Shown here: positions 1 through 64,000 of the stretch, piece by piece | Position numbering within the stretch: position 1 is the stretch's first letter | How the letters are laid out: every line of letters starts with the position of its first letter | DNA from: a virus | DNA length: 64,000 nt | IMG/VR virus record: IMGVR_UViG_3300021168_000001 | Span: 39,270 to 103,269 of that record | Direction: 5' to 3' (one strand) | Position numbers and translations under genes: made by a program | The notes under the pieces: model-generated | Told to the model about the DNA's origin: nothing | Databases searched by the model: none | The model's input: the letters and a program-made list of their open reading frames with translations, nothing else

Positions 1-750
1 ATTCGCATCGACAAAGCCGGTGCGGAACACGCAATTTGGAAGCGCCACTACGTTGGAGAAGACTACCGGAGTTGCTGACAGCGCGGCAGTGGTGGCAAGA
101 GAAAGTGTGACCGCCGTGCCTGTAACCGCGGCGATCGATGTGCCTGGAGCGATTCCGGCGCCGGAGACCGACTGACCGGCCTTGAGGCCAGTTCCGGAAG
201 CCACAGTGAGCGCGGTCGATCCGGAGCTGGCGGTTCCGGTGGTGGATATGGTGTCCGAAGAAGGCGGAGCCGCTTCGATGTCTCCGACCGTGCCGCCTGG
301 AACGGCCGAGTTCAGCGCGAGGCGAGTATAAACCTGCCCTTGCGATAGCGGCACGCCGGCTGCCAATGGCACCGTCATGCTGCCACGCTCGAGGATTTCA
401 CCCATCTCACCGGGCACATAGTAGCCGACCTGCTGGATGCCAGGAGTTACGCCAGCTGGGTAGGTCACCTGTGTCTTCACTTCGCGGACCGCGAAGCCGC
501 CGAACTGAGCGGCCACCAAGCCAGCATTTGCGAAGGATGTTGCGATGAAATCCGCAATGGAGTCCATCGTGTCGCCGCCACCAGAACTGTTTGGGATGAT
601 CACGCAAGGTGCAGCAAAAGCCACGTTGCTCAATCCGGTGGGCAGCACTTGCCGGGCGGTAATAACGCGCTCGTCCAGCCTCGAAACGGAACCGTCAAAG
701 CCGATATTCGGCCCGGTAACCGGAATTACCTGTCCAAAGGAAGTCCCCAT
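1..750 (-). CDS. Head decoration/cement-like structural protein (runs off window edge)
   Basis: ATG at 750, right after the DUF2213 stop. Reads MGTSFGQVIPVTGPNIGFDGSVSRL...GEILERGSMTV and stays open toward base 1. This position between the DUF2213 protease and the capsid gene is typical. Not in the ORF track because it is truncated. Confidence 0.6.
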   Translation of the reverse strand, partial: MGTSFGQVIPVTGPNIGFDGSVSRLDERVITARQVLPTGLSNVAFAAPCVIIPNSSGGGDTMDSIADFIATSFANAGLVAAQFGGFAVREVKTQVTYPAGVTPGIQQVGYYVPGEMGEILERGSMTVPLAAGVPLSQGQVYTRLALNSAVPGGTVGDIEAAPPSSDTISTTGTASSGSTALTVASGTGLKAGQSVSGAGIAPGTSIAAVTGTAVTLSLATTAALSATPVVFSNVVALPNCVFRTGFVDAN

Positions 751-754
751 GGCT

Positions 755-2464
755 TTACTTCACCTCCGCTGTGATCTTTTTACCGTGGCGATTGTTGTAA
801 AACTCCTGGAGCTTCGTGATGTCGTCGCCGCCAGTCGCTCCACCACCGGCATCGGCTGCCCTCGCACGGCTCGCACCCGCGAAGCGCGCATATCCATTGC
901 CGCTTGTTGAGAATGAATTCCCACTCACGCGGCGCATCTGCGCGTTGAACGCCTTGATGAGCGCCGAATCACCGCTACGCGCGATCAGCGGCTTGATGGC
1001 GCGCAATGCTTCTCGGGCCGCGGCGTCGGCTGCCCTCGCGAACTCTGCCGTATCCCGCGCGCGCTTCTTGCGTGGATCACCACCCTTGGTTCGCTTATAG
1101 CCTTCAGAGCCGCGAATCGGATGGAAGTTTCCACCTTCCGAATAGCCCTCGACGTCATCGGCGCGCTTGCGATCGCCAGCGTGGACGACTTCAGGCTCAT
1201 CCTCTTCGTCGTACTCATCCTCATCGTCAGGATCGGCGTCGTCGCCCTCTGCGCCCTCTTCGGGAATCAGGTCAGGATTGTCGGCATCGCCGCTTTCTCC
1301 GCCTCCCTCACCTTCGTGCATCGGCTCGTGCTGTTCTTCCTGAAGGTAGTTGTCCATCAATTTGCGGAGCTCGGCGATATCGGCATCTTCGGACCGGCGA
1401 GACTTGGCGTCCATCATCTTGTCAAGTGCCGAATGCAGCCTTTCACGCTCTTCGTCAGGTTCACCATCGCCAGCCTTACGATCATCTGCGCGGCGGTCAT
1501 CGGAACGGCGACTATCGTCCGCTTTCCTGTCGTCGCTGCGGTGGCTATCGTCAGCGCGACGGTCATCGCTCTTTCGATCAGCGGCCTGCACAATTTTCGG
1601 CTCGGGTGGAATGTCCATCTGCGCTCCCTCATCGTTGGCTCGCGCGGTTCCGGTTCTGGTGACTTTGCTCAGCTCCAGAGCGGCATCGGCCAACGATTCA
1701 GGATCCACACTCTCATCTTTGGCCGCATGCTGCAGCCCGTGGCCAAAGATACTCTTAAGCGTGAGTTTCATCAGCTTTTTCTCCTGTGGTGGATCGTTCT
1801 TTGTTGACGTTGAGGTTGAGTTACTGGCTGGGGTTTGTGGCTCAGGCTCAACCGCAGCCTGTTCCTCAACCGTGGCCACTTCTGGAGCGGCATCCATAAT
1901 GCGTGCTTCGGGGCCCGCCCTACCCTTTGTAACCACGGCCACATGATTGCCGACCATGGAGACTTGGAGAACGACATCGCCATCGCGATCAATGCTGTAG
2001 TCGTAGCCGCACGATACTTCGCGTTTGCGATTCTTGAGAATCTCGGATATCAGGGGCTCCGCGGTAACAACCAGATCTCCGATGAGCGGCCACTCGCCAT
2101 CATCCAAAACGTCTTTACCTTTGCGAACGTTTTGCACATGGCCACGCGCCAGATCATTGAAGTTTTCTGGCGTCACGAATTCCATGTTTGGCGGGTGATT
2201 GTCGGTGACAGTGGCGGCTTCGAAGCTATGGATTGTGTCCGGATGAAATACCTCCTCCGGCGACCGATATAGACGCACCATCGCATTAGGATTTGAAGTG
2301 TCTATGCCGAGATCGTTGGCTCGCTCCTCGGGAAGCTCCGATACTTTGTAATCCTGAAATCCAGTTCTAGCTATTGTTACATCGTGGCAGACAATAGATC
2401 CGTTAGGCATCTGCGTGATGTTGTCGCTGAGCCGGCTTCCGAAGTACCCGATTCCTGTTTTCAT
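755..2464 (-). CDS. DUF2213-family head maturation protease/scaffold
   Basis: IARTGFQDY, RSPEEVF, VTDNHP, REVSCGY and NHVAVVTKGRAG motifs, then a low-complexity acidic scaffold-like tail. Confidence 0.85.
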   Translation of the reverse strand: MKTGIGYFGSRLSDNITQMPNGSIVCHDVTIARTGFQDYKVSELPEERANDLGIDTSNPNAMVRLYRSPEEVFHPDTIHSFEAATVTDNHPPNMEFVTPENFNDLARGHVQNVRKGKDVLDDGEWPLIGDLVVTAEPLISEILKNRKREVSCGYDYSIDRDGDVVLQVSMVGNHVAVVTKGRAGPEARIMDAAPEVATVEEQAAVEPEPQTPASNSTSTSTKNDPPQEKKLMKLTLKSIFGHGLQHAAKDESVDPESLADAALELSKVTRTGTARANDEGAQMDIPPEPKIVQAADRKSDDRRADDSHRSDDRKADDSRRSDDRRADDRKAGDGEPDEERERLHSALDKMMDAKSRRSEDADIAELRKLMDNYLQEEQHEPMHEGEGGGESGDADNPDLIPEEGAEGDDADPDDEDEYDEEDEPEVVHAGDRKRADDVEGYSEGGNFHPIRGSEGYKRTKGGDPRKKRARDTAEFARAADAAAREALRAIKPLIARSGDSALIKAFNAQMRRVSGNSFSTSGNGYARFAGASRARAADAGGGATGGDDITKLQEFYNNRHGKKITAEVK

Positions 2465-3280
2465 TTACCGAGTATCTCTTTCCCGTGGATCACGTTTCAC
2501 GCCCATCTTGACTGCGCACGTTTCGCAGACTCGGCCCTGAGGGGTCGATATCATCCGCGAGGTTTCCTTTCCGCATCGTGCGCATTCGCTTTTCGCGTCG
2601 CCAGCCTTGCGCCCACGCACCGCATCGATACAGCGATCGAGCGTGGCATGCAGGCGAGCGCGGATCGCGGCACGTCCGGTCTTTGATTGCGCTGGGTCGT
2701 ACATCTCGGCTGGCGCGTCCTTGCTACGCACGTCATCGTATGGCTGTAGCGGACGCGAGCGATGCTCAGAATGCTCGAAACCGCCTTCGCCTTCGAAGTC
2801 GTCCTTCATTCGCCGTTTGCGGTCCATCACCCGATCGAGCGCAGAGTGCATCCGTGCGCGGTGGTCCATGCAGTCGTTCGCCCTCACCATCTCATAGCTC
2901 CCTTCACCGCTCGGACTGCCGCGCGTGATCACATCGTCTTCTTCGAATTCGGGGAGATTCTCTTCTACTTCAAATCGATCCGCACCATCGCCATCGATCG
3001 AGAATCCGCAGGTTGTCGAATGCCCCACTCCAGCACACCACTGCACCAAAGCGAGGAACCTTTCGAAGCGCTCGAGCACCTCGGCTGGCGCCGTGATTGT
3101 ATAGGTCCGCGTTTCACCGGGATCCGCATCGGCGGTCATGCCTCTCGCATTCGCGGTCGCATAAAATACGGATTTCGCCTTTTTGGGGTCGGAGTAGGTT
3201 TTGCGCATTGCTCGCATCACCTTGTTGCCCTCGCCTTTGAAGTACGCTCCTATTGGCATCGCAATTAGTTCCCTGTGCAA
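2465..3280 (-). CDS. Hypothetical head-associated protein
   Basis: Abuts DUF2213; carries two copies of the RxRxHxxLD motif also seen in the scaffold. Confidence 0.6.
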   Translation of the reverse strand: MHRELIAMPIGAYFKGEGNKVMRAMRKTYSDPKKAKSVFYATANARGMTADADPGETRTYTITAPAEVLERFERFLALVQWCAGVGHSTTCGFSIDGDGADRFEVEENLPEFEEDDVITRGSPSGEGSYEMVRANDCMDHRARMHSALDRVMDRKRRMKDDFEGEGGFEHSEHRSRPLQPYDDVRSKDAPAEMYDPAQSKTGRAAIRARLHATLDRCIDAVRGRKAGDAKSECARCGKETSRMISTPQGRVCETCAVKMGVKRDPRERDTR

Positions 3281-3567
3281 ATATTCAGGATTGCCTTCTT
3301 GCCGATTGAAATGGCCGCAATGTAAGTAGCGGCCCCAAGCACCAGGTATTGCGTGTCGCCGGCATTCACCATGAGGCTCGTGTTATTTACCGCAACCACA
3401 GTGACATCGCCCAACTGGACGGCGGCCGGGTCCGGACCAATATTCACCACGCGCACGACGGTATCGCCGCCGAGCGTTCCAGGCAATGCGACTCTGGATG
3501 ATGTGGAACCGGCGCCCATCCCGATACAGGCGTCTGGGGCGAATGCAGATTGCGGCGTGGCTGGCAT
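3265..3567 (-). CDS. Small beta-rich hypothetical structural protein
   Basis: 100 aa ORF tightly packed in the operon; beta-strand-like composition. Confidence 0.55.
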   Translation of the reverse strand: MPATPQSAFAPDACIGMGAGSTSSRVALPGTLGGDTVVRVVNIGPDPAAVQLGDVTVVAVNNTSLMVNAGDTQYLVLGAATYIAAISIGKKAILNICTGN

Positions 3568-4017
3568 CTACTCAAGTCCTTTCCGGAAGTTCACGATCCA
3601 CGGTGCACCTAGCAGCTCCATGTGCGCCTTCATTGATACTTCGTTGTGTCCATGCACAGCTGCCGAAATGTGCTTCAGGCCGCGTGCCCGACATTCCTGT
3701 TCAAGCCGCTCGATCAATTTCCCATATAGACCGCGGCGCCGGTGGCGGAGGTCGGTCCATGCAAGGCCGATGAATGCACCATCACACCACTCCTGCCAAA
3801 TGATCATCGATATCGGCTCACCATCCTCATTGCGCATGAGGATCAGCGAATTGTCTTTTACGGGAAGATAGGAACCTCCGACATTTCCCATTTCGATCTT
3901 CAGGTCATGCGCTATGCCGTGGGCGATGCTGACACAGAATTCGAGGATGTTGGTATCCTCGATCGTTCCCATTACTTCGATCGTTTCGGTCACCGCGCGC
4001 ATAGGATTCCGAAGCAA
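3568..4017 (-). CDS. GNAT-family acetyltransferase
   Basis: Acetyl-CoA motif A HRRRGLYGKLI and the N of motif B (HGHNEVS). Confidence 0.7.
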   Translation of the reverse strand: MLRNPMRAVTETIEVMGTIEDTNILEFCVSIAHGIAHDLKIEMGNVGGSYLPVKDNSLILMRNEDGEPISMIIWQEWCDGAFIGLAWTDLRHRRRGLYGKLIERLEQECRARGLKHISAAVHGHNEVSMKAHMELLGAPWIVNFRKGLE

Positions 4018-4361
4018 TCGACGCGCACCAGGCCGCGTCCGGTTCCATCCTGCGGGTGCGGATCCCAGGCCATCTGTCCGTTCAATCCGACTACCGCATG
4101 CAAGTGCCCGCGTGGGCTCTTGCCCTCGATCGTGTGATACACGGGCCCATTCTTGAATGCCTGTTTCAACCCAGGCGAATCGATGTCAACCTGAATGTAA
4201 TAGAGGTTGAATTGCTTTAAAAAATCCTGAGTTTGACTTAGAAACAAATCGTCGGTAGCGAATTCAGGGACATCGGCTTCTTTTATTTCGAGGATCGATG
4301 CCAGACATGCCTGAAAACAGCGGCCATTTTTCCCGGTGCGGCTTTGCGTCTGTGGGATCAC
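3990..4361 (-). CDS. Hypothetical protein, possible papain-like (C39-like) fold
   Basis: N-terminal Q...GRCFQACLAS and C-terminal HAVV...WDP pattern. Confidence 0.45.
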   Translation of the reverse strand: MIPQTQSRTGKNGRCFQACLASILEIKEADVPEFATDDLFLSQTQDFLKQFNLYYIQVDIDSPGLKQAFKNGPVYHTIEGKSPRGHLHAVVGLNGQMAWDPHPQDGTGRGLVRVDCFGILCAR

Positions 4362-7300
4362 GCTTTCACCGCTCCGGCTGGTCTGTTGAGGTTTGCCGTC
4401 GCGAGCCAGTACTTGAAGTCATCGATTTGCATCGGCGAGATGTCCATCATCACTTCATCGGCACGGTGATGAGCTTTAGGATAGGCTCGTTTCACCTCGC
4501 CAAGCGTATCGAATCCCAGGAACACCTTGTGCTCATCGAATCCCTTAGAAGTATGCAGATGGCGCTGGTCAACGATATAAACCCAATCGCTCTCAGGGTC
4601 CGGCCCGATGTAACAATCGAGCGAATCACCATCGGCTCCGGTGAACCCTTCGATATATCCATAGTGTGCCGGCATCCGGACCGACCATCCTTTGCCCGAT
4701 CGAATATGGCCCTTGGGTGTCTCGACCACACACGTAAGACCATGAATGTTGAACTCCATCACGCCCGGGTCATCGGCGTCGGCGGCGCGCCCTGGCTCGT
4801 CCATTTCAAGCGGATCGAAGCCAAGCATGTCGATCACCGACCGCGGCGTGCGCTCGAGCTCTGCATCATCATCGACGTCGTCGAAGTCGCCTTCGTATTG
4901 GCGCCAGTCGTCATCGGTCCGCTGCGCCGATCCATAGTGCACTTCGGGCAATTCCACACCAAATGCCTTATCGAAGGCCTCTTTGAAGAAATTGAGTTTG
5001 GTATCTCCGGCCCTCGCCGGCTCGGCGCTGCCCTCGCTCGCAGATTTCCATCCCGAGAAGATCTGCGGAGGAATATAGGACTGCAACGCGACGATTGGTG
5101 TGTTGCCGAGTTTCTCGGAAACAGCCTTCGCAACCTCCATTACCGCTTTCTTGTACTCCTTCGGATTGGTCGGGGCTTTCACTTTCTCGACAAGGCCGTT
5201 CGCGGTCTCGGCCGCCAGCGCGGTGCGAAAGTCCTTTGTCTTGAAGCCGCCGTGATCGAGGTTGTCCTTCGTGAAGTCGCGCAGGCTCGCATCGCTCACG
5301 GACGGAAAGAGATTGCCTTTCTCACCGGCCTTGGCACGCAGCTCTTTCAGCATCGATCCAAGCTGTGCGTCCTCGACCGGCAACGATATAGTCACGCCCT
5401 TCTTCCCAACGAAGCGCAGTCGCACGCTGTTGCCAAGCTGCCATACATGATGCCCCTGCAAGGTCGACGCACCATAGGCCTTTACCGCGCCTCCCGTGTC
5501 CGAATCGCTGCCGGGCCGGATCCCAGTCTTGCGCACCAGGTACATGCAGTCGGCATGATCCCGTACCTTGGCGTCCTTACTCTTGCGGAAGCCGTCCAGC
5601 TGCTTGTCGATCAGGCTCATGTTCTTTTGCAGTGCCTGGACGCGCTGGAACTTCAGGTCCGCCTGGCTGTTCTTGAACGTAGGCGAGTAGACATATTGCT
5701 TGCGACCTTTCGAATCGAGACCGGTTGCCAACAGGTCGGCCTTTGGCATCGGCGAGATTCGAACATCCTTCCACGCTGGCGGGATCTTCAGCGACTTGGC
5801 ATGCTCCGGCCAGTCCTCGCGACTGGAGTAGGACTGAAGGTGCGCGGTCTTTGTCGATTCCTCGCCCCCCGAACCGCCAGTGCTTTCTTTATCGGGATCG
5901 CTGGACCCTTCGCCACCACCGGGCTCCTCACGCGGTCCCATGCCCTTCCGCCGACGCTCCCAGGCCTTCTTTGAAGCTTTTGAATCATCGGTCGCCCTAG
6001 CCACCGCAGATAGCGCTCGCTTCTCGGCGCGCTGCGGCCCGAACAGCTTCTGCATCGTCGCAAGGCGCTTGTCGTCCTGCTCCCCTTCAGGATCGCCGCC
6101 CGGCTCTTTGCCGCTCTCGCCCTTGCTCCCTTGTCCCTCTTCTTCTCCACCCTCGCCTGTAAGCGATTCAAGACCACCCTCGCCGCCGCCCTGCTCGCCC
6201 ATGCTCATGACGTCATCGGACAGAGCCGCGATCCGCTCATCGGTAAGATTCGTTCCGAAGCCAGTTGCGTCGGAGGCCTGCTTCACCTCTTCGGCGCCAG
6301 CCCGCGGCGACATGATGCCGAGGTTGATGGCGACCGCCACCGTATCAAGAGTGGCCTTGGCAAGCTCCGACTTTTCCTTTTCATCCAATACGCGGACGGA
6401 TGGGAAGTTGAGGTCCAGATCGTCGGGGATCTCACCGAGCTCCGACATGCAAAGCACCGGGTACAGTTTCTCGAGCTGTGGCCGCAGTTCAACGTCCTGG
6501 TCGGTGGCGATCTTCTCCTCGTAGATTCGCTCATCGGCATCGTTCGATTGCCCAAGTCCGCTGATCGTGCGCCCCCAAAGACGCGTGACCGGGATTTGTG
6601 TCGCACCTGAGATGTCCAACTGAAACTGCTGATAAACATCGCTGAGGCCGGTGAAGGTATAGTTCACGGCCTCGATCCCGCCATCGGCCGGAAGCGGCAC
6701 CAGGCTCTGGTTTGACAGCAAGTGGTTCAGGGTTGTCATGCGCTGCTGAAACTGTATCGCGGCTTGCTGGTTCATGCCGACGCCAGAAAGAACCTTTGCC
6801 AGTTCCGGAAACTTCATACCAAGAATGCAGGCGCGGAACGTGAGCGATAGTATGTTCCAACTCATGTTGTCGCGCTTGCGAATCTCTTCATAGGCCGGCT
6901 CGATCACCGATATGCCCCAGTAAGTCTGCGCCTCATACTCCGGCGTCGGCACCTCTGGCCCGCTGAAGCGCAGTATTCGCGACGAGTGCACTAGAAAACT
7001 CTCGGCATCCGGCGCAGTGACCCGGTACATCTCCGGCTTGTTGAAGTCGGTCGGCCGATTGATGTCCGTGCAGATATCGCCGTGCGGCTGAATGCCTGTC
7101 CAGCGATCGAACGGGATCAGGCCTTTGTAATCGCCGACGCCGATCGTGTCAGGATCCAGCGGCTCCTCGAGATTATCCTCTTGACCATCGATCACCATGA
7201 GTGCGCCGCCGCCCCCGAAAAGCCTCGCCCACTTCAGCGCACGGAGAAGCGTCGATTTGGTCTGCGTGCGGCGAATCTTGCGATCGATCTTTGTCAGATC

Positions 7301-7624
7301 TTCGGGAGGGATATCGCTCGTCAGCTTCGGCCAGGCCCTCACCATATCCTGCGCTGGCGTATCAACGATGCGCCGAGAAATCCAGTGGTTCCGATAGAGA
7401 GTTATCAGGAGCCAGTAGTTGAAGCTCAGCCTATCGAGTTCATACGTCGCTGCCTCGGCAAGATTTGGTGTGCCGTATCCCATGCGAGCCGGCACATTTG
7501 AAAAATAGTCGAATGCCTGCGCATCGAATCCTTGTCCGAAACCCATCCTCTGGAGCTGCGCCTGCCGCTCCATATCCGGATTGGTCCCAGCCCTGATCCT
7601 ACGGCGCTGCTGCAATTCAGGCAT
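4358..7624 (-). CDS. DUF1073 portal protein fused to DNA topoisomerase IB and an inorganic-pyrophosphatase-like domain
   Basis: About aa 1-470 portal (LYRNHWISRRIVD, ARLFGGG, VHSSRILRF, IPVTRLWG). About aa 600-865 TopIB (IPPAWKDV, GRKQYVY, GIRPG, KAYGASTL, KDFRT, LGNT...SYI). C-terminal ETPKG..RSG, HYGYIEG, GADGDSLD, FDEHKV. Confidence 0.85.
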   Translation of the reverse strand: MPELQQRRRIRAGTNPDMERQAQLQRMGFGQGFDAQAFDYFSNVPARMGYGTPNLAEAATYELDRLSFNYWLLITLYRNHWISRRIVDTPAQDMVRAWPKLTSDIPPEDLTKIDRKIRRTQTKSTLLRALKWARLFGGGGALMVIDGQEDNLEEPLDPDTIGVGDYKGLIPFDRWTGIQPHGDICTDINRPTDFNKPEMYRVTAPDAESFLVHSSRILRFSGPEVPTPEYEAQTYWGISVIEPAYEEIRKRDNMSWNILSLTFRACILGMKFPELAKVLSGVGMNQQAAIQFQQRMTTLNHLLSNQSLVPLPADGGIEAVNYTFTGLSDVYQQFQLDISGATQIPVTRLWGRTISGLGQSNDADERIYEEKIATDQDVELRPQLEKLYPVLCMSELGEIPDDLDLNFPSVRVLDEKEKSELAKATLDTVAVAINLGIMSPRAGAEEVKQASDATGFGTNLTDERIAALSDDVMSMGEQGGGEGGLESLTGEGGEEEGQGSKGESGKEPGGDPEGEQDDKRLATMQKLFGPQRAEKRALSAVARATDDSKASKKAWERRRKGMGPREEPGGGEGSSDPDKESTGGSGGEESTKTAHLQSYSSREDWPEHAKSLKIPPAWKDVRISPMPKADLLATGLDSKGRKQYVYSPTFKNSQADLKFQRVQALQKNMSLIDKQLDGFRKSKDAKVRDHADCMYLVRKTGIRPGSDSDTGGAVKAYGASTLQGHHVWQLGNSVRLRFVGKKGVTISLPVEDAQLGSMLKELRAKAGEKGNLFPSVSDASLRDFTKDNLDHGGFKTKDFRTALAAETANGLVEKVKAPTNPKEYKKAVMEVAKAVSEKLGNTPIVALQSYIPPQIFSGWKSASEGSAEPARAGDTKLNFFKEAFDKAFGVELPEVHYGSAQRTDDDWRQYEGDFDDVDDDAELERTPRSVIDMLGFDPLEMDEPGRAADADDPGVMEFNIHGLTCVVETPKGHIRSGKGWSVRMPAHYGYIEGFTGADGDSLDCYIGPDPESDWVYIVDQRHLHTSKGFDEHKVFLGFDTLGEVKRAYPKAHHRADEVMMDISPMQIDDFKYWLATANLNRPAGAVKA

Positions 7625-7640
7625 TTATGCTCGACTCCGT

Positions 7641-7916
7641 TCATTCAGGCTTGTCCAGCCAGATCACTTTGCTTTCGTCGTAAGGCAGCGCTTGAATTCG
7701 TTTTCCATTTCGAATGAAAGCCCAGAGTACACGGCTGTCTGGATTCACAATGGCCAAAAGAACTGCGAGATCGATCTCGAATCCGTTGACTTTCATCACA
7801 CATCGATCCTGATCGACGAGGACCTTCGTGAGTTTTCGCACGGCGATCACCGCCTTTGTATTTACCCCAAAAAGAAGGGCGCGCATTGGGTACGCGCCCT
7901 GGCCTAAGTGATGCAA
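7641..7916 (-). CDS. Hypothetical protein
   Basis: ORF fills the gap in the minus-strand operon; true start may be internal. Confidence 0.4.
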   Translation of the reverse strand: MHHLGQGAYPMRALLFGVNTKAVIAVRKLTKVLVDQDRCVMKVNGFEIDLAVLLAIVNPDSRVLWAFIRNGKRIQALPYDESKVIWLDKPE

Positions 7917-7931
7917 CTCCTCTTTGGGAGC

Positions 7932-8732
7932 TTACTGTTGAACAAAAGTTAGAACGCCGTTGATGCCGCCTGTTCCGGTCGACAGCACGCAGAGTGCATT
8001 TCCAGCTGGAGTCGCGAACCTGCTTCCCTCGCCGCTCAGTCCCAGCACTGCGCCCGTCGCCGGTGCGAATGCGCCTGTCAATACCGTTGTCCCTGTCCCG
8101 CAGGTGGTGCCAGTTCCATATTCGAATTGGGCGGTCGTTGTAGCACCAACGCTGGCAGTAAATCCGCAGGCATAGACTACTTTGCCGGCGCTCAGTGCCA
8201 CTAGCTGTGTGGTCGTAGCCGTGCTGATCGCGACTGACACACTGGACTTTGTTACCGATGGATTCTCGCATGGATCACCAATATTGGCCAGAATCATTGA
8301 CGCCGATGGACTGAACGTTATGTTCAACAATCCGGCAGTCGGGTAGGTGCTCGAGCAAGCATAGGTGGCCACATACTGATCGCCCGTGCTGACCCCGGGA
8401 AACACCTGAAAGCTCTGTACACCGGTCGACGGCGTAAAGCTCACGGTCGCTACAGTTGATCCTGCCGTATTCACATTGTTTGACTGATAAGCTAGCGTGA
8501 CGGTGCAGCCGCTCGGCGATCCGGTGATTCCAGATTCAACAATCGTCAGCGTGCCCACGCCAGAAAAGTTCGGCAACCGCGATGCAGGGCTGGTCTGCGT
8601 GGCCGTGGCGGATACTGCCGTAAACAGGCTCACCCCGGACTGAGATGTATAGGTGGTCTGGGCGATTGACGGAATGACAGCTGCCGCAAGCAGAGCCAGG
8701 ATCGAAGTAATAACCGAAAACTTGAGTTTCAT
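7932..8732 (-). CDS. Signal-peptide-bearing Thr/Ser/Gly-rich beta protein
   Basis: MKLKFSVITSILALLAAAVIPSIA|Q Sec signal; several Cys. Confidence 0.7.
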   Translation of the reverse strand: MKLKFSVITSILALLAAAVIPSIAQTTYTSQSGVSLFTAVSATATQTSPASRLPNFSGVGTLTIVESGITGSPSGCTVTLAYQSNNVNTAGSTVATVSFTPSTGVQSFQVFPGVSTGDQYVATYACSSTYPTAGLLNITFSPSASMILANIGDPCENPSVTKSSVSVAISTATTTQLVALSAGKVVYACGFTASVGATTTAQFEYGTGTTCGTGTTVLTGAFAPATGAVLGLSGEGSRFATPAGNALCVLSTGTGGINGVLTFVQQ

Positions 8733-8762
8733 GTGCTTTTCCCTTCTGCCTTGCGGCGTTGG

Positions 8763-9410
8763 TTAGGTTGTGGTTCGTACTGCATCGATTACTCGATCGA
8801 GCGCGATGTGCATCCGTTGCCGATAAACGGAATCGCTATCCGTAGCCTTGGCCGCGGCACGCTTCGCACGCATCGTCTCCCAGGCTTTCTTGGCCGCCGC
8901 GCTGCGTCCACCACCGCTTCCAGCTGCTGGCTTCTCCGCAGTCTTCGGCCGTTCGCTGCTTGAAGACGATGGCTGCTTTCGAGCTTCGCGCTTCTGTTGT
9001 TGCTCCTGCTCCCGTTTTCCGGCCCGCTGCCGAGACCGTTCGTGCGCTTGGCGCATAAAGTCTTCCCACGCGGATCGCGCAGCCGGTCGCGGCGAATGCT
9101 GGGATCCTTGCTGCTGATGCTGGCCGCGTTGCCGTGCAGCATTCGGGCCTAGCGTTTCGTAATTGTGAGACCCGGCCTGGTAGGAAGGCTCGTACTGATG
9201 GACCTTCTCGAGAAAGGCATTGGCCTCGGCAGTGTTACCAACCTTGCGGCTCGACGTCTCCATCGCCTTGAGTTTATTCAAGATCTCGGGAGATACATCT
9301 TTGCCGATCGCGTCCATCGCGCGAAAGATCTTCTGGATGTCGTTGGCACGGCGCACATTAGGTCTGCGTTCGTACAAATGTTCCATCCTTGTCTTCGCTC
9401 GGTCGCTCAT
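8763..9410 (-). CDS. Hypothetical head-associated protein
   Basis: Coupled to the upstream ORF; carries AAAKKAWETMR, RQRMHIALDRVID and RAxD motifs. Confidence 0.65.
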   Translation of the reverse strand: MSDRAKTRMEHLYERRPNVRRANDIQKIFRAMDAIGKDVSPEILNKLKAMETSSRKVGNTAEANAFLEKVHQYEPSYQAGSHNYETLGPNAARQRGQHQQQGSQHSPRPAARSAWEDFMRQAHERSRQRAGKREQEQQQKREARKQPSSSSSERPKTAEKPAAGSGGGRSAAAKKAWETMRAKRAAAKATDSDSVYRQRMHIALDRVIDAVRTTT

Positions 9411-9778
9411 TGCGGCCTTGTCACGGCTGGCGCGTCAGCTGGATATTGTGCGTTCTCAAGCCTCTGCACTTTCGGAATTACATAGGAGTCCTGAGTCTGC
9501 GATACCTGCTGCAATTGAGACCGCATCGAGAGCACCTGTTCAACAAGATCACGCTGCCTCTGCGAGTCGTTCATTACCGATGCACGCACGGCCAACTCGA
9601 GGCGCCCCAGACGCTGGTCGATCTCTTCATCATGCCTCTCGTGCTCGAGAATCTGCCTGAGCGCCTGTGTCTGCCGGTCATCGGCATATTTATTTATCTT
9701 CGCCAGACCGCCAAAGATCGATCCGACAATCGTTAGAGCCGTGGCCACCGTCGCGAGAGTGATGTGTTTCGGCGTCAT
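9407..9778 (-). CDS. Single-TM coiled-coil protein (possible lysis accessory)
   Basis: ATG at 9778 overlaps the MuF stop (ATGA); N-terminal hydrophobic helix then heptads. Confidence 0.55.
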   Translation of the reverse strand: MTPKHITLATVATALTIVGSIFGGLAKINKYADDRQTQALRQILEHERHDEEIDQRLGRLELAVRASVMNDSQRQRDLVEQVLSMRSQLQQVSQTQDSYVIPKVQRLENAQYPADAPAVTRPQ

Positions 9779-10623
9779 GCCGCTGTGCGCTCCTTCATCC
9801 CGCTCAGGTTCCTGAAAGCGATTCGAGTCATGCTCATGATCCGGCCGTTCCGATGAACGCGGTGTGGCCATTTCACATCATCGAGTGTGAGCAGCGGAGA
9901 TTGAGGACAACGACAATTTGGAAAAGTTCCTCCGTGCCCACGTCCCAATGTGCTTTTCTCTCCAATTAAAGCCTCTGGCGATGGCGGGTCATCATAGAAC
10001 ACGATCACACCTTCCATATTTTTATGACTCGGCCTCACCCTCGTATCTTCCGACGTCAACCATTCGTAGCACGGTAGCCCGAGATGCTCGGCGCGCGCCT
10101 GCGTGAGAGCCGCGCTTGCCTTCATCGTTTCGGTCCGCGCGATCAGATTAATCCTGGTTCGCGTGAGTTGCGGAAACCGGTGTCGCATCATCTTGGCGAT
10201 CGCTTCCGGCCGGGCCCCTGCCTGCTGCGCCTCCGCGATCTCGCCCGTCAACTGCTGAGCGACCTTTCGCGGAATACTCGAGATATAGGCCGCATTCTCA
10301 TCAACTATCCTGCGAAGTGCAATCCCGACCGGCCCGGCCATTTCCCGCTGCAGGAGCCGATGTAACATTGAGCTCCGTTGCGCCCGCGTCGCCGCTTCAC
10401 GCCAGGTTCTCGCGTTCAGCACGTTGACCCACCGGCCCATCTCGCCGGCGACATAGGCTGCGGCATCAGCAACGTCTCGCCGCTCGCTCACCGCCGCCAG
10501 TTCTGCAATCCACTGCTCGAAGCTTACATCCGGCTTGCGTTGGGGGATGCTCGACAACATGAGTCTGCGGATCAGCCGCTGATACTCGAGTTCGATCCGT
10601 CGCGTAACCGTAAAGTCACTCAT
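9775..10623 (-). CDS. MuF / SPP1 gp7-like minor head morphogenesis protein
   Basis: RINLIARTE, YEWLTSEDTRVRPSH and PNCRC signature motifs. Confidence 0.9.
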   Translation of the reverse strand: MSDFTVTRRIELEYQRLIRRLMLSSIPQRKPDVSFEQWIAELAAVSERRDVADAAAYVAGEMGRWVNVLNARTWREAATRAQRSSMLHRLLQREMAGPVGIALRRIVDENAAYISSIPRKVAQQLTGEIAEAQQAGARPEAIAKMMRHRFPQLTRTRINLIARTETMKASAALTQARAEHLGLPCYEWLTSEDTRVRPSHKNMEGVIVFYDDPPSPEALIGEKSTLGRGHGGTFPNCRCPQSPLLTLDDVKWPHRVHRNGRIMSMTRIAFRNLSGMKERTAA

Positions 10624-10774
10624 TCGATCGTTGTGCCATGCGATTCTTTGAACTTGCGCAGCATTTCGTCTAGCTCTCGCTGCTCTTTTTCCGTCAATGG
10701 CTTGTAATTTGGCGGCAGCTTCGGCGGCAGCTTCGGTTGCGGTGGTTCGGTCTGCGGCTTCTTAGTCGGCTTCT

Positions 10775-11293
10775 TCATTTTTTCATCAGAGCTACGGCTG
10801 TGATGATCAGCGACAAGATCGCGATGATTGCAAAAATAATCTGAAAAACATTAGCGCCGCTTTTTTCTTTACCTGAACCTTGGCCCTCGATCAAGGCTAT
10901 GCGCGATTTCAAATCTCCTATCTGCACATCGAAGCCTGAGGCCCTGGTGCTCAAAAGCGCTCCCAACTGGTCAATCTGCTTGCTGGTTGCCGTCTCACTC
11001 TTGGCAATGGCGAGGTCGGAAGACTTGTTCTGCTCCCCAACCGCTTCCTTGGCCGCCTGCAATGCCGCCTGCACAGCCTTGTCGCTGTCACGGAATTGCG
11101 TCTGTACGCCTATAAACTTCTCGCCGTGAAGCTCTCGCAGGCCGTTCATCTCCGCTTTCAGCAATTCTTTGAGCGCCGCGAGTTCTCCTTTGAACTGCGT
11201 CTCGAGTCGCTGGCCCATCTCGGTTGTAAGCGTGGTTGGGTCAGGCCTGGGAAACGTGTCTTCGTTGCTTCTACGCCCCGCTACTCTATCCAT
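10775..11293 (-). CDS. Coiled-coil protein with C-terminal TM helix
   Basis: Heptad-rich body and a hydrophobic C-terminal segment ending KK. Confidence 0.6.
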   Translation of the reverse strand: MDRVAGRRSNEDTFPRPDPTTLTTEMGQRLETQFKGELAALKELLKAEMNGLRELHGEKFIGVQTQFRDSDKAVQAALQAAKEAVGEQNKSSDLAIAKSETATSKQIDQLGALLSTRASGFDVQIGDLKSRIALIEGQGSGKEKSGANVFQIIFAIIAILSLIITAVALMKK

Positions 11294-11305
11294 TCCTCAA
11301 ATCCG

Positions 11306-11330
11306 TCCCAATGGGATATAATTCCAATCA
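11306..11330 (+). promoter_or_regulatory. -10 box TATAAT preceded by the TCCCAATGGGA palindrome
   Basis: TCCCAATGGGA 11306-11316 and TATAAT 11317-11322, upstream of the plus-strand small-ORF island. Confidence 0.5.
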
Positions 11331-12408
11331 TTCGCTTACCACTGAAAGGAAAGCAATGCAATCCCTCTTTACCAACGCTGAAGCAATCCGCCGAGCTCGA
11401 TCTGCCTTTGAGATTCTGTCGAAGGCTGGCATCCGCAAGAATGTGGCCGTGGCCATGCTTGTGATGCGGAATAATCTCACCTACGACCAGGCTCGCGATC
11501 GAATCGCGTCCCTCGAAACGGCCACAGGAAGGATGCTTACGGAATGACTACCGATATCGAAGTTTGTTGCTGCGATGCAATGCTTCGTCGCCAACGCGAT
11601 AACAACAATATGCTTGGCGGTTCTCTTTTCAGTTGGACCTGCCCGGTTCACAAAAAGGTTTCGATGGATACGCGTCCGTTGCCGCCATCGACTATCCATC
11701 ATCACCCAGCGGCACCATTTCCGAGACCGTTCCCGCAAAGGAAGATGGTCGACGGTTTCTAATCCGGCGCATACTGTTGAAAAGGAGGTCTAAACCAATG
11801 AAGCCATCAACGAATGCCTTGTTCATGGCCCTCATTCGCCATGAGAACTCAACGAAGGAAGAGAAACAGGCTGAATGCCAACGGATTTGCCGAGAGGCCG
11901 CGCTCCGCGGTTTGCATTCAGTCCTGTGCCCAGTCCTTCACGACCAGTGGAAGCAGACGCCACAAAGAATCCGAAAGGCCGCATGACCGGAGACGATATG
12001 GTTCGTGAAGTCTTTTCGGTGGTTAGCGGCTGCAACCTCGATGTCCTGCATGCCACCTTCGGCGCTGATTTCCTGTTTTGTAATCGACCTTTCGTGCTCA
12101 TCGTCGAATGTCCTGCGAACCTGCGCGACGTGATCCGCCAGCACATCGCGCAGTCTCTTCCGAAGCACTGGACCCTTGAGTTCCGATAGCCGGAGTTTGA
12201 TGCCTGATGCGTACGCCAGTTCACAACAGCGAAGCTTTGAGGTTACTCGCCCGGTTGAAATACCGCATGGAAGGCTTTGTTCTTCAAATTAGCCATAGCC
12301 CAACCGGATCGTCTCTTTGCCTGCCGCCACGATCAGCCGATTCATTAACGATTAGCCGCTGGCTCGACGAATTGGACAAGATCGAAGCCGAGCTCAAAAA
12401 GGACTGAA

Positions 12409-12645
12409 ATGAAAGCCGAAGAGATCCAAGAGATAATCAGCCGCTGCGCCGAGATCTGCAAGGCAGCCAACCCGATCGTTGCGGCCGGTACCATGCAAAT
12501 CACCAACATCATGATCCAGGGCGAGATTGCCATCCGTCTTGGCGAGATAGCAGAACACCTCGGCGATATTTCCAATCGCCTGGACAACATATGTAATCCG
12601 AACAATGGCGATTCGCTGAATGTTACGACATTTTCCCCGATCTAG
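12409..12645 (+). CDS. Small hypothetical protein (resembles 56847..57047)
   Basis: Last ORF of the plus-strand island; MKAEEI start and EIA..L..I motif. Confidence 0.5.
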   Translation: MKAEEIQEIISRCAEICKAANPIVAAGTMQITNIMIQGEIAIRLGEIAEHLGDISNRLDNICNPNNGDSLNVTTFSPI

Positions 12646-13259
12646 GGCAAGCTCTTGTAGCCGATCCCGCTGAACTCCACACTATAGGCGCCGGCAACCG
12701 ATGCAATGCACAGCTGCAGCTGCGTCACAATTGTGTTCGGAGCCCATCCGTGATTCTGTGCCGGGATCGCCGGCATCGCGATAGGCTTGCCATTCGCGCT
12801 GGCGAACCTGATGTTTTTGTTCACATAATCGAATCCATACCGAATTGCTACACCGTTCTCGATGTCAATCTCCAGCGGAATCGGTACGCCTGTGTTGACC
12901 CAAGGATTGTTGATCTGCGTCATCCACCCGTTGGCAACATTGAACTGAAAACTTCCATCGTAGGTGAATCCAGATGCGTCGGTGAACTTGCTGTCCATCT
13001 CGATGACCTGCGCATACTGGATGTCGTCGCCGAACTTTACCGTACAGCCGAACTCGACACTCGCCGAAGGGTTGAGCCACTGGCTCGTGCATTTCCCCAA
13101 TGCGCCTGAATCGGGCTGACCATCGCAAACGATCACCAGGCCGCTTGCAGTTTTCTCTACCGCAAAGCCGGTCGGCTGCTTCGGGTTGATTGTCGGGTCC
13201 CACTCTGGCGTCCACAGTCCATCACGTTCCAGATTAGTAATCTGCCAGGAATAACTCAC
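12642..13259 (-). CDS. Hypothetical beta-sandwich-like protein
   Basis: 205 aa ORF coupled to the HNH stop. Confidence 0.55.
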   Translation of the reverse strand: MSYSWQITNLERDGLWTPEWDPTINPKQPTGFAVEKTASGLVIVCDGQPDSGALGKCTSQWLNPSASVEFGCTVKFGDDIQYAQVIEMDSKFTDASGFTYDGSFQFNVANGWMTQINNPWVNTGVPIPLEIDIENGVAIRYGFDYVNKNIRFASANGKPIAMPAIPAQNHGWAPNTIVTQLQLCIASVAGAYSVEFSGIGYKSLP

Positions 13260-13930
13260 TCCATCCTCCGATAAAGAACGCCTCGTTCAATCTCCCAATA
13301 CCGGTTTCCCTTGCGAGAATTGCACGGTTTACACGCGCCGACGACGTTCGCCCTTGTATGCTGTCCTTCCTTGGAAAGAGGCACAACATGGTCCATGGTC
13401 AATTCACACTCAATTCCGCACCACCAACAGCAACTACGCTGTTCAGCGATAATCGCAATCCACTGGCAGGGAGTTAAATCCCCTCTCCGTGAAGCAGCCC
13501 TCCTTTTGTGTCCACGGCTTCTGTTGATTGCCTTGTAAAGATCAGGCTTTTTCGCCATCGATCGCCTGACATAAACCTTGCATTTTTCCTTATTGTCCCT
13601 CGCCCACCTTACGGCGCGGGCGATTGCGATAGCGGCCTCTTTACGATAGCTCAATTTTTTGCTGCATCTTGTCGAGCAAGTCCGAGCTTCAGGATGGAAA
13701 GTGGAAGGTACGAATACATTGCCGCAAATCTCGCAATTCTTGGCAGAATGCTCTTGGTAGCCTATTTTCTTTCGATTCCATGATCTTTTCAGGCAATTTT
13801 TGCTGCAATATGTTTTTCTTGGACATTTCTGCGGTACCTCGAAATTGACATCGCAGGCCGCGCATTTACGCGTTCTGGATTTGGTCCCAGATCTTTTCAA
13901 TTCCTCCGCTTGCAAGCTGCCGGACTTCAT
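13256..13930 (-). CDS. HNH endonuclease with N-terminal Cys-rich repeats
   Basis: CWWCG...TMDHVVPLSKEG.H...NVVGACKPCNSRKG. Confidence 0.85.
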   Translation of the reverse strand: MKSGSLQAEELKRSGTKSRTRKCAACDVNFEVPQKCPRKTYCSKNCLKRSWNRKKIGYQEHSAKNCEICGNVFVPSTFHPEARTCSTRCSKKLSYRKEAAIAIARAVRWARDNKEKCKVYVRRSMAKKPDLYKAINRSRGHKRRAASRRGDLTPCQWIAIIAEQRSCCWWCGIECELTMDHVVPLSKEGQHTRANVVGACKPCNSRKGNRYWEIERGVLYRRME

Positions 13931-14372
13931 CGTTAGGCTCCGCCACCGGGAACTGACCATTCATCTGAAAATGATCATAATCCTTGAAGTGTTCCCATAG
14001 GGCACCGCATTGCAATCCAAGCGAAGAAGCTACAGTAACCATCCGAATGTAGGAACTGGTTAGACTCTTTCCACCGTTACTTTCTACTGCTTTCCAGTCT
14101 GGCTGCCATGGATCTAATCCGATCACACCTGGTACTAAATCCACGGCGAGGCCGAAATTGTGCCAAGAAAATCCGCCACGTACATTTGTGACGATGGACC
14201 CTGGTGCGGTCCGGCCCTTCGCGTAGAGCTCATCCTGTTCGGCCACCGTGCGAAGGCCAGCAGTCACACGAATGTAGATGTCCTCGGCAGCAAGCATCGA
14301 GGCCATCTGACGAACCTTGTCCGCGAGGCCCGGGTAGAGATCCGCGAGCCTCGCTTCGGAAACTTCATCCAT
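13866..14372 (-). CDS. M15-family peptidase endolysin (L-Ala-D-Glu peptidase-like)
   Basis: GLRTVAEQDELYAKGRT, SWHNFGLAVD and DYDHFQ zinc-binding motifs. Confidence 0.9.
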   Translation of the reverse strand: MDEVSEARLADLYPGLADKVRQMASMLAAEDIYIRVTAGLRTVAEQDELYAKGRTAPGSIVTNVRGGFSWHNFGLAVDLVPGVIGLDPWQPDWKAVESNGGKSLTSSYIRMVTVASSLGLQCGALWEHFKDYDHFQMNGQFPVAEPNDEVRQLASGGIEKIWDQIQNA

Positions 14373-14719
14373 TACCGCCTCTTCCCTGGAATTCTTCCCA
14401 CCGGCGATTCGTGAATCAGGCGCTTGCCTTGCGGCGGTGAGACGTTTCCTTCTATGCCCATGAAGTTCGGCAGCTTCCTTGCTGGACTATCAGGAGCCTT
14501 GTCGCCAATTGACGACTTAAATTCCGAATGCCGCTCCACGAGTTCTGGATCACAAACGTGCGGATGCCATTCGGTATTTGGATAAATGGGCCCCTCGGGA
14601 TAGCTGAATGCTGTGCCTCCCCATTCGTTCCCCATTTTGCAGATGGTTGCGCCGCAATTCTCGCAGCTATGCGGACCATAGTAGACGATTCGCGAACTTC
14701 TGAATGTGATTGGTGACAT
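14372..14719 (-). CDS. Hypothetical protein (CxxC)
   Basis: ORF coupled to the endolysin start. Confidence 0.45.
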   Translation of the reverse strand: MSPITFRSSRIVYYGPHSCENCGATICKMGNEWGGTAFSYPEGPIYPNTEWHPHVCDPELVERHSEFKSSIGDKAPDSPARKLPNFMGIEGNVSPPQGKRLIHESPVGRIPGKRR

Positions 14720-14748
14720 TTTGTTTTCTCCTTACGTAAGTAGGTATT

Positions 14749-15057
14749 TCATTGTCCGCTTCGCTTTCGATAGTTTTCGATCTCGGCGAGGCAGATCTTC
14801 ATTCCCACCTCATCCTCGAGGCAGGAGTGGATCCGGATATTCGGCGTCGGCCGCCCATCGAGAGACTGCTTCCATCGCAGCCATTGCTCAGCGTCCATAT
14901 GCGTCTCGACGATCTCGATATCGTAAAAGTTGTTTTGGAATTTAGCCTGTTGGTGACGAATGTCTATCACTCCAACGTGGCTCAAATCCATTATGCGAAT
15001 GATCGATCTTGCCGGGCACTCGCATGTCACCAGGAGCACGCGCGGCTTGGCGCTCAC
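14749..15057 (-). CDS. Hypothetical protein
   Basis: Fits the minus-strand gene order. Confidence 0.45.
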   Translation of the reverse strand: MSAKPRVLLVTCECPARSIIRIMDLSHVGVIDIRHQQAKFQNNFYDIEIVETHMDAEQWLRWKQSLDGRPTPNIRIHSCLEDEVGMKICLAEIENYRKRSGQ

Positions 15058-15151
15058 AGTTGCCGCGCTCTCCTTCGCCGGATCCAGTTCTGGCCGCAGA
15101 ACGGTGGATACCAGATGGTCACCATTTTCTTAATCATCTTGCTCGCTCCCC

Positions 15152-18112
15152 TCAGTTCGGAATCCCGTAATTATAGGTGCTCGTGTCTCCCGTCGCGCAT
15201 ATCACAGAAAATCCCACGCCGGGATTAGGTGTGGTCTGCGCCAGCGCGCCAGGCGTTCCGCCGACCGTCTTTATGCCGAACCATACGGTAGACGTCGCTG
15301 AGAAGTTACCATTTGTAACTCCGATCGTTCCACCGCTGGTGCAGGTAAATGTTCCCACACGAGACGATGAAAGCGGCACAGTTGTGAATGGCTGGCGCGG
15401 TGTTATCCCATTGCTAAGAATATCAAGGCAGTCGGATACCGAGCCGTTACCACACTGGATCTCTACCCCATTAGCTTGTGCATTAATGCGGCCATTTAGA
15501 AGCTGAGCTGATGTATGGTATAGGTCGATATGCGGATCAGTACTAGAACCCGGTAGCGATAGCCCTTGCGGAAAGGGTATCTGCGCCGTAAAGGCTGGAT
15601 TTTCCTGAGGCTGTGAATTTGAAGCGTTGTCCTGCAGGGCATCATGATATCGGGTGCATACAGGGTCGCCTTGATTAAAGATCGACCAAATTATTCTATT
15701 CACGGTCCCACCGCTCCAGCCGATGATATCCAGAGTGGGTACACGCGGACCACAAAATATATCGCTACTTTTCACAGCGCCTTCTAACTGCGTCGCATTT
15801 CTATAAGGATCGTTGGTCCCAGTAATCGGTGTCGCACCCTCCGCTGATAGCGTGTGCATTGTTAAAGATCCTGCAACACAGCAGAATATGTTTCTACTGA
15901 TCCCTTTAGCTAGTATCGTATCTATGGTCCCGCCTCCGGTCTCGCCGGAATCACGAGCAAAGATTCCCAGACCCAAAGAGCTGACTCCGGGGTAAGTGTG
16001 AGTGTTGGCGCCCTGCGGGATATTCATGGGATGCCCTGTTTGCCGCTGGCTTATAGTTGCAGGGAACTTAGCTATCTCAAGAAAATCTGGGCTATTCCCG
16101 GAGCAGCCGGAACACCAAAAATACTTGTCAAACCAATCATCCAACTTCTGTGAACCGCTTCCGGGTCCTCCATACGCCGGTAAACGTGGAATGATGTTGC
16201 GAGCACTAGTCGCATCAAAGAATCCGCCGCATCCCAGGGGTTGATCGATGCGATGGCACCACTGCCCGCCGTTGATCCAGCTACCAAGGCTATTGAATAC
16301 AAGATCAGAAGCAGTAAATCCTATATCCGTAGACTGGGTCCACATCCCCAGTCCACCATTAAATGTAATGCCTCCGATGTGGGAATAATTCGCATTGTTG
16401 ATTACTCCGATGTCAAGAATGGCGTTACTAGCCGTGAAATACTGAAGATCTAGACCCACCACATAGCCACCGTAAATCCACGGTTGCAAGTTATCAAAGG
16501 TCTGGCCATCCCAAGTGCCAATGTCGGAAGTGGCGTTTCCCAATGTAGAGGATTCACCAACAAAGCTAACTTCCGATCCAAGGTAAACATTGACGGGGAA
16601 TTGAGTCGGTGCGAGCGGAGTCATGTTGCTGCACTGCACCCATACCGGACTACCGGCTGTGTTACTGTTGCAGGCTCCGTGGTCACCGAAGACAATGGTA
16701 GGTGCCGTTACTCCGCAACCCGTAGCGTTGGTGCCGATCGTCATCGATGTGATTTGCCCGGCAGCGTTCGATGCCGCTGTTCCTTTGGCGACGATCGGCA
16801 CCCAGCCGGTGCCGATAAACCCGATGGTATTGCAAGTGCTGCTGCCTTTAACCGCATAAAAATTAATGGCTGACCCAGAGCTTGGCACGTATCCCGAGCC
16901 GCCAGCACCGACGCTTGGCGTTGTAATCGCCCCGCCTGATGTCGTCGTGGTAGCGGTCGCGCCGTCTCCTCCGACAGTTACTATGGTCGCAGTTGGCGGA
17001 GATGAGTAGTTGTATCCGCCAAAGACCACGGAGCACGACGCAATATGACCACCGCTGTCGCTCGTGGCTGTAATGTAAGCCTGATTTCCGCACTGAGCGC
17101 TGCCGTTGCATCCCCCGGTGACAATGGTGCGCATCGTTGAATTGATGGTGTAACCAGAGCCGGAAGATGTCACAGCGCAAGACGAAATTACGCCATTTGT
17201 ACCTAGTGTAGTTGATAGTGTTCCTCCGGTCCCTCCTCCTGCCTGGCCATAGCCGCCATCATCAGAGGCACCAGTGAGAACGTAATAAGGAGCCGTCGCC
17301 ATCAAATACTGCCCCGGTGGCTTTATGCATATGCCACCGGTCGCCGGAGAAACAAACGTTGCCTGCGCACATGCAGCGAATGCTGGGGAGTTATCCGTGC
17401 CGTACCAGAGATTGCCAGTGAAAGAGTTGAGGGCGGTTTTGTTCAGGACGACGTGAGTAGCATCTGTGACCGACACTATTTGCGCCGTGTTGTTCGTGGT
17501 CCATCCTGAAAGCGGAGTAAATGCTATATTCGCGAATGGCTGCGCGGTTGGAGCACCGATTGTTGCGAATTTCCCGATGTCTGTTAAGCCGCTGAAGTTC
17601 GTGTTGGTGCATGTGAGCGTAGTTCCCCCCACGGTCATAGAGCACGTGAAGTAACCCGACGCGCTCCGCTGAAGCGCGTCGCCAACCGCTCCATAGGCGG
17701 TGACCAGCTGGGTGGCCTTGCATGCGTTGGCACTACAGGCTTGATGGACCGTAGGGAGGTCGCTCCCCAGGTTAAGTTGATGAGTCGATGGGTTGATCGT
17801 GATGCTGGGATCGCCCTGGAACGAAGTCACCGCATTGTTGGCGAAGTTCACGGCAAACGCTGGCCCGGCAGGATTAGATGCTGTACCTCCATTCGAAGTC
17901 CATCCAGAACTCGAACAGAAATAGCTCAGATTGTTCGTAGTATCCGCATATGGCTCACCATAATTTACTGATGTGCAAGGTATCGTCGGCGCACCGCTAC
18001 CACTCACCTTGACCCACTTTACCTGTGTGTGCGGATTGATGGCCTGCTGGCCTACGCCATCAATCCACGAATTCCAACACACCAACAGGATCAGTATTAA
18101 CGCTCGACGCAT
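15152..18112 (-). CDS. Large fibre/tailspike-like beta protein with an N-terminal signal-like segment
   Basis: 986 aa, G/T/S-rich. YGAVGD...GTDNSPAF..C...PPGQY resembles a pectate-lyase-like entry motif; GSGY-type repeats; hydrophobic N-terminus. Confidence 0.6.
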   Translation of the reverse strand: MRRALILILLVCWNSWIDGVGQQAINPHTQVKWVKVSGSGAPTIPCTSVNYGEPYADTTNNLSYFCSSSGWTSNGGTASNPAGPAFAVNFANNAVTSFQGDPSITINPSTHQLNLGSDLPTVHQACSANACKATQLVTAYGAVGDALQRSASGYFTCSMTVGGTTLTCTNTNFSGLTDIGKFATIGAPTAQPFANIAFTPLSGWTTNNTAQIVSVTDATHVVLNKTALNSFTGNLWYGTDNSPAFAACAQATFVSPATGGICIKPPGQYLMATAPYYVLTGASDDGGYGQAGGGTGGTLSTTLGTNGVISSCAVTSSGSGYTINSTMRTIVTGGCNGSAQCGNQAYITATSDSGGHIASCSVVFGGYNYSSPPTATIVTVGGDGATATTTTSGGAITTPSVGAGGSGYVPSSGSAINFYAVKGSSTCNTIGFIGTGWVPIVAKGTAASNAAGQITSMTIGTNATGCGVTAPTIVFGDHGACNSNTAGSPVWVQCSNMTPLAPTQFPVNVYLGSEVSFVGESSTLGNATSDIGTWDGQTFDNLQPWIYGGYVVGLDLQYFTASNAILDIGVINNANYSHIGGITFNGGLGMWTQSTDIGFTASDLVFNSLGSWINGGQWCHRIDQPLGCGGFFDATSARNIIPRLPAYGGPGSGSQKLDDWFDKYFWCSGCSGNSPDFLEIAKFPATISQRQTGHPMNIPQGANTHTYPGVSSLGLGIFARDSGETGGGTIDTILAKGISRNIFCCVAGSLTMHTLSAEGATPITGTNDPYRNATQLEGAVKSSDIFCGPRVPTLDIIGWSGGTVNRIIWSIFNQGDPVCTRYHDALQDNASNSQPQENPAFTAQIPFPQGLSLPGSSTDPHIDLYHTSAQLLNGRINAQANGVEIQCGNGSVSDCLDILSNGITPRQPFTTVPLSSSRVGTFTCTSGGTIGVTNGNFSATSTVWFGIKTVGGTPGALAQTTPNPGVGFSVICATGDTSTYNYGIPN

Positions 18113-18130
18113 TCGATTCGATTCCTCGTT

Positions 18131-18676
18131 TTAGTTGTTGTATTTTATTGAGATCGTTCCGCCAGTGCAGATGAGGCGCCACCCGGCCGCTGCGCCGCCG
18201 CGGCCACCTCCGCCTGACGAATAGTAGTATGTGAAGTTCAGCGACATGGAGCCGGAATAGCTCCCGCCATCGCCATCGTTCGTGTCTCCGGAGAACGTCG
18301 TCACCACCGTCGCCGGCGCACTGATGCTTACCGGTCGCCCATTATTGGTGCCTGTAAAAGTCGCATAGGTCTCGGAGTCTCCGGTTACATGCGCTTCGTC
18401 CAGGTCAGCGACATTGTTCCAGACGATGAATCCGGTACCGGCGTTATAGCCAGTCAGGTATGTGTCGATCCAGAATGTTCCGCTGGGCTGCCCATTGATC
18501 GCGACCGGGATCCCATAGCAGTAGAGCGGGCTGCTGTCACGGCCGCAGTTGAAACCACCCTGTCCAACGTTGAGTGTGATTGGAAGTTGCTGCCCAGGAA
18601 CCTCATCCTGCGCCAAAACTAAAGTTGGAAGCATACACAGAATTGAAGCGAGTGCTGCAAAGCGTAGCAGTTTCAT
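18131..18676 (-). CDS. Secreted hypothetical protein
   Basis: Likely start MKLLRFAALASILCMLPTLVLA|Q, a Sec signal. Confidence 0.65.
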   Translation of the reverse strand: MKLLRFAALASILCMLPTLVLAQDEVPGQQLPITLNVGQGGFNCGRDSSPLYCYGIPVAINGQPSGTFWIDTYLTGYNAGTGFIVWNNVADLDEAHVTGDSETYATFTGTNNGRPVSISAPATVVTTFSGDTNDGDGGSYSGSMSLNFTYYYSSGGGGRGGAAAGWRLICTGGTISIKYNN

Positions 18677-18787
18677 TTGGTTCTTTCTCCCGATTGAAAT
18701 TTTGAATCCGGTTTGAATAAAGCATGCGCCAAATGCGCGATATCGCCACAAACTATGGTCATGATTCCAGTTAATCGATCATTCGTT

Positions 18788-20122
18788 TCACGCCGCCAAG
18801 AGTCGATAATCCGAAAACACTTCTTCAACCCCGTACCGCAGCGCATCGCACCCATGGTCGTTCGTTTTTATCGGTGCCTCTTCGCCGCGCTTAATCGCGT
18901 CCGGATCCCACATATACGACGGCAGTTCGCGAATCAGCTCTTCGCATTCGGCACTGATCCGAATCCGTCTTTGAGTAAGCACGCTCGAGGTCTTGCGGAT
19001 CCCATCGAGCACATCGTTGTTGGCATCCACTACCCAGAGATTTGCAGCTGACAACTCATTGCGAAAGCTGGCGGCCGAAGGATCGAGAACGATGCGCGGC
19101 TGGCTGCGCCGTTGCACGCGCGATACACTCACAATGCCGGCTGTGTTCTTGTAGCCGTCTGGACTAAGCCAGCAAACGATGTCGTCTTTGTACTGCGAGT
19201 CTGTCTTTTGACGCATCTCCTTCGCGGAGTCCCACCAATACTGACGATCGATCCAAAGCGTCTTGCCGTCGTCAATTGCCTCGAGCGCCGTGCACGGGTT
19301 GGCCGTGCCATAGTCCATGAAGACGATGTGGTCGACATAACCGCCAAATCCATAGAGCCCTGGCCCGATCTCTTCAGGGTGGTAAATCAGATCGGATGAC
19401 CAGGCACTGCCATAGATTGCGCCTTCGGCTGCGACCCATCGGCCGAGAATGTAACGCAGAAAGAAGACGCCGCTTTGCGAAGCTTTGATCGTTCGCTTTG
19501 AATTCGGGTCCAGGTTCGGATTGTCGTCCAGCGTGAACTCGATGTGCGTTAGGTCCGGCTTGAAGCTTTTGCCATCGATGACTTCGGTCTTCAGGTAGTG
19601 CGTCGGCGGGCCCGGGTTTGTGGTTCCGTAGAACCGCGATCCTTTTGGCGAAAGCCGCTGCATCAGAACAAAGAAGAAGGACCGCGGCCACTCGATCACC
19701 TCATCCCCGATCGCAACACCAATCGTCATTCCCAGAATGTTCGTGTATGACGCCTCATCGTTGGCGCCAATCACGAACCATTGAACTCCGGCGCCGTTCT
19801 CACCCAGAAACAGCCAGAGCTCACCGGTTGACTGATTGTAGGAGTACTTGTCTTTACCGATGATTTCGAACAGGTCGATGAGAATGTTCTTGTGAACCTT
19901 GCCCTTCGACTTGCCGATAATGACGCGCCGGCCCTCCACCTTGTATCGGCAGAGGTGAAGAATCACCTTCGCTGTAACGGCCCAGGTCTTGGCGGACCGG
20001 ACGGACCCGACAAGAATGTTGTACTTTCTGTCGAGCTCGGGCGGGTGCATGATGAACGCGTGCGCCTTGCGTCCGAACTGTTTAACTTTTTGTACAGGAG
20101 CAATCGACGTCCCGGTTGCCAA
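18788..20122 (-). CDS. terL: Terminase large subunit (PBSX-like)
   Basis: GSVRSAKT Walker A, AIGDE Walker B, GTTNP, MDYGTANP, DPSAASF and NDHGCDALRY nuclease motifs. Confidence 0.95.
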   Translation of the reverse strand: MATGTSIAPVQKVKQFGRKAHAFIMHPPELDRKYNILVGSVRSAKTWAVTAKVILHLCRYKVEGRRVIIGKSKGKVHKNILIDLFEIIGKDKYSYNQSTGELWLFLGENGAGVQWFVIGANDEASYTNILGMTIGVAIGDEVIEWPRSFFFVLMQRLSPKGSRFYGTTNPGPPTHYLKTEVIDGKSFKPDLTHIEFTLDDNPNLDPNSKRTIKASQSGVFFLRYILGRWVAAEGAIYGSAWSSDLIYHPEEIGPGLYGFGGYVDHIVFMDYGTANPCTALEAIDDGKTLWIDRQYWWDSAKEMRQKTDSQYKDDIVCWLSPDGYKNTAGIVSVSRVQRRSQPRIVLDPSAASFRNELSAANLWVVDANNDVLDGIRKTSSVLTQRRIRISAECEELIRELPSYMWDPDAIKRGEEAPIKTNDHGCDALRYGVEEVFSDYRLLAA

Positions 20123-20130
20123 CGGTCAGC

Positions 20131-20289
20131 CTACAATCCTTTGTGCCAGCGCATGCGCCGCTTGAATTCGCGATCCTCGCGAGCTTCTTTAATCCAGTTG
20201 GATATCCCTTTTGCGACTAGCCAGACAATGTATCCAGCCGCGACCGAAGCGATCGCATAGCCAGCCAGCCGGATATCGCCGATCGACAT
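20131..20289 (-). CDS. Small membrane protein
   Basis: 52 aa MSIGDIRLAGYAIASVAAGYIVWLVAKG..., below the ORF-track cutoff. Confidence 0.4.
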   Translation of the reverse strand: MSIGDIRLAGYAIASVAAGYIVWLVAKGISNWIKEAREDREFKRRMRWHKGL

Positions 20290-20307
20290 TCAGAAAATGT
20301 AAATGAT

Positions 20308-20727
20308 TTATCGTGGTTGCGTTAGTAGTTGTCCGAGCGAAGTACCTGAAGCCGGATTGATATACGGTATGCTACAGCCGAACATCGCAGGCTTTTGATT
20401 CGAGTCGACAACAGGAACGATGAAGCGGAAATCCTCGGAGTATTGGAATCGGCCTCCATCCCATCCATCGATAAGTGGCATGAACTTTCCATTGATCATG
20501 ATGGCTGAGGCTGAGCCTGTCGTTTCGGTAGCCGCAAGATGCCTCGTCCTGATGGTGTCGTTGAATTTCCTGATCTGCTCAGCTATCTCGATCTGCTGCT
20601 CATAGAGACGTTTGGCTTCGGCCGCCTCGGCTGGCGTCAATTGAATCACCTTCGCCGACTGCGCTATGACTGTGGCCACAAGCATGCACAGAAACATGAG
20701 TGCAACGATCCGACGTAGTTCTTTCAT
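20308..20727 (-). CDS. Secreted hypothetical protein
   Basis: MKELRRIVALMFLCMLVATVIA|Q signal peptide. Confidence 0.6.
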   Translation of the reverse strand: MKELRRIVALMFLCMLVATVIAQSAKVIQLTPAEAAEAKRLYEQQIEIAEQIRKFNDTIRTRHLAATETTGSASAIMINGKFMPLIDGWDGGRFQYSEDFRFIVPVVDSNQKPAMFGCSIPYINPASGTSLGQLLTQPR

Positions 20728-21642
20728 TGGACAGTCCCACCTATCGCTTCAAGCGATGGCGCGCGCTCCACGTATGTTGATTGACGAGGATCGTAGCCAT
20801 ACGCGTTGTTGTAGGCGAGAACTTCGATGTCGCCTGAACCGTCTGAAGTTTCGCGCCACGCCAAGAACTATTGCCTACCGCAATTCCAAGTGATCCTGTG
20901 CCATGCATGCATTTCCTCGGCGGCCTTGGGGAACACTGGCTTAGGCAAGGCCACCGGAGCGAGTGTTACATGGATGAGGTCCTGGCACTGGTCGCACTGG
21001 TAAGTGTTCGGGTCCTCATTGTTCACGACCTTCGTCAAATTAAGATGTTCGCATTCCATCCCGGCGCGCTCCGATCAGAGTCCCAATGTTTTGCCGGCGC
21101 TGTCGGCCATTGGCTTTTCATCTTCATTGTCGCTTTCGGGCCAAAAGTTCCCGAGGCAAGCGCGAGCAAGTTTAACCACCAGCGCCATGAATGCAACGAA
21201 GCCTACGATACAGCAGAGAGTAACTGGAACCACGAAGTTGATCTCCAGGTACTCCTCCCACGTCATCGGGTGGCCGGTCATTTGCGATCCAGAGCTAAAA
21301 GCTCTTTGTCAGATCCACGAAATTCGACCAGTTCACCAAGTGCAACGACCGTATCGTTGAATGCTTTGGCCGCTTCCTCACTCACGCCTATCATGAGTTT
21401 GGTATTTTCTCCATGGAGACAAATCAGTTCGCGTACCCTTTTCATCGCTGATTATCATTGCCTGCATCCTTCGGCGACTTCTGCTTTCTTGCTATGACAG
21501 CTGCATGTGCAGAACGGTCCAGGAACTCCATGCCTTGCTCTGAGGTGCCCGCTGCACTTCTTGTGTTCACTGCGCTTGCAGGTTGAGCTCGGATTGCTGC
21601 CGGGTCGGAATTGCTTTCTTAATCCCGGATACGGTCCAGGCT

Positions 21643-22191
21643 TCATCCTGCCATTCTTTCCAGCTGCTCGATCGGATAGTTCTGCTCACACACCGTGCAG
21701 CGCATCATTGTCGGGCCCCACCGCTTCAGTTTACTGCGACACCGAGGACAGGCGTTCACTGGTTTAGCCTTCTTCGGGATCGGCGGCGGAACGAGCGGGG
21801 CAACCTTCGGCGATCGGTGGAGGTTAGGTCCGATTCGAGTCTGCTGCCCCGTGCGCTCGATCGACTGCACTCGCCGCTCGTGGCCAGCAGCAGCGCGGTC
21901 GATTTTTGGCTTCATGGGCCGGGATCCACCACGACTCCCGGCCCGGCGTACTGCTTTTGTGCGGGATGGGCTGGTAGTCCCCAACGCGATACTGCTGCGC
22001 CCAGCCTCGAGGGATGGCTTCCGGCCGGTGGCCGGCTTTAACCTGCGCGCGATCTTCGTTACTCGCGCTTTTGAAAGAACCCCGATGCAATAGTCCCGCA
22101 ACGTCAGGCCCTTCTTCGTGGCGTTGGACTTCAGCTTCTCCATCAAAGCTGGTGAGACATTGCGAATGTTCAGAGCACGATCGCCGCCCAT
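21643..22191 (-). CDS. Ribbon-helix-helix DNA-binding protein with C-terminal Zn ribbon
   Basis: LNIRNVSPALMEKLKSNATKKGLTLRDY (FitA/Arc-like RHH) and CPRC...CTVC. Confidence 0.6.
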   Translation of the reverse strand: MGGDRALNIRNVSPALMEKLKSNATKKGLTLRDYCIGVLSKARVTKIARRLKPATGRKPSLEAGRSSIALGTTSPSRTKAVRRAGSRGGSRPMKPKIDRAAAGHERRVQSIERTGQQTRIGPNLHRSPKVAPLVPPPIPKKAKPVNACPRCRSKLKRWGPTMMRCTVCEQNYPIEQLERMAG

Positions 22192-22214
22192 GCCAAAGAT
22201 GTTACATCATCACG

Positions 22215-22245
22215 AACAAAAGGCGCTCCAGAAAAGAGCGCCTTT
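22215..22245 (-). terminator. Intrinsic terminator
   Basis: AAAGGCGCTC/GAGCGCCTTT 10-bp stem with a U-rich tail on the minus strand. Confidence 0.55.
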
Positions 22246-22343
22246 CATTCTGCCTGTTGCGTTGTAACGTACCTATCAGAGGTGTCCCGAGGCCGGATGC
22301 CTCACTCGTTTGTCTGAGTGCTGGGTCCGGCTTGCTCACGATT

Positions 22344-22604
22344 TTAGCTTATGTTGATGTTCACCGTGTTGGAGAATCGCTGCTCGCCTCCCTCACCAGT
22401 CCAGGTGTTCATTGATCCAAAGGCGCTAACAGTCACCTCGCGAACCGGGCTGTTGCCTGCGAGAGAGTCGGCGATCAGTGCGCGTGCCTTTTGCTTGATC
22501 GTCTCTTCCGGCTCCAGGAGCGTGCTCATCGATTCGAACTGCCGCTCGATCTGCGTGGCCGCTTCGTCCGACTTCATCCCGTTACAACTTACGCTCCAAC
22601 TCAT
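22344..22604 (-). CDS. Hypothetical protein
   Basis: Coupled (ATGA) to the terS stop. Confidence 0.5.
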   Translation of the reverse strand: MSWSVSCNGMKSDEAATQIERQFESMSTLLEPEETIKQKARALIADSLAGNSPVREVTVSAFGSMNTWTGEGGEQRFSNTVNINIS

Positions 22605-23047
22605 TCCGAACCTCCCGAGCCACCGGTACCATCGGCCGGCTCACTGGTTGTTACATCCGTTTGTGCCTCGCCAGATTCCGCTGCTGGCGCCTCTTCGTCC
22701 TTCGGCGGCTCCGCGGCCGGCCCGGCCATCAATGCCTTGAAGAATCCCTCGAGCTGGTCTCCCAGGCCCGTCTGCTTCCGCCCACCCTCATCACTCTGCC
22801 CCAGGTGCTGCTTCCCCAACCAGATCAGCATCGTCGGGTTCTTCTTGTTCACACCCACATCGTACTGAGCTCGCTTGATGCTGGACTTCATTGTCGACCA
22901 GCCGCGCTCAACCTGCTTTTTGTATTTTCGGTGCAGCGTGTCTGCCGAGCAATCCAGCAGTTGGCCAATTTCCTCGAGGGTCAGACCGATCGAGGCAGCG
23001 GCTTCAACTTGCTTGGGATCGATGTTTGGTGTTGGTCGGCGACCCAT
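22601..23047 (-). CDS. terS: Terminase small subunit
   Basis: N-terminal HTH (GLTLEEIGQLLDCSADTL) and NPTMLIWLGKQHLGQSD motif typical of HTH-type TerS. Confidence 0.75.
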   Translation of the reverse strand: MGRRPTPNIDPKQVEAAASIGLTLEEIGQLLDCSADTLHRKYKKQVERGWSTMKSSIKRAQYDVGVNKKNPTMLIWLGKQHLGQSDEGGRKQTGLGDQLEGFFKALMAGPAAEPPKDEEAPAAESGEAQTDVTTSEPADGTGGSGGSE

Positions 23048-23284
23048 TCACGTAGCAACTCGTTCCTTTCCGCATTTGAATATTGGGGTTTAAGTTGAGC
23101 GGGGAAGCGAGTTTGAAAAGAAGAAATGGGGAGAGAAGAGGTGTTATGGGGCTAAATTTTCAATTGCTTATCGCTAAATCCGCTGAGGTTTTGAGAGGTG
23201 ATTGTTACATCAGGAAGGAATCTAAGTTGTTGTTTTCATTGTTATTTGTTTTTTGTGAAGACGCGCGAGCGGTCTCACCGCACA

Positions 23285-23641
23285 CTACGCGTGCGCTGGC
23301 CGTCGAACGAGTAGTCCGTAACCGGACCAACGTTCAATCTGGAAACGAGATGTCTGGGAGTCTGGGAAGTTCATTCCTGCCAGGCCCAAAGAATCGTTGC
23401 GCGTCAGAGAACACGCTGAGTCCGGCGAATTGGAAGGATCTGGATGTAGTTTAGGTAGGGCGCTGTATTGATCGCCCATGAGTTTGAAAATCAGTATGGT
23501 CTGGCCTTTGCGCGGCACCGCCGACCGTTTAACAAGCCCTTGTTCTGCAAGCACTTCGTAGACTTCCACGTCGGCTTCAGATAGACGCATCATGAACTCG
23601 CCCGCGGCGTTACGCAGGACAGCAGAAGCTATTTTTGGCAA
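23285..23641 (-). CDS. Hypothetical protein
   Basis: SD (GGAGAG) before a TTG start; 118 aa. Confidence 0.5.
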   Translation of the reverse strand: MPKIASAVLRNAAGEFMMRLSEADVEVYEVLAEQGLVKRSAVPRKGQTILIFKLMGDQYSALPKLHPDPSNSPDSACSLTRNDSLGLAGMNFPDSQTSRFQIERWSGYGLLVRRPAHA

Positions 23642-25052
23642 TGGGTCTCTCCAGTTCTGGCGCGGTGGAATCGCTCCGCGAGTGCGCTATTTAGGGAAGG
23701 ACGACAACTGCATGAAAGAATAGCGGTTTTGTTCCCTTTGTCAATGCACTGTTCGCGCGACAGGTTCTCAAGAAGGAAACTGGTTACCAGCCTCTACCGG
23801 GATTTACCGGAGATGGAAGCGGTATCTGGCAATGGAATTAAGTGTATTTAACATCAATAGTTTGAATATAGATATCCATTAAATTTCCACAGATTTATAA
23901 ACCGACATTTACCGGGGAATTCCAGGATGTAACATCATGTGACGATAGTCACATCTGGCAAGAACAAGTTAGCATCACTTTACATGGCCCACCCGTGCGG
24001 AGAATGAAGGGCACGTCGATCCACTGGCGTGCCGTGCCCTTCTTCTCATCGCGGATCGTCACAAGGCTAGAGCAAGGAGTTGCAATCGCCCGGAGAGCAA
24101 GGAGCTCGCAAGCCGCTCTCGCGTTCCTGCCCATCTTCGCTCCTCGAGTGGGCAGCATCCCTCGATCCGCGAATTCCCTTTATAATCCCATTTCAATGGG
24201 TACCAAAACAGAGCGGTTGTGGATCTCACCATCTTCCACCGGTTCCAGCCTTTCCAGATTCCTGTGGTGACAGCACGACACGACTCCATCACGCAACCGC
24301 TTGACCTTGACAGAATCGCAGTAACCCAGATTGTTATAGATCCGCAGCACCTGGACCTCGAACGGGTCTGGTCCTCCTCTGTAAATCAGGATATCGCCGA
24401 CATTTGGAAAGTCGATCATGAGCCATTCCTCAGCAAGCGCGGCCGCACTTGGTTGCGAATCACCTCTCCTGCGCTTGTCAGTTGATCGGCAACGAATGAG
24501 TTCCATTCAGATACCTTGGCCGGCATCGCAGATAGTGGAATCTCGATGGACACATCAATGCGCTGAACCCGTTGCGGATGCAGCTGCATCGCAGGACCTA
24601 TATCGATCTTCGTTCCATTTGGGATGCGCGGCTTGCATCGTGTAAGAGTTCCATGCGTCATTGCGAACTGTCACCAAACACCTCTGAAGGGATTTCGCTT
24701 GCCTTGTTCGTTACCAATTTTTACAGGGGACCCGTCGTGGTCGGAAATCTTTCGCCCCTCAAGCACGTCGAAGCCTGTGAACGATGGCCATGGCGCATCA
24801 CGCAATGCCTCGAGTTTCACTTTCAGCTGGGCATGCCTCTGTTCAAAAGCCTCGCGGTCACTGCCCAATATCCAACCTCCTTCGCGCGTAATGTCTCGGT
24901 CAATCACGCACGCGAGGAGGTGAATCACTTCGGCCATTTCTAATTGGAGAGACGTCATACTTTCACCTTTTCAGCCACGACGCGATGCGGCTGTCGTGGC
25001 ATGTGCGCTGGATGCCGCATCCAAACCATCCTCACAAAGACGGACCAGGAAC

Positions 25053-25355
25053 CTAGGAACTGGGCGCAACATTGACGGGGACATTTGATCCCGCAATCTT
25101 CTTGTCGATGAATTCGACCAGCTTCCCCACCGTCTTTAGCTCTTCGATTGTTTCTTCATCTTCGCGAAGATCAATATCGAAAGACTCCTCGATCGACATT
25201 ACGAGTTCGACAAAGTCGAGAGAATCGGCACCAAGGTCCTGCGTAAACTCCGCACCGGGTGTTAGTTGCTCCTCATCCACCATCAGCTGGTCGCTGATTA
25301 TCTTTTTCAACTTTGCTTCAACCGAGTTGGGTTTCGGTACAGGAATCCTGTTCAT
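25053..25355 (-). CDS. acpP: Acyl carrier protein
   Basis: DLGADSLDFVELVMSIEESFDI with the phosphopantetheine Ser intact; GGAGG SD before ATG 25355. Confidence 0.9.
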   Translation of the reverse strand: MNRIPVPKPNSVEAKLKKIISDQLMVDEEQLTPGAEFTQDLGADSLDFVELVMSIEESFDIDLREDEETIEELKTVGKLVEFIDKKIAGSNVPVNVAPSS

Positions 25356-25464
25356 CGACCACCTCCCCACTTTTTCGCTTGGCGCCGGCGATCCGCGGCA
25401 AGACAGATCGCCGGCTTTGTGCATGCGGGCTATCCCGGCAGGAGCCACACGCACAACCTTATGA

Positions 25465-25794
25465 TTACACCGCAGCCGGTTCGTTTTTGTCTTCCGTGGT
25501 GATCGCACCGCCAAGAGCTTCGAGCTCCTTGCGCAGATCGGCACGCCGCTCCTCCGCAGTGCGGAGGCCGCGAAGCTCAGCGTGGATCTTCTGAATGCGA
25601 TGAGCCTTGTCAGCTTCGACCAACGTGGAAACCTGGGTGCGGATCGCAACGACCTTATCTTCAAACCACTTCGGGACCGGTGCTTCCAGTTCACCGAATT
25701 CGGTCTTAACAAGCCGCGCGAGCGCAGACAGTTCGACGAGTTCGTCGAGGCTGGCACCGTTCTTGTTGAAGTTTCTGATTGCTTCAAGCAGCAT
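25465..25794 (-). CDS. Small helical/coiled-coil protein coupled to the Ro60-like gene
   Basis: Overlaps the Ro60-like stop; AGGAGG SD. Confidence 0.65.
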   Translation of the reverse strand: MLLEAIRNFNKNGASLDELVELSALARLVKTEFGELEAPVPKWFEDKVVAIRTQVSTLVEADKAHRIQKIHAELRGLRTAEERRADLRKELEALGGAITTEDKNEPAAV

Positions 25795-27319
25795 TGACTG
25801 GTACCTCCTTTCTCAGATTTTTGAGAACATCATCCAACGTCAGAAGCCTGGAACCGAGCACCTCATCGATCAAACTGTAACGCGAAACGCGCATCGTCTG
25901 CACGATGTTGGGCAGGCTATACATGTCGGCCGTTTGTGACCGCATGTCGAATTCCTGCATTTCGATTCCGGCATTGCGCATCGTCAAGGCGAGATCGCGA
26001 TCATGAAGGGCCCTCACCGAACCCTGGAACCGGTAGAAGTACACTGGAGGTTCCTTATCGAGCATCTTACAAAGACTCTGATAGCGATCAACAAAGAACG
26101 GTGGCGTATTCTCCTGGCCATCCGACACCACCGCGATTCCATCCACCGGAAGCTTCTTGTCCATCGCATATTGGACACCGCACCCAATCGACGTTCCGCC
26201 ACCGATGAGTACATGGCGGGTGTCCGCAAGGATCTGCCCATAGTCCTTGCCTGTTACATCGAAGTAACGCGGCGAGGAGTCAAAGAAGATCAGGCTCACC
26301 TTCCCCTTGACGAACTTCGCTAGAGTGGCGGCCATAGTCCGCGCCACCTCGATACACTGCGACATGCTAGGGCTGCTGTCGCCGAGTACGAGCCAGTCCC
26401 CATCGATGCCGCCCAGCTTCTCGATCTGGCGCTCCTGGAGGCTGACCAACTTTTCCTTAAGGCCTTCGTCCTCGACAACTTCGGCCGCTCGCGTGGTCTT
26501 GAGCATATTCGCAGTGCTCTTCGATGCGCGCTTCAATCCCTCCTCGAAGGCACCACGTAGCGCCGGGTTGGTCTTGACACCACACCGCTCGAGCAGCTTT
26601 GTGTTCGTCACCAGTTCCGAAGGCGACATCTGCGTGATCAGTGCATGCAACAGGTCGGTATCCTTGGCCTTTTCTTCAAGCGCGCCCATTGCGATCAGGA
26701 ATGGGATCCTGCTCGTGATGATCGCGCTGGCTGCATCGGCAGAAGACATCTGCTTAAGGCCTGCGACCACCTCGAAAATCGAACCGGCCGGAAGCCCAGG
26801 ACGCGATGCTTCATTCTTGTCGCGATTCTTCCCATGGTGCAATACCCTCGAAACGTAATCGCTGCCGGCCTTCACATGAGCGAGCGTATAGAGCGATCGC
26901 AGCGGACGGCGGTGCTGCAGCGCGGTGCGGTCCCAGCGGCCACGGTCAGCTTCGAGATTGCGCAGGTAGGTCTCGATGATATTGCCCAGACGATTCACGA
27001 ATCCCTTCGGCCGCACCGCCAGCGCAAAGCGATAAGCTCGAACGAGCTCGCGCGGGCCGAGCGCAGCGAAGTGCGCAAGACTATTCTCGATGAATTCGGG
27101 AACCGCTGTGAATTGTGGCACCGTCAGCGATACGACTGGCAGAGCGACCTTAGAGTCACGCACATCACCCTTCACCATGTTCCAACTAATGAGGTGCGCC
27201 ATGAACTCCGGTTCCAGCTGCGCGGCCTGTTGGCCGACTGGCATGTACTCCTGGAGATTGCCATGTGGTGACTTGGCCAACTCCGACAAAATCTTATTCT
27301 TTGTGAATTGGGATTCCAT
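25784..27319 (-). CDS. Ro60/TROVE-like protein with C-terminal VWA domain
   Basis: Helical N-terminal region (DSKVALP, LYTLAHVK, QMSPSELVTN) plus VWA MIDAS motif GDSSPSM, GGTSIG and VVSDGQEN. Lies next to Y-RNA-like elements. Start taken at MESQF (27319). Confidence 0.7.
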   Translation of the reverse strand: MESQFTKNKILSELAKSPHGNLQEYMPVGQQAAQLEPEFMAHLISWNMVKGDVRDSKVALPVVSLTVPQFTAVPEFIENSLAHFAALGPRELVRAYRFALAVRPKGFVNRLGNIIETYLRNLEADRGRWDRTALQHRRPLRSLYTLAHVKAGSDYVSRVLHHGKNRDKNEASRPGLPAGSIFEVVAGLKQMSSADAASAIITSRIPFLIAMGALEEKAKDTDLLHALITQMSPSELVTNTKLLERCGVKTNPALRGAFEEGLKRASKSTANMLKTTRAAEVVEDEGLKEKLVSLQERQIEKLGGIDGDWLVLGDSSPSMSQCIEVARTMAATLAKFVKGKVSLIFFDSSPRYFDVTGKDYGQILADTRHVLIGGGTSIGCGVQYAMDKKLPVDGIAVVSDGQENTPPFFVDRYQSLCKMLDKEPPVYFYRFQGSVRALHDRDLALTMRNAGIEMQEFDMRSQTADMYSLPNIVQTMRVSRYSLIDEVLGSRLLTLDDVLKNLRKEVPVNAA

Positions 27320-27361
27320 TTTCTGACCACCTTCGGTTTTAACTTTGAAACGTGAAAACAG

Positions 27362-27430
27362 CCAGAGGCCTCCGGCTCTGACTCCCGAAAGAGTCTGAGT
27401 AATCATTGCCTCCTTCGAGCCTGCCTCTGG
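27362..27430 (-). ncRNA. Structured RNA element between the HNH and Ro60-like genes
   Basis: CCAGAGGC/GCCTCTGG terminal stem, GGCTC/GAGCC inner stem and GACTCT-TTCG-GGAGTC hairpin. Confidence 0.45.
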
Positions 27431-27433
27431 AAC

Positions 27434-28063
27434 TTATGGGAGCTTGCGAGTTTCGAGATGATGCAGCAGCATGGAATAACTCAGATGCTTGATCCTGCAC
27501 CATTCTTCCGGGTCCATCGCGCCTTTTTCTTTGTTACATTTTCGGCAGGCCGTCAGGTAATTGCTCGTGTCGTTGAAGCCACCTAACTCGAGTGGCCGGA
27601 AGTGATCGATCGTGAGAGGCGCCTTGCCCATCTTTACATCGCAATACATGCACTTCGAGCCATCAGCCAGCCACACCTTCTGCTGGATGAAGCCGCTAAT
27701 CTCATAGCGCACTTTGCGGTGGAAGGCCTTCGCCGGCATCACGAGAATCTCTGGATCGTCGGAGCGCTGCAGCCAGTCGGTCCACTCTTCAGCGGTCAGA
27801 CCGTACACAAGGACGTTCGGACCGGCCGCAACACCGTTGCCCCAAAGCGGTGCGCCAGGCAGCATGAGCACGGCCTGCGCGCCTTCGCCGCCGACCACGA
27901 GACCTTCGATTTTGAGGAGAGATCCGACATCACCATGGAGTGCCGGGCGGTGATGCAGCTGGAGTTCGTAGAACCGGTCATTGCTTGCCACAATGACTCC
28001 TTTCAGTTTTTGCCCGAAGATCGGCCTGGTGTTTTGATTTCTAGCATCGAGCCTAATGGTCAT
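27434..28063 (-). CDS. HNH nuclease-domain protein with a ~110 aa unique N-terminal domain
   Basis: CMYC...LTIDHFRPLELGG...NYLTACRKCNKEKG. Confidence 0.8.
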   Translation of the reverse strand: MTIRLDARNQNTRPIFGQKLKGVIVASNDRFYELQLHHRPALHGDVGSLLKIEGLVVGGEGAQAVLMLPGAPLWGNGVAAGPNVLVYGLTAEEWTDWLQRSDDPEILVMPAKAFHRKVRYEISGFIQQKVWLADGSKCMYCDVKMGKAPLTIDHFRPLELGGFNDTSNYLTACRKCNKEKGAMDPEEWCRIKHLSYSMLLHHLETRKLP

Positions 28064-28088
28064 TCGACCTTTTCGGCCCTAGCCGGAA

Positions 28089-28162
28089 GCCCCGATAAAG
28101 GTTTTTGTGGCGGGGCTTCCACTTTTAGGGTGGAAAATCATGTAACCAATCCAGTATCGGGC
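28089..28162 (-). ncRNA. Y-RNA-like element 4 (short, divergent)
   Basis: CCCGATA/TATCGGG stem, CTGGATTGGTTACATG motif and TTCCAC/GTGGAA hairpin. Confidence 0.55.
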
Positions 28163-28170
28163 AAATTTTC

Positions 28171-28238
28171 TGAGGCTAGATCGTCCGGCTGTTCACTGAT
28201 CCTTCGCAAGAGTCATGTAAGCCGTACAGTAAGCCCCA
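28171..28238 (-). ncRNA. Y-RNA-like element 3 (minimal)
   Basis: TGGGGCT/AGCCTCA stem (a G.U pair fixes the strand), with CTGTACGGCTTACATG and CAGCCGGACGATCT motifs. Confidence 0.7.
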
Positions 28239-28247
28239 AGCTTTGAA

Positions 28248-28404
28248 TGGGCGACCCAGGAGTCGAACCTGGATGAATCAGCCTTTCGGCTGGTCCTGCA
28301 TGTATGCAACCGAGTGGGCAGCTTTCGCGGCCAGATCCGTCTGCAATCGGCTCTGGTTTCCCAGAACCGTTTGTTCGCTGCGTTTGCCATTCCGCCAGTC
28401 GCCC
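28248..28404 (-). ncRNA. tRNA-shaped RNA with an expanded anticodon/variable region
   Basis: Perfect acceptor stem GGGCGAC/GTCGCCC plus A, D-arm GCGGAATGGCAAACGC, T-arm CCAGG-TTCGACT-CCTGG and an ~105 nt multi-hairpin interior. Confidence 0.75.
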
Positions 28405-28410
28405 AAAACT

Positions 28411-28580
28411 TGATCCCCGTCTCTCCGGAGCGTCACCGCTTGTTCATTGTGGCATTGCGGTTACTGAGCAGATAGGCTTGCGCCCGCTGTACCATGTGTC
28501 CGATGAACTCGGAAGGAGCGCCTACGGGTAATACTCACTCCTGATTCGTTTTCAAGCTCCCCAGCAGCGCTACTGGATCA
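28411..28580 (-). ncRNA. Unassigned structured RNA candidate
   Basis: TGATCC/GGATCA closing stem, AGCG-CTGCT / AGCGG-TGA-CGCT bulged helix and CCG-GAGAGA-CGG hairpin. Confidence 0.45.
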
Positions 28581-28616
28581 TAGCCGACCCGCGAATAAAC
28601 ATCGCCTCGATTTGAA

Positions 28617-28750
28617 TTTCCCTTTGCAGATCGTTCGGCAATTCATTGATTGTGAGAATCGGGTTCGAACCGATTACCTACTGATTTGACTGTCAGTTGC
28701 TCTTCCAAATGAGCTACCTCGCATGTACGCCACCCAGTAGCAAAGGGAAA
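28617..28750 (-). ncRNA. Y-RNA-like element 2 carrying a full non-permuted tRNA-like cloverleaf (28651-28723)
   Basis: 11-bp stem TTTCCCTTTGC/GCAAAGGGAAA; CTGGGTGGCGTACATG and GCCGAACGATCT motifs; D, anticodon and T arms in canonical order. Confidence 0.8.
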
Positions 28751-28757
28751 ACTTGAA

Positions 28758-28892
28758 TTGAGGCTAGATCGGTCGGCTGTGTTGCTTTTCAATGGGCGAT
28801 GCTCTACCAACTGAGCTACTTTCCCTTGCGGGACAGGCTGGATTCGAACCAGCGACCAACGCCGTACATGTAAGCCATCCAGTGAGCCTCAA
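28758..28892 (-). ncRNA. YrlA-like Y RNA with circularly permuted tRNA domain
   Basis: TTGAGGCT/AGCCTCAA stem. The T-arm GCTGG-TTCGAAT-CCAGC comes before a GCAA-closed acceptor-like stem and the D-arm GCTC-AGTTGGTA-GAGC. Confidence 0.85.
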
Positions 28893-28922
28893 ACCTGAAA
28901 CTCTGTCTTTCGATGCTTGTAC

Positions 28923-28952
28923 AGCCTAGCACCATCCCATTGGGAATTTCAA
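28923..28952 (-). promoter_or_regulatory. Sigma70-type promoter of the RNA array/Ro operon with a palindrome in the spacer
   Basis: TTGAAA-18 nt-TAGGCT with extended TGn; TCCCAATGGGA in the spacer (28935-28945). Confidence 0.6.
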
Positions 28953-28966
28953 GCCCGGGCCTGATT

Positions 28967-29428
28967 TTATTTTTCCAATCTCATCAGCCGTTCGAATGTC
29001 GGCTTGCGCTTCGCTGGAAAACGCTGAAACGGATGAACCATTTGCCCACCGGCCCTCTCAGCGCTACGGAAGAGTGTCATGCGCATCTCGGGCTCGAGCG
29101 CCCACCACCGCTCCGCCCAAACCCGGCTTCGCTGCGCGGTGATTCCCATCTCATGACACCACCGAGTTGGCAGGATATGAACCGCGAGCACCAACCAGGT
29201 CCTCTCGTGTTTGTTGCCGATGTTCGACTGGAGAAGGTCGCCGCGCTTGGGCCGCGGATCGCCTGGCGGTTGGTGGTAGACCGTTTTCACTTCAGATTTT
29301 GCCCTTCTGGCGCCGCCGCTGGCGCTCGAACAACGCGCGGTCAGCAAACATAATCGCACCGTGATAAGACGGATCCTTTTGAGCGGAAACAGCCAAAATG
29401 ATCGAAGACCAGAACTGTTCGTCCTCAT
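28967..29428 (-). CDS. Hypothetical protein (true start probably ~29290)
   Basis: C-terminal ~105 aa VKTVYHQPPG... looks like the real coding part. Confidence 0.4.
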   Translation of the reverse strand: MRTNSSGLRSFWLFPLKRIRLITVRLCLLTARCSSASGGARRAKSEVKTVYHQPPGDPRPKRGDLLQSNIGNKHERTWLVLAVHILPTRWCHEMGITAQRSRVWAERWWALEPEMRMTLFRSAERAGGQMVHPFQRFPAKRKPTFERLMRLEK

Positions 29429-29715
29429 CGCTTTGAAACTTTACCGGTGGCGGCTCTCTTCTTGAGAGAGACTTTATCTTTGCCGCTTGGGGTTGATCCA
29501 TTTCGACTCGCTTTCATGGCGGCCTTCGCCCTAACCGCCTTCACTTTGGCCTTCTCTTCAACCCTGGCCCGTGCTTTGGCTCGATTGGCATTCAACCGCT
29601 CACGTGCGCATATTCTGCACTCGCGAATCTTTCGACCATTTCTTTCGCGAAAGATTAAATTCGGCTTCTTCAGCAAATGACCGTTCTTGCACTCTTTCTG
29701 TTTTGGCCTAGCCAT
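29425..29715 (-). CDS. Small Zn-binding basic protein
   Basis: ECKNGH...RECRIC motif, as seen next to phage HNH domains. Confidence 0.55.
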   Translation of the reverse strand: MARPKQKECKNGHLLKKPNLIFRERNGRKIRECRICARERLNANRAKARARVEEKAKVKAVRAKAAMKASRNGSTPSGKDKVSLKKRAATGKVSKR

Positions 29716-30332
29716 CAAGCACTCCGTTTCACAAGGATCGCTGCCCAGTGCGTCATGTTCCCAGCGAATCCAGTGTAGTATGAAGCCCACTGATCTACCA
29801 CATATCCCTGGCTAATTACTCGATCAGCGAGCATCTCACGGCACAGTTCTTTATACCGTTTAAACATCGAATCGTTCCCGTATTTGGAGACAATGCCCTG
29901 CATTGATTTATTATTCCATGCTCCATGCATTTTTAGATTCTGGCGAAGACCATCGTTCACCACGACGGCCATACGCTCCGGAAACGACCGCTTGCTCGAA
30001 AAGTAGGCATCGATGACATTCCAAGGTTGGCCGTATGGATCGAGGTCAAGCAGATTTATTTCTAGGTGTGCTCCGGCGCCGGCGCGTAGCGCACGTACAA
30101 CGTCGCACCGATATACGGCCCAGGATGGCCTCTGGTGAGCGAGGAAGTCGGCCTTCGCCGGATCCCGCTCGAAGACCACGCCGTCACGGATGGTGCTGTA
30201 ACAAGAGGCATAGAGTTTTCCAATGCCGCCGTGCGTTTCCATCACCACCACTGGCTTCTCTACTTTGCGCAGCATTACCAGGCGAAGACGTTTCTTCTGC
30301 TCGAATGTGGAATTGTCTTTCTGCATGCTCAT
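29715..30332 (-). CDS. SAM-dependent methyltransferase-fold protein (TcmP-like)
   Basis: METHGGIG motif I, acidic FERD motif II, LDLDPYG motif IV. Confidence 0.55.
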   Translation of the reverse strand: MSMQKDNSTFEQKKRLRLVMLRKVEKPVVVMETHGGIGKLYASCYSTIRDGVVFERDPAKADFLAHQRPSWAVYRCDVVRALRAGAGAHLEINLLDLDPYGQPWNVIDAYFSSKRSFPERMAVVVNDGLRQNLKMHGAWNNKSMQGIVSKYGNDSMFKRYKELCREMLADRVISQGYVVDQWASYYTGFAGNMTHWAAILVKRSA

Positions 30333-30653
30333 ACCGAAGGAAAACGTTCACGCCGGGCTGCAAGAATCTTGTCCGCCACGGAGATGGCCGTTTCAGCACT
30401 GGCATCATCACCGATAACATATTGCACAATGCTGGTCCAGAATTCCTTTTCTTCAGCAACGCGCACCCTCTCGTTTTCGTTCATTTTGACGAGCTCTTGC
30501 TCATCTTGAGATTTGCCTTCGGTCGATGACTTCCACATCGGCATCAATCACCTTCTGGACGAAAGTATCTTCTGACAAGAGCTGCGGCTCCAAAGACGGC
30601 GAGAATAATAATGATTCGCGTGGCGAATCCATCTGGCGTCGAAATCGGCAGCA

Positions 30654-30908
30654 TTAATATCCCCCGCTTCCGAGATTGCGCCGGAAGGTCAGAGGAACCT
30701 GGCCGCTGATCGCGCCGTTTGGATGGATCGTTGTCGATTCACCATCACCATCTGGCGGGACCAGAGTGGCTACATGCTTGCCGCTCTTCTCGATTTCGAC
30801 AGTCATGCCATGGGCGACTGAATCAATCACCTCGCCTGGCTGCGAACGAAGTTCCATCATGTTGACGCGCGCCCGCTGGCCTCTAAAGTCACGCTTTGGT
30901 ATCGGCAA
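30654..30908 (-). CDS. Phd/YefM-like antitoxin-type protein
   Basis: [35 protein letters not shown]. Confidence 0.7.
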
Positions 30909-31575
30909 TTGTGTCCTCCTCTGCTGCTGGAATCTCTCGCGTAACCAATTCCATCTCCGGCCCGATGACGACGAACCTCACACCGATAGAGTCCGTGATG
31001 CGCTTTAATTGCAACGATAGCTCGGTGAGCCTGTCTTTCGAGAGACTCTCTTTAATTTGCAAAGCGTAAATTCCATCCCGCTCCAGTTTGACTGCTGTCT
31101 TGACCAGATCGGGAAGAGGCTCAGGCATTGGCATTGGCGTCGCCTCTTTCAATGCGCTGTATATGGCCGTCCTCGGTTCGCATGTTGCCATCTTTCACGC
31201 GGTAGCCTTCAGCTACCACATGCCAGCCGAGACCGTCTTTGTCGAAATAATTGAAGTTGAGCGATATCGGCTCTGCATCCTCACGCTGGCTAATCGTCAT
31301 GGGACCGCTGAAAGTTCCTGCGACATCGTTAAATGAATATACCTTGCGCGGCGGAATATCTGGGAGAACTTCAGGACGAGGCATTGATTCCCTCCATGAA
31401 CAAACCCCCTATTTCCCTTCCCACTTTCCAACAGCATAGAAGTGGAACGAGGTGAATACAACGATGAAACCAACAATGCTGACTCTCCAAGGGATTTCTG
31501 GAGCGCAAGATGCAATAACCGCAGCCCCCGTCAAACACGATGTCATTGCTGCTCTGAGGATTCTATCGTCTGGAG

Positions 31576-32211
31576 TCATATCGCCTCGGTGAACAATCCT
31601 TTGGCATCGAGGTACGCGCGGCAGATTTCGATGATGGCTTTGCCGCGGTTCGGTTCGTCCGTCGCACGGATCGTGCGCTCGAAAAGCGGGAGATCTTCGG
31701 CCGGCAAGACAACCGTAATATTCTGTCCGAAGTTGGGAAGTCGTGAACCAGATACACTCGAGTCATCCGAGTCCTCGGCATCCTTGAAGAGTTGAGCGAG
31801 CGCGGCATCCTGGGCGGTGGTCGACAATAGCGTATCGAGAGCGGACGTTCCAAGTTGAATGCCGGCGAGCAGCTCACCAAGTTTTTCCGAATCCTCGATC
31901 GCCATGCCACCGAGCGGATCGATCGAGGCAAGCGCAAGTTTTTCTTCATCGATCGAAAGCTCGACGAACGTGACTGGGACTTTCTCGCCTCTCGCCGCAG
32001 CTAATTCTACTCTCAAGTGTCCGTTAACTATTTTCCCTGAAGTCTTATTTACTAGAACCTCTTCGAGCCACCCAAGTCGAGAAAGTGCCTCGCCTACCGC
32101 TGCGCGTTGGGTATCTGAATGAATCCGGAAATTCGAAGGATGCGGAACCAATGAGCTAGCGTCCACCGTTTCATGACCAACGATACGATTGCGCCATGTA
32201 ACGCCGCTCAT
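31576..32211 (-). CDS. ParB/Srx-like N-terminal domain protein
   Basis: LVPHPSNFRIH, GWLEEVLVN, IVNGHLR; ATGA-coupled to the HNH gene. Confidence 0.75.
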   Translation of the reverse strand: MSGVTWRNRIVGHETVDASSLVPHPSNFRIHSDTQRAAVGEALSRLGWLEEVLVNKTSGKIVNGHLRVELAAARGEKVPVTFVELSIDEEKLALASIDPLGGMAIEDSEKLGELLAGIQLGTSALDTLLSTTAQDAALAQLFKDAEDSDDSSVSGSRLPNFGQNITVVLPAEDLPLFERTIRATDEPNRGKAIIEICRAYLDAKGLFTEAI

Positions 32212-32792
32212 GCTCGAGGGTTTGGCGGATCGTTTCGCCATATTTCTCCTCTCAGGATTGAACCTAGATTGCTTTTTGTTATGCCATAACGCTGGGCCAT
32301 CCGGACACGATTCCCCCGCCCCGGTGTGAACGTGGAGCGAATCTCGTTCACTCTGTCCCATGTGAGTTTCGCCATTGGGTGATTTTCACCACTCGGCGCA
32401 TTGACTCTACCATTTGCTTTACGGTCAATCCAATTGTTCGGCTTTGTATCCCATCGCAGATTGTCAAATCGATTGTCTGACTTTACGTCATTGCCGTGGC
32501 ATCCTTCCATCCCGTCTGGACACGGACCAATAAATGCTTCGAGCACCAAATGGTGAATCATTCGTGTGAGGCGGGTTTGATTGCCATCAGTAAAAATAAC
32601 GACTCGCAAATATCCAGTTCGATTCGGTCGAGGCTTTAGCCTATGAAGCGGACCGCCTGCAATCCATTGCACGCCGCCGCCTGCCTTCCCCATTCTGCGA
32701 AAAGAACTCCATACACTCCCATCATCCCCGACCCAATATGCTGGGTGGCCGACGACTTGAGCTAATCGAACATTTTCCGCAGGTTTTTCCAT
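32208..32792 (-). CDS. NUMOD4-HNH homing-type endonuclease
   Basis: YWVGDDGSVWS, HHLVLEAFIG, CHGNDVKSDNRFDNLRW, GENHPMAKLT. Confidence 0.9.
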   Translation of the reverse strand: MEKPAENVRLAQVVGHPAYWVGDDGSVWSSFRRMGKAGGGVQWIAGGPLHRLKPRPNRTGYLRVVIFTDGNQTRLTRMIHHLVLEAFIGPCPDGMEGCHGNDVKSDNRFDNLRWDTKPNNWIDRKANGRVNAPSGENHPMAKLTWDRVNEIRSTFTPGRGNRVRMAQRYGITKSNLGSILRGEIWRNDPPNPRA

Positions 32793-32899
32793 TCAAGAGC
32801 AAATTCTATCTCAATGGTGGCCAAGCAACGTGGAAAACAGCATCTCCAAAGCTCACGTTTCCAACAGTTTACGGCGGTAAAATATTGCAAATAATAGAC

Positions 32900-32928
32900 T
32901 TGCCATTATTCCAATCATGAACTATCAT
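32900..32928 (+). promoter_or_regulatory. Sigma70 promoter of the rightward early operon
   Basis: TTGCCA-17 nt-TATCAT; spacer contains TTCCAATCA. Confidence 0.7.
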
Positions 32929-32987
32929 TCAATCACGGCGTATACAAAAGACGCTCGGGGCCATCCAACCCCATGGAGATGAGAAAC

Positions 32988-33449
32988 ATGAGCAGCGACA
33001 CTGCTTCTCGACAATTCGCAAGCTGGGCCGATGTCCACTTGTTCACTTTCGCAGGCGACGCGACACTCACACTCGTGAGCCGCAAGTCTGGCGAGCGCTT
33101 CACCTATCGGGTTGCCAAATCCGATCCCAACTCCAACGGCGACGTGGTCTACTTCGTGCGGGTCCTCTCCGGTCCCGACAATGAGAATGACTACCAATAC
33201 ATCGGGATGATCGATGCGACTGGCAGCTTTCGCACCACGAAGCGCAGCCGCGTGACTCCTGAGGCTCCCAGTTTCAAGGCCTTCACTTTTTTCCTGTCAC
33301 GCATGCGAGCCGGTGGCCTGATGTCTTCGACTCTCGAAGTGTGGCACGAAGGCCGGTGCGGTCGCTGTGGCCGCAAGCTGACAGTCCCTGAGTCAATCGC
33401 TCGCGGCATCGGCCCAGACTGTGCCGGGATGATGGCGGTGGCGGCATGA
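32988..33449 (+). CDS. DUF6011-type protein
   Basis: VLSGPDNENDY and GRCGRCGRKLTVPESIARGIGPDC. Confidence 0.75.
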   Translation: MSSDTASRQFASWADVHLFTFAGDATLTLVSRKSGERFTYRVAKSDPNSNGDVVYFVRVLSGPDNENDYQYIGMIDATGSFRTTKRSRVTPEAPSFKAFTFFLSRMRAGGLMSSTLEVWHEGRCGRCGRKLTVPESIARGIGPDCAGMMAVAA

Positions 33450-33730
33450 GAATCATTTGCGCTGACTGTCAGGAACCTATTCCCGCGATGGGCCTGCCTG
33501 TGGTTTTGAAGTGGGGCAAGCGCGACGACCGGCACACCTTTCTAGGTCGTCCGATCCTCGAAGCTCTCCACCTCAACTGTGATCTGCTCCGCAAAGGCAA
33601 GACGCCGAGCTCAGGCAAAGCGAAGGCCGATCCCAAGCCGGTCGACGAGAGCGCGGCCACACGTCGCAAGGCGGCTGCTGCCAAAGCGTGGGAGACCATG
33701 CGAGCCAAGAAGTTGCAGGCTGGTGCGTGA
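33446..33730 (+). CDS. Hypothetical protein with C-terminal KAWET motif
   Basis: CADC...HLNC; ends AAAAKAWETMRAKK. Confidence 0.6.
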   Translation: MRIICADCQEPIPAMGLPVVLKWGKRDDRHTFLGRPILEALHLNCDLLRKGKTPSSGKAKADPKPVDESAATRRKAAAAKAWETMRAKKLQAGA

Positions 33731-34022
33731 TGACCGACCAAGAAGCAATCTTCAACGCGATGCGCATTGCAGCCGAGTTCATTCCAATTTTCGATGAACT
33801 CACTTCCAGTGATCTGCAAGGATGCGTCGGGGCTGAAGTATCTAAGCTTGGCCTTCCGTTCGATAGAGCAATTGAGGTCGAAGATCTGGCCTTGGAATAC
33901 ATCTACTCCCACCACGAACAGAAACAGGCTGGTGCGTGATGGACTGGCGACAGATCAACGGCGACACGAACGTTCCAGAGCAATACTGAACCGCCGCATC
34001 CACGGCGATGAGGAGATGAGTT

Positions 34023-34343
34023 ATGGCTTACACAATTTGTGATCTGCACGGAAACCCAAAGCCGATTCGGCTGGTGATGTGGATGAACGACGCTCCGCAC
34101 ATCGGAGAAGCATTCACGCCCTATTGGTGGGCTTGTGATCCATGCAACGGTTCCGCCAATCGCTACGAACTAACGTTCCGCGCAGATCAGGACAAGCCGT
34201 GTGGCTACGCGTGGTATCAGGTCCTCACCTCGGACGATTCCCAAAACGATATCGATGCCAAGCTTGCCCACTACGCCAAAGTGATCGACGCACACAAGGC
34301 ATTGGAAGAGGCGCGCAGACAGTTTGAGCGATTGAATTCGTGA
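34023..34343 (+). CDS. Hypothetical protein
   Basis: Preceded by a GGAGATGAG leader. Confidence 0.6.
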   Translation: MAYTICDLHGNPKPIRLVMWMNDAPHIGEAFTPYWWACDPCNGSANRYELTFRADQDKPCGYAWYQVLTSDDSQNDIDAKLAHYAKVIDAHKALEEARRQFERLNS

Positions 34344-34610
34344 GCCGCCGCATCACTGTCGGTCCGCTCTGGCTTGAGCGCCTTATCTGCGTGCTTTGCG
34401 AAATATGGGACATATTGAGAGGACTATAACTATGGAACATCATGAGGTCCATATTGAACCGGTAAACAGCGATGATCCGCCACTGGTGAAGTTCGCCAGC
34501 GTAGACGAGTTCGAAGCCGAGGAGGTTGCCGCCGATCTTCGCCGGCAACCGAGGTGGTTTCCAAACGTTGTGCGAGTAGTGTCGATTAGCCAACCGAAGG
34601 ACGGTATGCA

Positions 34611-35132
34611 ATGACCAATGTCGGCTTATTCAGTTTCATCATGACGGTGAGTTCGGATAATGGCTCTCCTCTTCTTGTCACCGGGACAGAGTTCTTCGAC
34701 TACGACTCTGCGAAAGGCGCATTCGAGGCCTGTAGAGAAGCGATCCGCCCGTTCGTGAGCAAACAGGGAGAGATGATTCGCGAGGCTGCGACTCTACTAC
34801 GATCTCCTACCATCGAAGAGTGGCACGCCATCGTCGATGCGCTCAAACACTATGGCTATGAGGCAACACTCGAAGGCGGAGGCGCCGCATGCCCATGGAT
34901 CGGTATCCAGCTTCCATTTGGCCGCTATGTCGCGTTCGGCGACAACGACGATATGTGGACTGGCAATCTTTACTCAGACTACGCTCACGGCTTTGAAGGC
35001 GGGGACATCATAGGCAACATCATCACCGATGTCCCGACAAGGTTCGTTGGCACGAACCGGCAGCATGTTCCAGGGAGCATCGCGGATGGATTCCACAGAG
35101 CTCTCGTTACCTATCTCAGCAATGATTTTTGA
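34611..35132 (+). CDS. Hypothetical protein
   Basis: Coupled ORF in the early operon. Confidence 0.55.
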   Translation: MTNVGLFSFIMTVSSDNGSPLLVTGTEFFDYDSAKGAFEACREAIRPFVSKQGEMIREAATLLRSPTIEEWHAIVDALKHYGYEATLEGGGAACPWIGIQLPFGRYVAFGDNDDMWTGNLYSDYAHGFEGGDIIGNIITDVPTRFVGTNRQHVPGSIADGFHRALVTYLSNDF

Positions 35133-35149
35133 TTGATTGGAGAAACGAA

Positions 35150-35602
35150 ATGAAAGCCTCTTTTGCTCTTTGCCTAGTTCTCTCTGTGCCGGCTGCGGCT
35201 CAGGCGGTCTTGCCTGAAGCACCAGCACCCCACATCAACCGAATTAACGCAGCACTCGATGGCGGCGAAATTCTGATGCGCGAACTTGATGCCGTCTCCA
35301 CGCGAATGGTCTTGTCGAACCCTTGCAGCTGCTTCCATGAGAGCGGCAACCTCGGTTTCATGCAGCCAGCCGCTTCATACGATTGGAGCCAATACGCTTA
35401 CTCTACTGGGATGGCGGCGGGATATATTTATTCCAGTCACCTGCTCTGGAAGGCTGGCAGTAAGCGGCATAGCCGCATCCTGCTCCTCGCATCGCGAGTG
35501 CTGCTCGCTTCAGATATCACCATGGAGACTCGCGCCGACGTCCACAATTTCCACCTCGCAACAATCACCACTCGGCCTGGATTCAAAAAGGTCGGAAAGT
35601 AG
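35150..35602 (+). CDS. Secreted hypothetical protein
   Basis: MKASFALCLVLSVPAAA|Q...LPEAPAP signal peptide. Confidence 0.6.
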   Translation: MKASFALCLVLSVPAAAQAVLPEAPAPHINRINAALDGGEILMRELDAVSTRMVLSNPCSCFHESGNLGFMQPAASYDWSQYAYSTGMAAGYIYSSHLLWKAGSKRHSRILLLASRVLLASDITMETRADVHNFHLATITTRPGFKKVGK

Positions 35603-36495
35603 AAGGGCATCATGGCAGACGATCGTATGCAGCCATTACGCGAATGCTTGGCTGACCTGCACGCTATCCAACTCGCGTCGCACGCGATGAAAGACGTCGA
35701 TGGCAATCACATCGGTCGACTTGACTTGTACTCAATCAATGGCCGCGTACTCATTGTTCAAGTCCATTACCAGCGACGGCTCAACCAACTGAAAGCCGTG
35801 AAGATGGTAGCCGAAGGTACCGAGCCTCTGTCATGGGATTTGTACCGCCCGGTCACCGATGATGGCAAGATCGATGTAACACTCCAGGCGCTTAGGCTAT
35901 GGGCCAAGACTCCAACCGATTTGGACGAACTGGCGCCGAGGATTACGCAAAGAGCACCATCGAAGGCATGACCAACAATGCGACAGACAGCACTGGCGGT
36001 TCGTGGCACGACCTGAGCGACCGCACCGAAGGCTCGGACTTCTTTGTGGAGCAGGCGGTCAAGTATCTCGATACGGCCGGCATCCTAACTTTCGCCGCGA
36101 GGTCGCCCTGGCTTTTGGCGTCGACATCAACCAGCCATCGGTGAACATCGACGAGGATATCCTCAACGAGTTTCACAGAAGGGTCAGGCATTCATGAGCG
36201 CCGTCTATTGCGAGTGCGGAACATATCTCGGCAGAGAGGACCGTCTCAGCAACGATGCATTGCTCGATGATGAGTCAGTTCCATGGTGTTCCGTTGAATG
36301 CCTGTTTGAGCACAGCCCGGAGAAGACCGAGAAGGTTTGCGCTGCATGTCAAGACCGCTTTGACGATAAAGACAGAGTTATCGCCTGCCTGATGCTCCAT
36401 GCGGCCGAAGTGGATCCGGAAGATGCGTGCGCCTATTGCGGCGAATCTCTCGAAGCTGGAATCGATTACCGGGCCATCATCAGAACGAGGAACCA

Positions 36496-37374
36496 ATGAT
36501 AATTCGCGTCGGCTTGCCACATCGTGGCGGGAGACTTGCCTTCCACGCATTCAACCGAGAGTACCCGGCGATGGTCAGCGCCAGTGCCTTCTGGAATCCG
36601 AAGACGCGCGAATTCGTTGTGCCCGAGGCCAGCGACATTTACGAAATTGACTACGCTCTCGACAGCGCCGGATTCACCGCGATGAGGCTATGGCAGGCGA
36701 AGGGGAAGCAGCCAGCAAAGATCCGGCTGCGACCACCATATGGCCCCGCTCACTGTAGCGAGCTCGATGTATTGCTGATACGTCCAGGGGAAAATGCCGG
36801 CAATCCCTGCGAGCCGGAGATCGCGCGGAACCAAGCAGAGATCGATTACCGAATCAACGCCACAGCCACCTTGCTCGAAGGATCACTGCGAGTTGTTCAC
36901 GAATGGCAATCCGAATACCGATGGTTGACTCCTCCGGTCCCAGTGATCCAAGGATGGTCGGCAAGCGACTACCTGCGCAGCCTCGATCTGATGTTACAAG
37001 TTTGGGAACGGTGGCTTCCAGCGCCTGCGCTTATCGGTGTAGGGTCTGTGTGCCGGAGAAGCCTCAACCATCCGACACATGGGCTTTTTGCGATCCTCAC
37101 CGCGCTCGAGGGCTGGCTGCCATCAGGGTCCAGCCTCCATTTGTTCGGCGTAAAAGGCAGTGCATTGTCAGAGCTAAAGATGTTTGACTTTGTGGCGTCG
37201 GTCGACTCAATGGCGTATGACGCAAGGGCACGAATCAAGGCACACAGCGCATCAGCATCCAACAGCTTTGCACACCGATGCTGTGAAATGACGCACTGGA
37301 TGGAGGCCGCACAATGTCGGTCGCGTCTGGTCATCGGCGATCAATTCCGCCTTGCCTTCAAGGCCAGTAGCTGA
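36496..37374 (+). CDS. tRNA-guanine-transglycosylase-like (DpdA-like) protein carrying an inverted 31-codon internal segment
   Basis: LDSAGF, CEPEIA, PVIQGW, GVGSVCRR, LHLFGVK and SVDSMAY motifs. Segment 36715-36807 reads like the expected family sequence only when reverse-complemented. Confidence 0.75.
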   Translation: MIIRVGLPHRGGRLAFHAFNREYPAMVSASAFWNPKTREFVVPEASDIYEIDYALDSAGFTAMRLWQAKGKQPAKIRLRPPYGPAHCSELDVLLIRPGENAGNPCEPEIARNQAEIDYRINATATLLEGSLRVVHEWQSEYRWLTPPVPVIQGWSASDYLRSLDLMLQVWERWLPAPALIGVGSVCRRSLNHPTHGLFAILTALEGWLPSGSSLHLFGVKGSALSELKMFDFVASVDSMAYDARARIKAHSASASNSFAHRCCEMTHWMEAAQCRSRLVIGDQFRLAFKASS

Positions 37375-37380
37375 ATTGTG

Positions 37381-37409
37381 TTGAATTATTCCAATCAAGC
37401 GCATACACT
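37381..37409 (+). promoter_or_regulatory. Sigma70 promoter
   Basis: TTGAAT-17 nt-TACACT; spacer contains TTCCAATCA. Confidence 0.65.
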
Positions 37410-37463
37410 TCTTTCACTCAATGTTTCATCAACCCCATCAATCCAATGGGGAAAGGAGATGAG

Positions 37464-37781
37464 ATGGGAATCGCAGCATACAATCGTGGCTCTCGTGCAA
37501 TCAGCCAGCGCATCGACTCTCAACAACGGGCGGCGGAATTCGAGCTCATGAGCCACCTCAATTCGCTTCCAAAGTATCCCGACTGCGGCCAGCCACCCGC
37601 TCAAATCCAGTTCGTGTTTGAGCATGGAGTCTGGTGGGCGCAATCGAGCAAGGGCGCGGCAGGCTTCGCCTACTACTACCCAACTCTGCGCGAGGCGGTG
37701 CGCCGGTGGAACGTCTCGATTCGCGGCTACGCTGACGGGATCTGGATCGGCGACCCATTGCCACGCGAGGTGCAGTCATGA
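37464..37781 (+). CDS. Hypothetical protein
   Basis: Preceded by a GGAGATGAG leader. Confidence 0.6.
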   Translation: MGIAAYNRGSRAISQRIDSQQRAAEFELMSHLNSLPKYPDCGQPPAQIQFVFEHGVWWAQSSKGAAGFAYYYPTLREAVRRWNVSIRGYADGIWIGDPLPREVQS

Positions 37782-38416
37782 CTGTCTACGCTTTAGGTTC
37801 GGACGGCGCGAACGGCACCAACGTTGGCATCTTCACATCGGAGGCTGACCTTTACCGCGCCCTGGCAGATGACATCTGCTCGCCTGCCGAATTGGATAAG
37901 GCGCGAGCACTGATCGACGCTGGAAACATCGAAGGGGCCAAGGAATTCCTCATCGATGAAGTCTCGCCACCTGAGTTCTACACTTTCTCAATCGATGAGA
38001 AAGATGTTACATCCGTGCAGAACAGCGCAGCCATTACTGTACTTCGAGCGATGCGCGAAGAACTCGAAGCCATGTCCGGCTATTGGACAGAGCGTATGTC
38101 CACACTCGCGCAGGCCGCTGACGAAGTTTTGACACCGCCGCCAGCATCATCCAATGCGTTGCCAGCAAGCACTAGACCGGAGTTGCCAGAAGAATCGCAA
38201 GAGGTTGAGGTCCGCATCCGCCTTGACGTGTGGGACTTTGAGCAATTCCGCGAGGCCGCACGCAAGCGAGCTCTCGAAGACGGTCTGGACGAAGAAGAGG
38301 CTGCGGAGTATCTCGACGAAGAAGAGAAGAGTATCGGCGAGTGCGCAATGATGCTCCTCGATCCCGGTGTCGGTCCCGCAGGTTCTGACGTCGAAGAATC
38401 CTCATGCATCGAATAG
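37778..38416 (+). CDS. Acidic hypothetical protein
   Basis: ATGA-coupled 212 aa ORF. Confidence 0.6.
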   Translation: MTVYALGSDGANGTNVGIFTSEADLYRALADDICSPAELDKARALIDAGNIEGAKEFLIDEVSPPEFYTFSIDEKDVTSVQNSAAITVLRAMREELEAMSGYWTERMSTLAQAADEVLTPPPASSNALPASTRPELPEESQEVEVRIRLDVWDFEQFREAARKRALEDGLDEEEAAEYLDEEEKSIGECAMMLLDPGVGPAGSDVEESSCIE

Positions 38417-38453
38417 AACCGGCAGCGGAGCCGCTGCACAGAGAACCTTCCCC

Positions 38454-39200
38454 ATGGAAAAATCCATAATCGCGTGGACTGACAACACGTTCAACCCCTG
38501 GATGGGCTGCATGAAGGTCTCGGCCGGATGCAAGAATTGTTACGCCGAGACTCTAACCAAGAATCGAATGGGCCTCGACCTGTGGGGTCCGAACAGCACC
38601 CGCCAGGTGACTAGCGACTCGTATTGGAAGCAGCCATTTAAGTGGGCACGGGAGGCCAAGAAAGCTGGCGCGCGGCGGCGAGTCTTCTGCGGTTCTCTCT
38701 GCGACATCTTCGAATCCCATCCGATCGCCGACGAGACTCGCCCGAGGGTATGGGACATCATCAAAGCCACACCGGAGCTCGACTGGCAGCTGCTCACCAA
38801 ACGGCCGGAGAACATTGCAGCGCGGCTTCCGAAACAATGGCCACTGCCTAACGTTTGGCTCGGCACATCGATCGAAGATCGGAAGGCCTGCGCACGGCGC
38901 GACATTTTGGTGCAGGTTCCAGCTGTCGTCCATTTCCTCTCGCTGGAACCACTGCTCGAAGATATCGCTAGCACGCTCAACCTTGAAGACATCGAGTGGG
39001 CCCTGATCGGCGGCGAGAGCGGCCCTGGATACCGTCCCATGGATCACCAATGGGCTCGCAATTTGCAAGAGGCGTGCAAGAAGTCCGGCACCGCATTCTT
39101 CTTCAAACAGTCGGCTGCATTCCGCACTGAGATGGGAATCGAGCTCGACGGTCATATTGCCCGGTCCTACCCAACACCGCAGTTCAATATCTTGGTATGA
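38454..39200 (+). CDS. DUF5131 (phage Gp37/Gp68) three-Cys-motif protein
   Basis: IAWTDNTFNPWMGCMKVSAGCKNCYA, LLTKRPEN, SLEPLL, GGESG, FFFKQ. Confidence 0.92.
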   Translation: MEKSIIAWTDNTFNPWMGCMKVSAGCKNCYAETLTKNRMGLDLWGPNSTRQVTSDSYWKQPFKWAREAKKAGARRRVFCGSLCDIFESHPIADETRPRVWDIIKATPELDWQLLTKRPENIAARLPKQWPLPNVWLGTSIEDRKACARRDILVQVPAVVHFLSLEPLLEDIASTLNLEDIEWALIGGESGPGYRPMDHQWARNLQEACKKSGTAFFFKQSAAFRTEMGIELDGHIARSYPTPQFNILV

Positions 39201-39919
39201 AACGATTCTACACAGATCGACTCGTGAAGCGCTTATTCGGCGGCTACGATCACTGCGTATGCGGTGAAGGTGATTGCCCTTTTCACATCGCCTATTGCGC
39301 CTGTGGCTGCGAGGAACCGGTAAATTATCGACGCAATGGAACTCCAAATATTTGGGTGCGTGGCCATGAACGGCGCGCCAAACGATGGACAGATGAACGT
39401 CGGCAAAGCTTTTCTGCGAAAAAGAAAGGTTGCCGCGGAATCTGGAAGGGCAAGACACTGCCCGAGTCTGCCCGCGAGAACATGCGCAAGGCTCGTGTTG
39501 GAATGACGCTGTCGCCTGAACATCGACACAATATTGGTCTCAGCATCACCGGTCGCAAATTCTCAGAAGCGACTCTGGATAAATTACGCGCTCACCGCCA
39601 TACGCCAGAGACAATCGCAAAGATGAAAGGCCGCACCGGATCACGCTGCCCAGCATGGAAAGGTGGAATTTCCTCCATCAATAACGCACTTCGCAACTCA
39701 ACGGAAGCGCGCCAGTGGAAACGAGAAGTGTTTCGTCGCGATAACTTCACCTGCCAGGATTGTGGTGCGAAAAGCTCTCGCGGCCACAAGGTCCACATCC
39801 AGGCTCACCATTTGCAAAGTTGGTCAGAGTTTCCAGCACTTCGCTTTGAAGTGAGCAACGGTCTCACGCTCTGCCATCTCTGCCATGGCATTCGACACGG
39901 GCGCAAATTGCGTCCATAA
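39197..39919 (+). CDS. NUMOD3-repeat HNH endonuclease
   Basis: CACGC, NUMOD3-like repeats, VFRRDNFTCQDCG...AHH...NGLTLCHLCH. Confidence 0.85.
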   Translation: MKRFYTDRLVKRLFGGYDHCVCGEGDCPFHIAYCACGCEEPVNYRRNGTPNIWVRGHERRAKRWTDERRQSFSAKKKGCRGIWKGKTLPESARENMRKARVGMTLSPEHRHNIGLSITGRKFSEATLDKLRAHRHTPETIAKMKGRTGSRCPAWKGGISSINNALRNSTEARQWKREVFRRDNFTCQDCGAKSSRGHKVHIQAHHLQSWSEFPALRFEVSNGLTLCHLCHGIRHGRKLRP

Positions 39920-40642
39920 CCTGCTGCGCATAGTGCAGCACCACTGAGGGCTTATGCACAGAGGCGATCCACAACGACAGATCAACGAGGGCGACATCCG
40001 CGTGATGGCGAACAAGGCGGCGCAGCGAATTCTTCAAGGGCATTCCGTGTTCGTTAATTCGTCGAAACATGTGCGCGTCGAGGGATTAGAAGCACATCTC
40101 GAAGTTGGCATGTTCGCCGACGAGCACCAACTCACCCACATCATCGCCGAAGCGCTCAAGGAGTATTGGGGAGTCAAATGAACGAACAATTGAAACGTCT
40201 TCGCGATCTTTTGGACGAGGATAACCAGGCAAGTCTCGCGTTGGTTATAGACTGCATCATTCGGAAACGTCTCGATCTAGTCGATGATGCCGCCGCAGTG
40301 GCAGCTAGCGTTATCGAAACTGGTGAACGCACACAAGCAGCCGATCAAATGTATCAGAGAGTTTTTCTTGCTTTGCGGGAACAAAGCGCCGAGGGAGTAT
40401 TTCGGACTATAACAGATGAAAGATTCAATCAGCTGGTCAACGGCCCACTGCATCACCCCATGCCAATGTTCTCTCTCATGCGAATGATGATGGCTTTGCG
40501 ATTCGTGGTCGACACAACCGGGGAAGCAGGCGAGCGCGCTCTCGAAGAGCACTGCGCAGAACGTCAGGCGGCAGACGAAGAATCGCCAATCGAGGACTTT
40601 TAGTCAATCGCGCGGGTATCCAACCGCTTTACGGAGATGAGA

Positions 40643-41506
40643 ATGTCATTCCAGCAGATATTCGCCCCTGAGCCGCAGCAAGCAATGGGCTTCGCGCAGG
40701 TTCCCCAATCCGGGCTTGAATTTCCCCTCTCACTTGCGGAAAGGTATCAGCCTACACGCCTCGCCGAGTTTATCGGTCTCGAGCGCCCTAAGGCGGTCCT
40801 AACGGGCCTATTGCGCAAGCCTCGCGCCTGCTCTCTGCTCTTTGTCGGACCGCCCGGCGCAGGCAAGACCGTCGCCGGCATTGCCTTCGCGACGGAGCTC
40901 GGCGGATCCCTAAAGCATCTTGCTGCCCAGAAGTGTGACGTAGCCAGGATCGACAGCCTGCGCGACGAAGTGGCGTATGCCCCGAAGGGCGGCTGGTGGA
41001 CAGTGCTGATCGATGAAGCCGATGGCATGACCGACAAAGCGCAGCTTGCTCTGTTGTCCTGCATGGACGGAACGGCCGCGCTCAAGCCCACATTTGGCGG
41101 CGGCTTCGAGCGTGGCGCTCCGCCTCCAGTGGTCTACGTGTTCACCTGCAACGGATGGGGCCCGAAGCAGACAGAACCGCCGATCTCGCTCCTGCCTCGG
41201 TTCAAGAGCCGGTGCATGCAGATCGAATTCGACGCCGCGACGGAGCAGGACTTGGCTGGTTTCCTCGAGCGCATCTGGAAAGCCGAAGGCGGCTCATCGA
41301 ATGTAACATCGGACTGGTTCCGGTTCATGGCTCGGGGCGTCGGCGTGCGCGATGCTCTGATGCGGATGGACACCGATCTGTTGGCCGGTCCCAGGCCGAT
41401 CGAGATTCCAGTCTCGACTGCAAAGGTGGTCAACATCACCAACGATCGAGGCGCCGCTGCGCGCAAAGCATGGGAAACACGCAGGGCGAGAGCGGGTGCG
41501 CGATGA
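40643..41506 (+). CDS. Clamp-loader-like AAA+ ATPase
   Basis: ERYQPTRLAEFIG, GPPGAGKT, LIDEAD, SRC motif; C-terminal KAWET motif. Confidence 0.8.
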   Translation: MSFQQIFAPEPQQAMGFAQVPQSGLEFPLSLAERYQPTRLAEFIGLERPKAVLTGLLRKPRACSLLFVGPPGAGKTVAGIAFATELGGSLKHLAAQKCDVARIDSLRDEVAYAPKGGWWTVLIDEADGMTDKAQLALLSCMDGTAALKPTFGGGFERGAPPPVVYVFTCNGWGPKQTEPPISLLPRFKSRCMQIEFDAATEQDLAGFLERIWKAEGGSSNVTSDWFRFMARGVGVRDALMRMDTDLLAGPRPIEIPVSTAKVVNITNDRGAAARKAWETRRARAGAR

Positions 41507-41703
41507 GCGAAGAACTGAAAGCTTGCCCGTTCTGCGATGGCACACCTTTTATCCGCGAAGGTGGCAATCCATTCCTCAGTGTCCGCGAAGACGCTCACTG
41601 GTCTATTATGTGCGGGCGCGGATCGTGCATGGCCGAAGGTCCGCGCAGAGATACGAGAGAAGAGGCCATCGTCGCTTGGAATCACAGGGCAGGTGCGAAA
41701 TGA
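41503..41703 (+). CDS. Lar-like restriction alleviation protein
   Basis: MSEELKACPFC...C..GP...REEAIVAWNHR. Confidence 0.7.
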   Translation: MSEELKACPFCDGTPFIREGGNPFLSVREDAHWSIMCGRGSCMAEGPRRDTREEAIVAWNHRAGAK

Positions 41704-42179
41704 GCATGTTCTCATTCCCGCGAGGCGTAAAGTATGCCATCAATGAAGGCCACGGGCTCCGCTTTGTTACCTTCGCCGACATCAAGGCCGAAAGAATCGC
41801 AAAACAGAGGAGGCACCTTAATCGCGTACTCGCTACCACGTCGACACAGCGGCGTGCCTGCCTGATTTGGACATTTTTCGTGCCAGGTGTGATCTATGGA
41901 GGTTGGCACCTCTACATACGAACCATCGAAGAAAGCCTATGGCTTCATCCTCGGCTCGGTGCACGCGATCTTTCTGAAGGCCTGACGCTGGACATCATGC
42001 GCATGTTTCCTTGTAGATTCCTGCCCATCCTTCAAAACTTCGAAGCGTGGAAAGAGGCCTTCGCTCGCCAGCACACCTATGGCAGAAAGCGCGGCGGCAA
42101 AGTGCAAGGAATCGTTTTTGGCTGGACGGATTTGCAAGCTGGAGACCCATGTCCGAGAAACTTCGAGGTATCTCGATGA
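41700..42179 (+). CDS. Hypothetical protein
   Basis: ATGA-coupled on both sides. Confidence 0.5.
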   Translation: MSMFSFPRGVKYAINEGHGLRFVTFADIKAERIAKQRRHLNRVLATTSTQRRACLIWTFFVPGVIYGGWHLYIRTIEESLWLHPRLGARDLSEGLTLDIMRMFPCRFLPILQNFEAWKEAFARQHTYGRKRGGKVQGIVFGWTDLQAGDPCPRNFEVSR

Positions 42180-42484
42180 CCGTCTCCTGCTCACTCTGCG
42201 GCCAGGAATGGCCACGCGATCCAGCGCTCGAAGTCGAATGCCCAAAGTGCCACGCGAAGGTCGGACACTATTGCATTGTGCGTCGGCCTTCCGGCCACAC
42301 CGCTAACTTTGGCCAGAAGGATCTGATCCACCCACAGCGCGACCAGCTTGCGATGGATAACGGATTCCTGCGACGGTGCCCGGCTTCTCCTAAAATCGAG
42401 CAGGCTCACTGCAAACTGCACACCCAGTATGTCGCCGAATGTTTTCGCTGCCGGGAACTGCAGCAGATGGAGTTGGCGCTATGA
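42176..42484 (+). CDS. Zn-finger protein
   Basis: CSLC, ALEVECPKCHA..G..C...H..R. Confidence 0.55.
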   Translation: MTVSCSLCGQEWPRDPALEVECPKCHAKVGHYCIVRRPSGHTANFGQKDLIHPQRDQLAMDNGFLRRCPASPKIEQAHCKLHTQYVAECFRCRELQQMELAL

Positions 42485-42957
42485 CAGAGCGGATCGAATT
42501 CGGAATGCCGCGCACGTCTTGCTCATGCCGCGAATGCCGCCGCAATTGCTTATATATGCCAGGTTTTCTGATCCCCACCGACCTTGACCGCATGATTCCT
42601 CAAGATGTGGACCCTTTTGAGTGGGCCGATATCAACCTGCTCGCTAGTCCCGGCGCAATTGTGATTCGTGCTGGACAGCTTGCGAGAATACCAACATTGG
42701 TTCCGGCCACAAAGCCTGATGGCTCGTGTATTCATTATCGCCAGCATCGGTGCCAGATTCACGATACCTCACCATTCGGGTGCGCGTTCTTTGATTGCAG
42801 CGGCGATCCTGCGCAGGAGCAGCTCTCGCACATTGGTATCCGCGCTGTCTGCGTGAGCCTGGACAGCCTCTATGCTCGCATCTGGCTTCATCTCTGGAAT
42901 GCCGGACGCCGGCAGGATGGACCAGAAGTAATTCGTGAGAGGATGGGCGAGCTATGA
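42481..42957 (+). CDS. YkgJ-like cysteine-cluster protein
   Basis: CSCRECRRNC...GSCIHY...CQIH..SPFGC. Confidence 0.6.
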   Translation: MTERIEFGMPRTSCSCRECRRNCLYMPGFLIPTDLDRMIPQDVDPFEWADINLLASPGAIVIRAGQLARIPTLVPATKPDGSCIHYRQHRCQIHDTSPFGCAFFDCSGDPAQEQLSHIGIRAVCVSLDSLYARIWLHLWNAGRRQDGPEVIRERMGEL

Positions 42958-43356
42958 CTACACAAGAGCTCTACGAGAAGATGCGCGTGACGGCACGCCA
43001 GGACTCAAACTCTTGGGATGATTTGGATTTCTGTACTGGCTTCGATGACAATGCATCGGACGCCGATGGTGAATTCTTCCTCTGGAGCGAGTTGTCGGAA
43101 AATACGCGAGCTATCTTTTCCCAGCGCTCTCAGCCTTGGCTAAGCCGCTATGAGGCCGGTGCGCAATGACAGGTTTATTTGGGCGGAAAGACGAACAGCG
43201 CACAGCTGATCCCGATAACTATACGACATGGGATTCCGTGAGCACTGGCGGAGAATATCCGACCACTTTTTATGTTTGCCCGGTGTGCTTCTGCTTAGTA
43301 GGACAATGGTGGAATCCGGAAAAGCACATCGCGTTTCACAGAAAGGCGGGTGATCT

Positions 43357-43692
43357 ATGAACGGCTACCTCGGCGAGACACCTATCAACATCGCAGAGCA
43401 CCCAGACTACAAAAGCTGGCCGGTTGCCCAGTGGGCTCTTCTTTATATCCACATGTACGGACAAATCGACGGCGACGATCACAAGGGATGGGTCCTCGAC
43501 CAAGTTGCTCGCATCCTCCTAGGCACTCCAGTTATGGTCTCACTGGCCAAATGGGATAACGGCCATGAGGAGGAACGATTCAATACAGGACAACCAAGCG
43601 CCGATTATCTTGGATGGGTGGAAATGATGCGCGGCAAAACCGATGAAAACGGCGAGCGCGAATACAGCTACGACGAAGGGATCGCGCCATGA
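43357..43692 (+). CDS. Conserved phage hypothetical protein
   Basis: YGQIDGDDHKGWVLDQVAR...DEGIAP. Confidence 0.6.
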   Translation: MNGYLGETPINIAEHPDYKSWPVAQWALLYIHMYGQIDGDDHKGWVLDQVARILLGTPVMVSLAKWDNGHEEERFNTGQPSADYLGWVEMMRGKTDENGEREYSYDEGIAP

Positions 43693-44878
43693 TCATTTCT
43701 TGTATCGGAATAGCTCTGATCGCTTTGAGCATCGCGGTCACTATACTGAGTGTCGCAGTTTTCAGGATTAGCCGCCGACTGGCAAAACTGGAAGGCACAA
43801 CGAAAGGACAAACCCAATGAGCGAACCAGTAACCACTACGCAGCAGCGAGTGGCCATGATGAACGGTGCACGACCAAAACTCTCCGAGTATGTTGATGAA
43901 CTCGAGATTACGCTTCAGGATTTGTTGATATCCGCCGAAATTGAGATCGGCGAAGAATCTTCAGCTGTGCTTGCTGCCCACAATATTCTCAACAAAGGCA
44001 AAGCGGTTATTCCAATCGTTCTTGGCACCAAGTACAACGGCATCCGCTGATGGAAGACATCGAGCGCCACTTCATCCACCTAATCCCAGCCTCGACGCCG
44101 GTCTACAAGACCGACAAGAGAGAGAAGCAGAGAACGAAGGCCTTCCCTCCGGCAAAGACTCTAGCGCGTACGGATGAAGCCTGCACTATCGAACTCCAGT
44201 CGCCGGCGCCGGAGCGCGGAATGTGGAAGATTACTTGCAACGACTGCGAAGCCTGGGCAGTGGTCAGCGTCGAGCATTCCGTGCGTGATCCGAAGTTGTT
44301 CGAACTGCCTTGCGGCACACCGAAGCGAAAGGAGTTTCCATGATCTATATCTCAGTTGGTCCCAAGAATCAAAGACTGATCATCCTGGACGCGCACAATC
44401 TCGAAGCCCTCAAGAAAGGAAAGCAGGCGGCGACGCCAGACAAGCATGTAATGATTGCCTACACACCAGACATCGGATGGACTGCAGAGCAGCTTATCCA
44501 GATGAGTGGGGTATTCGTCGGCTCTGGAGGGTTAGTAGGGATCGATCCGTTCAAACTGGATGCGATTCTCGAAGAAGGCCTGACCCGGCCCATCGCACCT
44601 CAACAACCAGAGCACCCACACATCGACGTTCTCAAAGGCACGAAAACCCATGGCTGAACATTGGTGGTGCGTATCATGTATGCGCCGAGTCGAGGTGTCA
44701 CTGTCGCGGATAGCAATCAACGAACCTGACTATCGAATCCTGGAACGTCACTTTGTAACCGCGCCCACTGGCAAGGACGCCGAAAATATGATCCGCCTTG
44801 GATTCTCTTTTACCGATCCACTCAACGATTGGAAGTTCGAAGCGCACGGTCCACTAGACAATTGGAAAGGCCCAACCC

Positions 44879-47071
44879 ATGACTGAAGTACGAGACATCA
44901 AGCACTTCCACTTTTGCTGCGGCGTTGGCGGTGCCGCCCTTGGTTTCAATCGCGGACGGGCAGAGGCGAACGGCCTGCGCGGAAACTTCCGCTGCCTTGG
45001 CGGGGTCGACTGCGATCCGGCCGTCATCCGCGACTTCACCCGGCGCACTGGGACCCGCGGAACCGTGCTCGATCTCTTCGACCACCAACAGTACGCCGAC
45101 TTTCACGGACACCTGCCTCCAGCCGATTGGCGCGAGGCCACACCCGAGGACATCCAACGCGCTGCTGGCTACGAACGGCCGAACCTTGTCTTCATCTCTG
45201 CGCCGTGCAAGGGATTCAGCGGGCTGCTCTCCGAGAGCCGCTCTAAGTCCGGAAAGTATCAGGCTCTCAACCAACTCGCGCTGCGCTGCATATGGCTCAT
45301 GTGCGAGGCATGGTCCGACGATCCGCCCGAGCTTATCGTCTTCGAGAATGTGCCGCGCATTGCCACGCGAGGCCGATCACTTCTCGATCGCATCTCCGCT
45401 CTGGCCAACGCCTATGGCTACGCCTGCGCCGAGACCTTCCACGACTGCGGAGAGATTGGAGGCCTTGCCCAATCTCGCAAGCGATTCCTCATGGTAATGC
45501 GCCACGTCGCCAAGGTACCGGCATTCCTCTACGAGCCACCGAAGCGGCCACTTCGCGCGGTCGGCGAGATCCTCGAGCAGCTTCCGCTGCCAGGCGACAT
45601 GCGCGGCGGCCCGATGCACTCGCTGCCAAACCTTCAGTGGAAGACATGGGTACGCCTCGCGTTCGTCGAGGCCGGGTCGGACTGGCGATCGCTCAACAAG
45701 CTACGCGTGGTCGACGGCAAGCTGGCCGACTATCTGCTAATCCCGGAGCGGCTGCGCAATGACAATCTCGGCGTGACCGAGTGGACTGAACCTTCCGGCA
45801 CCATCACCGGAGACGCGCGCACGGGCAAAGGCGGATTTGCAGTCGCGGATCCCAGGTGCGACGGCGAGCACTCGTATTCACAGTATGGTGTGCGCAGCTG
45901 GAATCAGCCCAGCGCAACACTCACCGCACACCGCTCTCCAGGTCAGGGCCCATTCTCTGTGGCCGATCCTCGCGCCGCTTCTAAGGTGTTCAGCGGCCAC
46001 GGCGTTGCATCATGGGATGCTCCGAGCGGTGCGGTCGCCGGCGAGAGCTGGCCAACGAATGGGCAATTCGCGGTCGCGGACCCGCGCTTCAGCTACGGCG
46101 AGCACACACACAAGAATGTGTTTCGTGTGGTGCACTGGGACGAAGCCAGCCAGACCATCTCGAGCGGCCACGGCCCATCATCGGGCGGCATGAACGTTGC
46201 CGATCCCAGGTTCTCTACGTCCGACAACTCGCACCAGAACATCATGCGAATCGTCGGCTATGATGAGCCAGCCAACGCAATCACTGGCGCGTCACACGTA
46301 ACCGGAGGAGCATCATGCATCGCCGACCCCCGCACTGGTTGGGCCCGACACAGCAATAACCTTACCGTGGAGCGCTGGGACGAACCATCAAAGACCGTCA
46401 TCGGCGGCGGCAAAGGCGTGCAAGGCGGCTGGCTTTCGATCGCCGATCCGCGGTGGCCGAACTCCCAAGGCGAGCACACCGGCAAATACCACGTCATCCC
46501 TTACGACGAACCGGCGCGAACCATTACCGGCAATGACCGCATCGGCAGCGGTGCGCTCTGCGTCGCTGATCCCCGCGCTGGCTTGAAGAACAGAAACGGC
46601 CAGGACCGCGAGAAGGGCGACGACTACCTCACTGGCGGTCAGTACGGCGTGGTTCCCTGGACGAACCCATCGTATGCAGTTTCCGGCGCCGCCCAGCATG
46701 ACAGCGGACCATGGAACGTGGCCGACCCGCGCATGCCGGAACCTGCAGAAAAGGTCTCGGCGTTGATCATCTCTCTCGACAACACTTGGCACCGGCCATT
46801 CACCACACTCGAGCTCGCCGCGCTCCAGTCGCTCGTTGACCCGGGCGAGCTCTTCGGGCCGGAGGCCTTCAATTACGATGGCAAGTCCGATTCGGCCAAG
46901 CGCGAACGCATCGGCAACGCTGTGCCGCCAGCCGCTGCGCAAGCCATCGCCGACACCATGGGCCACACGCTGCTTCTCGCATGGTCCGGCCAAACCTTCG
47001 CACTCTCTTGCCTACCGATTTGGGTGCGCCCCGTCGCAGTGGCCTTGAGCGTAGACGTACCAGTGGAGTGA
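44879..47071 (+). CDS. DNA cytosine-C5 methyltransferase with 8 internal ADPR repeats
   Basis: FCCGVGG (I), SAPCKGFS (IV), FENV (VI), QSRKR (VIII), IGNAVPP (X). Confidence 0.9.
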   Translation: MTEVRDIKHFHFCCGVGGAALGFNRGRAEANGLRGNFRCLGGVDCDPAVIRDFTRRTGTRGTVLDLFDHQQYADFHGHLPPADWREATPEDIQRAAGYERPNLVFISAPCKGFSGLLSESRSKSGKYQALNQLALRCIWLMCEAWSDDPPELIVFENVPRIATRGRSLLDRISALANAYGYACAETFHDCGEIGGLAQSRKRFLMVMRHVAKVPAFLYEPPKRPLRAVGEILEQLPLPGDMRGGPMHSLPNLQWKTWVRLAFVEAGSDWRSLNKLRVVDGKLADYLLIPERLRNDNLGVTEWTEPSGTITGDARTGKGGFAVADPRCDGEHSYSQYGVRSWNQPSATLTAHRSPGQGPFSVADPRAASKVFSGHGVASWDAPSGAVAGESWPTNGQFAVADPRFSYGEHTHKNVFRVVHWDEASQTISSGHGPSSGGMNVADPRFSTSDNSHQNIMRIVGYDEPANAITGASHVTGGASCIADPRTGWARHSNNLTVERWDEPSKTVIGGGKGVQGGWLSIADPRWPNSQGEHTGKYHVIPYDEPARTITGNDRIGSGALCVADPRAGLKNRNGQDREKGDDYLTGGQYGVVPWTNPSYAVSGAAQHDSGPWNVADPRMPEPAEKVSALIISLDNTWHRPFTTLELAALQSLVDPGELFGPEAFNYDGKSDSAKRERIGNAVPPAAAQAIADTMGHTLLLAWSGQTFALSCLPIWVRPVAVALSVDVPVE

Positions 47072-47871
47072 ACATGACCAAGGACGCGATACAAACAGGC
47101 TATTACTGGATTCGCCTTTTATCCAAGCCACCAAATTTCTTCTCACCGCCTGACAGCGAGCCGCTGATCGCATGGCACGAGTATGGCAATTGGTGGCCGA
47201 AGGATCATCCATGTTCCGCCGACTCTCCTATCGGGTTCAATATCGAAGTCCTTTCAGCCCGCCTAAAGCCACCACAGATGCCGCACGACTTGCCTGACCA
47301 CGTGGTCAGCGTCATCGTTTCCGCACATCGCTGCCCGATGTGCCTCGGCCATATAGAACCGACGTACCTGCTGTATCCAGGTGTCTACGAAAGTTTGAAA
47401 TGCAGGGAATGCGGCTACGATGCAAAGCCATGGATCGACGCCAGTCGCGCACGACACGAGGCCGCGCACGATGCAAGGGAGGGATGATGCACTGGAACGC
47501 ATGGTGGGGAAAGAGCTTCAGCGTCACCCGCTACTGGTCAGTGAACCTCTGGCCATCGGTGGAGTTCACATGGATCTGCGGCAACCAGAGTTTCCACGTC
47601 GATACAAAGTGGCTGCTCTGGGAGTTCAAGATCAACACGTTTTGGAGAAATGAGGAGGTCGCCACTGAGCCGGTTCCACCGGACGACGGTCCTGACTTCT
47701 CCTGCCAAAAGTGCGGGAAGGAATGCGATGTCGCTCCTCAGCCTCCGGCGCGCGCGATCTGCGAGGACTGCTGCGAAGACCACGAATACGTCTACGAGCA
47801 AGGCGAGCGCGGCCACTTCTGCAAGCACTGCAACAAGCCGGCACCACCAGATTGGTTCGACGACTAGATTT

Positions 47872-48087
47872 TTACTTGCGGAGTCGTGGTATTCCAGGCG
47901 ATCCAAGATACGCGAAGACACCGAAGACATTCAGCAGCCACAGCACAACGCAAATGACCACCACGATGTTAAGGATGTACTTAATTTTTGCATCCATCGG
48001 GACGTAGGCATTGACCAGCCACAGTAGCACCCCAATTGCGATCAGAGTGATTATCAGACCCAGCAAACCCATAAGCGGCACTCCCAC
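47872..48087 (-). CDS. Small two-TM membrane protein (Thivi_2564-like)
   Basis: GVLLWLVNAYVPMDAKIKYILNIVVVICVVLWLL. Confidence 0.7.
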   Translation of the reverse strand: MGVPLMGLLGLIITLIAIGVLLWLVNAYVPMDAKIKYILNIVVVICVVLWLLNVFGVFAYLGSPGIPRLRK

Positions 48088-48281
48088 AACACTCTAGGTT
48101 GGATGCCGCTTTCTCCGGAGGAACATGAGAAGGCCACGCATCCACTTCAGCAACCGCTACAGCATGAATAGAGATAGGGACAAGATCTGGCGGAAAGGGC
48201 TATACACTCCGGTCGGCCGGCGCGGCGAATTAATCGCTTTCCTTGGTTCGGTGTTGCTGCTCTTGGCATTGTTCCTGGCGA

Positions 48282-48536
48282 TCAGAACCTGTAACCGGCC
48301 ACATACTTCCCATCCAACGCCGGCGCAGGTTTCTTTTTCTTCTCCGCCGCGGTCGTATTTTGCCTGTAATTCCAATTGGGATGCTTCTGCGGACCTGGAC
48401 ACCGCTTCGGAAGGCCTTCCTTCCCGGGAGCTCTAAGCCAGGCCCGATCTATTCCCAGGTCAGCGCAGGCATCGCATGTGTAAACCAAGCGCCCAGTTCT
48501 AGTTTTCTCAATCGCCATCGGATGAGATTGTACCAT
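48282..48536 (-). CDS. Small Zn-ribbon protein
   Basis: CDAC...W...PKRCP...WN. Confidence 0.45.
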   Translation of the reverse strand: MVQSHPMAIEKTRTGRLVYTCDACADLGIDRAWLRAPGKEGLPKRCPGPQKHPNWNYRQNTTAAEKKKKPAPALDGKYVAGYRF

Positions 48537-49272
48537 TAGGACGATCTAACGCCTGCAACTGCGCCAACGATTGCACCTTATCCAGCATGGAACGAATATC
48601 ATCACAAGCTTTGATCGCGCTAGAGATATGCTCGGTGCGATAGCGCAGCTGGCTAAGGACCCGAAGAGATTCGCCGACCTGCCCTCCGTTCCATGCATGG
48701 CTAAGGTCAATTCCGCTAGCCGCTCTGAATTCTTTTACCGTCTTTTGGAGATCATCGTACTTCTGCTTGTAATACCGGCCGCCCTCATCGCGAGCCTCAC
48801 CTCGAGCCTTGTCGATGCGCCTCGAAATCCCTGCTTCGTCCGCCTTCTGCACGTTACGCAGAAGGCTGGCAAGGAATTCTATGGAGATAGCTTTAGGCTT
48901 AAGTGGCGGCGCCTCGACGATAACTTTCATCCCGCCTTTACCGTTGGTGACCATCCATCCCCACGTCGGAGGAATTTCACCGCGCTCCATGACAATCGCA
49001 GTATCTGGAGTAGCAATCCACCAGCGATTGCAATATTGCTGGACAGCTGCTGACTTCTCGGGATTCTTCAATTCGTTCAGGAAGTCGTAACGCGACACCT
49101 TCACTTCGATCCCGTGGATGTCAAAGCCACGCGACGGCCAGACGCTCATGGCCACTGCATCAGCCCACCTATGCTTGCGAGCTCCAGTCCCGTCTGCAAC
49201 TTGCTCCAAGAAAGCGAAGGCTTCCCCACCGAATCGAACCTTGAGGCATTCAATCACTTCATTTGCGGTCAC
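48508..49272 (-). CDS. MmcB-like PD-(D/E)XK protein
   Basis: RWADAVA...GIEVKVSRYDF...YCNRWWI...E.P.TWG. Confidence 0.7.
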   Translation of the reverse strand: MTANEVIECLKVRFGGEAFAFLEQVADGTGARKHRWADAVAMSVWPSRGFDIHGIEVKVSRYDFLNELKNPEKSAAVQQYCNRWWIATPDTAIVMERGEIPPTWGWMVTNGKGGMKVIVEAPPLKPKAISIEFLASLLRNVQKADEAGISRRIDKARGEARDEGGRYYKQKYDDLQKTVKEFRAASGIDLSHAWNGGQVGESLRVLSQLRYRTEHISSAIKACDDIRSMLDKVQSLAQLQALDRPNGTISSDGD

Positions 49273-49312
49273 GAACGTCTCCCTACCTCCCGGTGTTCCA
49301 CGTGGAACATAG

Positions 49313-49762
49313 TTAGGCGACCACCTGTTGGCTATGGCTCGCTACGCCGACCGGAGTCACTTTGCGCGGGCTCGGCGTTCCCTTGCGTGGCCCTCTCTTG
49401 CGGGCGCTCATGATTCTCACCCGGCCGACCAGCTCCTCCGCCGAGGTCCGCTTCTTATCCAGAAATGCATCTGCCGCGACAATCATCGCCGGTGGCACCT
49501 GTTTCGGATTAGCGTGCAGGATCATCGGGATGTGAGGACGAATCCGCTTAAGTTGGCGAATCAGCTGGTCACCGTCCATCTGCCCTGGCAACACGAAAAC
49601 CGTGATCACCAGGTCTACCGCACACTCGCGGTAAATCCGGATCGCCTCCTCCGCGCTTCCGGTTCCCATCACGAAATAGCCGCGGATGTGGAGGAGATAC
49701 GAGAGCAGCGAAAGGTCCTGCTCGTTGTAGTCGACGCAGAGGATGATTTTTCTGGGTCTCAC
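49313..49762 (-). CDS. Response-regulator receiver protein (degenerate phospho-site)
   Basis: MRPRKIILCVDYNE, DLVITV, MDG..L, RKRGPRK tail. Confidence 0.8.
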   Translation of the reverse strand: MRPRKIILCVDYNEQDLSLLSYLLHIRGYFVMGTGSAEEAIRIYRECAVDLVITVFVLPGQMDGDQLIRQLKRIRPHIPMILHANPKQVPPAMIVAADAFLDKKRTSAEELVGRVRIMSARKRGPRKGTPSPRKVTPVGVASHSQQVVA

Positions 49763-50331
49763 GATTGAACCGCCTTCCATGCGGCCAGCCAGCGCCGCTC
49801 CAGTTTCTCGATTGCTGATAACTCCAAGCCTAAGCTTTCGCGTTCTGCATCCCGGCCGGCGAAGGTCGGATGCTGGCACAGGACCCGCACCGCACATTCG
49901 ACATCGCCGGACCCAAACCGTGCCAACGTCCTGCCGATCCTGTCTTCCATCAGGATCGCCTTGGCCATCCACACATCGCGGCGGCGTGGATCGCGAGCGA
50001 CGGGCCGGAGACTGGCGAGCACCGAGCGAAGCCCTTCGGCTGCCTCCCGCTCTTCGAGCTCCGCTGCCGTGGGCAGGCCGAGCAGTTCACGGAGCCGCCC
50101 TGGGGAAGGCCAAAAGTTTGTTTCTTTCAACACCAGCGTTCCCAACTTTGCGATCTGATCCTGCGACAGGTCCGACAGACCCATCCAGTACAACTCCGCT
50201 AGCTCCTGGCTCCGCTCCGCCCGATGCACCAAACAGAGCAGGGAAAAGAGCTGATCCACCGCCGCACGCGTTGCCGACCTGCTGGCGGTGATGCTCGACG
50301 ACGGATGCGACTGCACGTTTTCCTTTGTCAT
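49759..50331 (-). CDS. Hypothetical replication-associated protein
   Basis: Follows the initiator; YW..L.DL...FWPSPGRLRE resembles helicase-loader-associated proteins. Confidence 0.45.
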   Translation of the reverse strand: MTKENVQSHPSSSITASRSATRAAVDQLFSLLCLVHRAERSQELAELYWMGLSDLSQDQIAKLGTLVLKETNFWPSPGRLRELLGLPTAAELEEREAAEGLRSVLASLRPVARDPRRRDVWMAKAILMEDRIGRTLARFGSGDVECAVRVLCQHPTFAGRDAERESLGLELSAIEKLERRWLAAWKAVQS

Positions 50332-51136
50332 TCGAGACGGCTCCGTTTGATCTTTGCCATTCGGCCTGGTCATCAAAGTAGCGACCTTGATTGAACCAGG
50401 TAGTCGGATGCGGTCGGAAGTCTTGGTTTTTATCAGCAGGCCGCTGACCGAGTGGGGATAGTGAAAACTCTTTGGCCTTCTTCCACAGGAACCGCCGCGC
50501 TGCATATGGGTCCATGGCGGGGCTTACCTTGTCGCCTGCGACCAGACGTTCGACTGCTCTTCGAATCGAAGCTATCGCCTTCGTTCTGCCAACCTTCCGT
50601 GGATAGGCCTGGTAAATCAATTCTTCCTGATCGGCAATCGTCAATTTTTTACCAGGAGCGTCAGCGACGGGATGGGGGACTATAGGGGGTTCTACTTGGC
50701 GGTTCTTTACGGTTCCTCCATATAAGGGGGTGTGGGGGAAATGTGAACTCTGTTCACCTGAACCACCGCTGGAGTTCACATGAGAACCTGAACTCTGTTC
50801 ACCTGAAATTATGTCTTCTTCATGTGAACTGCGTTCACTTGAATGACGTGAACTATGAGCGCCCAGTCCGAGCTTGTCCATATTCACTTGGTACCCCCAT
50901 GAGCGATGATTTTTGGGATGAGGAGTTTTAGATACCCAGCCAGCTCCAATGAGCTCATCGACGGTCTTGCCGACATATTCGCGCGTGAACAGAGTCCTCG
51001 AGGCAATCGATCGAATGAAGGGATAGCACCTCCCGGTTTTGTCGTTGGCATACTCTCCAATTGCCAACAAAACAAAACGAGCATTGCGATCCATCGGGCC
51101 GCGATCAAATATGGCGCCACAGATCCTCCCGCTCAC
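50087..51136 (-). CDS. Replication initiator (HTH N-terminus, replisome-organizer-like C-terminus)
   Basis: RFVLLAIGEYAND..G.CYP....IA; YQAYPRKVGR..A; PHPTTWFNQGRYFD. Confidence 0.8.
   Translation of the reverse strand: MSGRICGAIFDRGPMDRNARFVLLAIGEYANDKTGRCYPFIRSIASRTLFTREYVGKTVDELIGAGWVSKTPHPKNHRSWGYQVNMDKLGLGAHSSRHSSERSSHEEDIISGEQSSGSHVNSSGGSGEQSSHFPHTPLYGGTVKNRQVEPPIVPHPVADAPGKKLTIADQEELIYQAYPRKVGRTKAIASIRRAVERLVAGDKVSPAMDPYAARRFLWKKAKEFSLSPLGQRPADKNQDFRPHPTTWFNQGRYFDDQAEWQRSNGAVSNDKGKRAVASVVEHHRQQVGNACGGGSALFPALFGASGGAEPGASGVVLDGSVGPVAGSDRKVGNAGVERNKLLAFPRAAP
50741..50860. repeat. Iteron cluster / putative replication origin
   Basis: TGAACTCTGTTCACCTGAA twice (50744, 50789), GTGAACTGCGTTCAC (50824) and partial copies inside the initiator linker. 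Confidence 0.7.
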
Positions 51137-51804
51137 TGGAGCGTCCCAGGTTGATGTTCCCGCGCGATACGCTTTAGCCACTCGACACCACTAGTCTGCG
51201 CGGAAACAAGCGATTCATCCATCTTGTTTTTTCCATGCACGGCCAACAGCATCGTCAGTAAATAAACGAGCATTGATCCCAATTCTTTATCGGGGAGACG
51301 TGATAGTTCAAAGAAAGATTTGAAATTACCACTCATCAATTCCCGGCACAGATGACAGGTGTCCCAGCCAGTCTCTATAAATTTAATATTCTCGCAAACC
51401 GTGCACTTCCGCCCATACATCGCCAATAGCGAATGGCAACTTTCGCAAATATCAGAATATGGATTCCAGTGAGTCGCAGCACATTTACCACATCGAGCCG
51501 TCTTTGGTTTGCGTAACTCGGAACGGCCGAATTTCTCTATCTCATGACAACGCCGGCAAAGTGCTTCGAGGTCATCGTCTGGTTCATTCCCCAGGTTGCC
51601 GTACGAAACATGATGCACATTGAGGTCTTGGTCAAACGCGATCTCTACTAGCCAGCGTGGGATCTCGCACCGGTTGCATCTGTCATGGAAAAATAGAAAT
51701 TCTTTTCGACGCTCTTGCCATCCAGGAGATTTGATATATCGAGCGTACTCGGTTTTAGTCACACGAATCCTCCATCGCCTGAGCACCGAGCTCAAATGCG
51801 CCAT
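51133..51804 (-). CDS. HNH-like protein with Cys-rich extension
   Basis: YIKSPGWQERR, CNRC, LNVHHVSY.NLG.E...DLEALCRRCH. Confidence 0.75.
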   Translation of the reverse strand: MAHLSSVLRRWRIRVTKTEYARYIKSPGWQERRKEFLFFHDRCNRCEIPRWLVEIAFDQDLNVHHVSYGNLGNEPDDDLEALCRRCHEIEKFGRSELRKPKTARCGKCAATHWNPYSDICESCHSLLAMYGRKCTVCENIKFIETGWDTCHLCRELMSGNFKSFFELSRLPDKELGSMLVYLLTMLLAVHGKNKMDESLVSAQTSGVEWLKRIAREHQPGTLQ

Positions 51805-52160
51805 ATTTTCAAAAGTCGATGAGAAAAATCCCGAGCACTGCTCCGCGACATCCTTGATTTGGTCGCGGGCCGGACTGGCGTCCAGCCCAACTCGACCGGC
51901 TCAGGGATACGTGGAATTCCAGTTGCACGCTGGAACGTCACCACCATAAAGCAGACACCTTATCGAGTCAACAAAAATTCACCATCGCCATTTCCTAAGC
52001 GAGACAACTCCGAAATGCTTCGGAGATTGTCTATATTCTAGATTCTGGACCCATATTCGGCTTGACTGGACCGATCCAGATCAAGCCTTTATCTCCGGTA
52101 ATCGTCCGTAAAGCATTCATTTTCAATGGCAAAAAAAGCGGCAAAAATGGTCGATTTTTG

Positions 52161-52189
52161 TTGTGTCACTGTCCCAATAGGACTATTAT
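52161..52189 (+). promoter_or_regulatory. Sigma70 promoter with palindrome in the spacer
   Basis: TTGTGT-17 nt-TATTAT; TCCCAATAGGA at 52172-52182. Confidence 0.65.
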
Positions 52190-52258
52190 TCATTCAACGG
52201 CGGAACAAAAAACGCCAACGCAAGACGGGCCATCCAGCCCGAAGGAGATGAGAAATCA

Positions 52259-53374
52259 ATGGCACACATGATCGAAAACGGAATGCTCGCCTACAAGGGC
52301 CAAACCCCATGGCACGGTCTCGGCGAGCGGGTCGAGAAGGGCTCGACCGGAAAACAGATGCTGGTCGCAGCCAAGATGGACTGGCCAGTCGAAGCCCTGA
52401 AGCTCCCCGGCGATAAAACGATCAAGGCATCAGAGCTCGCCCCATGGCGTGCAGTCACTCGCATGGACAACGGCCACGTTTTCCAAATCGTTTCCCAAAT
52501 CTACAAGCCAGTGCAAAACGAAGCCATCGTGGATTTTTTCCGCGAGTATTGCGAGGCTGGTCACGCTGAAATGGAGACGGTCGGCGCAATCCGCAACGGA
52601 TCAACGGTGTGGGCCTTGGCGAAGTTGAACGGCGGCGACGCCACTCTCAAGGGCGGCGACAAGACGAAGGGCTACATGCTGCTCGCTACGTCTCACGACG
52701 GATCGATCCCGACAATCGGCAAGCCGACTATGGTTCGCGTCGTATGCAACAACACTCTCACCGCTGCCCTGTCCGGCTGGCGTCGCGACGCTCGCAAGGG
52801 CGCACCGAATTTCTTCCGCCTGATCCACAACCAGAAGTTCGACAAGGCTGCGCAGAAGCAGGCTCAGGAAGTCATGGGAATGGCAGTGCAGCAGATGGAA
52901 GCGTCGAACGAGATCGCAGCGCAGCTGGCGAAGGTCCGTTTCGACGAAGATGCCAGACTCGAATTTGTGGAGCGCCTTGTCCTGTCCGGCTCGGTCCTGG
53001 ATGCAGTTGTAGAAACTCAGTACAGCGGCAAGAACAGCGAAGGCTCGATTCTTGATCAGGCCGTCGCGGTTACGCAGCGGCAGACCAAAGAGGAGCGCGA
53101 GAAGCGCATCGGCTTTATCGGCCGCTCGATTCTCGAGGCCATCATCACCAGCCCGGGATCAGACTTGGCCAGCGCGAAGGGTACAGCGTGGGGCGCGGTC
53201 AATGGCGCGACGTTCTATGCCGACCATGGCGCGAAGGCCTTCACTCACGACAATCGACTCTACAACACTTGGTTTGGCAAGAATGACAGTCTGAAGACAA
53301 AGGCCATGAGTGTGGCAATCGAGATGGCCGGAATTCAGACTCCGAACCTTGATGCGGTAGTGGCAGCGAGCTAA
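52259..53374 (+). CDS. DUF932/DUF945-family phage/plasmid protein
   Basis: MAH...TPWHGLG, YKPVQN, SHDGS, RVVCNNTL, TAWGAVN. Confidence 0.9.
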   Translation: MAHMIENGMLAYKGQTPWHGLGERVEKGSTGKQMLVAAKMDWPVEALKLPGDKTIKASELAPWRAVTRMDNGHVFQIVSQIYKPVQNEAIVDFFREYCEAGHAEMETVGAIRNGSTVWALAKLNGGDATLKGGDKTKGYMLLATSHDGSIPTIGKPTMVRVVCNNTLTAALSGWRRDARKGAPNFFRLIHNQKFDKAAQKQAQEVMGMAVQQMEASNEIAAQLAKVRFDEDARLEFVERLVLSGSVLDAVVETQYSGKNSEGSILDQAVAVTQRQTKEEREKRIGFIGRSILEAIITSPGSDLASAKGTAWGAVNGATFYADHGAKAFTHDNRLYNTWFGKNDSLKTKAMSVAIEMAGIQTPNLDAVVAAS

Positions 53375-53422
53375 CGCAAGGAATCAGCCGCCCTGACCCG
53401 GCGCGGGAAGTCCGGGTTCCCT

Positions 53423-53827
53423 TTGAGAATGGAATTATCGAAGATTCGAGCGTGCAAACTGGAATGGTCAAAGCGCAATCCCGATAAGCGGTCAGCGCAT
53501 TTCCAAGTCCAGAACGAGCTCCGAAGAGGGAGGATTAAGAAATCACCGTGCGAAAAATGCGGCGCTCTCAAAGTGCAGGCTCACCACGATGACTACAGCG
53601 CTCCGCTAAACATTCGCTGGCTGTGCGCCCCGCACCATAAAGAGGCGCATGGATTCAAGCTTCGACCAAAGACAAAGACACCGAGAAATGCAACGAAGAA
53701 GGCCACTCTTTACACTGAAGCGGTTTCACTGCACTCTCAAGGTCTCTCTTATTCGAAGATCGCAACTATCCTGGGCGTAACCAAAGGGTACGCCTTCAAG
53801 ATCATCAACCGGCCACCGTACCAATAG
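53423..53827 (+). CDS. Small HNH-like protein with C-terminal HTH
   Basis: PCEKCG..VQAHHDDYSAPLNIRWLCAPHH; GLSYSKIATILGVTK. Confidence 0.7.
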   Translation: MRMELSKIRACKLEWSKRNPDKRSAHFQVQNELRRGRIKKSPCEKCGALKVQAHHDDYSAPLNIRWLCAPHHKEAHGFKLRPKTKTPRNATKKATLYTEAVSLHSQGLSYSKIATILGVTKGYAFKIINRPPYQ

Positions 53828-53857
53828 CGGGCATCCAGCCCTGAAGGAGATGAGACC

Positions 53858-54040
53858 ATGGCAGCGACGAAAAAGAGCACGAAGGCGACGAAGAAGACCA
53901 CGAAGCAGAGCCGCAAGGCCAGCAAGCCGACGAAGCAGACGCGGAAGCAGACCGCAAAGAAGCCGGTCGAAATCAACGGCGACGTTCGCCACAATGCTGC
54001 ACTGAAGGCGTGGGAGACTCGGCGCGCGAAGGCAGCGTAA
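53858..54040 (+). CDS. Histone-H1-like basic peptide with KAWET motif
   Basis: Lys/Thr-rich 60 aa; GGAGATGAG leader. Confidence 0.7.
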   Translation: MAATKKSTKATKKTTKQSRKASKPTKQTRKQTAKKPVEINGDVRHNAALKAWETRRAKAA

Positions 54041-54120
54041 ATTCGAATTCATTGGGCGGGCCGGTCTTTCCCGGCCCTTGGCTCCAGCAAAACCCCGAAA
54101 TCCAAGCGGGAGGAGATGAG

Positions 54121-55455
54121 ATGGCAGCTGAACGCAGTGCGGTGCTTTTCTACAAAGGAGGCACCTCCAACAAGACGTACCAGGTGCAGATCGAGCCGAC
54201 CGATGATGGCCAGTTCGAAGTGAAGTTTCAATATGGCCGTACCGGGTCCACTCTTCAGACAGGAAGCAAAACGGCAAAGCCAGTGAGTCTCGCTGAAGCT
54301 GAGAAGATTTTCACCGGACTCATCACAGAGAAGACTGGCAAAGGATACAAGCTGGCCGGCATCATGCAGGCAGCGAAATCCTATCAAACCAAGGCAGCGG
54401 CGAAGACCGCCTCAGGAATTTTGCCGCAGCTACTCAACCCCATCGATGAAGCGCTCGCTGAGAAGCTGATCGCGGATGATGATTGGTTCATGCAAGAGAA
54501 GGCAGACGGCCACCACCAGATGGCACGCGTCCAGAGCCGCAATGTCATCGGATCGAACCGCAAAGGCGAAGTCATCGCCGTGTCCACGCGGATCGAATCC
54601 GGTCTCGCCGATATTCTCGGCGGCTATGCAGGTTCTTCCGTGGTCGACTTCGAAGCAGTGGGCGACACCGCCATGGTGTTCGATCTGCTCCAATTGGGCG
54701 ACGAGGACTTGCGGCATCTTGGCGCCTGGGAGCGCTGGCAGCGACTCTTTCCGTTGCTCAAAGGCTCAAAGTCCGTCATCTCTGTCCGCACCGCGGTCGG
54801 CACCGATGCCAAGCGGCGTCTGTACAACCAGATCAAAGCGGAGCGGGGCGAAGGCGTGGTCTTCAAGCGCAAGGATGCAGCCTACACAGCGGGGCGGCCG
54901 AACAGTGGCGGGCCTTTCCTGAAGTTGAAATTTGTGGCCATGGCAACCTGCGTGGTTCTCGGACAGAATGGCTCTAAGTCGAGTGTGATCCTCGGCGTGC
55001 TTGACGGCGGAAAGCCAGTCTACATCGGCAAGTGCACGATCCCGCCCAATCACACCATGCCGGTGAAAGGCGATCTGGTCGAAGTGCGCTACCTGTATGC
55101 CTACAAGGGCGGCAGCATGGTGCAGGCTGTCTACCTCGGCAAGCGCGACGACAAAGACACACCGGACACACGCGAGTCGCTCAAACTGAAAGCCAGCGGG
55201 GACGATCCGAAACCTACTCAAGAAGAGAAGCAGGCCGAGTGCTTCGATCCCGCTCCGCAGCGCAAGGCGAAGAAGCCAGCCAAGGCCGAGCTCCCACCGA
55301 AGAAGCCAGTACGCGTGGAGAAGCAGGCCGAGGTTCCTGCTCCAGCCACACCGAAGTCGAACGTCATCAGCATCGACCGCAGCGCAGCCGCGAAGAAGGC
55401 GTGGGATACGATCCGGGCCAACAGAGCAGCCGCGAAGAAGGCTGGGCAGTCATGA
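54121..55455 (+). CDS. WGR-domain ATP-dependent DNA ligase
   Basis: WGR-like N-terminus (SNKTY, YGRTG, KTGKGY); ligase motifs QEKADG, VFDLL, EGVVFK, LKLK; OB domain. Confidence 0.85.
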   Translation: MAAERSAVLFYKGGTSNKTYQVQIEPTDDGQFEVKFQYGRTGSTLQTGSKTAKPVSLAEAEKIFTGLITEKTGKGYKLAGIMQAAKSYQTKAAAKTASGILPQLLNPIDEALAEKLIADDDWFMQEKADGHHQMARVQSRNVIGSNRKGEVIAVSTRIESGLADILGGYAGSSVVDFEAVGDTAMVFDLLQLGDEDLRHLGAWERWQRLFPLLKGSKSVISVRTAVGTDAKRRLYNQIKAERGEGVVFKRKDAAYTAGRPNSGGPFLKLKFVAMATCVVLGQNGSKSSVILGVLDGGKPVYIGKCTIPPNHTMPVKGDLVEVRYLYAYKGGSMVQAVYLGKRDDKDTPDTRESLKLKASGDDPKPTQEEKQAECFDPAPQRKAKKPAKAELPPKKPVRVEKQAEVPAPATPKSNVISIDRSAAAKKAWDTIRANRAAAKKAGQS

Positions 55456-56504
55456 GCACGCAGCAAATCGTATGGGGTGACTACTGCATGTGTGGTCACC
55501 AGAGCAATCTCCACCACTGGCGCCAGATCACTATCGTTGGCGATCATCTGGCTAACTTCTGCACCGCTCCGCATTGCGGCTGTCAGGGATTCGAGCGCGA
55601 ATCCGATGAACAGCAGAAAGCACGCCAAGAAAAACTGCGCCTTCAACACCTCATCGCCATCTGCCAGGCCTTTGCTAGTGCCAGCATCGACGCCAAAGTT
55701 GCCGGCCTCGGCACTCATGAGCCGCTGGCGATCGAGATTGAATTGCCTACCGGAGCGGTCGCGATCCTTGGCGACGATGGCGAGACCTGGGCTGGCCAGG
55801 TCTTCGCGGATCGTCAGGCCTTGGAAACACTCGCTCATGGTCGAGCAGTGCTTGTTACAACAGAGGTGGCCGTTGAAGCCAGAAACCCTGAGATCATCGC
55901 GGAAGGCATTCTCGAACAGGTCCTCGGCCCGGTCGATGTTTGCCTTTCCGGGAGTCCTGCGCGCGGCGGCATATGCGGTGATCCAGCGTGTGTTTGTGCT
56001 CCTGAGTTTCTGAGGATCAAGAACTGGAAAGCGAAGCAGAAGGCCTTCATGGAAGCGGCCTACGCGCTCAACACTGCTTGGGAACCATGCACCGTTCCAG
56101 GCGGTTATGGTGCAGGTCACTATCCATTCGCTGAATCGTTCGACGAGATCTGCGCACGCATCCACGACTGGGTGGAGCATCACCAGAACCCGAACAATCA
56201 AAGCGAAAACTCCTTGACATTCGATGCGGAGCAGAAGCCACTGAACTACAATCACGCTTCTCTCCACGATGATGGCGCTATCACCCTGCACACTTCAAAA
56301 CCAACGGTCAAGGCCATGGCGACACTACAAACATTTACACTCCGCTACGACGTGGAAGTCCAAGCCTATTCACGGGAGGAACTCCAAGAGCGTATCAACA
56401 GCGAGACGCCAAGTGACTTGCTAGAGAATGCCGTCAGCATAAACGTTGAGATCGTCACTCCTCCCACATCGCTCGAAGCGAGGTCGCTCGATTATGGATT
56501 TTAG
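55452..56504 (+). CDS. Hypothetical mosaic protein
   Basis: ATGA-coupled to the ligase; N-terminal C/H cluster. Confidence 0.55.
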   Translation: MSTQQIVWGDYCMCGHQSNLHHWRQITIVGDHLANFCTAPHCGCQGFERESDEQQKARQEKLRLQHLIAICQAFASASIDAKVAGLGTHEPLAIEIELPTGAVAILGDDGETWAGQVFADRQALETLAHGRAVLVTTEVAVEARNPEIIAEGILEQVLGPVDVCLSGSPARGGICGDPACVCAPEFLRIKNWKAKQKAFMEAAYALNTAWEPCTVPGGYGAGHYPFAESFDEICARIHDWVEHHQNPNNQSENSLTFDAEQKPLNYNHASLHDDGAITLHTSKPTVKAMATLQTFTLRYDVEVQAYSREELQERINSETPSDLLENAVSINVEIVTPPTSLEARSLDYGF

Positions 56505-57043
56505 TGAAAGGCATTGGTGAATGTTGTCATGTTGAACTGGTTGCGCCTTGTTTGCTCTTTGTTCCTGGCTGCCGGCCCAGAAATCGTGGTGCTGGCAGCC
56601 TTGGTTTGTCTGCAGTTGCAGAAGGCTAGGCGGTCGGGTATTATTCCAATCACCGCTGTTCGGAGGGATTGACCTTCACTGCGTTCATGGTCCTGCCGTC
56701 TCCCCATTTGGCGGCAGCATCTCCGGCGCAGGGAGAGCCAGAGAGGTAGGAGGGAAACCTTCTCTCGCGCTTCGAGGGCTTACACTCGGGGCTCGCGGCG
56801 GGGACCGAAAGGTCCTCGCCGCTTGACTGTATCCGGAGTTTTCAAAATGAAAGCCGAAGAGATCCGCTCTTATCCAATCGCGAGTAGTTTCGGTCCACTC
56901 GAGGATTGTGCCTTCATGCTCCGGGAGATCGCCGCTCAACTGGCGGATCTCAACGAAGCGTTGCCGCGTAGCGGCGACAAATCCATAGCTCTTCCAGTCG
57001 TGCTCTGCGCTTCGAACGACGACATACCGGTGAGGATCAAACC

Positions 57044-57304
57044 ATGAACCGGCGACAGTTCTTGATCAGCATTGGAATGGTCACTGCAAGCACGATGGTC
57101 TCGCTACCTGCGTTGCCAGAATTGCCTCCGGTGCCGGAACTCCCAGCGCTCGATAGCGAATCGATCCTCGCAATACTCCTCACAGAGTGGGAACGAATCT
57201 ATGGTGTCAGACCATCCCCGAGTAGCTGTGATTACCAATTCTTGTCTGTATTCGCTCTCCAACTAGAGACCATGTATCAACAACTCTCGGAGTTTTCATT
57301 TTGA
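57044..57304 (+). CDS. Small protein with Tat-like signal
   Basis: MNRRQFL twin-arginine motif. Confidence 0.5.
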   Translation: MNRRQFLISIGMVTASTMVSLPALPELPPVPELPALDSESILAILLTEWERIYGVRPSPSSCDYQFLSVFALQLETMYQQLSEFSF

Positions 57305-57783
57305 GCGAAGCCATTCGTATCTTTGCACAAAACGACGGTGATGTAACAAAGGCCTATTATGCCAGGCTCAACAGCCTTGGTCCGCTCGGCCAGTTGGCTG
57401 TCGCTTTGTTCCGAGCACAGAAGCGCTCGACCGCTGCGAAGAAGTATCGCGGCGGCGGATTCCGCGGCGCGGCCTACGACGTCAAGAACTGGTCGCTATC
57501 TGAGATTTGCCGGATCCTACTATCGTTCGATTCCGCCACCTTCGTTCCTTCCCACGGTGTTACGTTTTCTTGGGGCTGGCAACGCGACCCCAACACCCCA
57601 GGCTTTGAGTGGGTCTTGTACGTAGAGCTCCCAACGGGCCAAGCGAGTTTCCATTCAGCAGAGAGACTGAAAGGCCCAGACTTCAACGGCAAGTGGGACG
57701 GCGTGCGCGGCGGCAGCGTCACCAGCATTCTGGCCTTCTGCGATTCCATCGACAAACCAGGAGAGGAAGCAAATGGCCGATAA
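57301..57783 (+). CDS. Conserved phage hypothetical protein
   Basis: LFRAQKRS..AKKY, LYVELPTGQASFH, F.GKWDG. Confidence 0.65.
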   Translation: MSEAIRIFAQNDGDVTKAYYARLNSLGPLGQLAVALFRAQKRSTAAKKYRGGGFRGAAYDVKNWSLSEICRILLSFDSATFVPSHGVTFSWGWQRDPNTPGFEWVLYVELPTGQASFHSAERLKGPDFNGKWDGVRGGSVTSILAFCDSIDKPGEEANGR

Positions 57784-58846
57784 CCGGCAACAGCAGCAAC
57801 AACCGCAAGTCGCGCTCATGGACCCCAAGACCATCGGGGCTGAACTACAGAAGATGCGTGGCCAGATCGAGGCCGCTCTACCTCACCACATCTCACCGGA
57901 CCGCATGGCGCGGATTGCTCTCACTGCCTGCCGTATCAGCCCCAAACTCTTTCGCTGCACCAAGGAATCATTTTTCGGTGCCGTCATCATTGCAAGCCAG
58001 TTGGGCCTCGAGCCGAACGTGAACGGCCAATGCTATTTCGTGCCATACAAAAACAAGCATGGTCTTTACATCTGCACATTCATCCCAGGATGGCGCGGCT
58101 ATATGGATCTGGTGTCGCGGTCCGGCCGTGCCTCGGCCTGGACACAGGCAGTCTTCGACGGTGACGAGTTCGATTATGAATACGGGTCGAAGCCATTCGT
58201 CCGTCACAAGCCTGGTAAGTGGCACGGCAATATCAAGGCTCTCACTTACACCTATAGTGTCGGAGCGGTTAAGGGCATGGAAGATTGGCCCATCATCGAA
58301 GTCTGGACGGAAAACCAAATCTGGGAACACCGCAACAAGAACAACAAGGTCGGTGAAGAACACTATTCCTTCGCGCACCCAGAGATGTACGCACGCAAGA
58401 TCCCTCTACTTCAGGTGATCAAATACCTGCCATCCTCGGTCGAGCTCAACACCGCGTCGCAGTTGGACATCGCCGGCACCGAAGGTCGGCAGCGGCTCAC
58501 CATCGATGCCGCTTTCGCAGCTGATTACCTTGGCCCGGAAGATTCAGAAATTGAGTTCCTGATGGAAAAGCTGAACTGGGATAGCGAGAAGCGCAAGGAG
58601 ATTCGCAAGTCCTACGAGGATCGCCCAGACGAGCTCTTGAAATATCTCCAGAAAGAAGCAGCGCCACTGGACAACGGCAAATCGCAGGCCAAAGGCAGCA
58701 AGCCAAAAGAGGACACCAAGCCTTCCGATCCACCTAAACCCGAACAGCAAACGGAGCAGAAGAATGAGGCTCCGCCACAACAGGGTGCGGAACCGCAATC
58801 ATCGATGTTCGGATCTCGGCCGCAACCGGGCAGTTTCAAATTCTGA
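57773..58846 (+). CDS. recT: RecT-family ssDNA annealing protein
   Basis: ALPHHISPDRMARIAL, SQLGLEP..GQCYFVPY, GWRGYMDLV.RSG, MYARK. Confidence 0.92.
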   Translation: MADNRQQQQQPQVALMDPKTIGAELQKMRGQIEAALPHHISPDRMARIALTACRISPKLFRCTKESFFGAVIIASQLGLEPNVNGQCYFVPYKNKHGLYICTFIPGWRGYMDLVSRSGRASAWTQAVFDGDEFDYEYGSKPFVRHKPGKWHGNIKALTYTYSVGAVKGMEDWPIIEVWTENQIWEHRNKNNKVGEEHYSFAHPEMYARKIPLLQVIKYLPSSVELNTASQLDIAGTEGRQRLTIDAAFAADYLGPEDSEIEFLMEKLNWDSEKRKEIRKSYEDRPDELLKYLQKEAAPLDNGKSQAKGSKPKEDTKPSDPPKPEQQTEQKNEAPPQQGAEPQSSMFGSRPQPGSFKF

Positions 58847-59004
58847 AGCGCGATGACAAAGAAGCGGACACACTACGGATCAATGCAGGTACGGTGCCCG
58901 AAATGTGGCGCTAAACCAAATCACGGCTGTGTCCGGTCCGATGGTTCTGGAAAGGCCCAACCGCACTCTGAGCGCGTTACTCAACTGAACGTACAGAGGA
59001 GCCA

Positions 59005-59277
59005 ATGAAGAAGATTTTGGTTATCCATATCCCACTGGAACTCAACGATCTCGAAGACGCCGACTTCGATATCTTCCTCAAGGAATCGAAAGAAGCAGCT
59101 GGCATTCATGTTTGTGTTGCCCGATCCATCAGCGAAGAGGAGTCATATATCGGCAGGCAATTCGAGATCAATGCGGATTACTTCGAGACATCGATCATGG
59201 AGGTCCCCGAGGATCCAGAACTATTAGCTGTTGTTCACCACGGACGAGGCACCAGTGACAGCGAAGCGAAAAGCTAA
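59005..59277 (+). CDS. Acidic hypothetical protein
   Basis: GAGGAG SD; 90 aa. Confidence 0.5.
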   Translation: MKKILVIHIPLELNDLEDADFDIFLKESKEAAGIHVCVARSISEEESYIGRQFEINADYFETSIMEVPEDPELLAVVHHGRGTSDSEAKS

Positions 59278-60595
59278 AACCGATCTGGTACAGATAGTCG
59301 GTAGCGAGATTCCGCCCCACCACCAGTCCACCGTGGAAAAGATGAATTGCCATGTCTTATACGGCGAGGACCAGATCAAACGGCGCCGGCAACCAGGTGG
59401 CATGGAATCAGCTCGCGGTCTTCAGATCCACCGAACTATGTCGCACTATGCGGGGCACTGCAAGGAACGTAAGGTCTCGATGGACCTTGAGGCCTTCGAG
59501 CACTTCCGCCAGGGAGCCGGGCCCCATGCGGCGAAGATCCTCTCCGGCCTGCGCGACGGCTACCAGGTTGACTTCCAGCACCTGATCGGCACAGAGCTCA
59601 ACTTCAGGCTTGACGGGAAATACCGGCCTACGACTCCGCTGGTGAAACTCAAATCGTACAGCACGATTGCACTGAGCACTGATCCTACCGAGTTTGAAGG
59701 CACACTCGATTCGTTGTACGGATTCCCTCAAGAATATCGAATGGTGATCGAGGATTACAAATCTCACCCTCGTCCATTCATGCCCGACGATCCCGACCAC
59801 GTTATGCAGGGCATCGAATACGCGGTGTTCGTCTTCATGCACTTCCCATGGGTCGAGCGGATCACCTTCCGTCTCATCTTTGTTCGCTATCGCAACTGCA
59901 CCCGGGAGACCGATTTCTTTCGCAAGGATTTGACGAAGTATCTCGAGGCCTTGCGCGCCTCGCGCGATCTTCAGAAGTCGATCCACAAAAAGTACGACGC
60001 CGGCGAAATTCTCGAGGCTACGCCCGGCAATCACTGCCTCTATTGCCCACTACTCACACCGCGGACCTGCCCGATCGCGGAATTCAATCCAGCGCTGCAG
60101 CACACCATGGAAGACCGCATGCGCTTCTATCTCTGGTATCAGCAATTCTCAAAAGCCAACACCAAGGTCATGAACGCGCACATCCAGGCGACCGGCCGAT
60201 CGATCATCGTGAAAGACGGCAACGGAAGGCCATACATGTACGGGCCGAAAGAAACTCAATCGAAGGTTTATCCAATCTTCGAGCGCGATCTCGACACGGG
60301 CGGGATTCTGTACGACCAGCAAGGCCGGCCGTCGCTCCCGATCATTGAGCACCTGATGGACCACGCGCATTCCGATCCAGACGATACCGAGTGGATGCTT
60401 AAACTTGTCATCTCTTCCACAAAGATGAACAGCGCGCTCAAGGCCAACTCGCGGGTCGTTCTCGATCAGCAACTCAAGGACGATGTGTTTGTCGTTACGA
60501 AGACGCCGATGAAAGTCACGCGCCCATCGGCCGAAGAGGAAGAGGAAGAAAGGCAATTCGATGAAGAAGACGACGAAGACGAAGACACCGATTAG
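59255..60595 (+). CDS. PD-(D/E)XK (RecB/Cas4-like) exonuclease, probable RecT partner
   Basis: GLQIH, GTLD, IEDYKS, Q...YA, PGNHCLYCP....CP. Confidence 0.75.
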   Translation: MTAKRKAKTDLVQIVGSEIPPHHQSTVEKMNCHVLYGEDQIKRRRQPGGMESARGLQIHRTMSHYAGHCKERKVSMDLEAFEHFRQGAGPHAAKILSGLRDGYQVDFQHLIGTELNFRLDGKYRPTTPLVKLKSYSTIALSTDPTEFEGTLDSLYGFPQEYRMVIEDYKSHPRPFMPDDPDHVMQGIEYAVFVFMHFPWVERITFRLIFVRYRNCTRETDFFRKDLTKYLEALRASRDLQKSIHKKYDAGEILEATPGNHCLYCPLLTPRTCPIAEFNPALQHTMEDRMRFYLWYQQFSKANTKVMNAHIQATGRSIIVKDGNGRPYMYGPKETQSKVYPIFERDLDTGGILYDQQGRPSLPIIEHLMDHAHSDPDDTEWMLKLVISSTKMNSALKANSRVVLDQQLKDDVFVVTKTPMKVTRPSAEEEEEERQFDEEDDEDEDTD

Positions 60596-60824
60596 GCCAA
60601 AGGCACAAATGCGAGATCAGATCGCTGATCTTTACCGGCGCATGGCGAATACCGAGGAGCAGCTCCGCAAGGTGACAAATCTGATCGAACTCGAGAAGCA
60701 GGCAAGATGGTGGCTGAGGAGATTCGCGCCAAGCCAACAATCCTGCGCGAAGGATCTGCGACGGTGGTCAACAACTACAAGCGCAGCATTTTCTGAACTT
60801 CTCTCGGAAAGGTACTCCACGACG

Positions 60825-61295
60825 ATGGGTAAATCGAAGATCACAACACTGCTCCTACTCGCCGCAGTAATCCAGCTCGCCGGTTGCCAGCAACCGATTT
60901 TTCAGAATGGCGCTCATCCAACCGTGCGCTACGGTTACTACCGTTTGCATCCGCATCGATTCTCCTGCAAAGACGATCCCTATTCCTGCAAGGAATGTCC
61001 GGTTGGCAAGCCCGATCGCGTCATTCACCTGAAGCACGGAAACTACCGCGACGTGCCTGTCGAGGTTAACCTGTTCTTTGCCTGCGACGAAATCAACATG
61101 CTTGTGCCCGAGCACGGTCCAGGCGTGTACTCGGATGAATTCGTTTGCCAACGCGAGCCGCAGGATGGGTTCATCGAAATGGGTGGCCATACCTACTCAT
61201 GCGCACAGTCTCCGCAACCAGATAAGTTCAGCCTCGGCACCCTTAAACCCGGCGAGACTAAGACCCTTACCATTCCGATCGAGCCACCAAAATGA
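60825..61295 (+). CDS. Putative lipoprotein
   Basis: MGKSKITTLLLLAAVIQLAG|C lipobox. Confidence 0.55.
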   Translation: MGKSKITTLLLLAAVIQLAGCQQPIFQNGAHPTVRYGYYRLHPHRFSCKDDPYSCKECPVGKPDRVIHLKHGNYRDVPVEVNLFFACDEINMLVPEHGPGVYSDEFVCQREPQDGFIEMGGHTYSCAQSPQPDKFSLGTLKPGETKTLTIPIEPPK

Positions 61296-63229
61296 AAGAG
61301 AGAATCTTAAACATTTCGCGCGAGCTCGCGCTCCCCGTAAATGCTGTTACGTCCACTCTGCTGGTCTACGGCGGCAAAGGGATGGGCAAGAGCACGCTCG
61401 GCACCATCCTTCTTGAAGAGATGACGCGCGTTGGATCTCGCTGGGCCGCACTTGATCCGATGGGAGTGCTGTGGGGCATTCGCCACTCCATCGACGGCAA
61501 AGGTTCAGGCATCGAATGCCTGATCCTGGGAGGTCCTCACGGTGATCTACCGATCGAGCCAACTGCAGGCGCGGTGGTCGCAGACCTGGTGGCCGACAAT
61601 GATGTGAACGTAGTTATCGATATCAGCCGCAAGCCTAACGGCGAGATGTGGGGAGTAGGTGAGCGAATAAAATTCGTCACCGAATACGGCAAGCGCCTCT
61701 TTGCCCGCCAAGGAAGTATTGTCGACGGCCGGAGACGAGATCCTCTTTTCCAGCTTATCGATGAAGCTGCGCGGTTCATGCCACAGACAATCCGCCAGGG
61801 TGAGTTAGAGGTGGCAAAGTGCATGAGCGTTTGGGCGACCATCGTTGAGGAAGGCCGTAACATTGGTCTCGGCGTCGGACTGCTCACCCAGCGGAGCGCG
61901 CGCCTCAGCAAAGACGTTGCGGAACTCGCCGACATCATGTTCGCCTTCCGGACGGTGGGCCCCAACTCCTTGAGCGCGGTCCTTGACTGGCTTGGCGAGC
62001 ACGTTCCCAAGGAACGCATCAAGACCATGGTGGAGATAGTCCGGTCGCTTCCGGTTGGCGCCTGTCTCGCGGTCTCTCCCGGCTGGCTGAAACATGAAGG
62101 CGTGATCCACATCCGCGCGCGGGAGACGTTTGACTCCGGCGCCACCCCGAAAGCCGGCGAGCGCAGCCGCAGGGTGAGCGGTAACGGCGCAAAGCCGGTG
62201 GACCTTAAAAGGTACGCCGAGCGGATGAAGGAGACGATCGAACGCGCAGAAGCCGAGAATCCGGCCCTGCTCCGTTCGCAGATCTCGAAGCTAAAGGCCG
62301 AGAGAGATACGCTCCAGATCAAGTTAGAGACAGCCGCGGTAAAGTTGGACACGGCCGCTTCAATGAAGCCGGTGAACCAGGTACCCGACCCGAAGGCTAT
62401 CGCCGAGCTTCGTGCGATCCTGCTCTCAGATTGCTCACAGGCTCTGCGAGAGAGCATTGGCTCTCGTTTGCTTGGGCAGGTTGGCGAGGCAATTCGCCAT
62501 TTGCATGCAACAGCCGAAAATTTTCAGGCTATCGCCAATGAGGTTGATTCGCCGCGACTCTGGACAGTCGTTCCCCGCCCCAACATTGACAGCGGAATAA
62601 AGGGTGTCCGGCTGATTCCTACGCCTGCCATCCCGGCCCGGCCACAGCCTGCCATTCCTGCGCCTGCGAATTCCAGGCCACTACCCCACGCGAAAAACGG
62701 TCCGATGCCTACAAAGGGCAAATACGGCCCTTCCACGGACACTCTAAACGCCTCTTTTTCACATCCCCAAGTCAGAATCCTTGACGCTCTCGCCAAGGGC
62801 GAATCCATCGGCCGAAAGGCGCTCACCCGGACGTGGGCGGCATTCCTCGCGAGCGCTAGCCCGAAGTCCAGTGCCTACGTCAACAATCTGGGCGCGCTGC
62901 GCTCGGCGGGCATGATTGACTACCCAGAACAAGGAAAGGTGTGCCTTACCGACGCCGGCCGGAAAACGGTTGGCGGTATCCCGCAACCGATGAACGAAGA
63001 AGAGTTGCATGCCGAGATTCTCTCGATGCTTACCAATCCACAGCAGGCCATCATGGGAACTCTGCTCAGGCTGCGCGGGTCCGAACTGTCACGCGCGGAT
63101 CTGGCTCATGCTGCCGGTGCCAGTCCCACATCGAGCGCATACGTGAACAACCTCGGCGCTCTGCGGTCCCTTGGTCTGGTCGACTACGGCACAGGAACGG
63201 TCCGTGCCAGGGAGGATTTGTTCTTATGA
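61292..63229 (+). CDS. HerA/FtsK-superfamily ATPase with two C-terminal winged-helix-like repeats
   Basis: GGKGMGKS, LIDEA, EGRNIG, LTQRSA; duplicated ASPxSSAYVNNLGALRS.G..DY. Confidence 0.8.
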   Translation: MKERILNISRELALPVNAVTSTLLVYGGKGMGKSTLGTILLEEMTRVGSRWAALDPMGVLWGIRHSIDGKGSGIECLILGGPHGDLPIEPTAGAVVADLVADNDVNVVIDISRKPNGEMWGVGERIKFVTEYGKRLFARQGSIVDGRRRDPLFQLIDEAARFMPQTIRQGELEVAKCMSVWATIVEEGRNIGLGVGLLTQRSARLSKDVAELADIMFAFRTVGPNSLSAVLDWLGEHVPKERIKTMVEIVRSLPVGACLAVSPGWLKHEGVIHIRARETFDSGATPKAGERSRRVSGNGAKPVDLKRYAERMKETIERAEAENPALLRSQISKLKAERDTLQIKLETAAVKLDTAASMKPVNQVPDPKAIAELRAILLSDCSQALRESIGSRLLGQVGEAIRHLHATAENFQAIANEVDSPRLWTVVPRPNIDSGIKGVRLIPTPAIPARPQPAIPAPANSRPLPHAKNGPMPTKGKYGPSTDTLNASFSHPQVRILDALAKGESIGRKALTRTWAAFLASASPKSSAYVNNLGALRSAGMIDYPEQGKVCLTDAGRKTVGGIPQPMNEEELHAEILSMLTNPQQAIMGTLLRLRGSELSRADLAHAAGASPTSSAYVNNLGALRSLGLVDYGTGTVRAREDLFL

Positions 63230-63399
63230 GTGATCGACTTCGGATTCGACGAGGATCATGAAGACAATTCCTACGAGGATGAACCGCAAGACCACGGCGG
63301 ATGTTTGTTCCCCGGCGAGTGCGTCATGCCGGGCGAGCATCTTGTCTCCGAATGCGCAACGGCAGAGATGATGGAAGCAATATACAGGGACGGTGAATC

Positions 63400-63630
63400 A
63401 TGACCGACTATGAAAAAGCAGTTCGCCAATTCCGGATTCGGTACCTGCTGCATATTGTGGTAGAGCACCGCGGCAACATTCTGAGGGCGTCGCGCAGCTC
63501 AGGCATTCACCGCAACACATTCAGCCGCATGCTTCAGGCTGGCGGTATTGAACTAAATGAACTGCGCCGCGATCTCAAGACAGGGAGATATTCGGAACAG
63601 CTCGAGGCCGTTATGCATGAGTCCATGTGA
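63400..63630 (+). CDS. Fis-type HTH protein
   Basis: HRGNILRASRSSGIHRNTFSR. Confidence 0.75.
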   Translation: MTDYEKAVRQFRIRYLLHIVVEHRGNILRASRSSGIHRNTFSRMLQAGGIELNELRRDLKTGRYSEQLEAVMHESM

Positions 63631-64000
63631 ATGGCTGAAAGGGCCGAATGGAGAAATCATTCACATCAAGCGCGCCAGATTGCGTGGTCGCAAGCATTGC
63701 AAGTTCTGCGACCGCGACTATCGAAGCGAAGATGGAAAGATGTGCGACTTCCCGGTGGCTTCAGGAAAGACATGCGATGCGGAGATGTGCGGCGGCTGCG
63801 CATGCACGCTCGGCCGGCAGACCACAGACATTGGTCATGGAATGAAGAAACTCAACGATTCGATAGATGTTTGCCCTATACACAGGTCGCAAGCAGTGGT
63901 TCGCGACGGAAAGCTGGTATTCGATGGAACACCTTGAAATGGTGACGAAGTGTATTGATCAACTAAAGCGTAAGACCGAAGGCGAGCCGCGAGCACTGGC

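Follow-up and report, generated by a model that had tools for sequence, protein, structure and literature searches.

The portal protein of an uncultured soil phage carries a type IB topoisomerase (TopIB), a conserved acidic module and an InPase-like domain behind its portal domain. The arrangement of this protein (P0001), the conservation of its parts and the distribution of predicted cleavage sites make it reasonably probable that the topoisomerase, its acidic partner and the InPase-like domain ride into the prohead on the portal, are released there by proteolysis and are delivered together with the DNA. The coordinates of the domains, predicted sites and neighboring genes are given in Table 1, where positions refer to the window, the whole stretch of 64,000 nucleotides that was analyzed.

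Table 1. Features of the portal fusion gene and its surroundings
Feature	Residues of P0001	Position in window	Strand	Basis or remark
P0001 whole ORF: portal, TopIB, acidic module, InPase-like		4358..7624	(-)	second assembly identical
Portal domain, DUF1073/Phage_portal_3	73-430	6335..7408	(-)	Pfam E 2.6e-93, PHROG 146 E 1.5e-103
Linker 1, Gly/Glu/Ser-rich	471-609	5798..6214	(-)	RATD site and degenerate tag inside
RATD, between portal and TopIB	543-546	5987..5998	(-)	predicted head-protease site
TopIB, N-terminal beta and catalytic domain	610-862	5039..5797	(-)	Pfam, PDB, AlphaFold
RAGD	871-874	5003..5014	(-)	predicted protease site
Conserved acidic module (VHYG, DWR, acidic run, TP, LGFDP)	891-940	4805..4954	(-)	homologue conservation
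RAAD, between acidic module and InPase	946-949	4778..4789	(-)	predicted protease site
InPase-like domain, PF18823	957-1074	4403..4756	(-)	Pfam E 3.8e-33
123-aa protein, PHROG 5845, unknown function		3990..4361	(-)	start overlaps portal stop
MuF-like head morphogenesis protein		9775..10623	(-)	head-module context
Terminase large subunit		18788..20122	(-)	head-module context
DUF2213 head-maturation protease with scaffold-like C-terminal half		755..2464	(-)	presumed processing enzyme

The fusion is encoded by one uninterrupted reading frame. As the initial annotation had read it, the 1088-aa protein is translated from the minus strand without an internal stop, beginning with the ATG at 7624 (GGAG lies 10 nt upstream) and ending in a TGA (4358-4360), with which the GTG start codon of the following gene overlaps. 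The 123-aa product of that gene is found directly behind the cassette in relatives too. A Logan contig from a second assembler (25.6 kb, depth about 12) contains the entire ORF with zero differences; it is an independent assembly, probably of the same sample as the source and not an independent sample. The stop or frameshift between the domains that had been named as fatal to the fusion is thus absent from a second assembly of what is probably the same sample. Identical pieces are present in an RNA library (X2) and a DNA library (X3), both runs being from other soil studies, but the pieces span no domain junction and show neither transcription nor independent backing for the fusion. A 558-aa ORF on the plus strand (4298-5974) lies antisense to the P0001 gene and is taken to be spurious.

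Pfam recovers the order of domains that had been read from the letters, with DUF1073 followed by Top1B_N_bact/Topoisom_I and InPase PF18823. The portal match covers positions 3-356 of the 357 in profile PF06381, and in a PDB sequence search the domain matches the solved portals of Pam3 (E 1.2e-36), Pa193 and E217. It is the sole portal match among the head-region ORFs scanned. The gene is flanked by the MuF and terminase genes on one side and by the DUF2213 protease and capsid protein genes on the other, the protease gene being about 2 kb downstream. At the far end of the protein, the InPase domain scores 114.6 bits against a curated cut-off of 26.8 and aligns with the C-terminal domain of Pa193 gp19. 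Its acidic residues (E969, DGDSLD at 998-1003 and DEHK at 1030-1033) fall in columns that are conserved in about 22 homologues, while the best match to a characterized pyrophosphatase in the PDB is weak (E 0.27).

The topoisomerase domain is apparently catalytically competent, judging from its residues. Top1B_N_bact (PF21338) matches at 610-637 and Topoisom_I (PF01028) at 649-845 (E 2.5e-19), and Pfam together with AlphaFold and Foldseek shows that the two-domain clamp of a beta and a catalytic domain is present. The AlphaFold model of residues 589-881 has a pLDDT of 86.9, and in Foldseek it matches the variola TopIB-DNA complexes 2h7f and 3igc with TM 0.70-0.71, and also 2f4q and 3m4a. The last two are Deinococcus radiodurans TopIB, which has the same two-domain clamp and R-K-R-N-Y pentad and is the best solved-structure sequence match (E 2.2e-20). 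Alignment to 2f4q (R137/K174/R239/N280/Y289) assigns the pentad to R703, K741, R800, N841 and Y850, the last encoded by the codon at 5075-5077. None of the five residues varies in any of 120 fused homologues, and the reading of an inactive enzyme that only binds DNA is rejected on this ground. Four of the five residues named in the initial annotation were right; the lysine, however, is K741 of FVGKKG, which is invariant, and not K715 of KAYG, which varies among homologues (K in 90, Q in 24). The asparagine is as in bacterial TopIBs. Cellular TopIBs are only 28-35% identical to this one, fall on one side of a tree branch with 97% support, and are distinguished from P0001 by the lack of the acidic module in all 71 cellular loci.

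The acidic module is a strongly conserved companion of the viral enzymes. It is about 50 aa long, with the motif HYG, DWR, an acidic stretch and LGFDP, and it occupies what had been called a second linker; the segment does lie between TopIB and InPase, but it is more than a simple linker. Most relatives encode the module separately, in a small ORF immediately behind TopIB. The two adjoin in 65 of 78 loci from viruses and in all 9 phage-type loci from MAGs, as against none of the 71 cellular TopIB loci, and in 13 other proteins the module follows TopIB in frame. Both +1 and -1 offsets occur between the two ORFs, which rules out a programmed TopIB/module frameshift as a general rule. The module family comprises 988 cluster representatives; among the best 150 of these, 109 are at most 110 aa long (median length 62 aa, median pI 4.1). 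LGFDP is invariant across the partners of TopIBs that are 47-69% identical. When residues 589-950 are modeled by AlphaFold, the LGFDP end has a pLDDT of 76-87 and the loop after R703 rises from 56 to 70. No family was found for the module in Pfam or PHROGs, and matches to GST_C_7 and PBP1_TM (E about 0.03-0.05) were dismissed as noise. The likeliest role of this partner is regulation of its cognate TopIB. The module is also found at the front of longer proteins, namely the DUF2213 protease, ADP-ribosyltransferase, NUDIX, Zeta toxin and InPase, and this placement fits a leader or targeting peptide equally well.

Fusions of portal and TopIB are common in metagenomes. The initial annotation knew of no such protein, yet of the 120 best long homologues 64 share this architecture, and the TopIB is encoded on 282 IMG/VR contigs. 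No portal-TopIB protein was found by tblastn in 50,697 GenBank phage records, with either the whole protein or the TopIB part alone as query; the sole TopIB match there is in Bacteroides phage BS162P1 (28% identity). A full-text search of a limited literature collection found no paper on a phage-packaged TopIB. The fusion partners of this TopIB include four portal families, MuF and the DUF2213 protease, and also NUDIX and ADP-ribosyltransferase. Where the TopIB gene stands alone, it is still among portal, MuF, protease and capsid genes. Along the TopIB tree, the portal fusion changes state at least 9 times. Homologues from NCBI and MAGs are scattered over Polyangia, Elusimicrobia, Paceibacterota, Gammaproteobacteria and other taxa and point to no particular host for the phage.

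The borders between the domains carry a motif that probably marks cleavage by the head protease. Linker 1 is the acidic, Gly-rich linker described earlier, with 27 G, 19 E and 14 S among the 131 residues from 470 to 600. Its GPREEPG (563-569) is a degenerate form of HPR...G.F, a tag found ahead of TopIB in most homologues. The three [RK]AxD motifs of P0001 are all interdomain, although interdomain residues make up 21% of the protein. The 3,432 residues of the head module contain 15 RAxD motifs and the 28,223 others 6, a 20-fold enrichment, and for [RK]AxD the comparison of the head module with the rest of the genome gives a Fisher p of 1e-10. In 62 portal-TopIB homologues the motif is enriched 6.3-fold in linkers (p = 2e-8), although many homologues have none there. 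Ten more copies lie in the scaffold-like half of the DUF2213 protein. The capsid protein has RAFD immediately before its conserved mature N-terminus, and relatives keep the Asp-(Ala/Ser) junction. Two relatives (L002 and L003, 64-69% identical) have a portal-TopIB ORF that ends after TopIB and a separate, overlapping module-InPase ORF, in which RAAD is kept as RATD or RAQD; RAGD belongs to a bridge of about 27 aa that is missing in these closest relatives, whose ORF ends at that point. The position of the motifs at domain borders, the enrichment in head genes and the same site in the capsid protein all point to the DUF2213 protease, which probably cuts after the Asp of [RK]AxD, the code being a statistical one. 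Taken with the acidic partner module, the protease sites suggest that the enzymes are cut loose rather than tethered.

From the reading frame, the domains, the conserved catalytic residues, the synteny and the motif enrichment, we infer the following course of packaging, cleavage and ejection. P0001 is the portal protein of a complete 103-kb phage, and its C-terminal extension would serve as a cargo train. In solved portals, a dodecameric ring sits at one vertex and the C-terminus (crown or barrel) faces the head interior (PMC11456595). By analogy the C-terminal cargo of P0001 should face the capsid interior as well, and because TopIB is placed on that side of the ring, it is most naturally read as packaged into the head. 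With the portal C-terminus pointing inward, the prohead would be built with twelve copies each of TopIB, the acidic partner peptide and an InPase-like phosphohydrolase. The DUF2213 protease would then cut after the Asp of RATD (546), RAGD (874) and RAAD (949). The predicted products are a portal of 60.6 kDa, a TopIB of 35.6 kDa with pI 9.6, a partner of 8.6 kDa with pI 4.1 and an InPase of 15.5 kDa. The earlier proposal that the topoisomerase is packaged with the portal ring holds in part: the fusion is real and TopIB would lie on the interior side, but the sites suggest release instead of tethering. The released enzymes would be packed alongside the DNA and ejected into the host, where TopIB may relax supercoils of the entering genome or of the host chromosome. 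The partner may be an inhibitor that holds TopIB away from DNA, both in the cell where the particles are made and inside the head, or else an assembly adaptor.

A toxin-like role for the delivered enzyme is unlikely, but it accounts for several of the observations. The main purpose of TopIB might be to harm or shut down the host, whose chromosome it would relax or nick, or to counter a defense system, with the acidic protein serving as immunity protein or antitoxin as for MuF-borne polymorphic toxins. TopIB is the final domain of most fusions and has a small overlapping ORF directly behind it, it is co-fused with the effector domains ADP-ribosyltransferase, NUDIX and Zeta toxin, and the partner is missing from cellular TopIB loci. 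The adjacency of TopIB and module in most viral loci would fit the MuF-toxin arrangement of a C-terminal effector followed by a small cognate gene. However, this partner, with its invariant LGFDP, is highly conserved, unlike immunity proteins, which evolve fast; in P0001 it belongs to the same polypeptide, fused in cis, and would enter the head together with TopIB, and it heads other head proteins too. A relaxing enzyme would also be mildly toxic at most.

Use of the enzyme at the portal itself, and not in the host, is still less probable. Tethered or nearby, TopIB would nick and reseal the entering DNA and so release the twist built up by the terminase motor and by spooling. Portal fusion is indeed the commonest long architecture (31 of 80 loci, besides the majority of the best homologues), with one exception the tabulated portal-fused ORFs have TopIB C-terminal to the portal domain, by homology the side on which DNA emerges, the linkers are long and flexible, and type IB enzymes relax DNA without ATP or Mg. 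Against a swivel stand the predicted cleavage sites that flank TopIB, the many gains or losses of the portal fusion, and the conserved acidic partner, which suggests a restrained enzyme and not one used in assembly. Delivery into the cell is favored over the swivel because of the cleavage sites, the fusions of the same TopIB to MuF, DUF2213 protease, NUDIX or ADP-ribosyltransferase, and its stand-alone genes in head modules, although no evidence separates the two proposed roles. An artefact in which faulty assembly or sequencing merged two genes, one for portal-TopIB and one for module-InPase, is hardly credible, for although L002 and L003 have the two ORFs and exactly this protein is found in only one cluster member, the two assemblies agree without a variant or indel, the join is a bridge with a well-formed RAGD rather than a one-base slip, and in-frame modules behind TopIB recur elsewhere.

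P0001 can be compared with several known systems. Like the polyvalent proteins (Iyer et al. 2017, PMC5512222), it has several enzyme domains behind a head protein, with packaging and injection expected, and its TopIB and InPase behind the portal make at least two effector domains tied to a virion protein. A portal-InPase fusion, BcepF1.124, was already described there; TopIB is absent from the domains listed, and in the full text the word topoisomerase occurs once, in a reference title (PMC5512222). Polyvalent proteins have their own processing peptidase (MPTase), while P0001 has no peptidase domain according to Pfam and PHROGs and its release is predicted at head-protease sites; it also differs from them in the dedicated acidic partner of its TopIB. 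The closest solved portal is gp19 of the PB1-like phage Pa193 (PDB 9b41; E 1.2e-41 over two matched stretches), which has the same build of a DUF1073 portal and a C-terminal InPase-like domain, but neither TopIB nor acidic module. In the virion map, residues 529-765 of gp19 have no density beyond the barrel (PMC11456595). Portal identity between P0001 and PB1-like phages is low (about 25% by tblastn). The internal proteins of T4 and the inner-body proteins of phiKZ are prohead cargo, trimmed at a short recurring motif by the maturation protease that also processes the capsid protein. In P0001 the corresponding motif would be [RK]-A-x-D, cut after Asp by a protease of the DUF2213 family, and the cargo would be loaded by covalent fusion to the portal and not by a targeting leader.

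Poxviruses are a textbook case of a topoisomerase in the virion: their TopIB travels with the particle and assists early transcription. The vaccinia and variola enzymes share the fold of the P0001 domain and, as far as residues tell, its chemistry. They are free proteins in the core of a eukaryotic virus and have His in the pentad, in contrast to the portal-fused P0001 with its Asn and partner peptide. We tentatively propose that tag, TopIB and an LGFDP plug or inhibitor form an undescribed cassette of many uncultured tailed phages, silent until cleavage by the head protease and ejection free the enzyme in the host. If the plug is real, phage virions would deliver an active topoisomerase much as poxviruses do, with the whole device and its cleavage sites in one polypeptide here. 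P0001 is a compact test object, since enzyme, partner and three predicted cut sites are in one gene, and the apparent [RK]AxD rule for the DUF2213 protease should help to annotate mature proteins in related phages. The portal- and MuF-fused effector systems would gain a new kind of cargo, one that comes with a small regulator of its own. Overall, should this reading of the cassette be correct, a large group of phages from soil and other environments would inject a DNA-relaxing enzyme with the genome, which would bear on the readiness of the incoming DNA for transcription, circularization or replication, or on the disabling of host DNA.

P0001, at window 4358-7624, is a single open reading frame (ORF) of 1088 aa that combines a portal, a type IB topoisomerase (TopIB) and a pyrophosphatase-like (InPase) domain. 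It is read from the minus strand rather than the plus strand, with GGAG upstream of its ATG at 7624, and its TGA stop shares bases with the GTG start codon of the following gene. All three domains named in the initial annotation were recovered by Pfam (see the table), and PHROGs assigns the protein to a portal family (phrog_146) and its tail to 'minor head protein' (phrog_4660). In a search of solved structures the portal part matched Pa193 gp19, Pam3 and E217, the middle matched the D. radiodurans and variola TopIBs, and the C-terminal part matched the C-terminal domain of Pa193 gp19, which is unseen in that structure. The same ORF, without a difference, is present in a Logan contig of depth about 12 assembled from what is probably the source run, a soil metagenome; identical fragments occur in two runs from other soil studies, with the junctions not spanned. 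An antisense frame of 558 aa opposite the portal gene was taken as a chance ORF because the G+C content is 57%.

The window is the final 64 kb of a 103,269-bp IMG/VR virus record that has direct terminal repeats and is rated 100% complete. Within the head module, the acetyltransferase gene has the portal cassette on one side and the protease on the other. A second, weak match to a terminase large subunit is found far from the head module, adjoining RecT and exonuclease genes. The window also has a large DNA methyltransferase, a tRNA-like gene and a protein similar to queuine tRNA-ribosyltransferase, possibly a DpdA-like enzyme that would modify the phage DNA with 7-deazaguanine.

Features of P0001, its genome and related loci (residues refer to P0001 unless a locus is named)
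Feature	Location	Strand	Details
Phage_portal_3 / DUF1073	residues 73-430		Pfam, E 2.6e-93
Top1B_N_bact	residues 610-637		Pfam, E 3.7e-09
Topoisom_I catalytic core	residues 649-845		Pfam, E 2.5e-19
InPase PF18823	residues 957-1074		Pfam, E 3.8e-33
Degenerate HPR tag	window 5918-5971		GPREEPG at residues 563-569
Predicted portal fragment	residues 1-546		60.6 kDa, pI 4.75
Predicted TopIB fragment	residues 547-874		35.6 kDa, pI 9.6
Predicted acidic module fragment	residues 875-949		8.6 kDa, pI 4.1
Predicted InPase fragment	residues 950-1088		15.5 kDa, pI 5.5
DUF2213 head protease with scaffold-like C-terminal half	window 755-2464	minus
GNAT acetyltransferase	window 3568-4017	minus
Conserved 123-aa protein	window 3990-4361	minus
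Antisense open frame	window 4298-5974	plus
MuF-like protein	window 9775-10623	minus
Terminase large subunit	window 18788-20122	minus
tRNA-like gene	window 28650-28723	minus	ARAGORN: four-base anticodon 'gtca', no identity given
Queuine tRNA-ribosyltransferase match	window 36427-37374	plus	phrog_1279, E 1.7e-14
DNA methyltransferase	window 44879-47071
Second terminase-like match	window 61292-63229	plus	phrog_2666, E 5e-10
Capsid protein	contig 38110-39177		just upstream of window start
HPR tag in relatives (examples)	L009:6782-8113, L038:6753-7976, L050:6771-8102

The catalytic residues of TopIB are fully conserved. Counting along an alignment to the D. radiodurans enzyme, with positions verified in P0001, pairs R703, K741, R800, N841 and Y850 with its R137, K174, R239, N280 and Y289. 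Four residues of the catalytic set first proposed were correct, but the lysine in KAYG (K715) was not. K715 varies among homologues (K in 90, Q in 24), while K741 and the rest of the pentad are invariant in all 120 long TopIB homologues retrieved. Residues 589-881 were modelled with AlphaFold at a pLDDT of 86.9, and in Foldseek the model aligns with TopIB-DNA complexes of variola (TM 0.70-0.71) as well as with the Deinococcus enzyme.

Fusion of TopIB to portals is recurrent. A search with the TopIB part, limited to long proteins, found 319 relatives, and the best 120 were tallied by Pfam architecture. The initial annotation had suggested looking for the same architecture, and DUF1073 portal-TopIB was found in 64 of these 120, 16 of them also with InPase. 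TopIB is otherwise joined to NUDIX (19), ADP-ribosyltransferase (5), MuF (4), DUF2213 (3) or a portal from one of three further families (4). Shorter proteins with TopIB standing alone are plentiful (1,176 matches), at least 282 IMG/VR contigs encode TopIB, and in the 80 loci fetched stand-alone genes lie amid portal, MuF, protease, capsid and InPase genes. The modules are shuffled among relatives: portal-TopIB followed by a separate module-InPase ORF (loci L002, L003), portal-InPase followed by TopIB (L009, L064), separate genes for portal, InPase and TopIB (L016), or portal-InPase-TopIB in a single ORF (15 proteins). Cellular TopIBs are 28-35% identical to that of P0001 and phage-type TopIBs 44-69%. 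In a FastTree phylogeny of 115 TopIB domains a branch with 97% support separates the cellular enzymes from the rest, and the portal-fused state changes at least nine times.

An acidic module accompanies most viral TopIBs. Aligning the InPase region revealed a segment, residues 891-940, with the conserved motifs VHYG, DWR, an acidic stretch, TP and LGFDP, whose conservation extends to far more proteins than that of the InPase domain. A profile of the module matches directly downstream of TopIB (-60 to +400 nt from the homology) in 65 of 78 viral loci with room for it, in 9/9 phage-type loci in MAGs, and in 0/71 cellular TopIB loci. Mostly it is encoded by its own small ORF, which overlaps the TopIB gene's end and may be in either of the two other frames; 14 proteins, P0001 among them, have it fused in frame after TopIB. 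Among 1.84 billion representatives, 988 clusters contain it, and 109 of the best 150 are of 110 aa or less (median length, 62 aa; median pI, 4.1). In longer proteins the module is at the extreme N-terminus, ahead of DUF2213 protease, ADP-ribosyltransferase, NUDIX, Zeta toxin or InPase. It matched no family in Pfam or PHROGs. In an AlphaFold model of residues 589-950 its LGFDP end has pLDDT 76-87 and its N-terminal half 36-53, and the loop after the catalytic R703 rises from 56 to 70, which is compatible with the module docking on TopIB. Most homologues have a short tag, EF.E..HPR...G.F, ahead of TopIB; it also begins the stand-alone enzymes and occurs after the acidic module ahead of other cargo domains.

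The predicted cut motif [RK]AxD is concentrated in linkers and head proteins, the pattern expected from a head protease cutting after Asp. P0001 has three, at 543, 871 and 946, all within the interdomain 21% of residues, against 0.93 expected in shuffled sequences. A bridge of about 27 aa with its own RAGD links TopIB to the module, and the module-InPase protein of the closest relatives keeps an RAxD between module and InPase. In 62 portal-TopIB homologues, excluding P0001, linkers carry a 6.3-fold excess of the motif (p = 2e-8). Five head genes hold 20 of the 37 motifs in the whole genome (Fisher p = 1e-10), and RAxD alone occurs 15 times in head genes versus 6 elsewhere, a 20-fold excess. 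The protease-scaffold protein holds ten of the 20 head-gene [RK]AxD motifs; tandem RSDDR(R/K)ADD repeats at about residues 300-335, in its scaffold-like half, place four in a run of about 30 residues. Residues 29-32 of the capsid protein are RAFD, immediately ahead of a conserved block (AAGASGFAFLQS). Relatives of this protein have R-(A/G)-x-D, or at minimum x-x-D, then Ala/Ser at this junction, followed by (A/S)xG.(A)FL..(E)LE (including L002, L014, L025 and L066), suggesting that some 30 N-terminal residues form a propeptide that is removed after Asp.

Most parsimoniously, the portal would carry TopIB, its acidic partner and InPase into the prohead in twelve copies each, since the C-terminus of solved portals faces the capsid interior and the homologous InPase tail of Pa193 is invisible beyond the barrel (PMC11456595). 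The DUF2213 protease would then release the three, and they would exit with the DNA; the partner may inhibit, guide or target TopIB. A role for TopIB as a swivel during DNA packaging is less likely because of the predicted cut sites in P0001 and the many non-portal contexts of the enzyme.

Portal-InPase fusions are described in a survey of polyvalent proteins from which TopIB is absent (PMC5512222). No portal-TopIB counterpart was found in GenBank phage records searched with P0001 and its TopIB part, and a literature search found no paper on a phage-packaged TopIB. Among the relatives compared, the order portal-TopIB-module-InPase occurs only in this phage. What is new in P0001 is the presence of all the modules in a single polypeptide, their unusual order, and a statistically strong cleavage code.

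What the first reader, a model, noticed from the sequence alone, without database searches (positions are those of the whole stretch)
28248..28404. 157-nt tRNA-shaped RNA whose anticodon arm is replaced by a multi-hairpin domain
Seen: a perfect 7-bp acceptor stem, a Leu/Ser-like D-arm and a canonical T-arm enclose ~105 nt with three GAAA-capped hairpins (GGTTCTGG/CCAGAGCC, GGCCGC/GCTGCC, CAGCC/GGCTG) and TGCA-TACA-TGCA. It is too short for a group I intron or a full tmRNA, and no anticodon arm can be rebuilt. Inference: a tRNA-like scaffold processed by tRNA maturases, which might also punctuate the array transcript, or an unknown ncRNA class.
Basis: seen in the sequence. Interest (0 to 1): 0.72.

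Follow-up and report, generated by a model that had tools for sequence, protein, structure and literature searches.

The report
tRNA-shaped Y RNA beside phage Ro60
This 157-base RNA gene in a soil phage is shaped like a tRNA, but its anticodon arm is replaced by the same conserved "handle" found on four neighbouring small RNAs just upstream of a Ro60-type protein gene, so it is most likely a back-to-front version of the known bacterial Y RNA (YrlA), not a new RNA class or an intron-bearing tRNA.

Summary
On the minus strand (28404..28248) a perfect 7-bp acceptor stem, a class-II-type D arm and a canonical T arm enclose 107 nt, including three GAAA-capped hairpins.

The insert is not anonymous. 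Its centre is a loop-closed copy of the "handle" (UGCA-GACGGAUCU-hairpin-CACUCGGU-UGCA-UACAUG). The open form of this handle flanks four neighbouring units, one of them YrlA-like. All lie 0.6-1.6 kb upstream of a gene whose predicted fold is full-length Ro60 (HEAT ring plus vWA).

- **Family evidence:** A covariance model built only from other phages finds this element as the sole significant hit in the window (33.8 bits). The class shows covariation in all four modelled helices, and 22 of 32 members end in an encoded NCCA.
- **Permutation:** A closed-acceptor unit from another phage aligns collinearly with the element only after circular permutation.
- **Expression:** Soil metatranscriptome contigs cover the element. 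One contig ends exactly at its first base.

Best reading: a native-tRNA-topology Y RNA, the circular permutation of YrlA, and the partner RNA of a divergent phage Ro60. Ro60 binding, RNase P/Z processing and CCA addition are inferred, not shown.

The scan noted this design before on other DNA (e1-5596806, e1-5753165). I found it in no paper or Rfam family. It is a new variant of a known kind.

The parts
28248..28404 (-). The whole 157-nt tRNA-topology Y-RNA-like element (unit C of the array)
28398..28404 (-). Acceptor 5' strand GGGCGAC. G1 at 28404 is the inferred RNase P site.
   Evidence: Pairs 7/7 with 28249-28255. The X6 RNA contig ends at 28404.
28380..28395 (-). D arm GCG-GAAUGGCAAA-CGC, class-II-tRNA-like (3-bp stem, GG in the loop)
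   Evidence: The equivalent D arm is seen in class members and in L036.
28348..28369 (-). GAAA-capped hairpin between the D arm and the handle. It has a counterpart in the closed-acceptor unit of L036.
28342..28345 (-). Inner handle helix, strand a (UGCA). It pairs with 28305-28308.
   Evidence: Helix 2 covaries in the class.
28333..28341 (-). 3'-type handle motif GACGGAUCU (compare GACCGAUCU, GAACGAUCU, GGACGAUCU and GGCCGAUCU in units A, B, D and E)
28317..28332 (-). Outer handle helix closed by a GAAA tetraloop (GGCCGC-GAAA-GCUGCC). In the neighbouring units this helix is open and forms the RNA ends.
   Evidence: Helix 3 covaries in the class.
28299..28316 (-). 5'-type handle motif: CACU-CGGU, then inner helix strand b (UGCA), then the invariant UACAUG
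   Evidence: ACT-N8-TACATG occurs 5 times in the 103-kb genome, all in this array on one strand, against 0.11 expected. UACAUG is invariant in 31 of 32 class members.
28275..28296 (-). H3 hairpin (GGA-C-CAGCC-GAAA-GGCUG-A-UUC) in the position of a class II long variable arm
28256..28272 (-). T arm CCAGG-UUCGACU-CCUGG
   Evidence: Helix 4 covaries.
28248..28255 (-). Acceptor 3' strand GUCGCCC plus discriminator A. No CCA is encoded (UUC follows).
28760..28890 (-). Unit A: open-handle unit with a closed-acceptor (YrlA-type) tRNA-like module
   Evidence: Rfam YrlA 40.5 bits, E 3e-7, below the gathering score of 69; handle strands
28620..28747 (-). Unit B: open handle carrying a whole tRNA (28650-28723) with an 8-nt anticodon loop
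28172..28237 (-). Unit D: open handle with only a small GCGA hairpin as cargo. It starts 10 nt after the element.
28013..28161 (-). Unit E: open handle (CCCGA/UCGGG, UGGU/ACCA) with a cargo of about 100 nt
25784..27406 (-). Ro60-type protein gene (HEAT-repeat ring plus vWA with a DxSxS MIDAS motif). The true start is probably M30 at 27319.
   Evidence: AlphaFold model pLDDT 81.5. The 12 best Foldseek PDB hits are all Ro60/TROVE, 456-534 aligned columns. D343, S345 and S347 are invariant. Homologues align from residue ~30.

Best explanation
The element is a Y-RNA-type small RNA of a phage Ro60 particle, built with the connectivity of a real tRNA.

**Architecture.** The acceptor stem is open at the RNA ends. 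The D arm, T arm and a long 'variable-arm' hairpin form a class-II-tRNA-like body. The anticodon arm is replaced by a 48-nt loop-closed copy of the handle (inner helix, internal loop GACGGAUCU / CACUCGGU, outer helix capped by GAAA, then UACAUG). In the four neighbouring units the same handle is formed by the 5' and 3' ends. The element is therefore the circular permutation of the YrlA design, which has a closed acceptor and an open handle.

**Inferred mechanism.**
1. The array is transcribed as one precursor.
2. Host RNase P cuts at G1 (28404). RNase Z or exonucleases cut after A73 (28248). This frees the element and also the neighbouring units.
3. The host enzyme adds CCA.
4. The handle docks the RNA on the phage Ro60-type ring.
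5. The tRNA-like body is displayed to tether or decoy host tRNA-binding factors, or to gate the Ro60 cavity, as Y RNAs do.

**Shown here (computationally):** the anatomy, the shared handle, family covariation, linkage to the Ro60-fold gene, the permutation relationship, and presence in RNA libraries.

**Inferred only:** Ro60 binding, processing, CCA addition, and the effector.
For: 1. **Handle motif.** ACT-N8-TACATG occurs 5 times in the complete 103-kb genome. All copies are on one strand within 750 nt, one of them inside the element. Expected by chance: 0.11; reversed-pattern controls: 0. Each copy has a matching 4-nt complement followed by G-N-N-[C/G]-GAUCU. The helices differ between units by compensatory changes: GGCU/AGCC, GGCG/UGCC, UGCA/UGCA, UGGU/ACCA.
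2. **YrlA neighbour.** Unit A hits Rfam YrlA (40.5 bits, E 3e-7).
3. **Ro60 fold.** The gene 0.9 kb downstream folds as full-length Ro60. The top 12 PDB hits are all Ro60/TROVE, including Thermus phage phiLo Ro60 and D. radiodurans Rsr, with TM 0.43-0.60.
4. **Arrays in relatives.** In 58 of 66 related viral loci the 3.5 kb upstream of this gene holds at least 2 same-strand TACATG units. There are 239 same-strand copies against 53 on the opposite strand, and 47/25 downstream.
5. **Model from other phages.** Model R1, built from 16 tRNA-topology units of other phages, hits the element at 33.8 bits, E 1.8e-5. This is the only significant hit in the window and in the whole genome. It aligns the inner helix, outer hairpin, UACAUG and T arm.
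6. **Covariation in the class.** 32 members at E < 4e-4, all upstream of the Ro60 gene on its strand. 93.4% of cells are paired against 62% in shuffles and 38-50% in slid controls. 20 of 21 pairs change on both sides, including all 9 pairs inside the insert.
7. **Circular permutation.** The closed-acceptor unit of L036 aligns with the element at score 123 after circular permutation, against 66.5 unpermuted and 62.6 +/- 6.7 for shuffles (maximum 93.5).
8. **Energetics.** The homology fold costs -69.0 against an MFE of -69.4 kcal/mol.
9. **RNA libraries.** Soil metatranscriptome contigs cover the element at 100% identity (X2: 28071-28583). An X6 contig spans exactly 28404-28583.
10. **RNA-first scan.** A scan of IMG/VR for the closed handle plus T loop gave 5 hits. 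Four lie just upstream of this Ro60-type gene. The fifth is a chance match inside an AT-rich coding-like stretch.
11. **Precedent.** Phage Ro60 proteins bind upstream-encoded Y-like RNAs (PMC12135203). M. smegmatis YrlA is opened by RNase P and receives CCA (PMC4201824).
Against: - No binding, end-mapping or processing data exist for this RNA. RNA-library contigs cannot prove transcription, strand or ends.
- A model of the closed handle alone ranks the element first in the window, but only at 14.2 bits, E 0.44. This lineage uses CGAUCU where most relatives have CGACUU.
- The handle motifs (UACAUG, CGAYYU, YACUG) do not match the published Ro60-recognition motif GNCGAAN0-1G.
- Rfam YrlA does not hit the element. 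Pfam TROVE does not hit the protein.
- Unlike 22 of 32 relatives, the element has no encoded CCA, and the phage has no CCA-adding enzyme.
- The loci were fetched through the protein, so linkage is mostly measured in one direction.
- At least one R1 hit (L036) proved to be the junction of two ordinary units, so the count of 32 is an upper bound.
Confidence: 0.75

Rival explanations
1. The handle is the binding or processing site of a different protein, for example the conserved 186-aa HNH protein encoded between the array and the Ro60-type gene. The element would then be that protein's RNA rather than Ro60's.
For: An HNH homologue lies on the same strand between or after the units in 27 of 66 related loci. 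The HNH domain weakly resembles those of RNA-guided IscB/Cas9 nucleases. No binding data assign the handle to Ro60.
Against: The HNH gene is missing from 39 of 66 loci, whereas arrays are present in 58 of 66. The YrlA hit and the published Ro60/Y-RNA gene arrangement (PMC4201824, PMC12135203) point to Ro60. The IscB and Cas9 hits cover only the generic HNH motif and fall far below the curated cut-offs.
Confidence: 0.08
2. It is a non-functional by-product of tandem duplication: the stretch from the acceptor 5' half of one YrlA-type unit to the acceptor 3' half of the next, now decaying.
For: Tandem duplication is the obvious route to a circular permutation. In L036 a model hit really was the junction of two ordinary units. 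This element lacks the encoded CCA of most relatives.
Against: - The acceptor stem is a perfect 7 bp.
- The outer helix strands are complementary to each other and joined by only a GAAA tetraloop.
- The flanking units (X upstream, D downstream) have complete handles of their own.
- The same architecture recurs in many phages with compensatory changes in every helix and with tandem copies whose acceptor strands pair within, not across, units.
- The fold z-score is -4.4.
Confidence: 0.07
3. It is an intron-containing tRNA gene, for example tRNA-Cys(GCA) with a 64-nt intervening sequence, which is spliced to a working tRNA.
For: ARAGORN with the intron option calls tRNA-Cys(GCA) over 28405-28247, with a 64-nt intron between positions 31 and 32 and a 7-nt loop UUGCAUA.
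Against: - The proposed anticodon stem has only 3 of 5 pairs, and position 37 is U.
- 64 nt is far too short for a group I intron, and Rfam finds none.
- The 'anticodon loop' is simply the inner helix strand plus the UACAUG shared by all handle units.
- Only 4 of 32 relatives get any intron-tRNA call, each with a different amino acid, intron position and intron length.
- Default ARAGORN and the Rfam tRNA model find nothing.
Confidence: 0.02
4. It is a miniature tmRNA-like or other translation-directed tRNA mimic that works on the ribosome, independently of Ro60.
For: It has an open acceptor and T arm with a large insert in place of the anticodon arm. Seven relatives carry G3:U70, and six of those carry A73-CCA, the alanine identity set that tmRNA uses (identity rule from established knowledge).
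Against: ARAGORN's tmRNA search and the Rfam tmRNA families find nothing, even at relaxed thresholds. There is no tag reading frame or pseudoknots. This element has G3-C70 and a true D stem. The insert is the Ro60-array handle.
Confidence: 0.03

Closest known systems
YrlA (Y RNA-like A; Rfam RF02553; Chen et al. 2014, PMC4201824; structure in Wang et al. 2018, bioRxiv 10.1101/312249)
   Same: A modular RNA encoded within 4 kb upstream of a Ro60 gene on the same strand. A tRNA-like acceptor/D/T body, often with a class-II-type long variable arm, is joined through the 'anticodon stem' to a protein-docking helix. Several different Y RNAs occur per locus. A YrlA-like unit lies 360 nt upstream in the same array.
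   Different: - The connectivity is reversed: here the acceptor is open and the docking helix is closed by a tetraloop, whereas YrlA has a closed acceptor and an open helix.
- The handle motifs (UACAUG, CGAYYU, YACUG) differ from GNCGAAN0-1G.
- The Rfam model does not detect the element.
- The partner Ro60 is too divergent for Pfam TROVE.
Processed Mycobacterium smegmatis YrlA (opened by RNase P, CCA added; PMC4201824)
   Same: It ends up with a free 7-bp acceptor stem and a CCA tail while still attached to the Ro60-binding stem. That is the state which most relatives of this element encode directly (NCCA in 22 of 32).
   Different: The mycobacterial form is two RNA pieces held together by pairing. 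This element is one continuous chain, because the handle is closed.
Thermus phage phiLo Ro60 with Yrl1/Yrl2 (PMC12135203; PDB 9KOP, 9L5Y)
   Same: A phage-encoded Ro60 with Y-like RNAs encoded just upstream. phiLo Ro60 is among the top structural matches of the protein here. It provides experimental precedent for binding and for recruiting host PNPase.
   Different: As described, the phiLo RNAs are stem-bulge-stem RNAs defined by a CGAA motif, with no tRNA-like domain reported. Here there is an array of at least 5 units with tRNA-derived cargo.
tmRNA and viral tRNA-like structures
   Same: tRNA mimicry with an open acceptor/T-arm half and a non-anticodon insert. They are substrates of RNase P, the CCA enzyme and, for some, aminoacyl-tRNA synthetases.
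   Different: There is no tag ORF, no pseudoknots and no genomic 3'-end context. It is not detected by ARAGORN or Rfam. It is linked to Ro60, not to SmpB or replication.
Circularly permuted tRNA genes (Cyanidioschyzon merolae and other algae; cited in 10.1101/312249)
   Same: They show that tRNA-type folds tolerate circular permutation of the gene. The window holds both gene orders side by side (unit A against this element).
   Different: The algal genes mature into ordinary tRNAs through a circular intermediate. Nothing here suggests that this element becomes a decoding tRNA.

Membership tests
YrlA / bacterial Y RNA (RF02553) | Encoded within ~4 kb of a Ro60 (TROVE plus vWA) gene, on the same strand | tested here: met
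   The element ends 0.84-0.93 kb upstream of the gene at 27406/27319..25784, on the same strand. The protein fold is Ro60, although Pfam TROVE gives no hit.
YrlA / bacterial Y RNA (RF02553) | tRNA-like module with D, T and acceptor stems | tested here: met
   A 7-bp acceptor, a 3-bp D stem with a GG loop, and a GGUUCGACUCC T arm. The acceptor and T arm covary in the class.
YrlA / bacterial Y RNA (RF02553) | 5' and 3' ends pair to form the Ro60-binding stem, and the acceptor stem is a closed loop | tested here: not met
   The reverse holds: the ends form the acceptor stem, and the handle is closed by GAAA.
YrlA / bacterial Y RNA (RF02553) | GNCGAAN0-1G motif near the 5' end (PMC4201824) | tested here: not met
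   No exact match in the 157 nt. A lone CGAA at 28377-28374 sits in a linker with no conserved context. The family's invariant motif is UACAUG.
YrlA / bacterial Y RNA (RF02553) | Scores at or above the Rfam gathering threshold (69 bits) | tested here: not met
   There is no YrlA hit on the element at E <= 10. Neighbouring unit A scores 40.5 bits.
YrlA / bacterial Y RNA (RF02553) | Bound by Ro60/Rsr in vivo or in vitro | not testable with these tools
   Needs RIP or EMSA. The complex predictor takes no RNA.
tRNA (RF00005), including intron-bearing tRNA | Anticodon stem-loop with a 5-bp stem and a 7-nt loop; score above the gathering threshold | tested here: not met
   There is no Rfam or default ARAGORN call. 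The forced intron model has a 3/5-bp stem and is not conserved: 4 of 32 relatives get a call, all discordant.
tmRNA | Tag reading frame, pseudoknots, G3:U70, no D stem; detected by ARAGORN or Rfam | tested here: not met
   ARAGORN -m finds 0 genes even at a relaxed score. There are no Rfam tmRNA hits. The element has G3-C70 and a D stem.
Group I intron in tRNA | Intron of about 200 nt or more with a P1-P9 core; Rfam Intron_gpI hit | tested here: not met
   The insert is 107 nt, and there is no Rfam hit at E <= 10.
Native-topology ('tRNA-shaped') handle RNAs of the phage Ro60-type clade (class defined here, models R1/A5) | 7-bp open acceptor, ~48-nt closed handle ending in UACAUG, hairpin H3 and T arm, upstream of the Ro60-type gene | tested here: met
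   R1 was built without the window and scores 33.8 bits, E 1.8e-5, over the full model length. The handle is 48 nt, as in most members. Two differences: an extra 42 nt (full D arm plus a GAAA hairpin) and no encoded CCA. The handle-only model R2 is inconclusive (14.2 bits, E 0.44).

The most novel reading that the evidence does not exclude
Native-topology Y RNAs such as this one mature to CCA-ended, aminoacylatable tRNA mimics that remain docked on the phage Ro60-type ring. Alanine would be the amino acid for the G3:U70/A73 relatives, and possibly leucine for this A73, class-II-D-arm element. The particle would then present a charged or chargeable tRNA look-alike, to capture or decoy host tRNA-directed enzymes (synthetases, EF-Tu, or tRNA-cleaving defence nucleases) or to feed them to Ro60-associated exonucleases.
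Probability: 0.18. Interest if true: 0.85.

Novelty: new variant of a known kind. Interest (0 to 1): 0.6.

Why it matters
Y RNAs are the obligate partners of Ro60, but what their tRNA-like halves do is still unknown. The published picture is of a circularly permuted tRNA with a sealed acceptor end, which cannot carry CCA or an amino acid unless it is cut.

This element, and about 30 relatives in other soil phages, show the opposite solution encoded directly in the genome. They have a free, usually CCA-ended acceptor stem, with the docking handle sealed instead.

If the inferred binding holds, three things follow:
- tRNA-end chemistry (RNase P/Z, CCA addition, perhaps charging) becomes directly testable as part of Ro60 biology.
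- The invariant UACAUG-containing handle becomes a compact, searchable signature of a large Ro60 clade that Pfam does not recognise.
- There is a natural pair of permuted isoforms, in one operon, for dissecting which face of the tRNA mimic matters.

It also explains how a multi-unit small-RNA array could be cut into pieces by host tRNA maturases.

Tried and rejected
- **Sequence searches for the protein.** Pfam, NCBIfam, PHROGs and PDB-sequence searches (single sequence and 29-sequence profile) gave only weak vWA hits. The Ro60 assignment rests on the predicted fold.
- **Phage database blastn.** Searching the array against GenBank phages gave only two short tRNA-arm matches.
- **The look-up of encoding contigs.** The metagenome scan gave 11 loci, none with a near-identical element.
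- **Handle-only model R2.** It ranks the element first but is not significant (14.2 bits, E 0.44), tied with a partial match at 30760-30777. It is not used as support.
- **L036 retracted.** I first took L036:2437-2616 as the nearest native-topology relative. Inspection showed the model hit spans the junction of two ordinary units, with a chance GGGGGAC upstream. The real L036 unit (2541-2690) was then used for the permutation test.
- **ARAGORN intron model.** tRNA-Cys(GCA) is rejected.
- **Promoters and terminators.** No sigma-70-like promoter and no minus-strand terminator were found in 27900-29100. This is a pattern scan only and is not evidence of a single transcript.
- **RNA-run pieces at 28800-28859.** These belong to other organisms' tRNAs (different letters between the arms) and were ignored. 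Stretches without cover in the RNA runs were not interpreted.
- **Literature.** I could not find that preprint. The T5 'Rad' anti-retron protein is an unrelated 189-aa protein. The 2020 Sim et al. review and Burroughs & Aravind 2016 are not held.
- **RNA-first IMG/VR scan.** One of the five hits (L096) is a chance match in AT-rich coding-like DNA, on a 42%-complete contig with no Ro60-type gene.
Full report
**1. The observation**

The element lies on the minus strand, 28404..28248.
- A perfect 7-bp acceptor stem (GGGCGAC/GUCGCCC) with discriminator A.
- A 3-bp D stem with a GG-containing loop (GCG-GAAUGGCAAA-CGC), the class II (Leu/Ser-type) layout.
- A canonical T arm (CCAGG-UUCGACU-CCUGG).
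- Between them, 107 nt with three GAAA-capped hairpins and UGCA-UACA-UGCA.

The RNA folds to -69.4 kcal/mol, z = -4.4, and none of 200 shuffles does as well. ARAGORN and Rfam at gathering thresholds see only the tRNA at 28650-28723. A permissive Rfam scan finds no tRNA, tmRNA or intron family on the element.

**2. The surroundings**

The window is part of a complete 103,269-bp IMG/VR virus with direct terminal repeats. The permissive Rfam scan gave one telling hit 360 nt upstream on the same strand: YrlA, the bacterial Y RNA, at 28770-28878 (40.5 bits, E 3e-7, below the curated 69 bits).

The gene 0.9 kb downstream (27406/27319..25784) has no Pfam TROVE hit, only a weak vWA hit. Its AlphaFold model (pLDDT 81.5) matches Ro60 over its whole length. 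The 12 best PDB matches are all Ro60/TROVE structures: Thermus phage phiLo, human, Xenopus, and Deinococcus Rsr. They align over 456-534 columns with TM 0.43-0.60. The vWA MIDAS residues D343, S345 and S347 are invariant in 29 homologues.

This is therefore a phage Ro60 locus with Y-type RNAs upstream. That arrangement is known for bacteria and 22 phages (PMC4201824) and was shown biochemically for Thermus phage phiLo (PMC12135203).

**3. What the insert is**

The 17-nt pattern ACT-N8-TACATG occurs five times in the whole genome. All copies are on the minus strand between 28139 and 28883. Chance expectation is 0.11, and reversed-pattern controls give 0.

In four units (A 28890-28760, B 28747-28620, D 28237-28172, E 28161-28013) the pattern is the 5' strand of a handle:

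[outer helix]-YACU-NNNN-[4 bp]-UACAUG ... cargo ... [4 bp']-G-N-N-CGAUCU-[outer helix']

Both helices differ between units by compensatory changes:
- Outer helix: GAGGCU/AGCCUC, CCCUUUGC/GCAAAGGG, GGGGCU/AGCCUC, CCCGA/UCGGG.
- Inner helix: GGCU/AGCC, GGCG/UGCC, GGCU/AGCC, UGGU/ACCA.

The fifth copy lies inside the 157-nt element, and there the order is inverted:

UGCA-GACGGAUCU-GGCCGC-GAAA-GCUGCC-CACUCGGU-UGCA-UACAUG

The 3'-type strand comes first. The outer helix is closed by a tetraloop, and the 5'-type strand follows. The fold that uses these pairs costs -69.0 kcal/mol, the same as the MFE within error.

The element is thus a tRNA body whose anticodon arm is a sealed copy of the handle. 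In unit A the handle is open and the acceptor is sealed, as in YrlA.

The flanking units have complete handles of their own. The two outer strands inside the element are only 4 nt apart and complementary to each other. The arrangement is therefore not just the junction of two ordinary units.

**4. Relatives**

The Ro60-type protein has more than 900 metagenomic homologues. I fetched 78 viral loci.
- In 58 of 66 non-redundant loci the upstream 3.5 kb holds at least two same-strand TACATG units.
- There are 239 same-strand copies against 53 on the opposite strand, and 47/25 downstream.
- A search for open 7-bp acceptors around a T arm found many 110-125-nt RNAs with exactly this native-tRNA connectivity.

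I built a covariance model (R1) from 16 of them, none from the window.
- It finds the element as the only significant hit in the window and in the genome (33.8 bits, E 1.8e-5). It aligns the inner helix, outer hairpin, UACAUG and T arm.
- It places the acceptor 5' strand 42 nt too far in, because this element carries an extra full D arm and a GAAA hairpin.
- Across 67 sources it gives 32 hits at E < 4e-4, all upstream of the Ro60-type gene on its strand.

On that alignment:
- 93.4% of cells pair, against 62% in shuffles and 38-50% when partners are slid.
- 20 of 21 pairs change on both sides, including all nine pairs of the two helices inside the insert.
- UACAUG is invariant in 31 of 32 members.
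- The loop motifs have the consensus CGACUU and YACUG.
- 22 of 32 members end in an encoded NCCA, and 7 carry G3:U70.
- The handle is 44-51 nt in most members, and 48 nt here.

**5. Caveats on the family evidence**

- A model of the closed handle alone ranks the element first, but only at 14.2 bits, E 0.44. This phage uses CGAUCU or GGAUCU where most relatives have CGACUU.
- One R1 hit (L036) turned out to span two adjacent ordinary units, so 32 is an upper bound.
- The loci were chosen through the protein. As a small test in the other direction, I scanned IMG/VR for CGACUU-hairpin-ACU-N9-UACAUG-N20-45-GUUCRA. It gave five hits. Four lie just upstream of this Ro60-type gene. The fifth is a chance match in AT-rich coding-like DNA.

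**6. Direct evidence for circular permutation**

The real L036 unit (2541-2690) is an ordinary closed-acceptor unit with a weak Rfam YrlA hit (24.3 bits). I cut it at its acceptor loop and rejoined it at its handle ends.

In that form it aligns collinearly with the 157-nt element, module by module: acceptor, class-II D arm, GAAA hairpin, 3'-type handle strand, 5'-type handle strand, UACAUG, GAAA-capped H3, UUCAUC linker, T arm, acceptor. The score is 123, against 66.5 in the native order and 62.6 +/- 6.7 (maximum 93.5) for shuffles.

The hairpin GGUUCUGG-GAAA-CCAGAGCC, which looked like a private insertion, is therefore part of this cargo type.

**7. Expression hints**

Four soil metatranscriptome runs from different studies hold parts of the array at 99-100% identity.
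- In X2 one contig covers 28071-28583, which includes the whole element. An adapter is joined at 28583. Its mean depth is 22.5, against 3.2 for the contig on the adjacent HNH gene.
- In X6 a contig spans exactly 28404-28583. It starts at the same 28583 and stops at the first base of the acceptor stem.

These are contigs, not reads. They cannot prove transcription, strand or ends. They are what one would expect if RNase P cuts at G1 and releases the upstream 179-nt unit, whose own ends pair (UGAUCC/GGAUCA).

**8. Rivals**

- **Intron-bearing tRNA.** ARAGORN with introns allowed forces a tRNA-Cys(GCA) with a 64-nt intron. The anticodon stem has 3 of 5 pairs, and its 'loop' is the inner helix strand plus UACAUG. 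Only 4 of 32 relatives get any such call, and all disagree. Rejected.
- **tmRNA and group I intron.** Every defining test fails.
- **Decaying duplication relic.** This is unlikely given the perfect stems and the conserved, covarying class.
- **Another protein binds the handle.** The HNH protein is present in 27 of 66 loci. This cannot be excluded without binding data, but Ro60 is the more consistent neighbour and has direct precedent.

**9. Mechanism (inferred)**

1. The array is made as a precursor.
2. Host RNase P and RNase Z/exonucleases cut at the tRNA-like ends. This also separates units X and D. Since no CCA is encoded and the phage has no CCA enzyme, the host enzyme adds it.
3. The handle docks on the Ro60-type ring.
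4. The tRNA-like body is displayed as tether, gate or decoy, by analogy with Y RNA/PNPase particles (PMC4201824, PMC12135203).

**10. Comparison and novelty**

The closest known family is YrlA, but two defining features fail: the connectivity and the GNCGAAN0-1G motif. Rfam does not detect the element. It works like a Y RNA but is not a member of RF02553 as modelled.

The literature I could read describes YrlA as a circularly permuted tRNA with a closed acceptor. [quoted passage not shown] The M. smegmatis two-piece form is the nearest precedent (PMC4201824). I found no paper or Rfam family for the one-piece native-topology form.

This scan has noted the same design before, on other DNA (e1-5596806, e1-5753165), and has described the neighbouring units of this very array (e1-6051180, e1-6051179, e1-6051183). 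My results were obtained independently and agree with them.

Verdict: a new variant of a known kind, and a real feature of moderate-to-high interest.

Noticed in passing
window 28405-28583 (-): A 179-nt stretch between unit B and the element looks like a further stem-closed unit. Its ends pair (UGAUCC/GGAUCA), and it has a variant CACAUG preceded by UCGGA, with UCCGG-AGAGACGGGGAUC near its 3' end. A metatranscriptome contig (X6) matches exactly 28404-28583. A second study's contig (X2) carries an adapter at 28583. The fold z-score is only -1.8.
   Followed up: partly
window 28650-28723 (-), within unit B 28620-28747: A complete tRNA (Rfam 45.7 bits) with an 8-nt anticodon loop (CAGUCAAA) is mounted inside an open handle. 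The same is seen in L036:2243-2314, where UACAUG itself forms most of the acceptor 5' strand.
   Followed up: no
window 27434-27991 (-): The real start of the HNH endonuclease gene is probably GUG at 27991 (GGAG 8 nt upstream; N-terminus MASNDRFY as in homologues), not the ATG at 28063 that overlaps unit E. Homologues lie on the same strand between or after the RNA units in 27 of 66 related loci. The N-terminal ~120 aa have no family hit.
   Followed up: partly
window 27320-27433 (-): The Ro60-type ORF probably starts at M30 (27319). Homologues align from residue ~30, and pLDDT is below 40 for residues 1-32. That leaves 114 nt of non-coding RNA with a CCAGAGGC/GCCUCUGG-closed hairpin before the gene. 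The fold z-score is only -1.3.
   Followed up: partly
L030:2388-2504, L024:2510-2630, L001:2992-3088, L028:2688-2806, L019:2437-2554, L010:2294-2407, L013:2724-2837: A subgroup of the native-topology RNAs carries G3:U70, mostly with A73 and an encoded CCA. This is the alanine identity set also used by tmRNA. Another subgroup (GCCGGGU...ACCCGGC-UCCA) has U73. The acceptor ends may be under selection for recognition by particular synthetases.
   Followed up: no
window 25053-25787 (-): A 244-aa ORF overlaps the Ro60-type stop codon by 4 nt. Its last ~80 residues are a bona fide acyl carrier protein domain (NCBIfam acyl_carrier 80 bits). Homologues of the whole ORF were found near the Ro60-type gene in only 2 of 66 related loci.
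   Followed up: partly
L010:2294-2534, L024:2510-2759, L030:2388-2632: Several phages carry two native-topology units in tandem, separated by only 7-9 nt. The acceptor strands pair within each unit and not across the junction. This is a natural control showing that the connectivity is real.
   Followed up: partly

What the first reader, a model, noticed from the sequence alone, without database searches (positions are those of the whole stretch)
28617..28750. Y-like RNA carrying an entire canonical-order tRNA cloverleaf with an 8-nt anticodon loop
Seen on the minus strand: TGCGAGG-TA-GCTC ATTTGGAA GAGC-A-ACTGA CAGTCAAA TCAGT-AGGTA-ATCGG TTCGAAC CCGAT-TCTCACA, nested through its acceptor stem inside the shared Y-like stem. 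The loop has 8 nt, A at position 33 and a GUC (Asp-like) triplet. There is one acceptor mismatch and no CCA. Known: YrlA RNAs attach through the anticodon stem and have no anticodon loop. Inference: this is the opposite topology, exposing an anticodon loop that could bait anticodon nucleases or modification enzymes. It may also show how Y RNAs capture tRNA modules.
Basis: partly seen in the sequence, partly recalled or inferred. Interest (0 to 1): 0.85.

Follow-up and report, generated by a model that had tools for sequence, protein, structure and literature searches.

The report
Phage Y-type RNA carrying whole tRNA
A soil phage encodes, just upstream of its Ro60-type RNA-binding protein, a small RNA in which a complete tRNA look-alike with an exposed anticodon loop is held in a conserved stem "handle"; nearly every related phage has one, each with a different "anticodon".

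Summary
On the minus strand, 28617-28750 folds as an 11-bp outer stem, a conserved internal loop, a 4-bp middle stem and a full canonical-order cloverleaf (28650-28723). The cloverleaf has an 8-nt anticodon loop, one acceptor mismatch and no CCA.

It is not an isolated oddity. A covariance model built only from relatives hits it at 93 bits (E 4e-21). Equally strong members lie upstream of, and on the same strand as, the Ro60-like gene in 51 of 67 related phage loci, and downstream on the same strand in one more.

- The stems covary strongly.
- The tRNA tertiary nucleotides are invariant or nearly so.
- The anticodon-loop frame (U33, R37, A38) is kept, but the triplet is hypervariable.
- Loop length is 7 nt in 51 of 56 members, so the 8-nt loop is a lineage quirk.

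The neighbouring 540-aa protein folds as Ro60. The genome has no other tRNA and shows no sign of stop-codon recoding.

Best reading: a Ro60-partner (Y-type) RNA whose effector module is a whole tRNA mimic. It is not a decoding tRNA. An anticodon-directed bait or tether role is inferred, not shown.

It is not a YrlA member. D. radiodurans Yrn1 already hints at this topology. This scan has noted similar arrays in other phage families.

The parts
28617..28750 (-). Whole Y-type unit (134 nt): handle plus tRNA-mimic cargo
   Evidence: Sequence, fold, and a full-length 93.2-bit hit of model R1, which was built from relatives only.
28740..28750 (-). Outer stem, 5' strand (UUUCCCUUUGC)
   Evidence: Pairs perfectly with 28617-28627. 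The equivalent stem in relatives has compensatory changes at 9 of 9 pairs.
28617..28627 (-). Outer stem, 3' strand (GCAAAGGGAAA)
28732..28739 (-). 5' side of the conserved internal loop (UACUGGGU; family consensus YACUG)
   Evidence: Conserved in alignments A2 and A3. Pairing with the 3' side is not supported.
28728..28731 (-). Middle stem, 5' strand (GGCG)
   Evidence: Pairs with UGCC at 28637-28640. This helix is 78% paired, with compensatory changes at 4 of 4 pairs, in relatives.
28722..28727 (-). UACAUG motif; its last two bases open the acceptor stem
   Evidence: Present in all 35 aligned members, but the motif was used to find them. It was recovered independently by model R1.
28650..28723 (-). 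Canonical-order tRNA cloverleaf (acceptor, D, anticodon, variable and T arms, discriminator A)
   Evidence: ARAGORN. Rfam tRNA 45.7 bits.
28680..28697 (-). Anticodon arm: 5-bp stem ACUGA/UCAGU with the 8-nt loop CAGUCAAA (28685-28692)
   Evidence: In relatives the stem is 100% paired with compensatory changes at 5 of 5 pairs.
28641..28649 (-). Single-stranded 3' linker (UCAAUGAAU) after the discriminator; no CCA
   Evidence: Relatives have an A-rich linker here (some with A-CCA) or a GNRA-capped hairpin.
28628..28640 (-). Middle-stem 3' strand plus 3' handle motif (UGCC-GAACGAUCU). It contains GCCGAACG, a literal match to the published GNCGAAN0-1G Ro motif, but on the 3' strand
   Evidence: The motif is defined in PMC4201824. 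The family consensus is ..CGACUU.
28758..28892 (-). Neighbouring unit with the same handle and a YrlA-type permuted cargo (T arm, closed acceptor hairpin, D arm)
   Evidence: Rfam YrlA hit at 28770-28878: 40.5 bits, E 7e-7, below the 69-bit cut-off. Outer stem shown.
25784..27406 (-). Ro60-like (TROVE plus VWA) protein gene, the presumed partner
   Evidence: AlphaFold model with pLDDT 80. Twelve of the top 13 ranked PDB matches, all over about 510 columns, are Ro60 proteins. Pfam finds only a weak VWA match.
27434..27991 (-). Conserved 185-aa protein with a C-terminal HNH motif, between the RNA array and the Ro60 gene
   Evidence: Pfam HNH. 65% identical to its counterpart in L002. It lies inside or just after the arrays of relatives.

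Best explanation
The element is one member of an array of Y-type small RNAs encoded on the same strand just upstream of the phage's Ro60-like gene, with no open reading frame separating the units, so probably transcribed with it (inferred).

Each unit has a common handle: a variable outer stem, a conserved internal loop (YACUG opposite CGAYYU), a short covarying middle stem and UACAUG. This handle is the presumed Ro60 docking site. Each unit also carries a cargo.

In this unit the cargo is a complete tRNA mimic joined through its acceptor stem. The L-shaped body and a free anticodon loop therefore point away from the protein.

It most likely works as other Y RNAs are thought to work. The handle holds Ro60, and the cargo engages host factors that recognise tRNA. 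Because the anticodon triplet is the one part that changes freely while the loop frame is kept, the factor is probably one that reads anticodon loops, such as a tRNA-targeting defence nuclease or a modification enzyme. The RNA would then act as a decoy or tether for it.

Shown here: the structure, membership of a conserved class, Ro60 adjacency, and the lack of any need for it in decoding.

Inferred: Ro60 binding, the processing ends, and the bait or tether role.
For: - Cloverleaf and nesting stems.
- Class membership: model R1, built without the window, gives 93.2 bits, E 4e-21, over the full length.
- Distribution: hits of at least 70 bits occur in 52 of 67 related loci, all on the Ro60 strand; all lie upstream of the gene except in L075, where they lie downstream.
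- Covariation on the MAFFT alignment A2: anticodon stem 100% paired with 5 of 5 pairs compensatory; T stem 97.7%; outer stem 9 of 9 compensatory. The covariation score is 0.552, against 0.176 when shuffled and at most 0.151 when slid. The model-fitted alignment gives 92.7% paired.
- Tertiary nucleotides: A14, G19, T54, A58 and C61 are invariant and U8, G18, G53, U55 and C56 are at least 90% conserved.
- Loop frame in 32 seven-nucleotide loops: U33 in 29, purine 37 in 30, A38 in 28. There are 17 different triplets, with 1.7-1.9 bits of entropy per position.
- The neighbouring protein folds as Ro60.
- The adjacent unit matches YrlA at E 7e-7.
- The genome has no other tRNA, no stop-codon recoding signal, and TGA is its main stop.
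- A soil metatranscriptome contig covers 28449-28728. This is a weak hint of transcription.
Against: - Ro60 binding is inferred from synteny only.
- Pfam TROVE does not hit the protein.
- The handle does not match the published YrlA 5' motif. Its only literal match sits on the 3' strand and is not conserved in relatives.
- Rfam YrlA does not hit this unit.
- Loop length varies from 5 to 8 nt in 5 of 56 members, and this member lacks U33. The loop may therefore be under weak constraint here.
- Some relatives carry A-CCA after a 7-position acceptor (L064, L076, L077, L075), so some members could be matured into chargeable tRNAs.
- RNA ends are unknown, because only assembled contigs were available.
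Confidence: 0.6

Rival explanations
1. The tRNA fold is only a stabiliser. A compact tRNA-like body protects the Y RNA from nucleases, and the anticodon loop has no partner, so its sequence and length drift neutrally.
For: Chen et al. 2014 raise this possibility for YrlA (PMC4201824). There are 17 triplets among 32 seven-nucleotide loops, and 5-, 6- and 8-nt loops occur. The window's own loop has lost U33.
Against: The loop frame is conserved while only positions 34-36 vary: U33 in 29 of 32, R37 in 30 of 32, A38 in 28 of 32. The anticodon stem is 100% paired with compensatory changes. YrlA-type units in the same arrays do without an anticodon arm, so stability does not require one.
Confidence: 0.2
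2. It is a working, if unusual, phage tRNA. RNase P and a 3' nuclease excise it, CCA is added, and it decodes, for example as a quadruplet (+1) reader or a UGA reader. The paired flanks would only be precursor structure.
For: It scores above the Rfam tRNA cut-off and has a 7-position acceptor and a discriminator A. M. smegmatis YrlA is cut by RNase P and receives CCA in vivo (PMC4201824). Relatives carry large arrays of normal tRNAs at this locus, and some class members encode A-CCA.
Against: The loop has 8 nt without U33, there is a C-A acceptor mismatch, and no CCA is encoded, whereas the relatives' normal tRNAs do encode CCA. About half of the class lacks a full 5' acceptor strand. The flanking stems and motifs are conserved and covary. 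No recoding signal was found: same-frame neighbouring open frames are split by TAA 10, TAG 9 and TGA 7 times, and TGA ends 61 of 95 long frames.
Confidence: 0.08
3. It is a decaying tRNA pseudogene, left over from a tRNA array that this phage has lost.
For: This phage has no other tRNA, whereas relatives have 6-10 at the locus. The loop is aberrant and the acceptor has a mismatch.
Against: It aligns over its full length, handle included, to a class kept in at least 52 related loci. All D, anticodon and T stems are perfectly paired. The tertiary nucleotides are intact.
Confidence: 0.05

Closest known systems
YrlA (Rfam RF02553), the bacterial and phage Y RNA of Rsr/Ro60 (Chen et al. 2014, PMC4201824; structure in 10.1101/312249)
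   Same: Encoded close to, and on the strand of, a Ro60 homologue. The 5' and 3' ends form a stem. The effector module mimics tRNA, with conserved D and T arms and tertiary nucleotides. A true YrlA-type unit sits immediately 5' of this one.
   Different: YrlA is circularly permuted (T arm, closed acceptor hairpin, D arm), joins its stem through the anticodon stem and has no anticodon loop. This RNA has canonical order, joins through the acceptor stem and exposes an anticodon loop. The GNCGAAN0-1G motif is not on the 5' strand. Rfam YrlA does not hit it.
Deinococcus radiodurans Yrn1 (PMC4201824)
   Same: It was modelled with D-like, anticodon-like and T arms in this orientation relative to the Ro-binding stem, so the 'opposite topology' has a partial precedent.
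   Different: Yrn1 has a 6-nt 'anticodon loop', no variable arm and a doubtful D arm in which no dihydrouridine was found. It does not score as a tRNA, and the authors consider it an independent lineage. Sequence relatedness to this unit was not tested.
Mycobacterium smegmatis YrlA (PMC4201824)
   Same: It has a seven-base-pair acceptor-like stem that RNase P cleaves and that receives CCA in vivo, while the halves stay bound to Rsr. This shows that tRNA enzymes can act on Y RNAs, and it is a possible fate for this 7-position acceptor.
   Different: The cut there opens a closed hairpin in a permuted mimic. Here a cut would nick the handle-cargo junction. This was not tested.
Thermus phage phiLo Ro60 with Yrl1 and Yrl2 (PMC12135203)
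   Same: A phage-encoded Ro60 with Y-like RNAs just upstream. It is the best structural match to the window's protein (9kop, 9l5y).
   Different: Yrl1 and Yrl2 are described as stem-bulge-stem RNAs with a CGAA motif. The passages read describe no tRNA-like cargo.
Ordinary phage tRNAs, including those with altered anticodon loops proposed to escape host anticodon nucleases (recalled from memory, not checked here)
   Same: The same cloverleaf. The body resembles Thr(UGU)/Lys(CUU)-type tRNAs, which share the same D arm and anticodon stem.
   Different: No CCA, an 8-nt loop, and embedding in a conserved, covarying handle. It is not needed for decoding as far as can be seen.

Membership tests
tRNA (Rfam RF00005; decoding tRNA) | Cloverleaf with acceptor, D, anticodon and T arms scoring above the curated cut-off | tested here: met
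   45.7 bits against a cut-off of 29. ARAGORN calls it.
tRNA (Rfam RF00005; decoding tRNA) | Seven-nucleotide anticodon loop with U33 and a purine at 37 | tested here: not met
   The loop is CAGUCAAA: 8 nt with A at the second position.
tRNA (Rfam RF00005; decoding tRNA) | Free 3' end with CCA (encoded or added) and aminoacylation | tested here: inconclusive
   CCA is not encoded; the sequence is A-UCA. Post-transcriptional addition and charging cannot be tested here.
tRNA (Rfam RF00005; decoding tRNA) | Conserved tertiary nucleotides (U8, A14, G18, G19, G53, T54, U55, C56, A58, C61) | tested here: met
   All are present in the window. Across the class A14, G19, T54, A58 and C61 are invariant and U8, G18, G53, U55 and C56 are at least 90% conserved.
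tRNA (Rfam RF00005; decoding tRNA) | A decoding role in the genome (a codon or recoded stop that needs it) | tested here: not met
   No excess of same-frame open frames split by any one stop codon, and TGA is the main stop. Quadruplet decoding was not testable.
YrlA (Rfam RF02553) | Score at or above the gathering cut-off (69 bits) | tested here: not met
   No YrlA match to 28617-28750 even at E up to 10. Only the neighbouring unit matches, at 40.5 bits.
YrlA (Rfam RF02553) | Permuted tRNA-like domain (T arm, closed acceptor hairpin, D arm) joined through the anticodon stem, with no anticodon loop | tested here: not met
   Canonical order, open acceptor joined to the handle, and anticodon loop present. 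YrlA features are taken from 10.1101/312249.
YrlA (Rfam RF02553) | GNCGAAN0-1G motif near the 5' end | tested here: not met
   The 5' strand has UACUG...UACAUG. GCCGAACG occurs on the 3' strand only. The motif is defined in PMC4201824.
YrlA (Rfam RF02553) | Encoded within 4 kb of a Ro60 orthologue and on the same strand | tested here: met
   It lies 1.2 kb upstream of 25784-27406(-), which folds as Ro60.
Y RNA in the broad sense (Ro60-bound small RNA) | Physically bound by Ro60 | not testable with these tools
   Needs immunoprecipitation or a gel-shift assay.
Y RNA in the broad sense (Ro60-bound small RNA) | A stem formed by the 5' and 3' ends with a conserved bulge or internal loop, plus a separate effector module | tested here: met
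   The outer and middle stems covary around the conserved YACUG / CGAYYU loop.
Phage handle-plus-whole-tRNA class defined here (model R1) | Full-length match to a covariance model built from 34 relatives, without the window | tested here: met
   93.2 bits, E 4e-21, model positions 1-125. It ranks mid-table among the members.
D. radiodurans Yrn1-type Y RNA | D, anticodon-like and T arms in canonical order relative to the Ro-binding stem | tested here: met
   The order in the window is shown. The Yrn1 description comes from PMC4201824. Homology to Yrn1 itself was not tested.

The most novel reading that the evidence does not exclude
Phages of this family use a Ro60-Y RNA particle as a programmable anticodon display. 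A whole tRNA mimic is held on a Ro60 handle, and its three 'anticodon' letters are retuned in each lineage to imitate the host tRNA that a local defence nuclease or anticodon-reading enzyme attacks. The particle would soak up that enzyme, or deliver Ro60 and its associated exonuclease or repair activity to it. The aberrant 8-nt loop here would be either an uncleavable or tight-binding variant, or a decayed one.
Probability: 0.25. Interest if true: 0.85.

Novelty: new variant of a known kind. Interest (0 to 1): 0.6.

Why it matters
What the tRNA-like domain of bacterial Y RNAs is for has been open since 2014. This phage family offers a natural experiment. On one handle, beside one Ro60 gene, the cargo is sometimes a permuted tRNA without an anticodon loop and sometimes a whole tRNA with one. 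It can also be a tRNA in which the handle replaces the anticodon loop.

In the whole-tRNA class only the triplet varies. That points experiments at anticodon-reading partners and at the phage-host conflict over tRNAs. It also gives dozens of natural variants to test.

For annotation, the practical lesson is that tRNA finders will call such units odd tRNAs or pseudo-tRNAs, when they are Ro60-partner RNAs.

Tried and rejected
- Rfam at permissive thresholds gave no family other than tRNA for this unit.
- A blastn search of the phage collection found only short tRNA-like matches.
- A pattern scan of viral contigs for the same anticodon stem returned only ordinary Thr, Met and Lys tRNAs with 7-nt loops.
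- The single metagenome pattern scan was swamped by ordinary Lys and Thr tRNAs that happen to follow TACATG. It yielded only four further handle units (L225, L231, L262, L314). None is close to the window and none has an 8-nt loop.
Conservation of the 8-nt loop at short evolutionary distance is therefore unknown.
- Stop-to-stop coding density under alternative codes was uninformative in this 55% GC genome. It was replaced by the split-frame test.
- The simple sigma-70 scan found no promoter in 27300-29200.
- The RNA runs are assembled contigs only. Pieces at 28801-28859 with foreign letters between them are other organisms' tRNAs. Contig ends (28583 in two studies, 28728 in one) cannot be read as RNA ends.
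- Readings considered and rejected: a mobile element with terminal inverted repeats (the outer stems differ in every unit and covary), and an integration site (the genome has direct terminal repeats).

Full report
**What is there.** The window is part of a complete 103,269-bp virus record with direct terminal repeats. On the minus strand, 28617-28750 reads as follows:
- an 11-bp perfect outer stem (28740-28750 with 28617-28627);
- an internal loop with UACUGGGU on the 5' side and GAACGAUCU on the 3' side;
- a 4-bp stem GGCG/UGCC;
- the hexamer UACAUG;
- a complete cloverleaf at 28650-28723.

ARAGORN finds this as the only tRNA in the window and cannot name it, giving anticodon 'gtca'. Rfam's tRNA model scores it at 45.7 bits against a cut-off of 29. 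The acceptor has seven positions with one C-A mismatch and one G-U. The D, anticodon and T stems are perfect. The anticodon loop is CAGUCAAA, eight nucleotides without U33, and the acceptor is followed by A-UCA rather than A-CCA. With eight loop nucleotides, however, the 'GUC/Asp' label is arbitrary, because GUCA and UCA can be read equally well.

**Context.** Immediately 5' lies a unit with the same handle whose cargo is the permuted T arm, closed acceptor hairpin and D arm of YrlA. Rfam YrlA matches it at 28770-28878 with 40.5 bits and E 7e-7, below the 69-bit cut-off. Further handle-bearing units follow down to about 28009. Next comes a 185-aa protein with an HNH motif, and then a 540-aa protein at 25784-27406. 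Pfam sees only a weak VWA domain in the 540-aa protein. An AlphaFold model built on 31 homologues has mean pLDDT 80. Of the top 13 ranked solved structures, 12 are listed, and all 12 are Ro60 proteins matched over about 510 columns: Thermus phage phiLo, human, Deinococcus and Xenopus. The RNA array is thus encoded within 4 kb of a Ro60 homologue and on its strand. This is the same criterion Chen et al. 2014 used to nominate Y RNAs (PMC4201824).

**Relatives.** The protein has hundreds of homologues at about 55% identity, mostly on contigs of about 100 kb. I fetched 78 related viral loci. Their upstream regions hold arrays of three to nine units with the same architecture: a variable outer stem, YACUG, a short variable stem, UACAUG, cargo, the stem complement, CGACUU and the outer-stem complement. 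These arrays usually follow blocks of 6-10 ordinary CCA-encoding tRNA genes. A pattern search found 35 distinct units in which UACAUG is followed by a D arm, a full anticodon arm and a T arm in canonical order.

**Covariation.** On a plain MAFFT alignment of these 35 units:
- the anticodon stem is 100% paired, with compensatory changes at all five pairs;
- the T stem is 97.7% paired and the D stem 100%;
- the outer stem has compensatory changes at all nine pairs, and the middle stem at all four.

The overall covariation score is 0.552, against 0.176 for shuffles and at most 0.151 for slid controls. The pairing GGGU/AUCU that the window's own fold suggests is not kept (45.7% paired), so that segment is a conserved internal loop.

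**Formal membership.** I built a covariance model from the 34 relatives alone. It hits window 28620-28748 over its whole length at 93.2 bits, E 4e-21. This is the only strong hit in the 64 kb. Across 67 distinct related loci the same model gives hits of at least 70 bits in 52, always on the Ro60 strand. All lie upstream of the gene except in L075, where the two hits lie downstream. This whole-tRNA-on-a-handle unit is therefore a standard component of the family's arrays, not an accident of this genome.

**What varies and what does not.** Across the class, the tRNA tertiary nucleotides A14, G19, T54, A58 and C61 are invariant and U8, G18, G53, U55 and C56 are at least 90% conserved. This argues for a real L-shaped fold. 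Among 32 seven-nucleotide loops:
- position 33 is U in 29, position 37 is a purine in 30, and position 38 is A in 28;
- positions 34-36 carry 17 different triplets, with 1.7-1.9 bits of entropy each.

Among the 56 strongest members the loop has 7 nt in 51. It has 8 nt in the window and L063, 6 nt in L038 and L018, and 5 nt in L078. The window's 8-nt, U33-less loop is thus an outlier, not the defining feature. About half the members have a 4-7-bp acceptor made with the end of UACAUG and then an A-rich linker, in some reading A-CCA. The rest have only 3-5 bp followed by a GNRA-capped hairpin.

**Is it a working tRNA?** The points against are these:
- the loop is aberrant;
- CCA is missing, although the relatives' true tRNAs encode it;
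- many members have a shortened acceptor;
- the flanks are conserved and covary;
- there is no decoding need.

On the last point, the genome has no other tRNA. TGA ends 61 of 95 long open frames. Same-frame neighbouring frames are split about equally by TAA (10), TAG (9) and TGA (7), so nothing suggests stop-codon reassignment. Processing by tRNA enzymes is still possible. M. smegmatis YrlA, which has a seven-base-pair acceptor-like stem, is cut by RNase P and receives CCA while staying bound to Rsr (PMC4201824).

**Expression.** Contigs from four soil metatranscriptome studies cover 28071-28728. One of them, at over 99% identity, runs from 28449 to 28728 across the cloverleaf and its 3' handle. 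These are assemblies from RNA libraries. They hint at transcription but cannot give ends or strand, and they cannot exclude carried-over DNA.

**How it most likely works.** By analogy with characterised Y RNAs, the handle docks Ro60 and the cargo engages something else. In D. radiodurans that partner is PNPase; for YrlA it is unknown (PMC4201824; 10.1101/312249). Here the cargo is a whole tRNA mimic with its anticodon loop pointing away from the handle. The triplet is the only part that evolves freely inside a conserved loop frame. The simplest inference is that the partner reads anticodon loops. In a phage, the obvious candidates are host tRNA-targeting defence nucleases or anticodon-modifying enzymes, with the RNA acting as a decoy or tether. 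This step is inference. A purely stabilising role for the tRNA fold, with a drifting loop, is the main rival.

**Comparison with what is known.** The unit is not a YrlA member. It has the wrong topology, carries an anticodon loop, lacks the 5' GNCGAAN0-1G motif and gives no Rfam hit. The literal match GCCGAACG sits on the 3' strand and is not conserved in relatives. The nearest precedent for the topology is D. radiodurans Yrn1, modelled with a 6-nt 'anticodon loop' and no variable arm. In the library I could search, I found no description of Y-type RNAs that score as full tRNAs or that display hypervariable anticodon triplets. Earlier notes of this scan report comparable handle-tagged tRNA-mimic arrays beside Ro60-like genes in other phage families. 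The phenomenon is therefore recurrent in the scan. Those notes are unchecked leads, not independent evidence.

**Verdict.** It is best filed as a new variant of the Ro60/Y RNA kind: a handle-borne whole-tRNA mimic. The 8-nt loop is a local peculiarity and the proposed bait function is still to be tested.

Noticed in passing
window 28248-28404 (-); also L002:2460-2600: A third tRNA/handle topology in the same array. It has an open 7-bp acceptor (GGGCGAC/GTCGCCC) and a T arm. The handle's 3' strand, an outer stem closed by GAAA, and the handle's 5' strand ending in UACAUG sit where the anticodon loop would be. The L002 counterpart ends in ...CCCGCCACCA.
   Followed up: partly
window 27434-27991 (-): The 185-aa protein with an unassigned N-terminal domain and a C-terminal HNH motif is 65% identical to its L002 counterpart. 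That is more conserved than Ro60 (52%). It sits inside or directly after the RNA arrays of relatives (L009, L011, L013, L024), so it looks like part of the system rather than a stray homing endonuclease. The listed ATG start at 28063 overlaps the last RNA unit; the start is more likely the GTG at 27991, which follows AAAGGAG.
   Followed up: partly
L001-L004 and other related loci, upstream of the arrays: Relatives carry 6-10 ordinary CCA-encoding tRNA genes just 5' of the Y-type array, whereas the window's phage has none. The Ro60/Y array therefore persists without a phage tRNA set.
   Followed up: partly
window 28404-28583 (-): RNA-library contigs from two different soil studies both stop at 28583. 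One of them spans exactly 28404-28583. This matches a ~170-nt unit without handle or tRNA arms that lies between array members, and may be a discrete stable RNA.
   Followed up: no
L064:2532-2656, L076:878-1001, L077:3318-3434, L075:5368-5484: Some whole-tRNA units in relatives have a discriminator A followed by CCA right after the acceptor 3' strand, still inside the handle. L076 and L063 have an A-A mismatch at pair 1-72. These members could be substrates for charging.
   Followed up: no
L075:5364-6131: In this distant relative, two whole-tRNA units lie downstream of the Ro60-like gene rather than upstream.
   Followed up: no

Follow-up and report, generated by a model that had tools for sequence, protein, structure and literature searches.

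Does the only dpdA-family gene of an uncultured soil phage contain a piece of its own coding sequence turned around in place, and if so, is the turned piece a switch for DNA modification, a fixed mutation, or a product of assembly? The gene was found in a stretch of 64,000 nucleotides (here called the window, to which the positions below refer), which corresponds to bases 39270-103269 of an IMG/VR virus record of 103,269 bp in all. The record has direct terminal repeats, a CheckV completeness of 100%, and a GC content of 55.5%, and its DpdA profile match identified a single dpdA copy. The original prediction, made from the letters of the window, was that a short segment of this gene had been inverted in frame, and it offered all three readings. 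Coordinates of the features are collected in Table 1.

The start ATG of dpdA overlaps the stop codon of the upstream cysteine-rich open reading frame (ATGA), which suggests that the two may be translationally coupled. The upstream frame encodes several CxxC-like pairs, had no match in Pfam and PHROG searches, and was not seen beside bacterial DpdA homologs. As written, the dpdA product matched the Pfam DpdA family (PF23859) at 53.4 bits (cut-off, 27), with the match confined to residues 131-278, whereas the match of intact homologs begins at about residue 51. Its PHROG match was PHROG 1279 ("queuine tRNA-ribosyltransferase"). A large protein collection held 1137 homologs (best nonself match, 63% identity), and those with names were mostly from Burkholderiales and were labelled DpdA-family or DUF7221; measured against NCBIfam DpdA, the phage clade (DUF7221) is distant, scoring only 15-18 bits. 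Several intact bacterial homologs are borne on plasmids (L003, L005, L015, and L030; the plasmids being pTA2.1 and pTA2.2 of Paraburkholderia sp. A1BS-2L, Cupriavidus pTMH.W2_2, and a Burkholderia ambifaria plasmid scaffold), and the clade therefore extends beyond prophages. Approximately 1 kb downstream of dpdA (38367-39919, plus strand), a DUF5131 (Gp37/Gp68-type) gene (240.6 bits) stands immediately before a gene for a free-standing HNH endonuclease, whose NUMOD3 match is weak and subthreshold (17.1 bits; cut-off, 20.4). DUF5131 also occurs near the DpdA homolog at two bacterial loci (L042 and L044).

TABLE 1 Features of the phage dpdA locus (window positions) and truncated bacterial relatives (positions in the named locus)
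Feature	Position	Strand	Remarks
Cys-rich ORF upstream of dpdA, 101 codons	36194..36499	+	ATGA overlap with dpdA start
dpdA-family gene (DUF7221 / PF23859 clade)	36496..37374	+	292-codon open frame as written
Left breakpoint microhomology, CAG	36713..36715		Equivalent inversion ends
Inverted 93-bp segment	36715..36807	Coding sense now -	Residues 74-104: FPW..QY helix, barrel strand, QPDLC with invariant Asp
Right breakpoint microhomology, CTG (complement of left CAG)	36807..36809		Equivalent inversion ends
Truncation after residue 72	L062:1406-1490		tblastn HSP end
Truncation at about residue 80	L063:4181-4260		tblastn HSP end; L056 begins there
Truncation after residue 102	L057:4241-4320		tblastn HSP end
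Truncation after residue 104	L061:4252-4330		tblastn HSP end

Both translations claimed for the segment, as written (plus strand) and as its reverse complement, were reproduced exactly, and the flipped peptide joined in frame to give ...KGKQP-GIAGIFPW...QPDLC-CEPEIA.... The flipped version of the gene was built by script, and the intact homologs P0006 and P0004 were used as stand-ins for Pfam, PDB, and structure work. The conserved motifs that the flip was expected to restore are indeed those of the family: the flipped peptide fits the consensus G[IM]AG[IV]FPWTYxQY[IV]ELA...GA.WWSQPDLC-CEPEIA, and all 11 aligned homologs (11/11) carry G[IM]AG[IV]FPW.Y.QY[IV]E.A...GA.WWSQPDLC, then CEPEIA. In the alignment with these 11 homologs, as-written residues 74-104 were pushed into gaps. 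Comparison of both versions with homologs, the check put forward with the original prediction, gave the expected result, with the flipped version aligning gap-free over both junctions and scoring 515.4 bits against an HMM of 119 homologs, versus 429.8 bits as written (+86). Within the segment, the columns with at least 95% conservation were matched 9/9 by the flipped peptide and 1/9 by the as-written one, a difference that is far beyond chance; outside the segment, the phage protein matched 82/82 columns of that conservation. The change is an exact in-place reverse complement, with 0 bases gained or lost, and from these alignments the phage dpdA is judged to sit in a disrupted orientation. Because the segment, once flipped back, is no less conserved than the remainder of the gene (identity to homologs, 67% for the segment and 65% for the remainder), the inversion is dated by this comparison as recent relative to protein divergence, with the segment showing no decay. 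A genome-wide codon-usage scan for antisense-like 31-codon stretches, which was underpowered, ranked the dpdA segment 549 out of 24,527 windows. No relative above 63% protein identity was present in any collection searched, and the evidence for the ancestral DNA is thus indirect.

The 3-bp terminal inverted repeat (CAG/CTG) noted at the ends of the segment was borne out, in that inversion of 36713-36809, 36714-36808, 36715-36807, or 36716-36806 gives one identical product; a search for inverted repeats longer than 3 bp at the breakpoints found none. At a random pair of breakpoints, the chance of microhomology of at least 3 bp is ~0.05 (our own calculation, with equal base frequencies), so that the repeat points only mildly to microhomology-mediated joining. 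Both orientations are stop-free, as had been observed, yet this is unremarkable, since 94/261 (36%) of the codon-aligned 31-codon windows of dpdA remain stop-free once inverted. As an in-place inversion also always keeps the downstream frame, the open frame is uninformative.

The DNA around the junctions may have a weak tendency to form hairpins. In restored DNA, a perfect 7-bp inverted repeat (TCGCAGC-N9-GCTGCGA; codons S-Q...C-C-E; 36780-36832) lies across the right breakpoint, and the left breakpoint, in the restored orientation, is enclosed by a GGGGAAG/TTTTCCCC-type stem. With single-stranded DNA folded in 141-nt windows, the segment was the most stable in the gene (-26.4 to -26.8 kcal/mol versus a median of -20.5 kcal/mol); compared with shuffles, folding of the restored junctions gave a z of only -1.3, which was not significant. 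The junction sequence hints at being locally recombinogenic. A TseI/BbvI-type cut-and-flip at the nearby GCAGC/GCTGC was considered and rejected, its symmetry centre being 2 bp off the observed inversion (hand check).

The as-written protein is on record, in identical form, from two contigs. The phage occurs in a single public run, a soil metagenome from 2018 (3.1 Gb) that contains all sampled words of the 8-kb stretch around dpdA and is probably the source sample of the IMG/VR record. A Logan contig (12,749 bp; depth, 12.4) spans 35500-38000 with 0 differences, 0 indels, and no joints. No alternative-orientation junction was found among the Logan contigs of the soil run, in which a minority orientation under ~15% would escape notice at depth 12, as contigs hide rare variants. 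A search for relatives in the phages collection, and searches of IMG/VR by protein and by junction 27-mer, returned none, and an internal 37-mer gave no second contig among JGI metagenome contigs.

An artefact of the sequencing library or of assembly, with the natural phage in the canonical orientation, is an unlikely source of these sequences. The phage is known from a metagenome assembly of one sample at modest depth, and an artefact, too, would present as an exact flip in place with its conservation undamaged; the IMG/VR and Logan (k=31) assemblies, moreover, rest on the same reads, and a library artefact would be common to both. Against this, the IMG/VR record and the Logan contigs are identical over 2.5 kb, and amplification chimeras seldom yield a precise two-junction in-place inversion, nor do they dominate the consensus. 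In de Bruijn assembly, junction 31-mers must occur in the reads to be assembled. A pure assembler misjoin is very unlikely, because the 3-bp repeat is too short and such an assembler needs the k-mers of both junctions in the reads.

A programmed, reversible intragenic inverton, which would toggle phage DNA modification as a bet hedge between restriction and defences against modified DNA, is distinctly improbable. Intragenic invertons are defined by a recombinase-recognised pair of inverted repeats, an invertase, and the presence of both orientations in reads, and the inverted repeat of the thiC inverton has 11 positions (PMC10028968). The phage segment shares with the "recoding" invertons of Chanin et al. 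(PMC10028968) a short inversion inside a coding sequence, recoded without a stop and open in both orientations. A trade-off between on and off states of dpdA is also documented (bioRxiv 10.1101/2025.10.29.685425), and reversible inversion, too, would predict an undecayed flipped-back segment. However, openness arises by chance at the rate given above, and the phage case has no recombinase-type repeats (just 3 bp, with none longer at the ends), no phage invertase gene, and one orientation in the contigs, where a single uninterrupted contig lacks the alternative junction; its carrier, besides, is a phage rather than a Bacteroides-type host. A profile search of the complete 103-kb phage genome with PF00239 and PF00589 found zero serine or tyrosine recombinases and no resolvase or invertase, though an enzyme encoded by the host could in principle act in their place. 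Among homologs, 119 proteins and 64 genomic loci were all canonical, none with the segment on the minus strand. More doubtful still is a reversible inversion without classical inverted repeats, in which a host or phage factor acting on the hairpin-prone junctions would toggle 7-deazaguanine modification as the same hedge between restriction and defences against modified DNA. The three readings offered at the outset have thus fared differently: a fixed micro-inversion is favoured, because two assemblies agree, the repeat is 3 bp, the phage has no recombinase, and no homolog is flipped, while the switch gained no positive support and the artefact is unlikely.

We consider it likely that the phage carries a spontaneous, recent, in-place micro-inversion (91-97 bp), a loss-of-function allele of the only dpdA in its 103-kb genome. 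The locus shows what characterises a micro-inversion, namely an exact in-place flip whose two breakpoints carry a short inverted microhomology and lack recombinase sites. Like spontaneous small inversions at very short inverted repeats, it combines an exact flip, microhomology, a single orientation, and gene disruption; in the phage the microhomology is 3 bp, and the frame was left open, with the gene caller seeing an intact gene. Illegitimate recombination using the 3-nt microhomology would have created the inversion, either through template switching from one strand to the other during replication or through the misjoining of two breaks, there being one product only from which to judge how it formed. 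The process may have been assisted by hairpin-prone DNA at the junctions, for which the signal is weak (z, -1.3). In the population sampled, the inverted allele would then have reached fixation or dominance.

The AF2 model of the intact homolog P0006, which is of near-equal length, had a pLDDT of 94.3, with helix 83-92 and strand 97-99 at 96-98. Its top Foldseek match was the DpdA crystal structure 7UI4, and it aligned with Z. mobilis TGT over 264 residues (VIA-align Z, 21.4), so that the intact homolog is, as modelled, a TGT/DpdA TIM barrel; a PDB sequence-level search with the DpdA clade gave nothing usable, and the link to 7UI4 and TGT is one of fold search only, without residue-level pairs. 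Modelled from the same alignment, the as-written protein retained the remainder of the barrel, fell to a pLDDT of 43-51 over residues 71-100, and lost strand 97-99.

In Salmonella Montevideo DpdA (7UI4), the general acid/base is Asp95, the base is bound by Asp130 together with His181, and the nucleophile is Asp256. None of these three active-site Asp residues varies across the DpdA and TGT enzymes, and replacement of Asp95 or of the nucleophile Asp by Ala abolishes exchange (PMC10164549). Three Asp residues are likewise invariant in the phage clade and follow one another in that order (D56 in DSAGF, D102 in QPDLCCE, and D239 in VDSMAYD; P0006 numbering). The as-written phage protein keeps D56 (DSAGF) and D237 (VDSMAYD) but has Gly where the middle one (D102) should be; the modelled fold of the intact homolog is that of the DpdA/TGT family, and the phage copy, as written, is without the middle Asp. 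Flipping the segment back restores it. The "likely catalytic Asp" predicted within the segment was right as to an invariant residue regained by the flip and less so as to its role, which is more likely base recognition than that of nucleophile; judged by residue order and invariance, the lost Asp is probably the equivalent of Asp130. With 31 conserved residues swapped for unrelated ones, the as-written DpdA would be an inactive transglycosylase, a prediction drawn from conservation and structure modelling. That it is instead a functional recoded DpdA, or that its new 31-residue loop has given it a new function, is barely credible: the frame is open and all 82 conserved columns are kept elsewhere, but that conservation is accounted for by recency, and the new peptide, which has nothing comparable in other family members, fits one of nine conserved columns, is without the invariant P-D and W residues, comes out as disordered in the model, and costs the barrel a strand.

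No QueC, QueD/PTPS, FolE (GTP cyclohydrolase I), or radical-SAM QueE of preQ0/G+ synthesis was found in the whole phage genome, and QueF and YhhQ/Vut_1 were also missing from it in profile searches. The phage, with a dpdA and no preQ0/G+ synthesis genes, therefore belongs to the "DpdA-only" group, with which it shares the DpdA profile match and the need that it would have for host preQ0/preQ1; phages of this group would rely on host preQ0 (Hutinet et al. 2019, PMC6884629). The genome, rated complete with terminal repeats, lacks a tyrosine integrase and a serine recombinase, and because no integrase or recombinase was detected, its gene content suggests a nonintegrating (virulent) lifestyle.

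Under the favoured reading of a fixed micro-inversion, the phage lineage would no longer insert host-derived 7-deazaguanine (preQ0 or preQ1) into its DNA, and the allele may be drifting neutrally or may have been selected as an escape from a host defence that attacks 7-deazaguanine-modified DNA. Loss of dpdA function can be selected: phage HK243 escapes the Dag1 glycosylase by DpdA G217E and in exchange becomes sensitive to restriction (bioRxiv 10.1101/2025.10.29.685425). The soil phage would share with the HK243 escape mutants the abandonment of 7-deazaguanine modification via a dpdA lesion; HK243 represents a laboratory point mutation under known selection, whereas the soil phage is uncultured and its lesion is an inversion.

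Many bacterial copies of the DpdA clade are broken as well. Approximately 8 of ~19 lesions lie in residues 72-104 (11% of the gene length), where they appear to cluster in the stretch that is inverted in the phage, the positions being tblastn HSP ends (~+/-3 residues) and the clustering a raw count. Besides the truncations in Table 1, there are frameshifts near residues 78, 84, and 94, and the lesion set also includes L044, L045, L050, and L056. The truncations at residues 72 and 104 are within a few bases of the phage breakpoints. DNA past the truncations held ordinary chromosomal genes and no mobile elements. Were the repeat-independent toggle true, this clustering would reflect an intrinsically recombinogenic site.

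As a mutation, the micro-inversion is of an ordinary kind; it is the gene carrying it that is interesting. If both orientations were present in reads, it would be an inverted-repeat-independent switch for phage DNA modification and of real interest. As it stands, the allele is consistent with the documented trade-off of phages losing dpdA function and adds no new mechanism to it. It would be a clean, natural, in-frame micro-inversion in which gene callers and family models see an intact gene while part of the catalytic core is gone, and annotation pipelines, in labelling such a phage "DpdA-positive", would predict modified DNA for it and probably be wrong.
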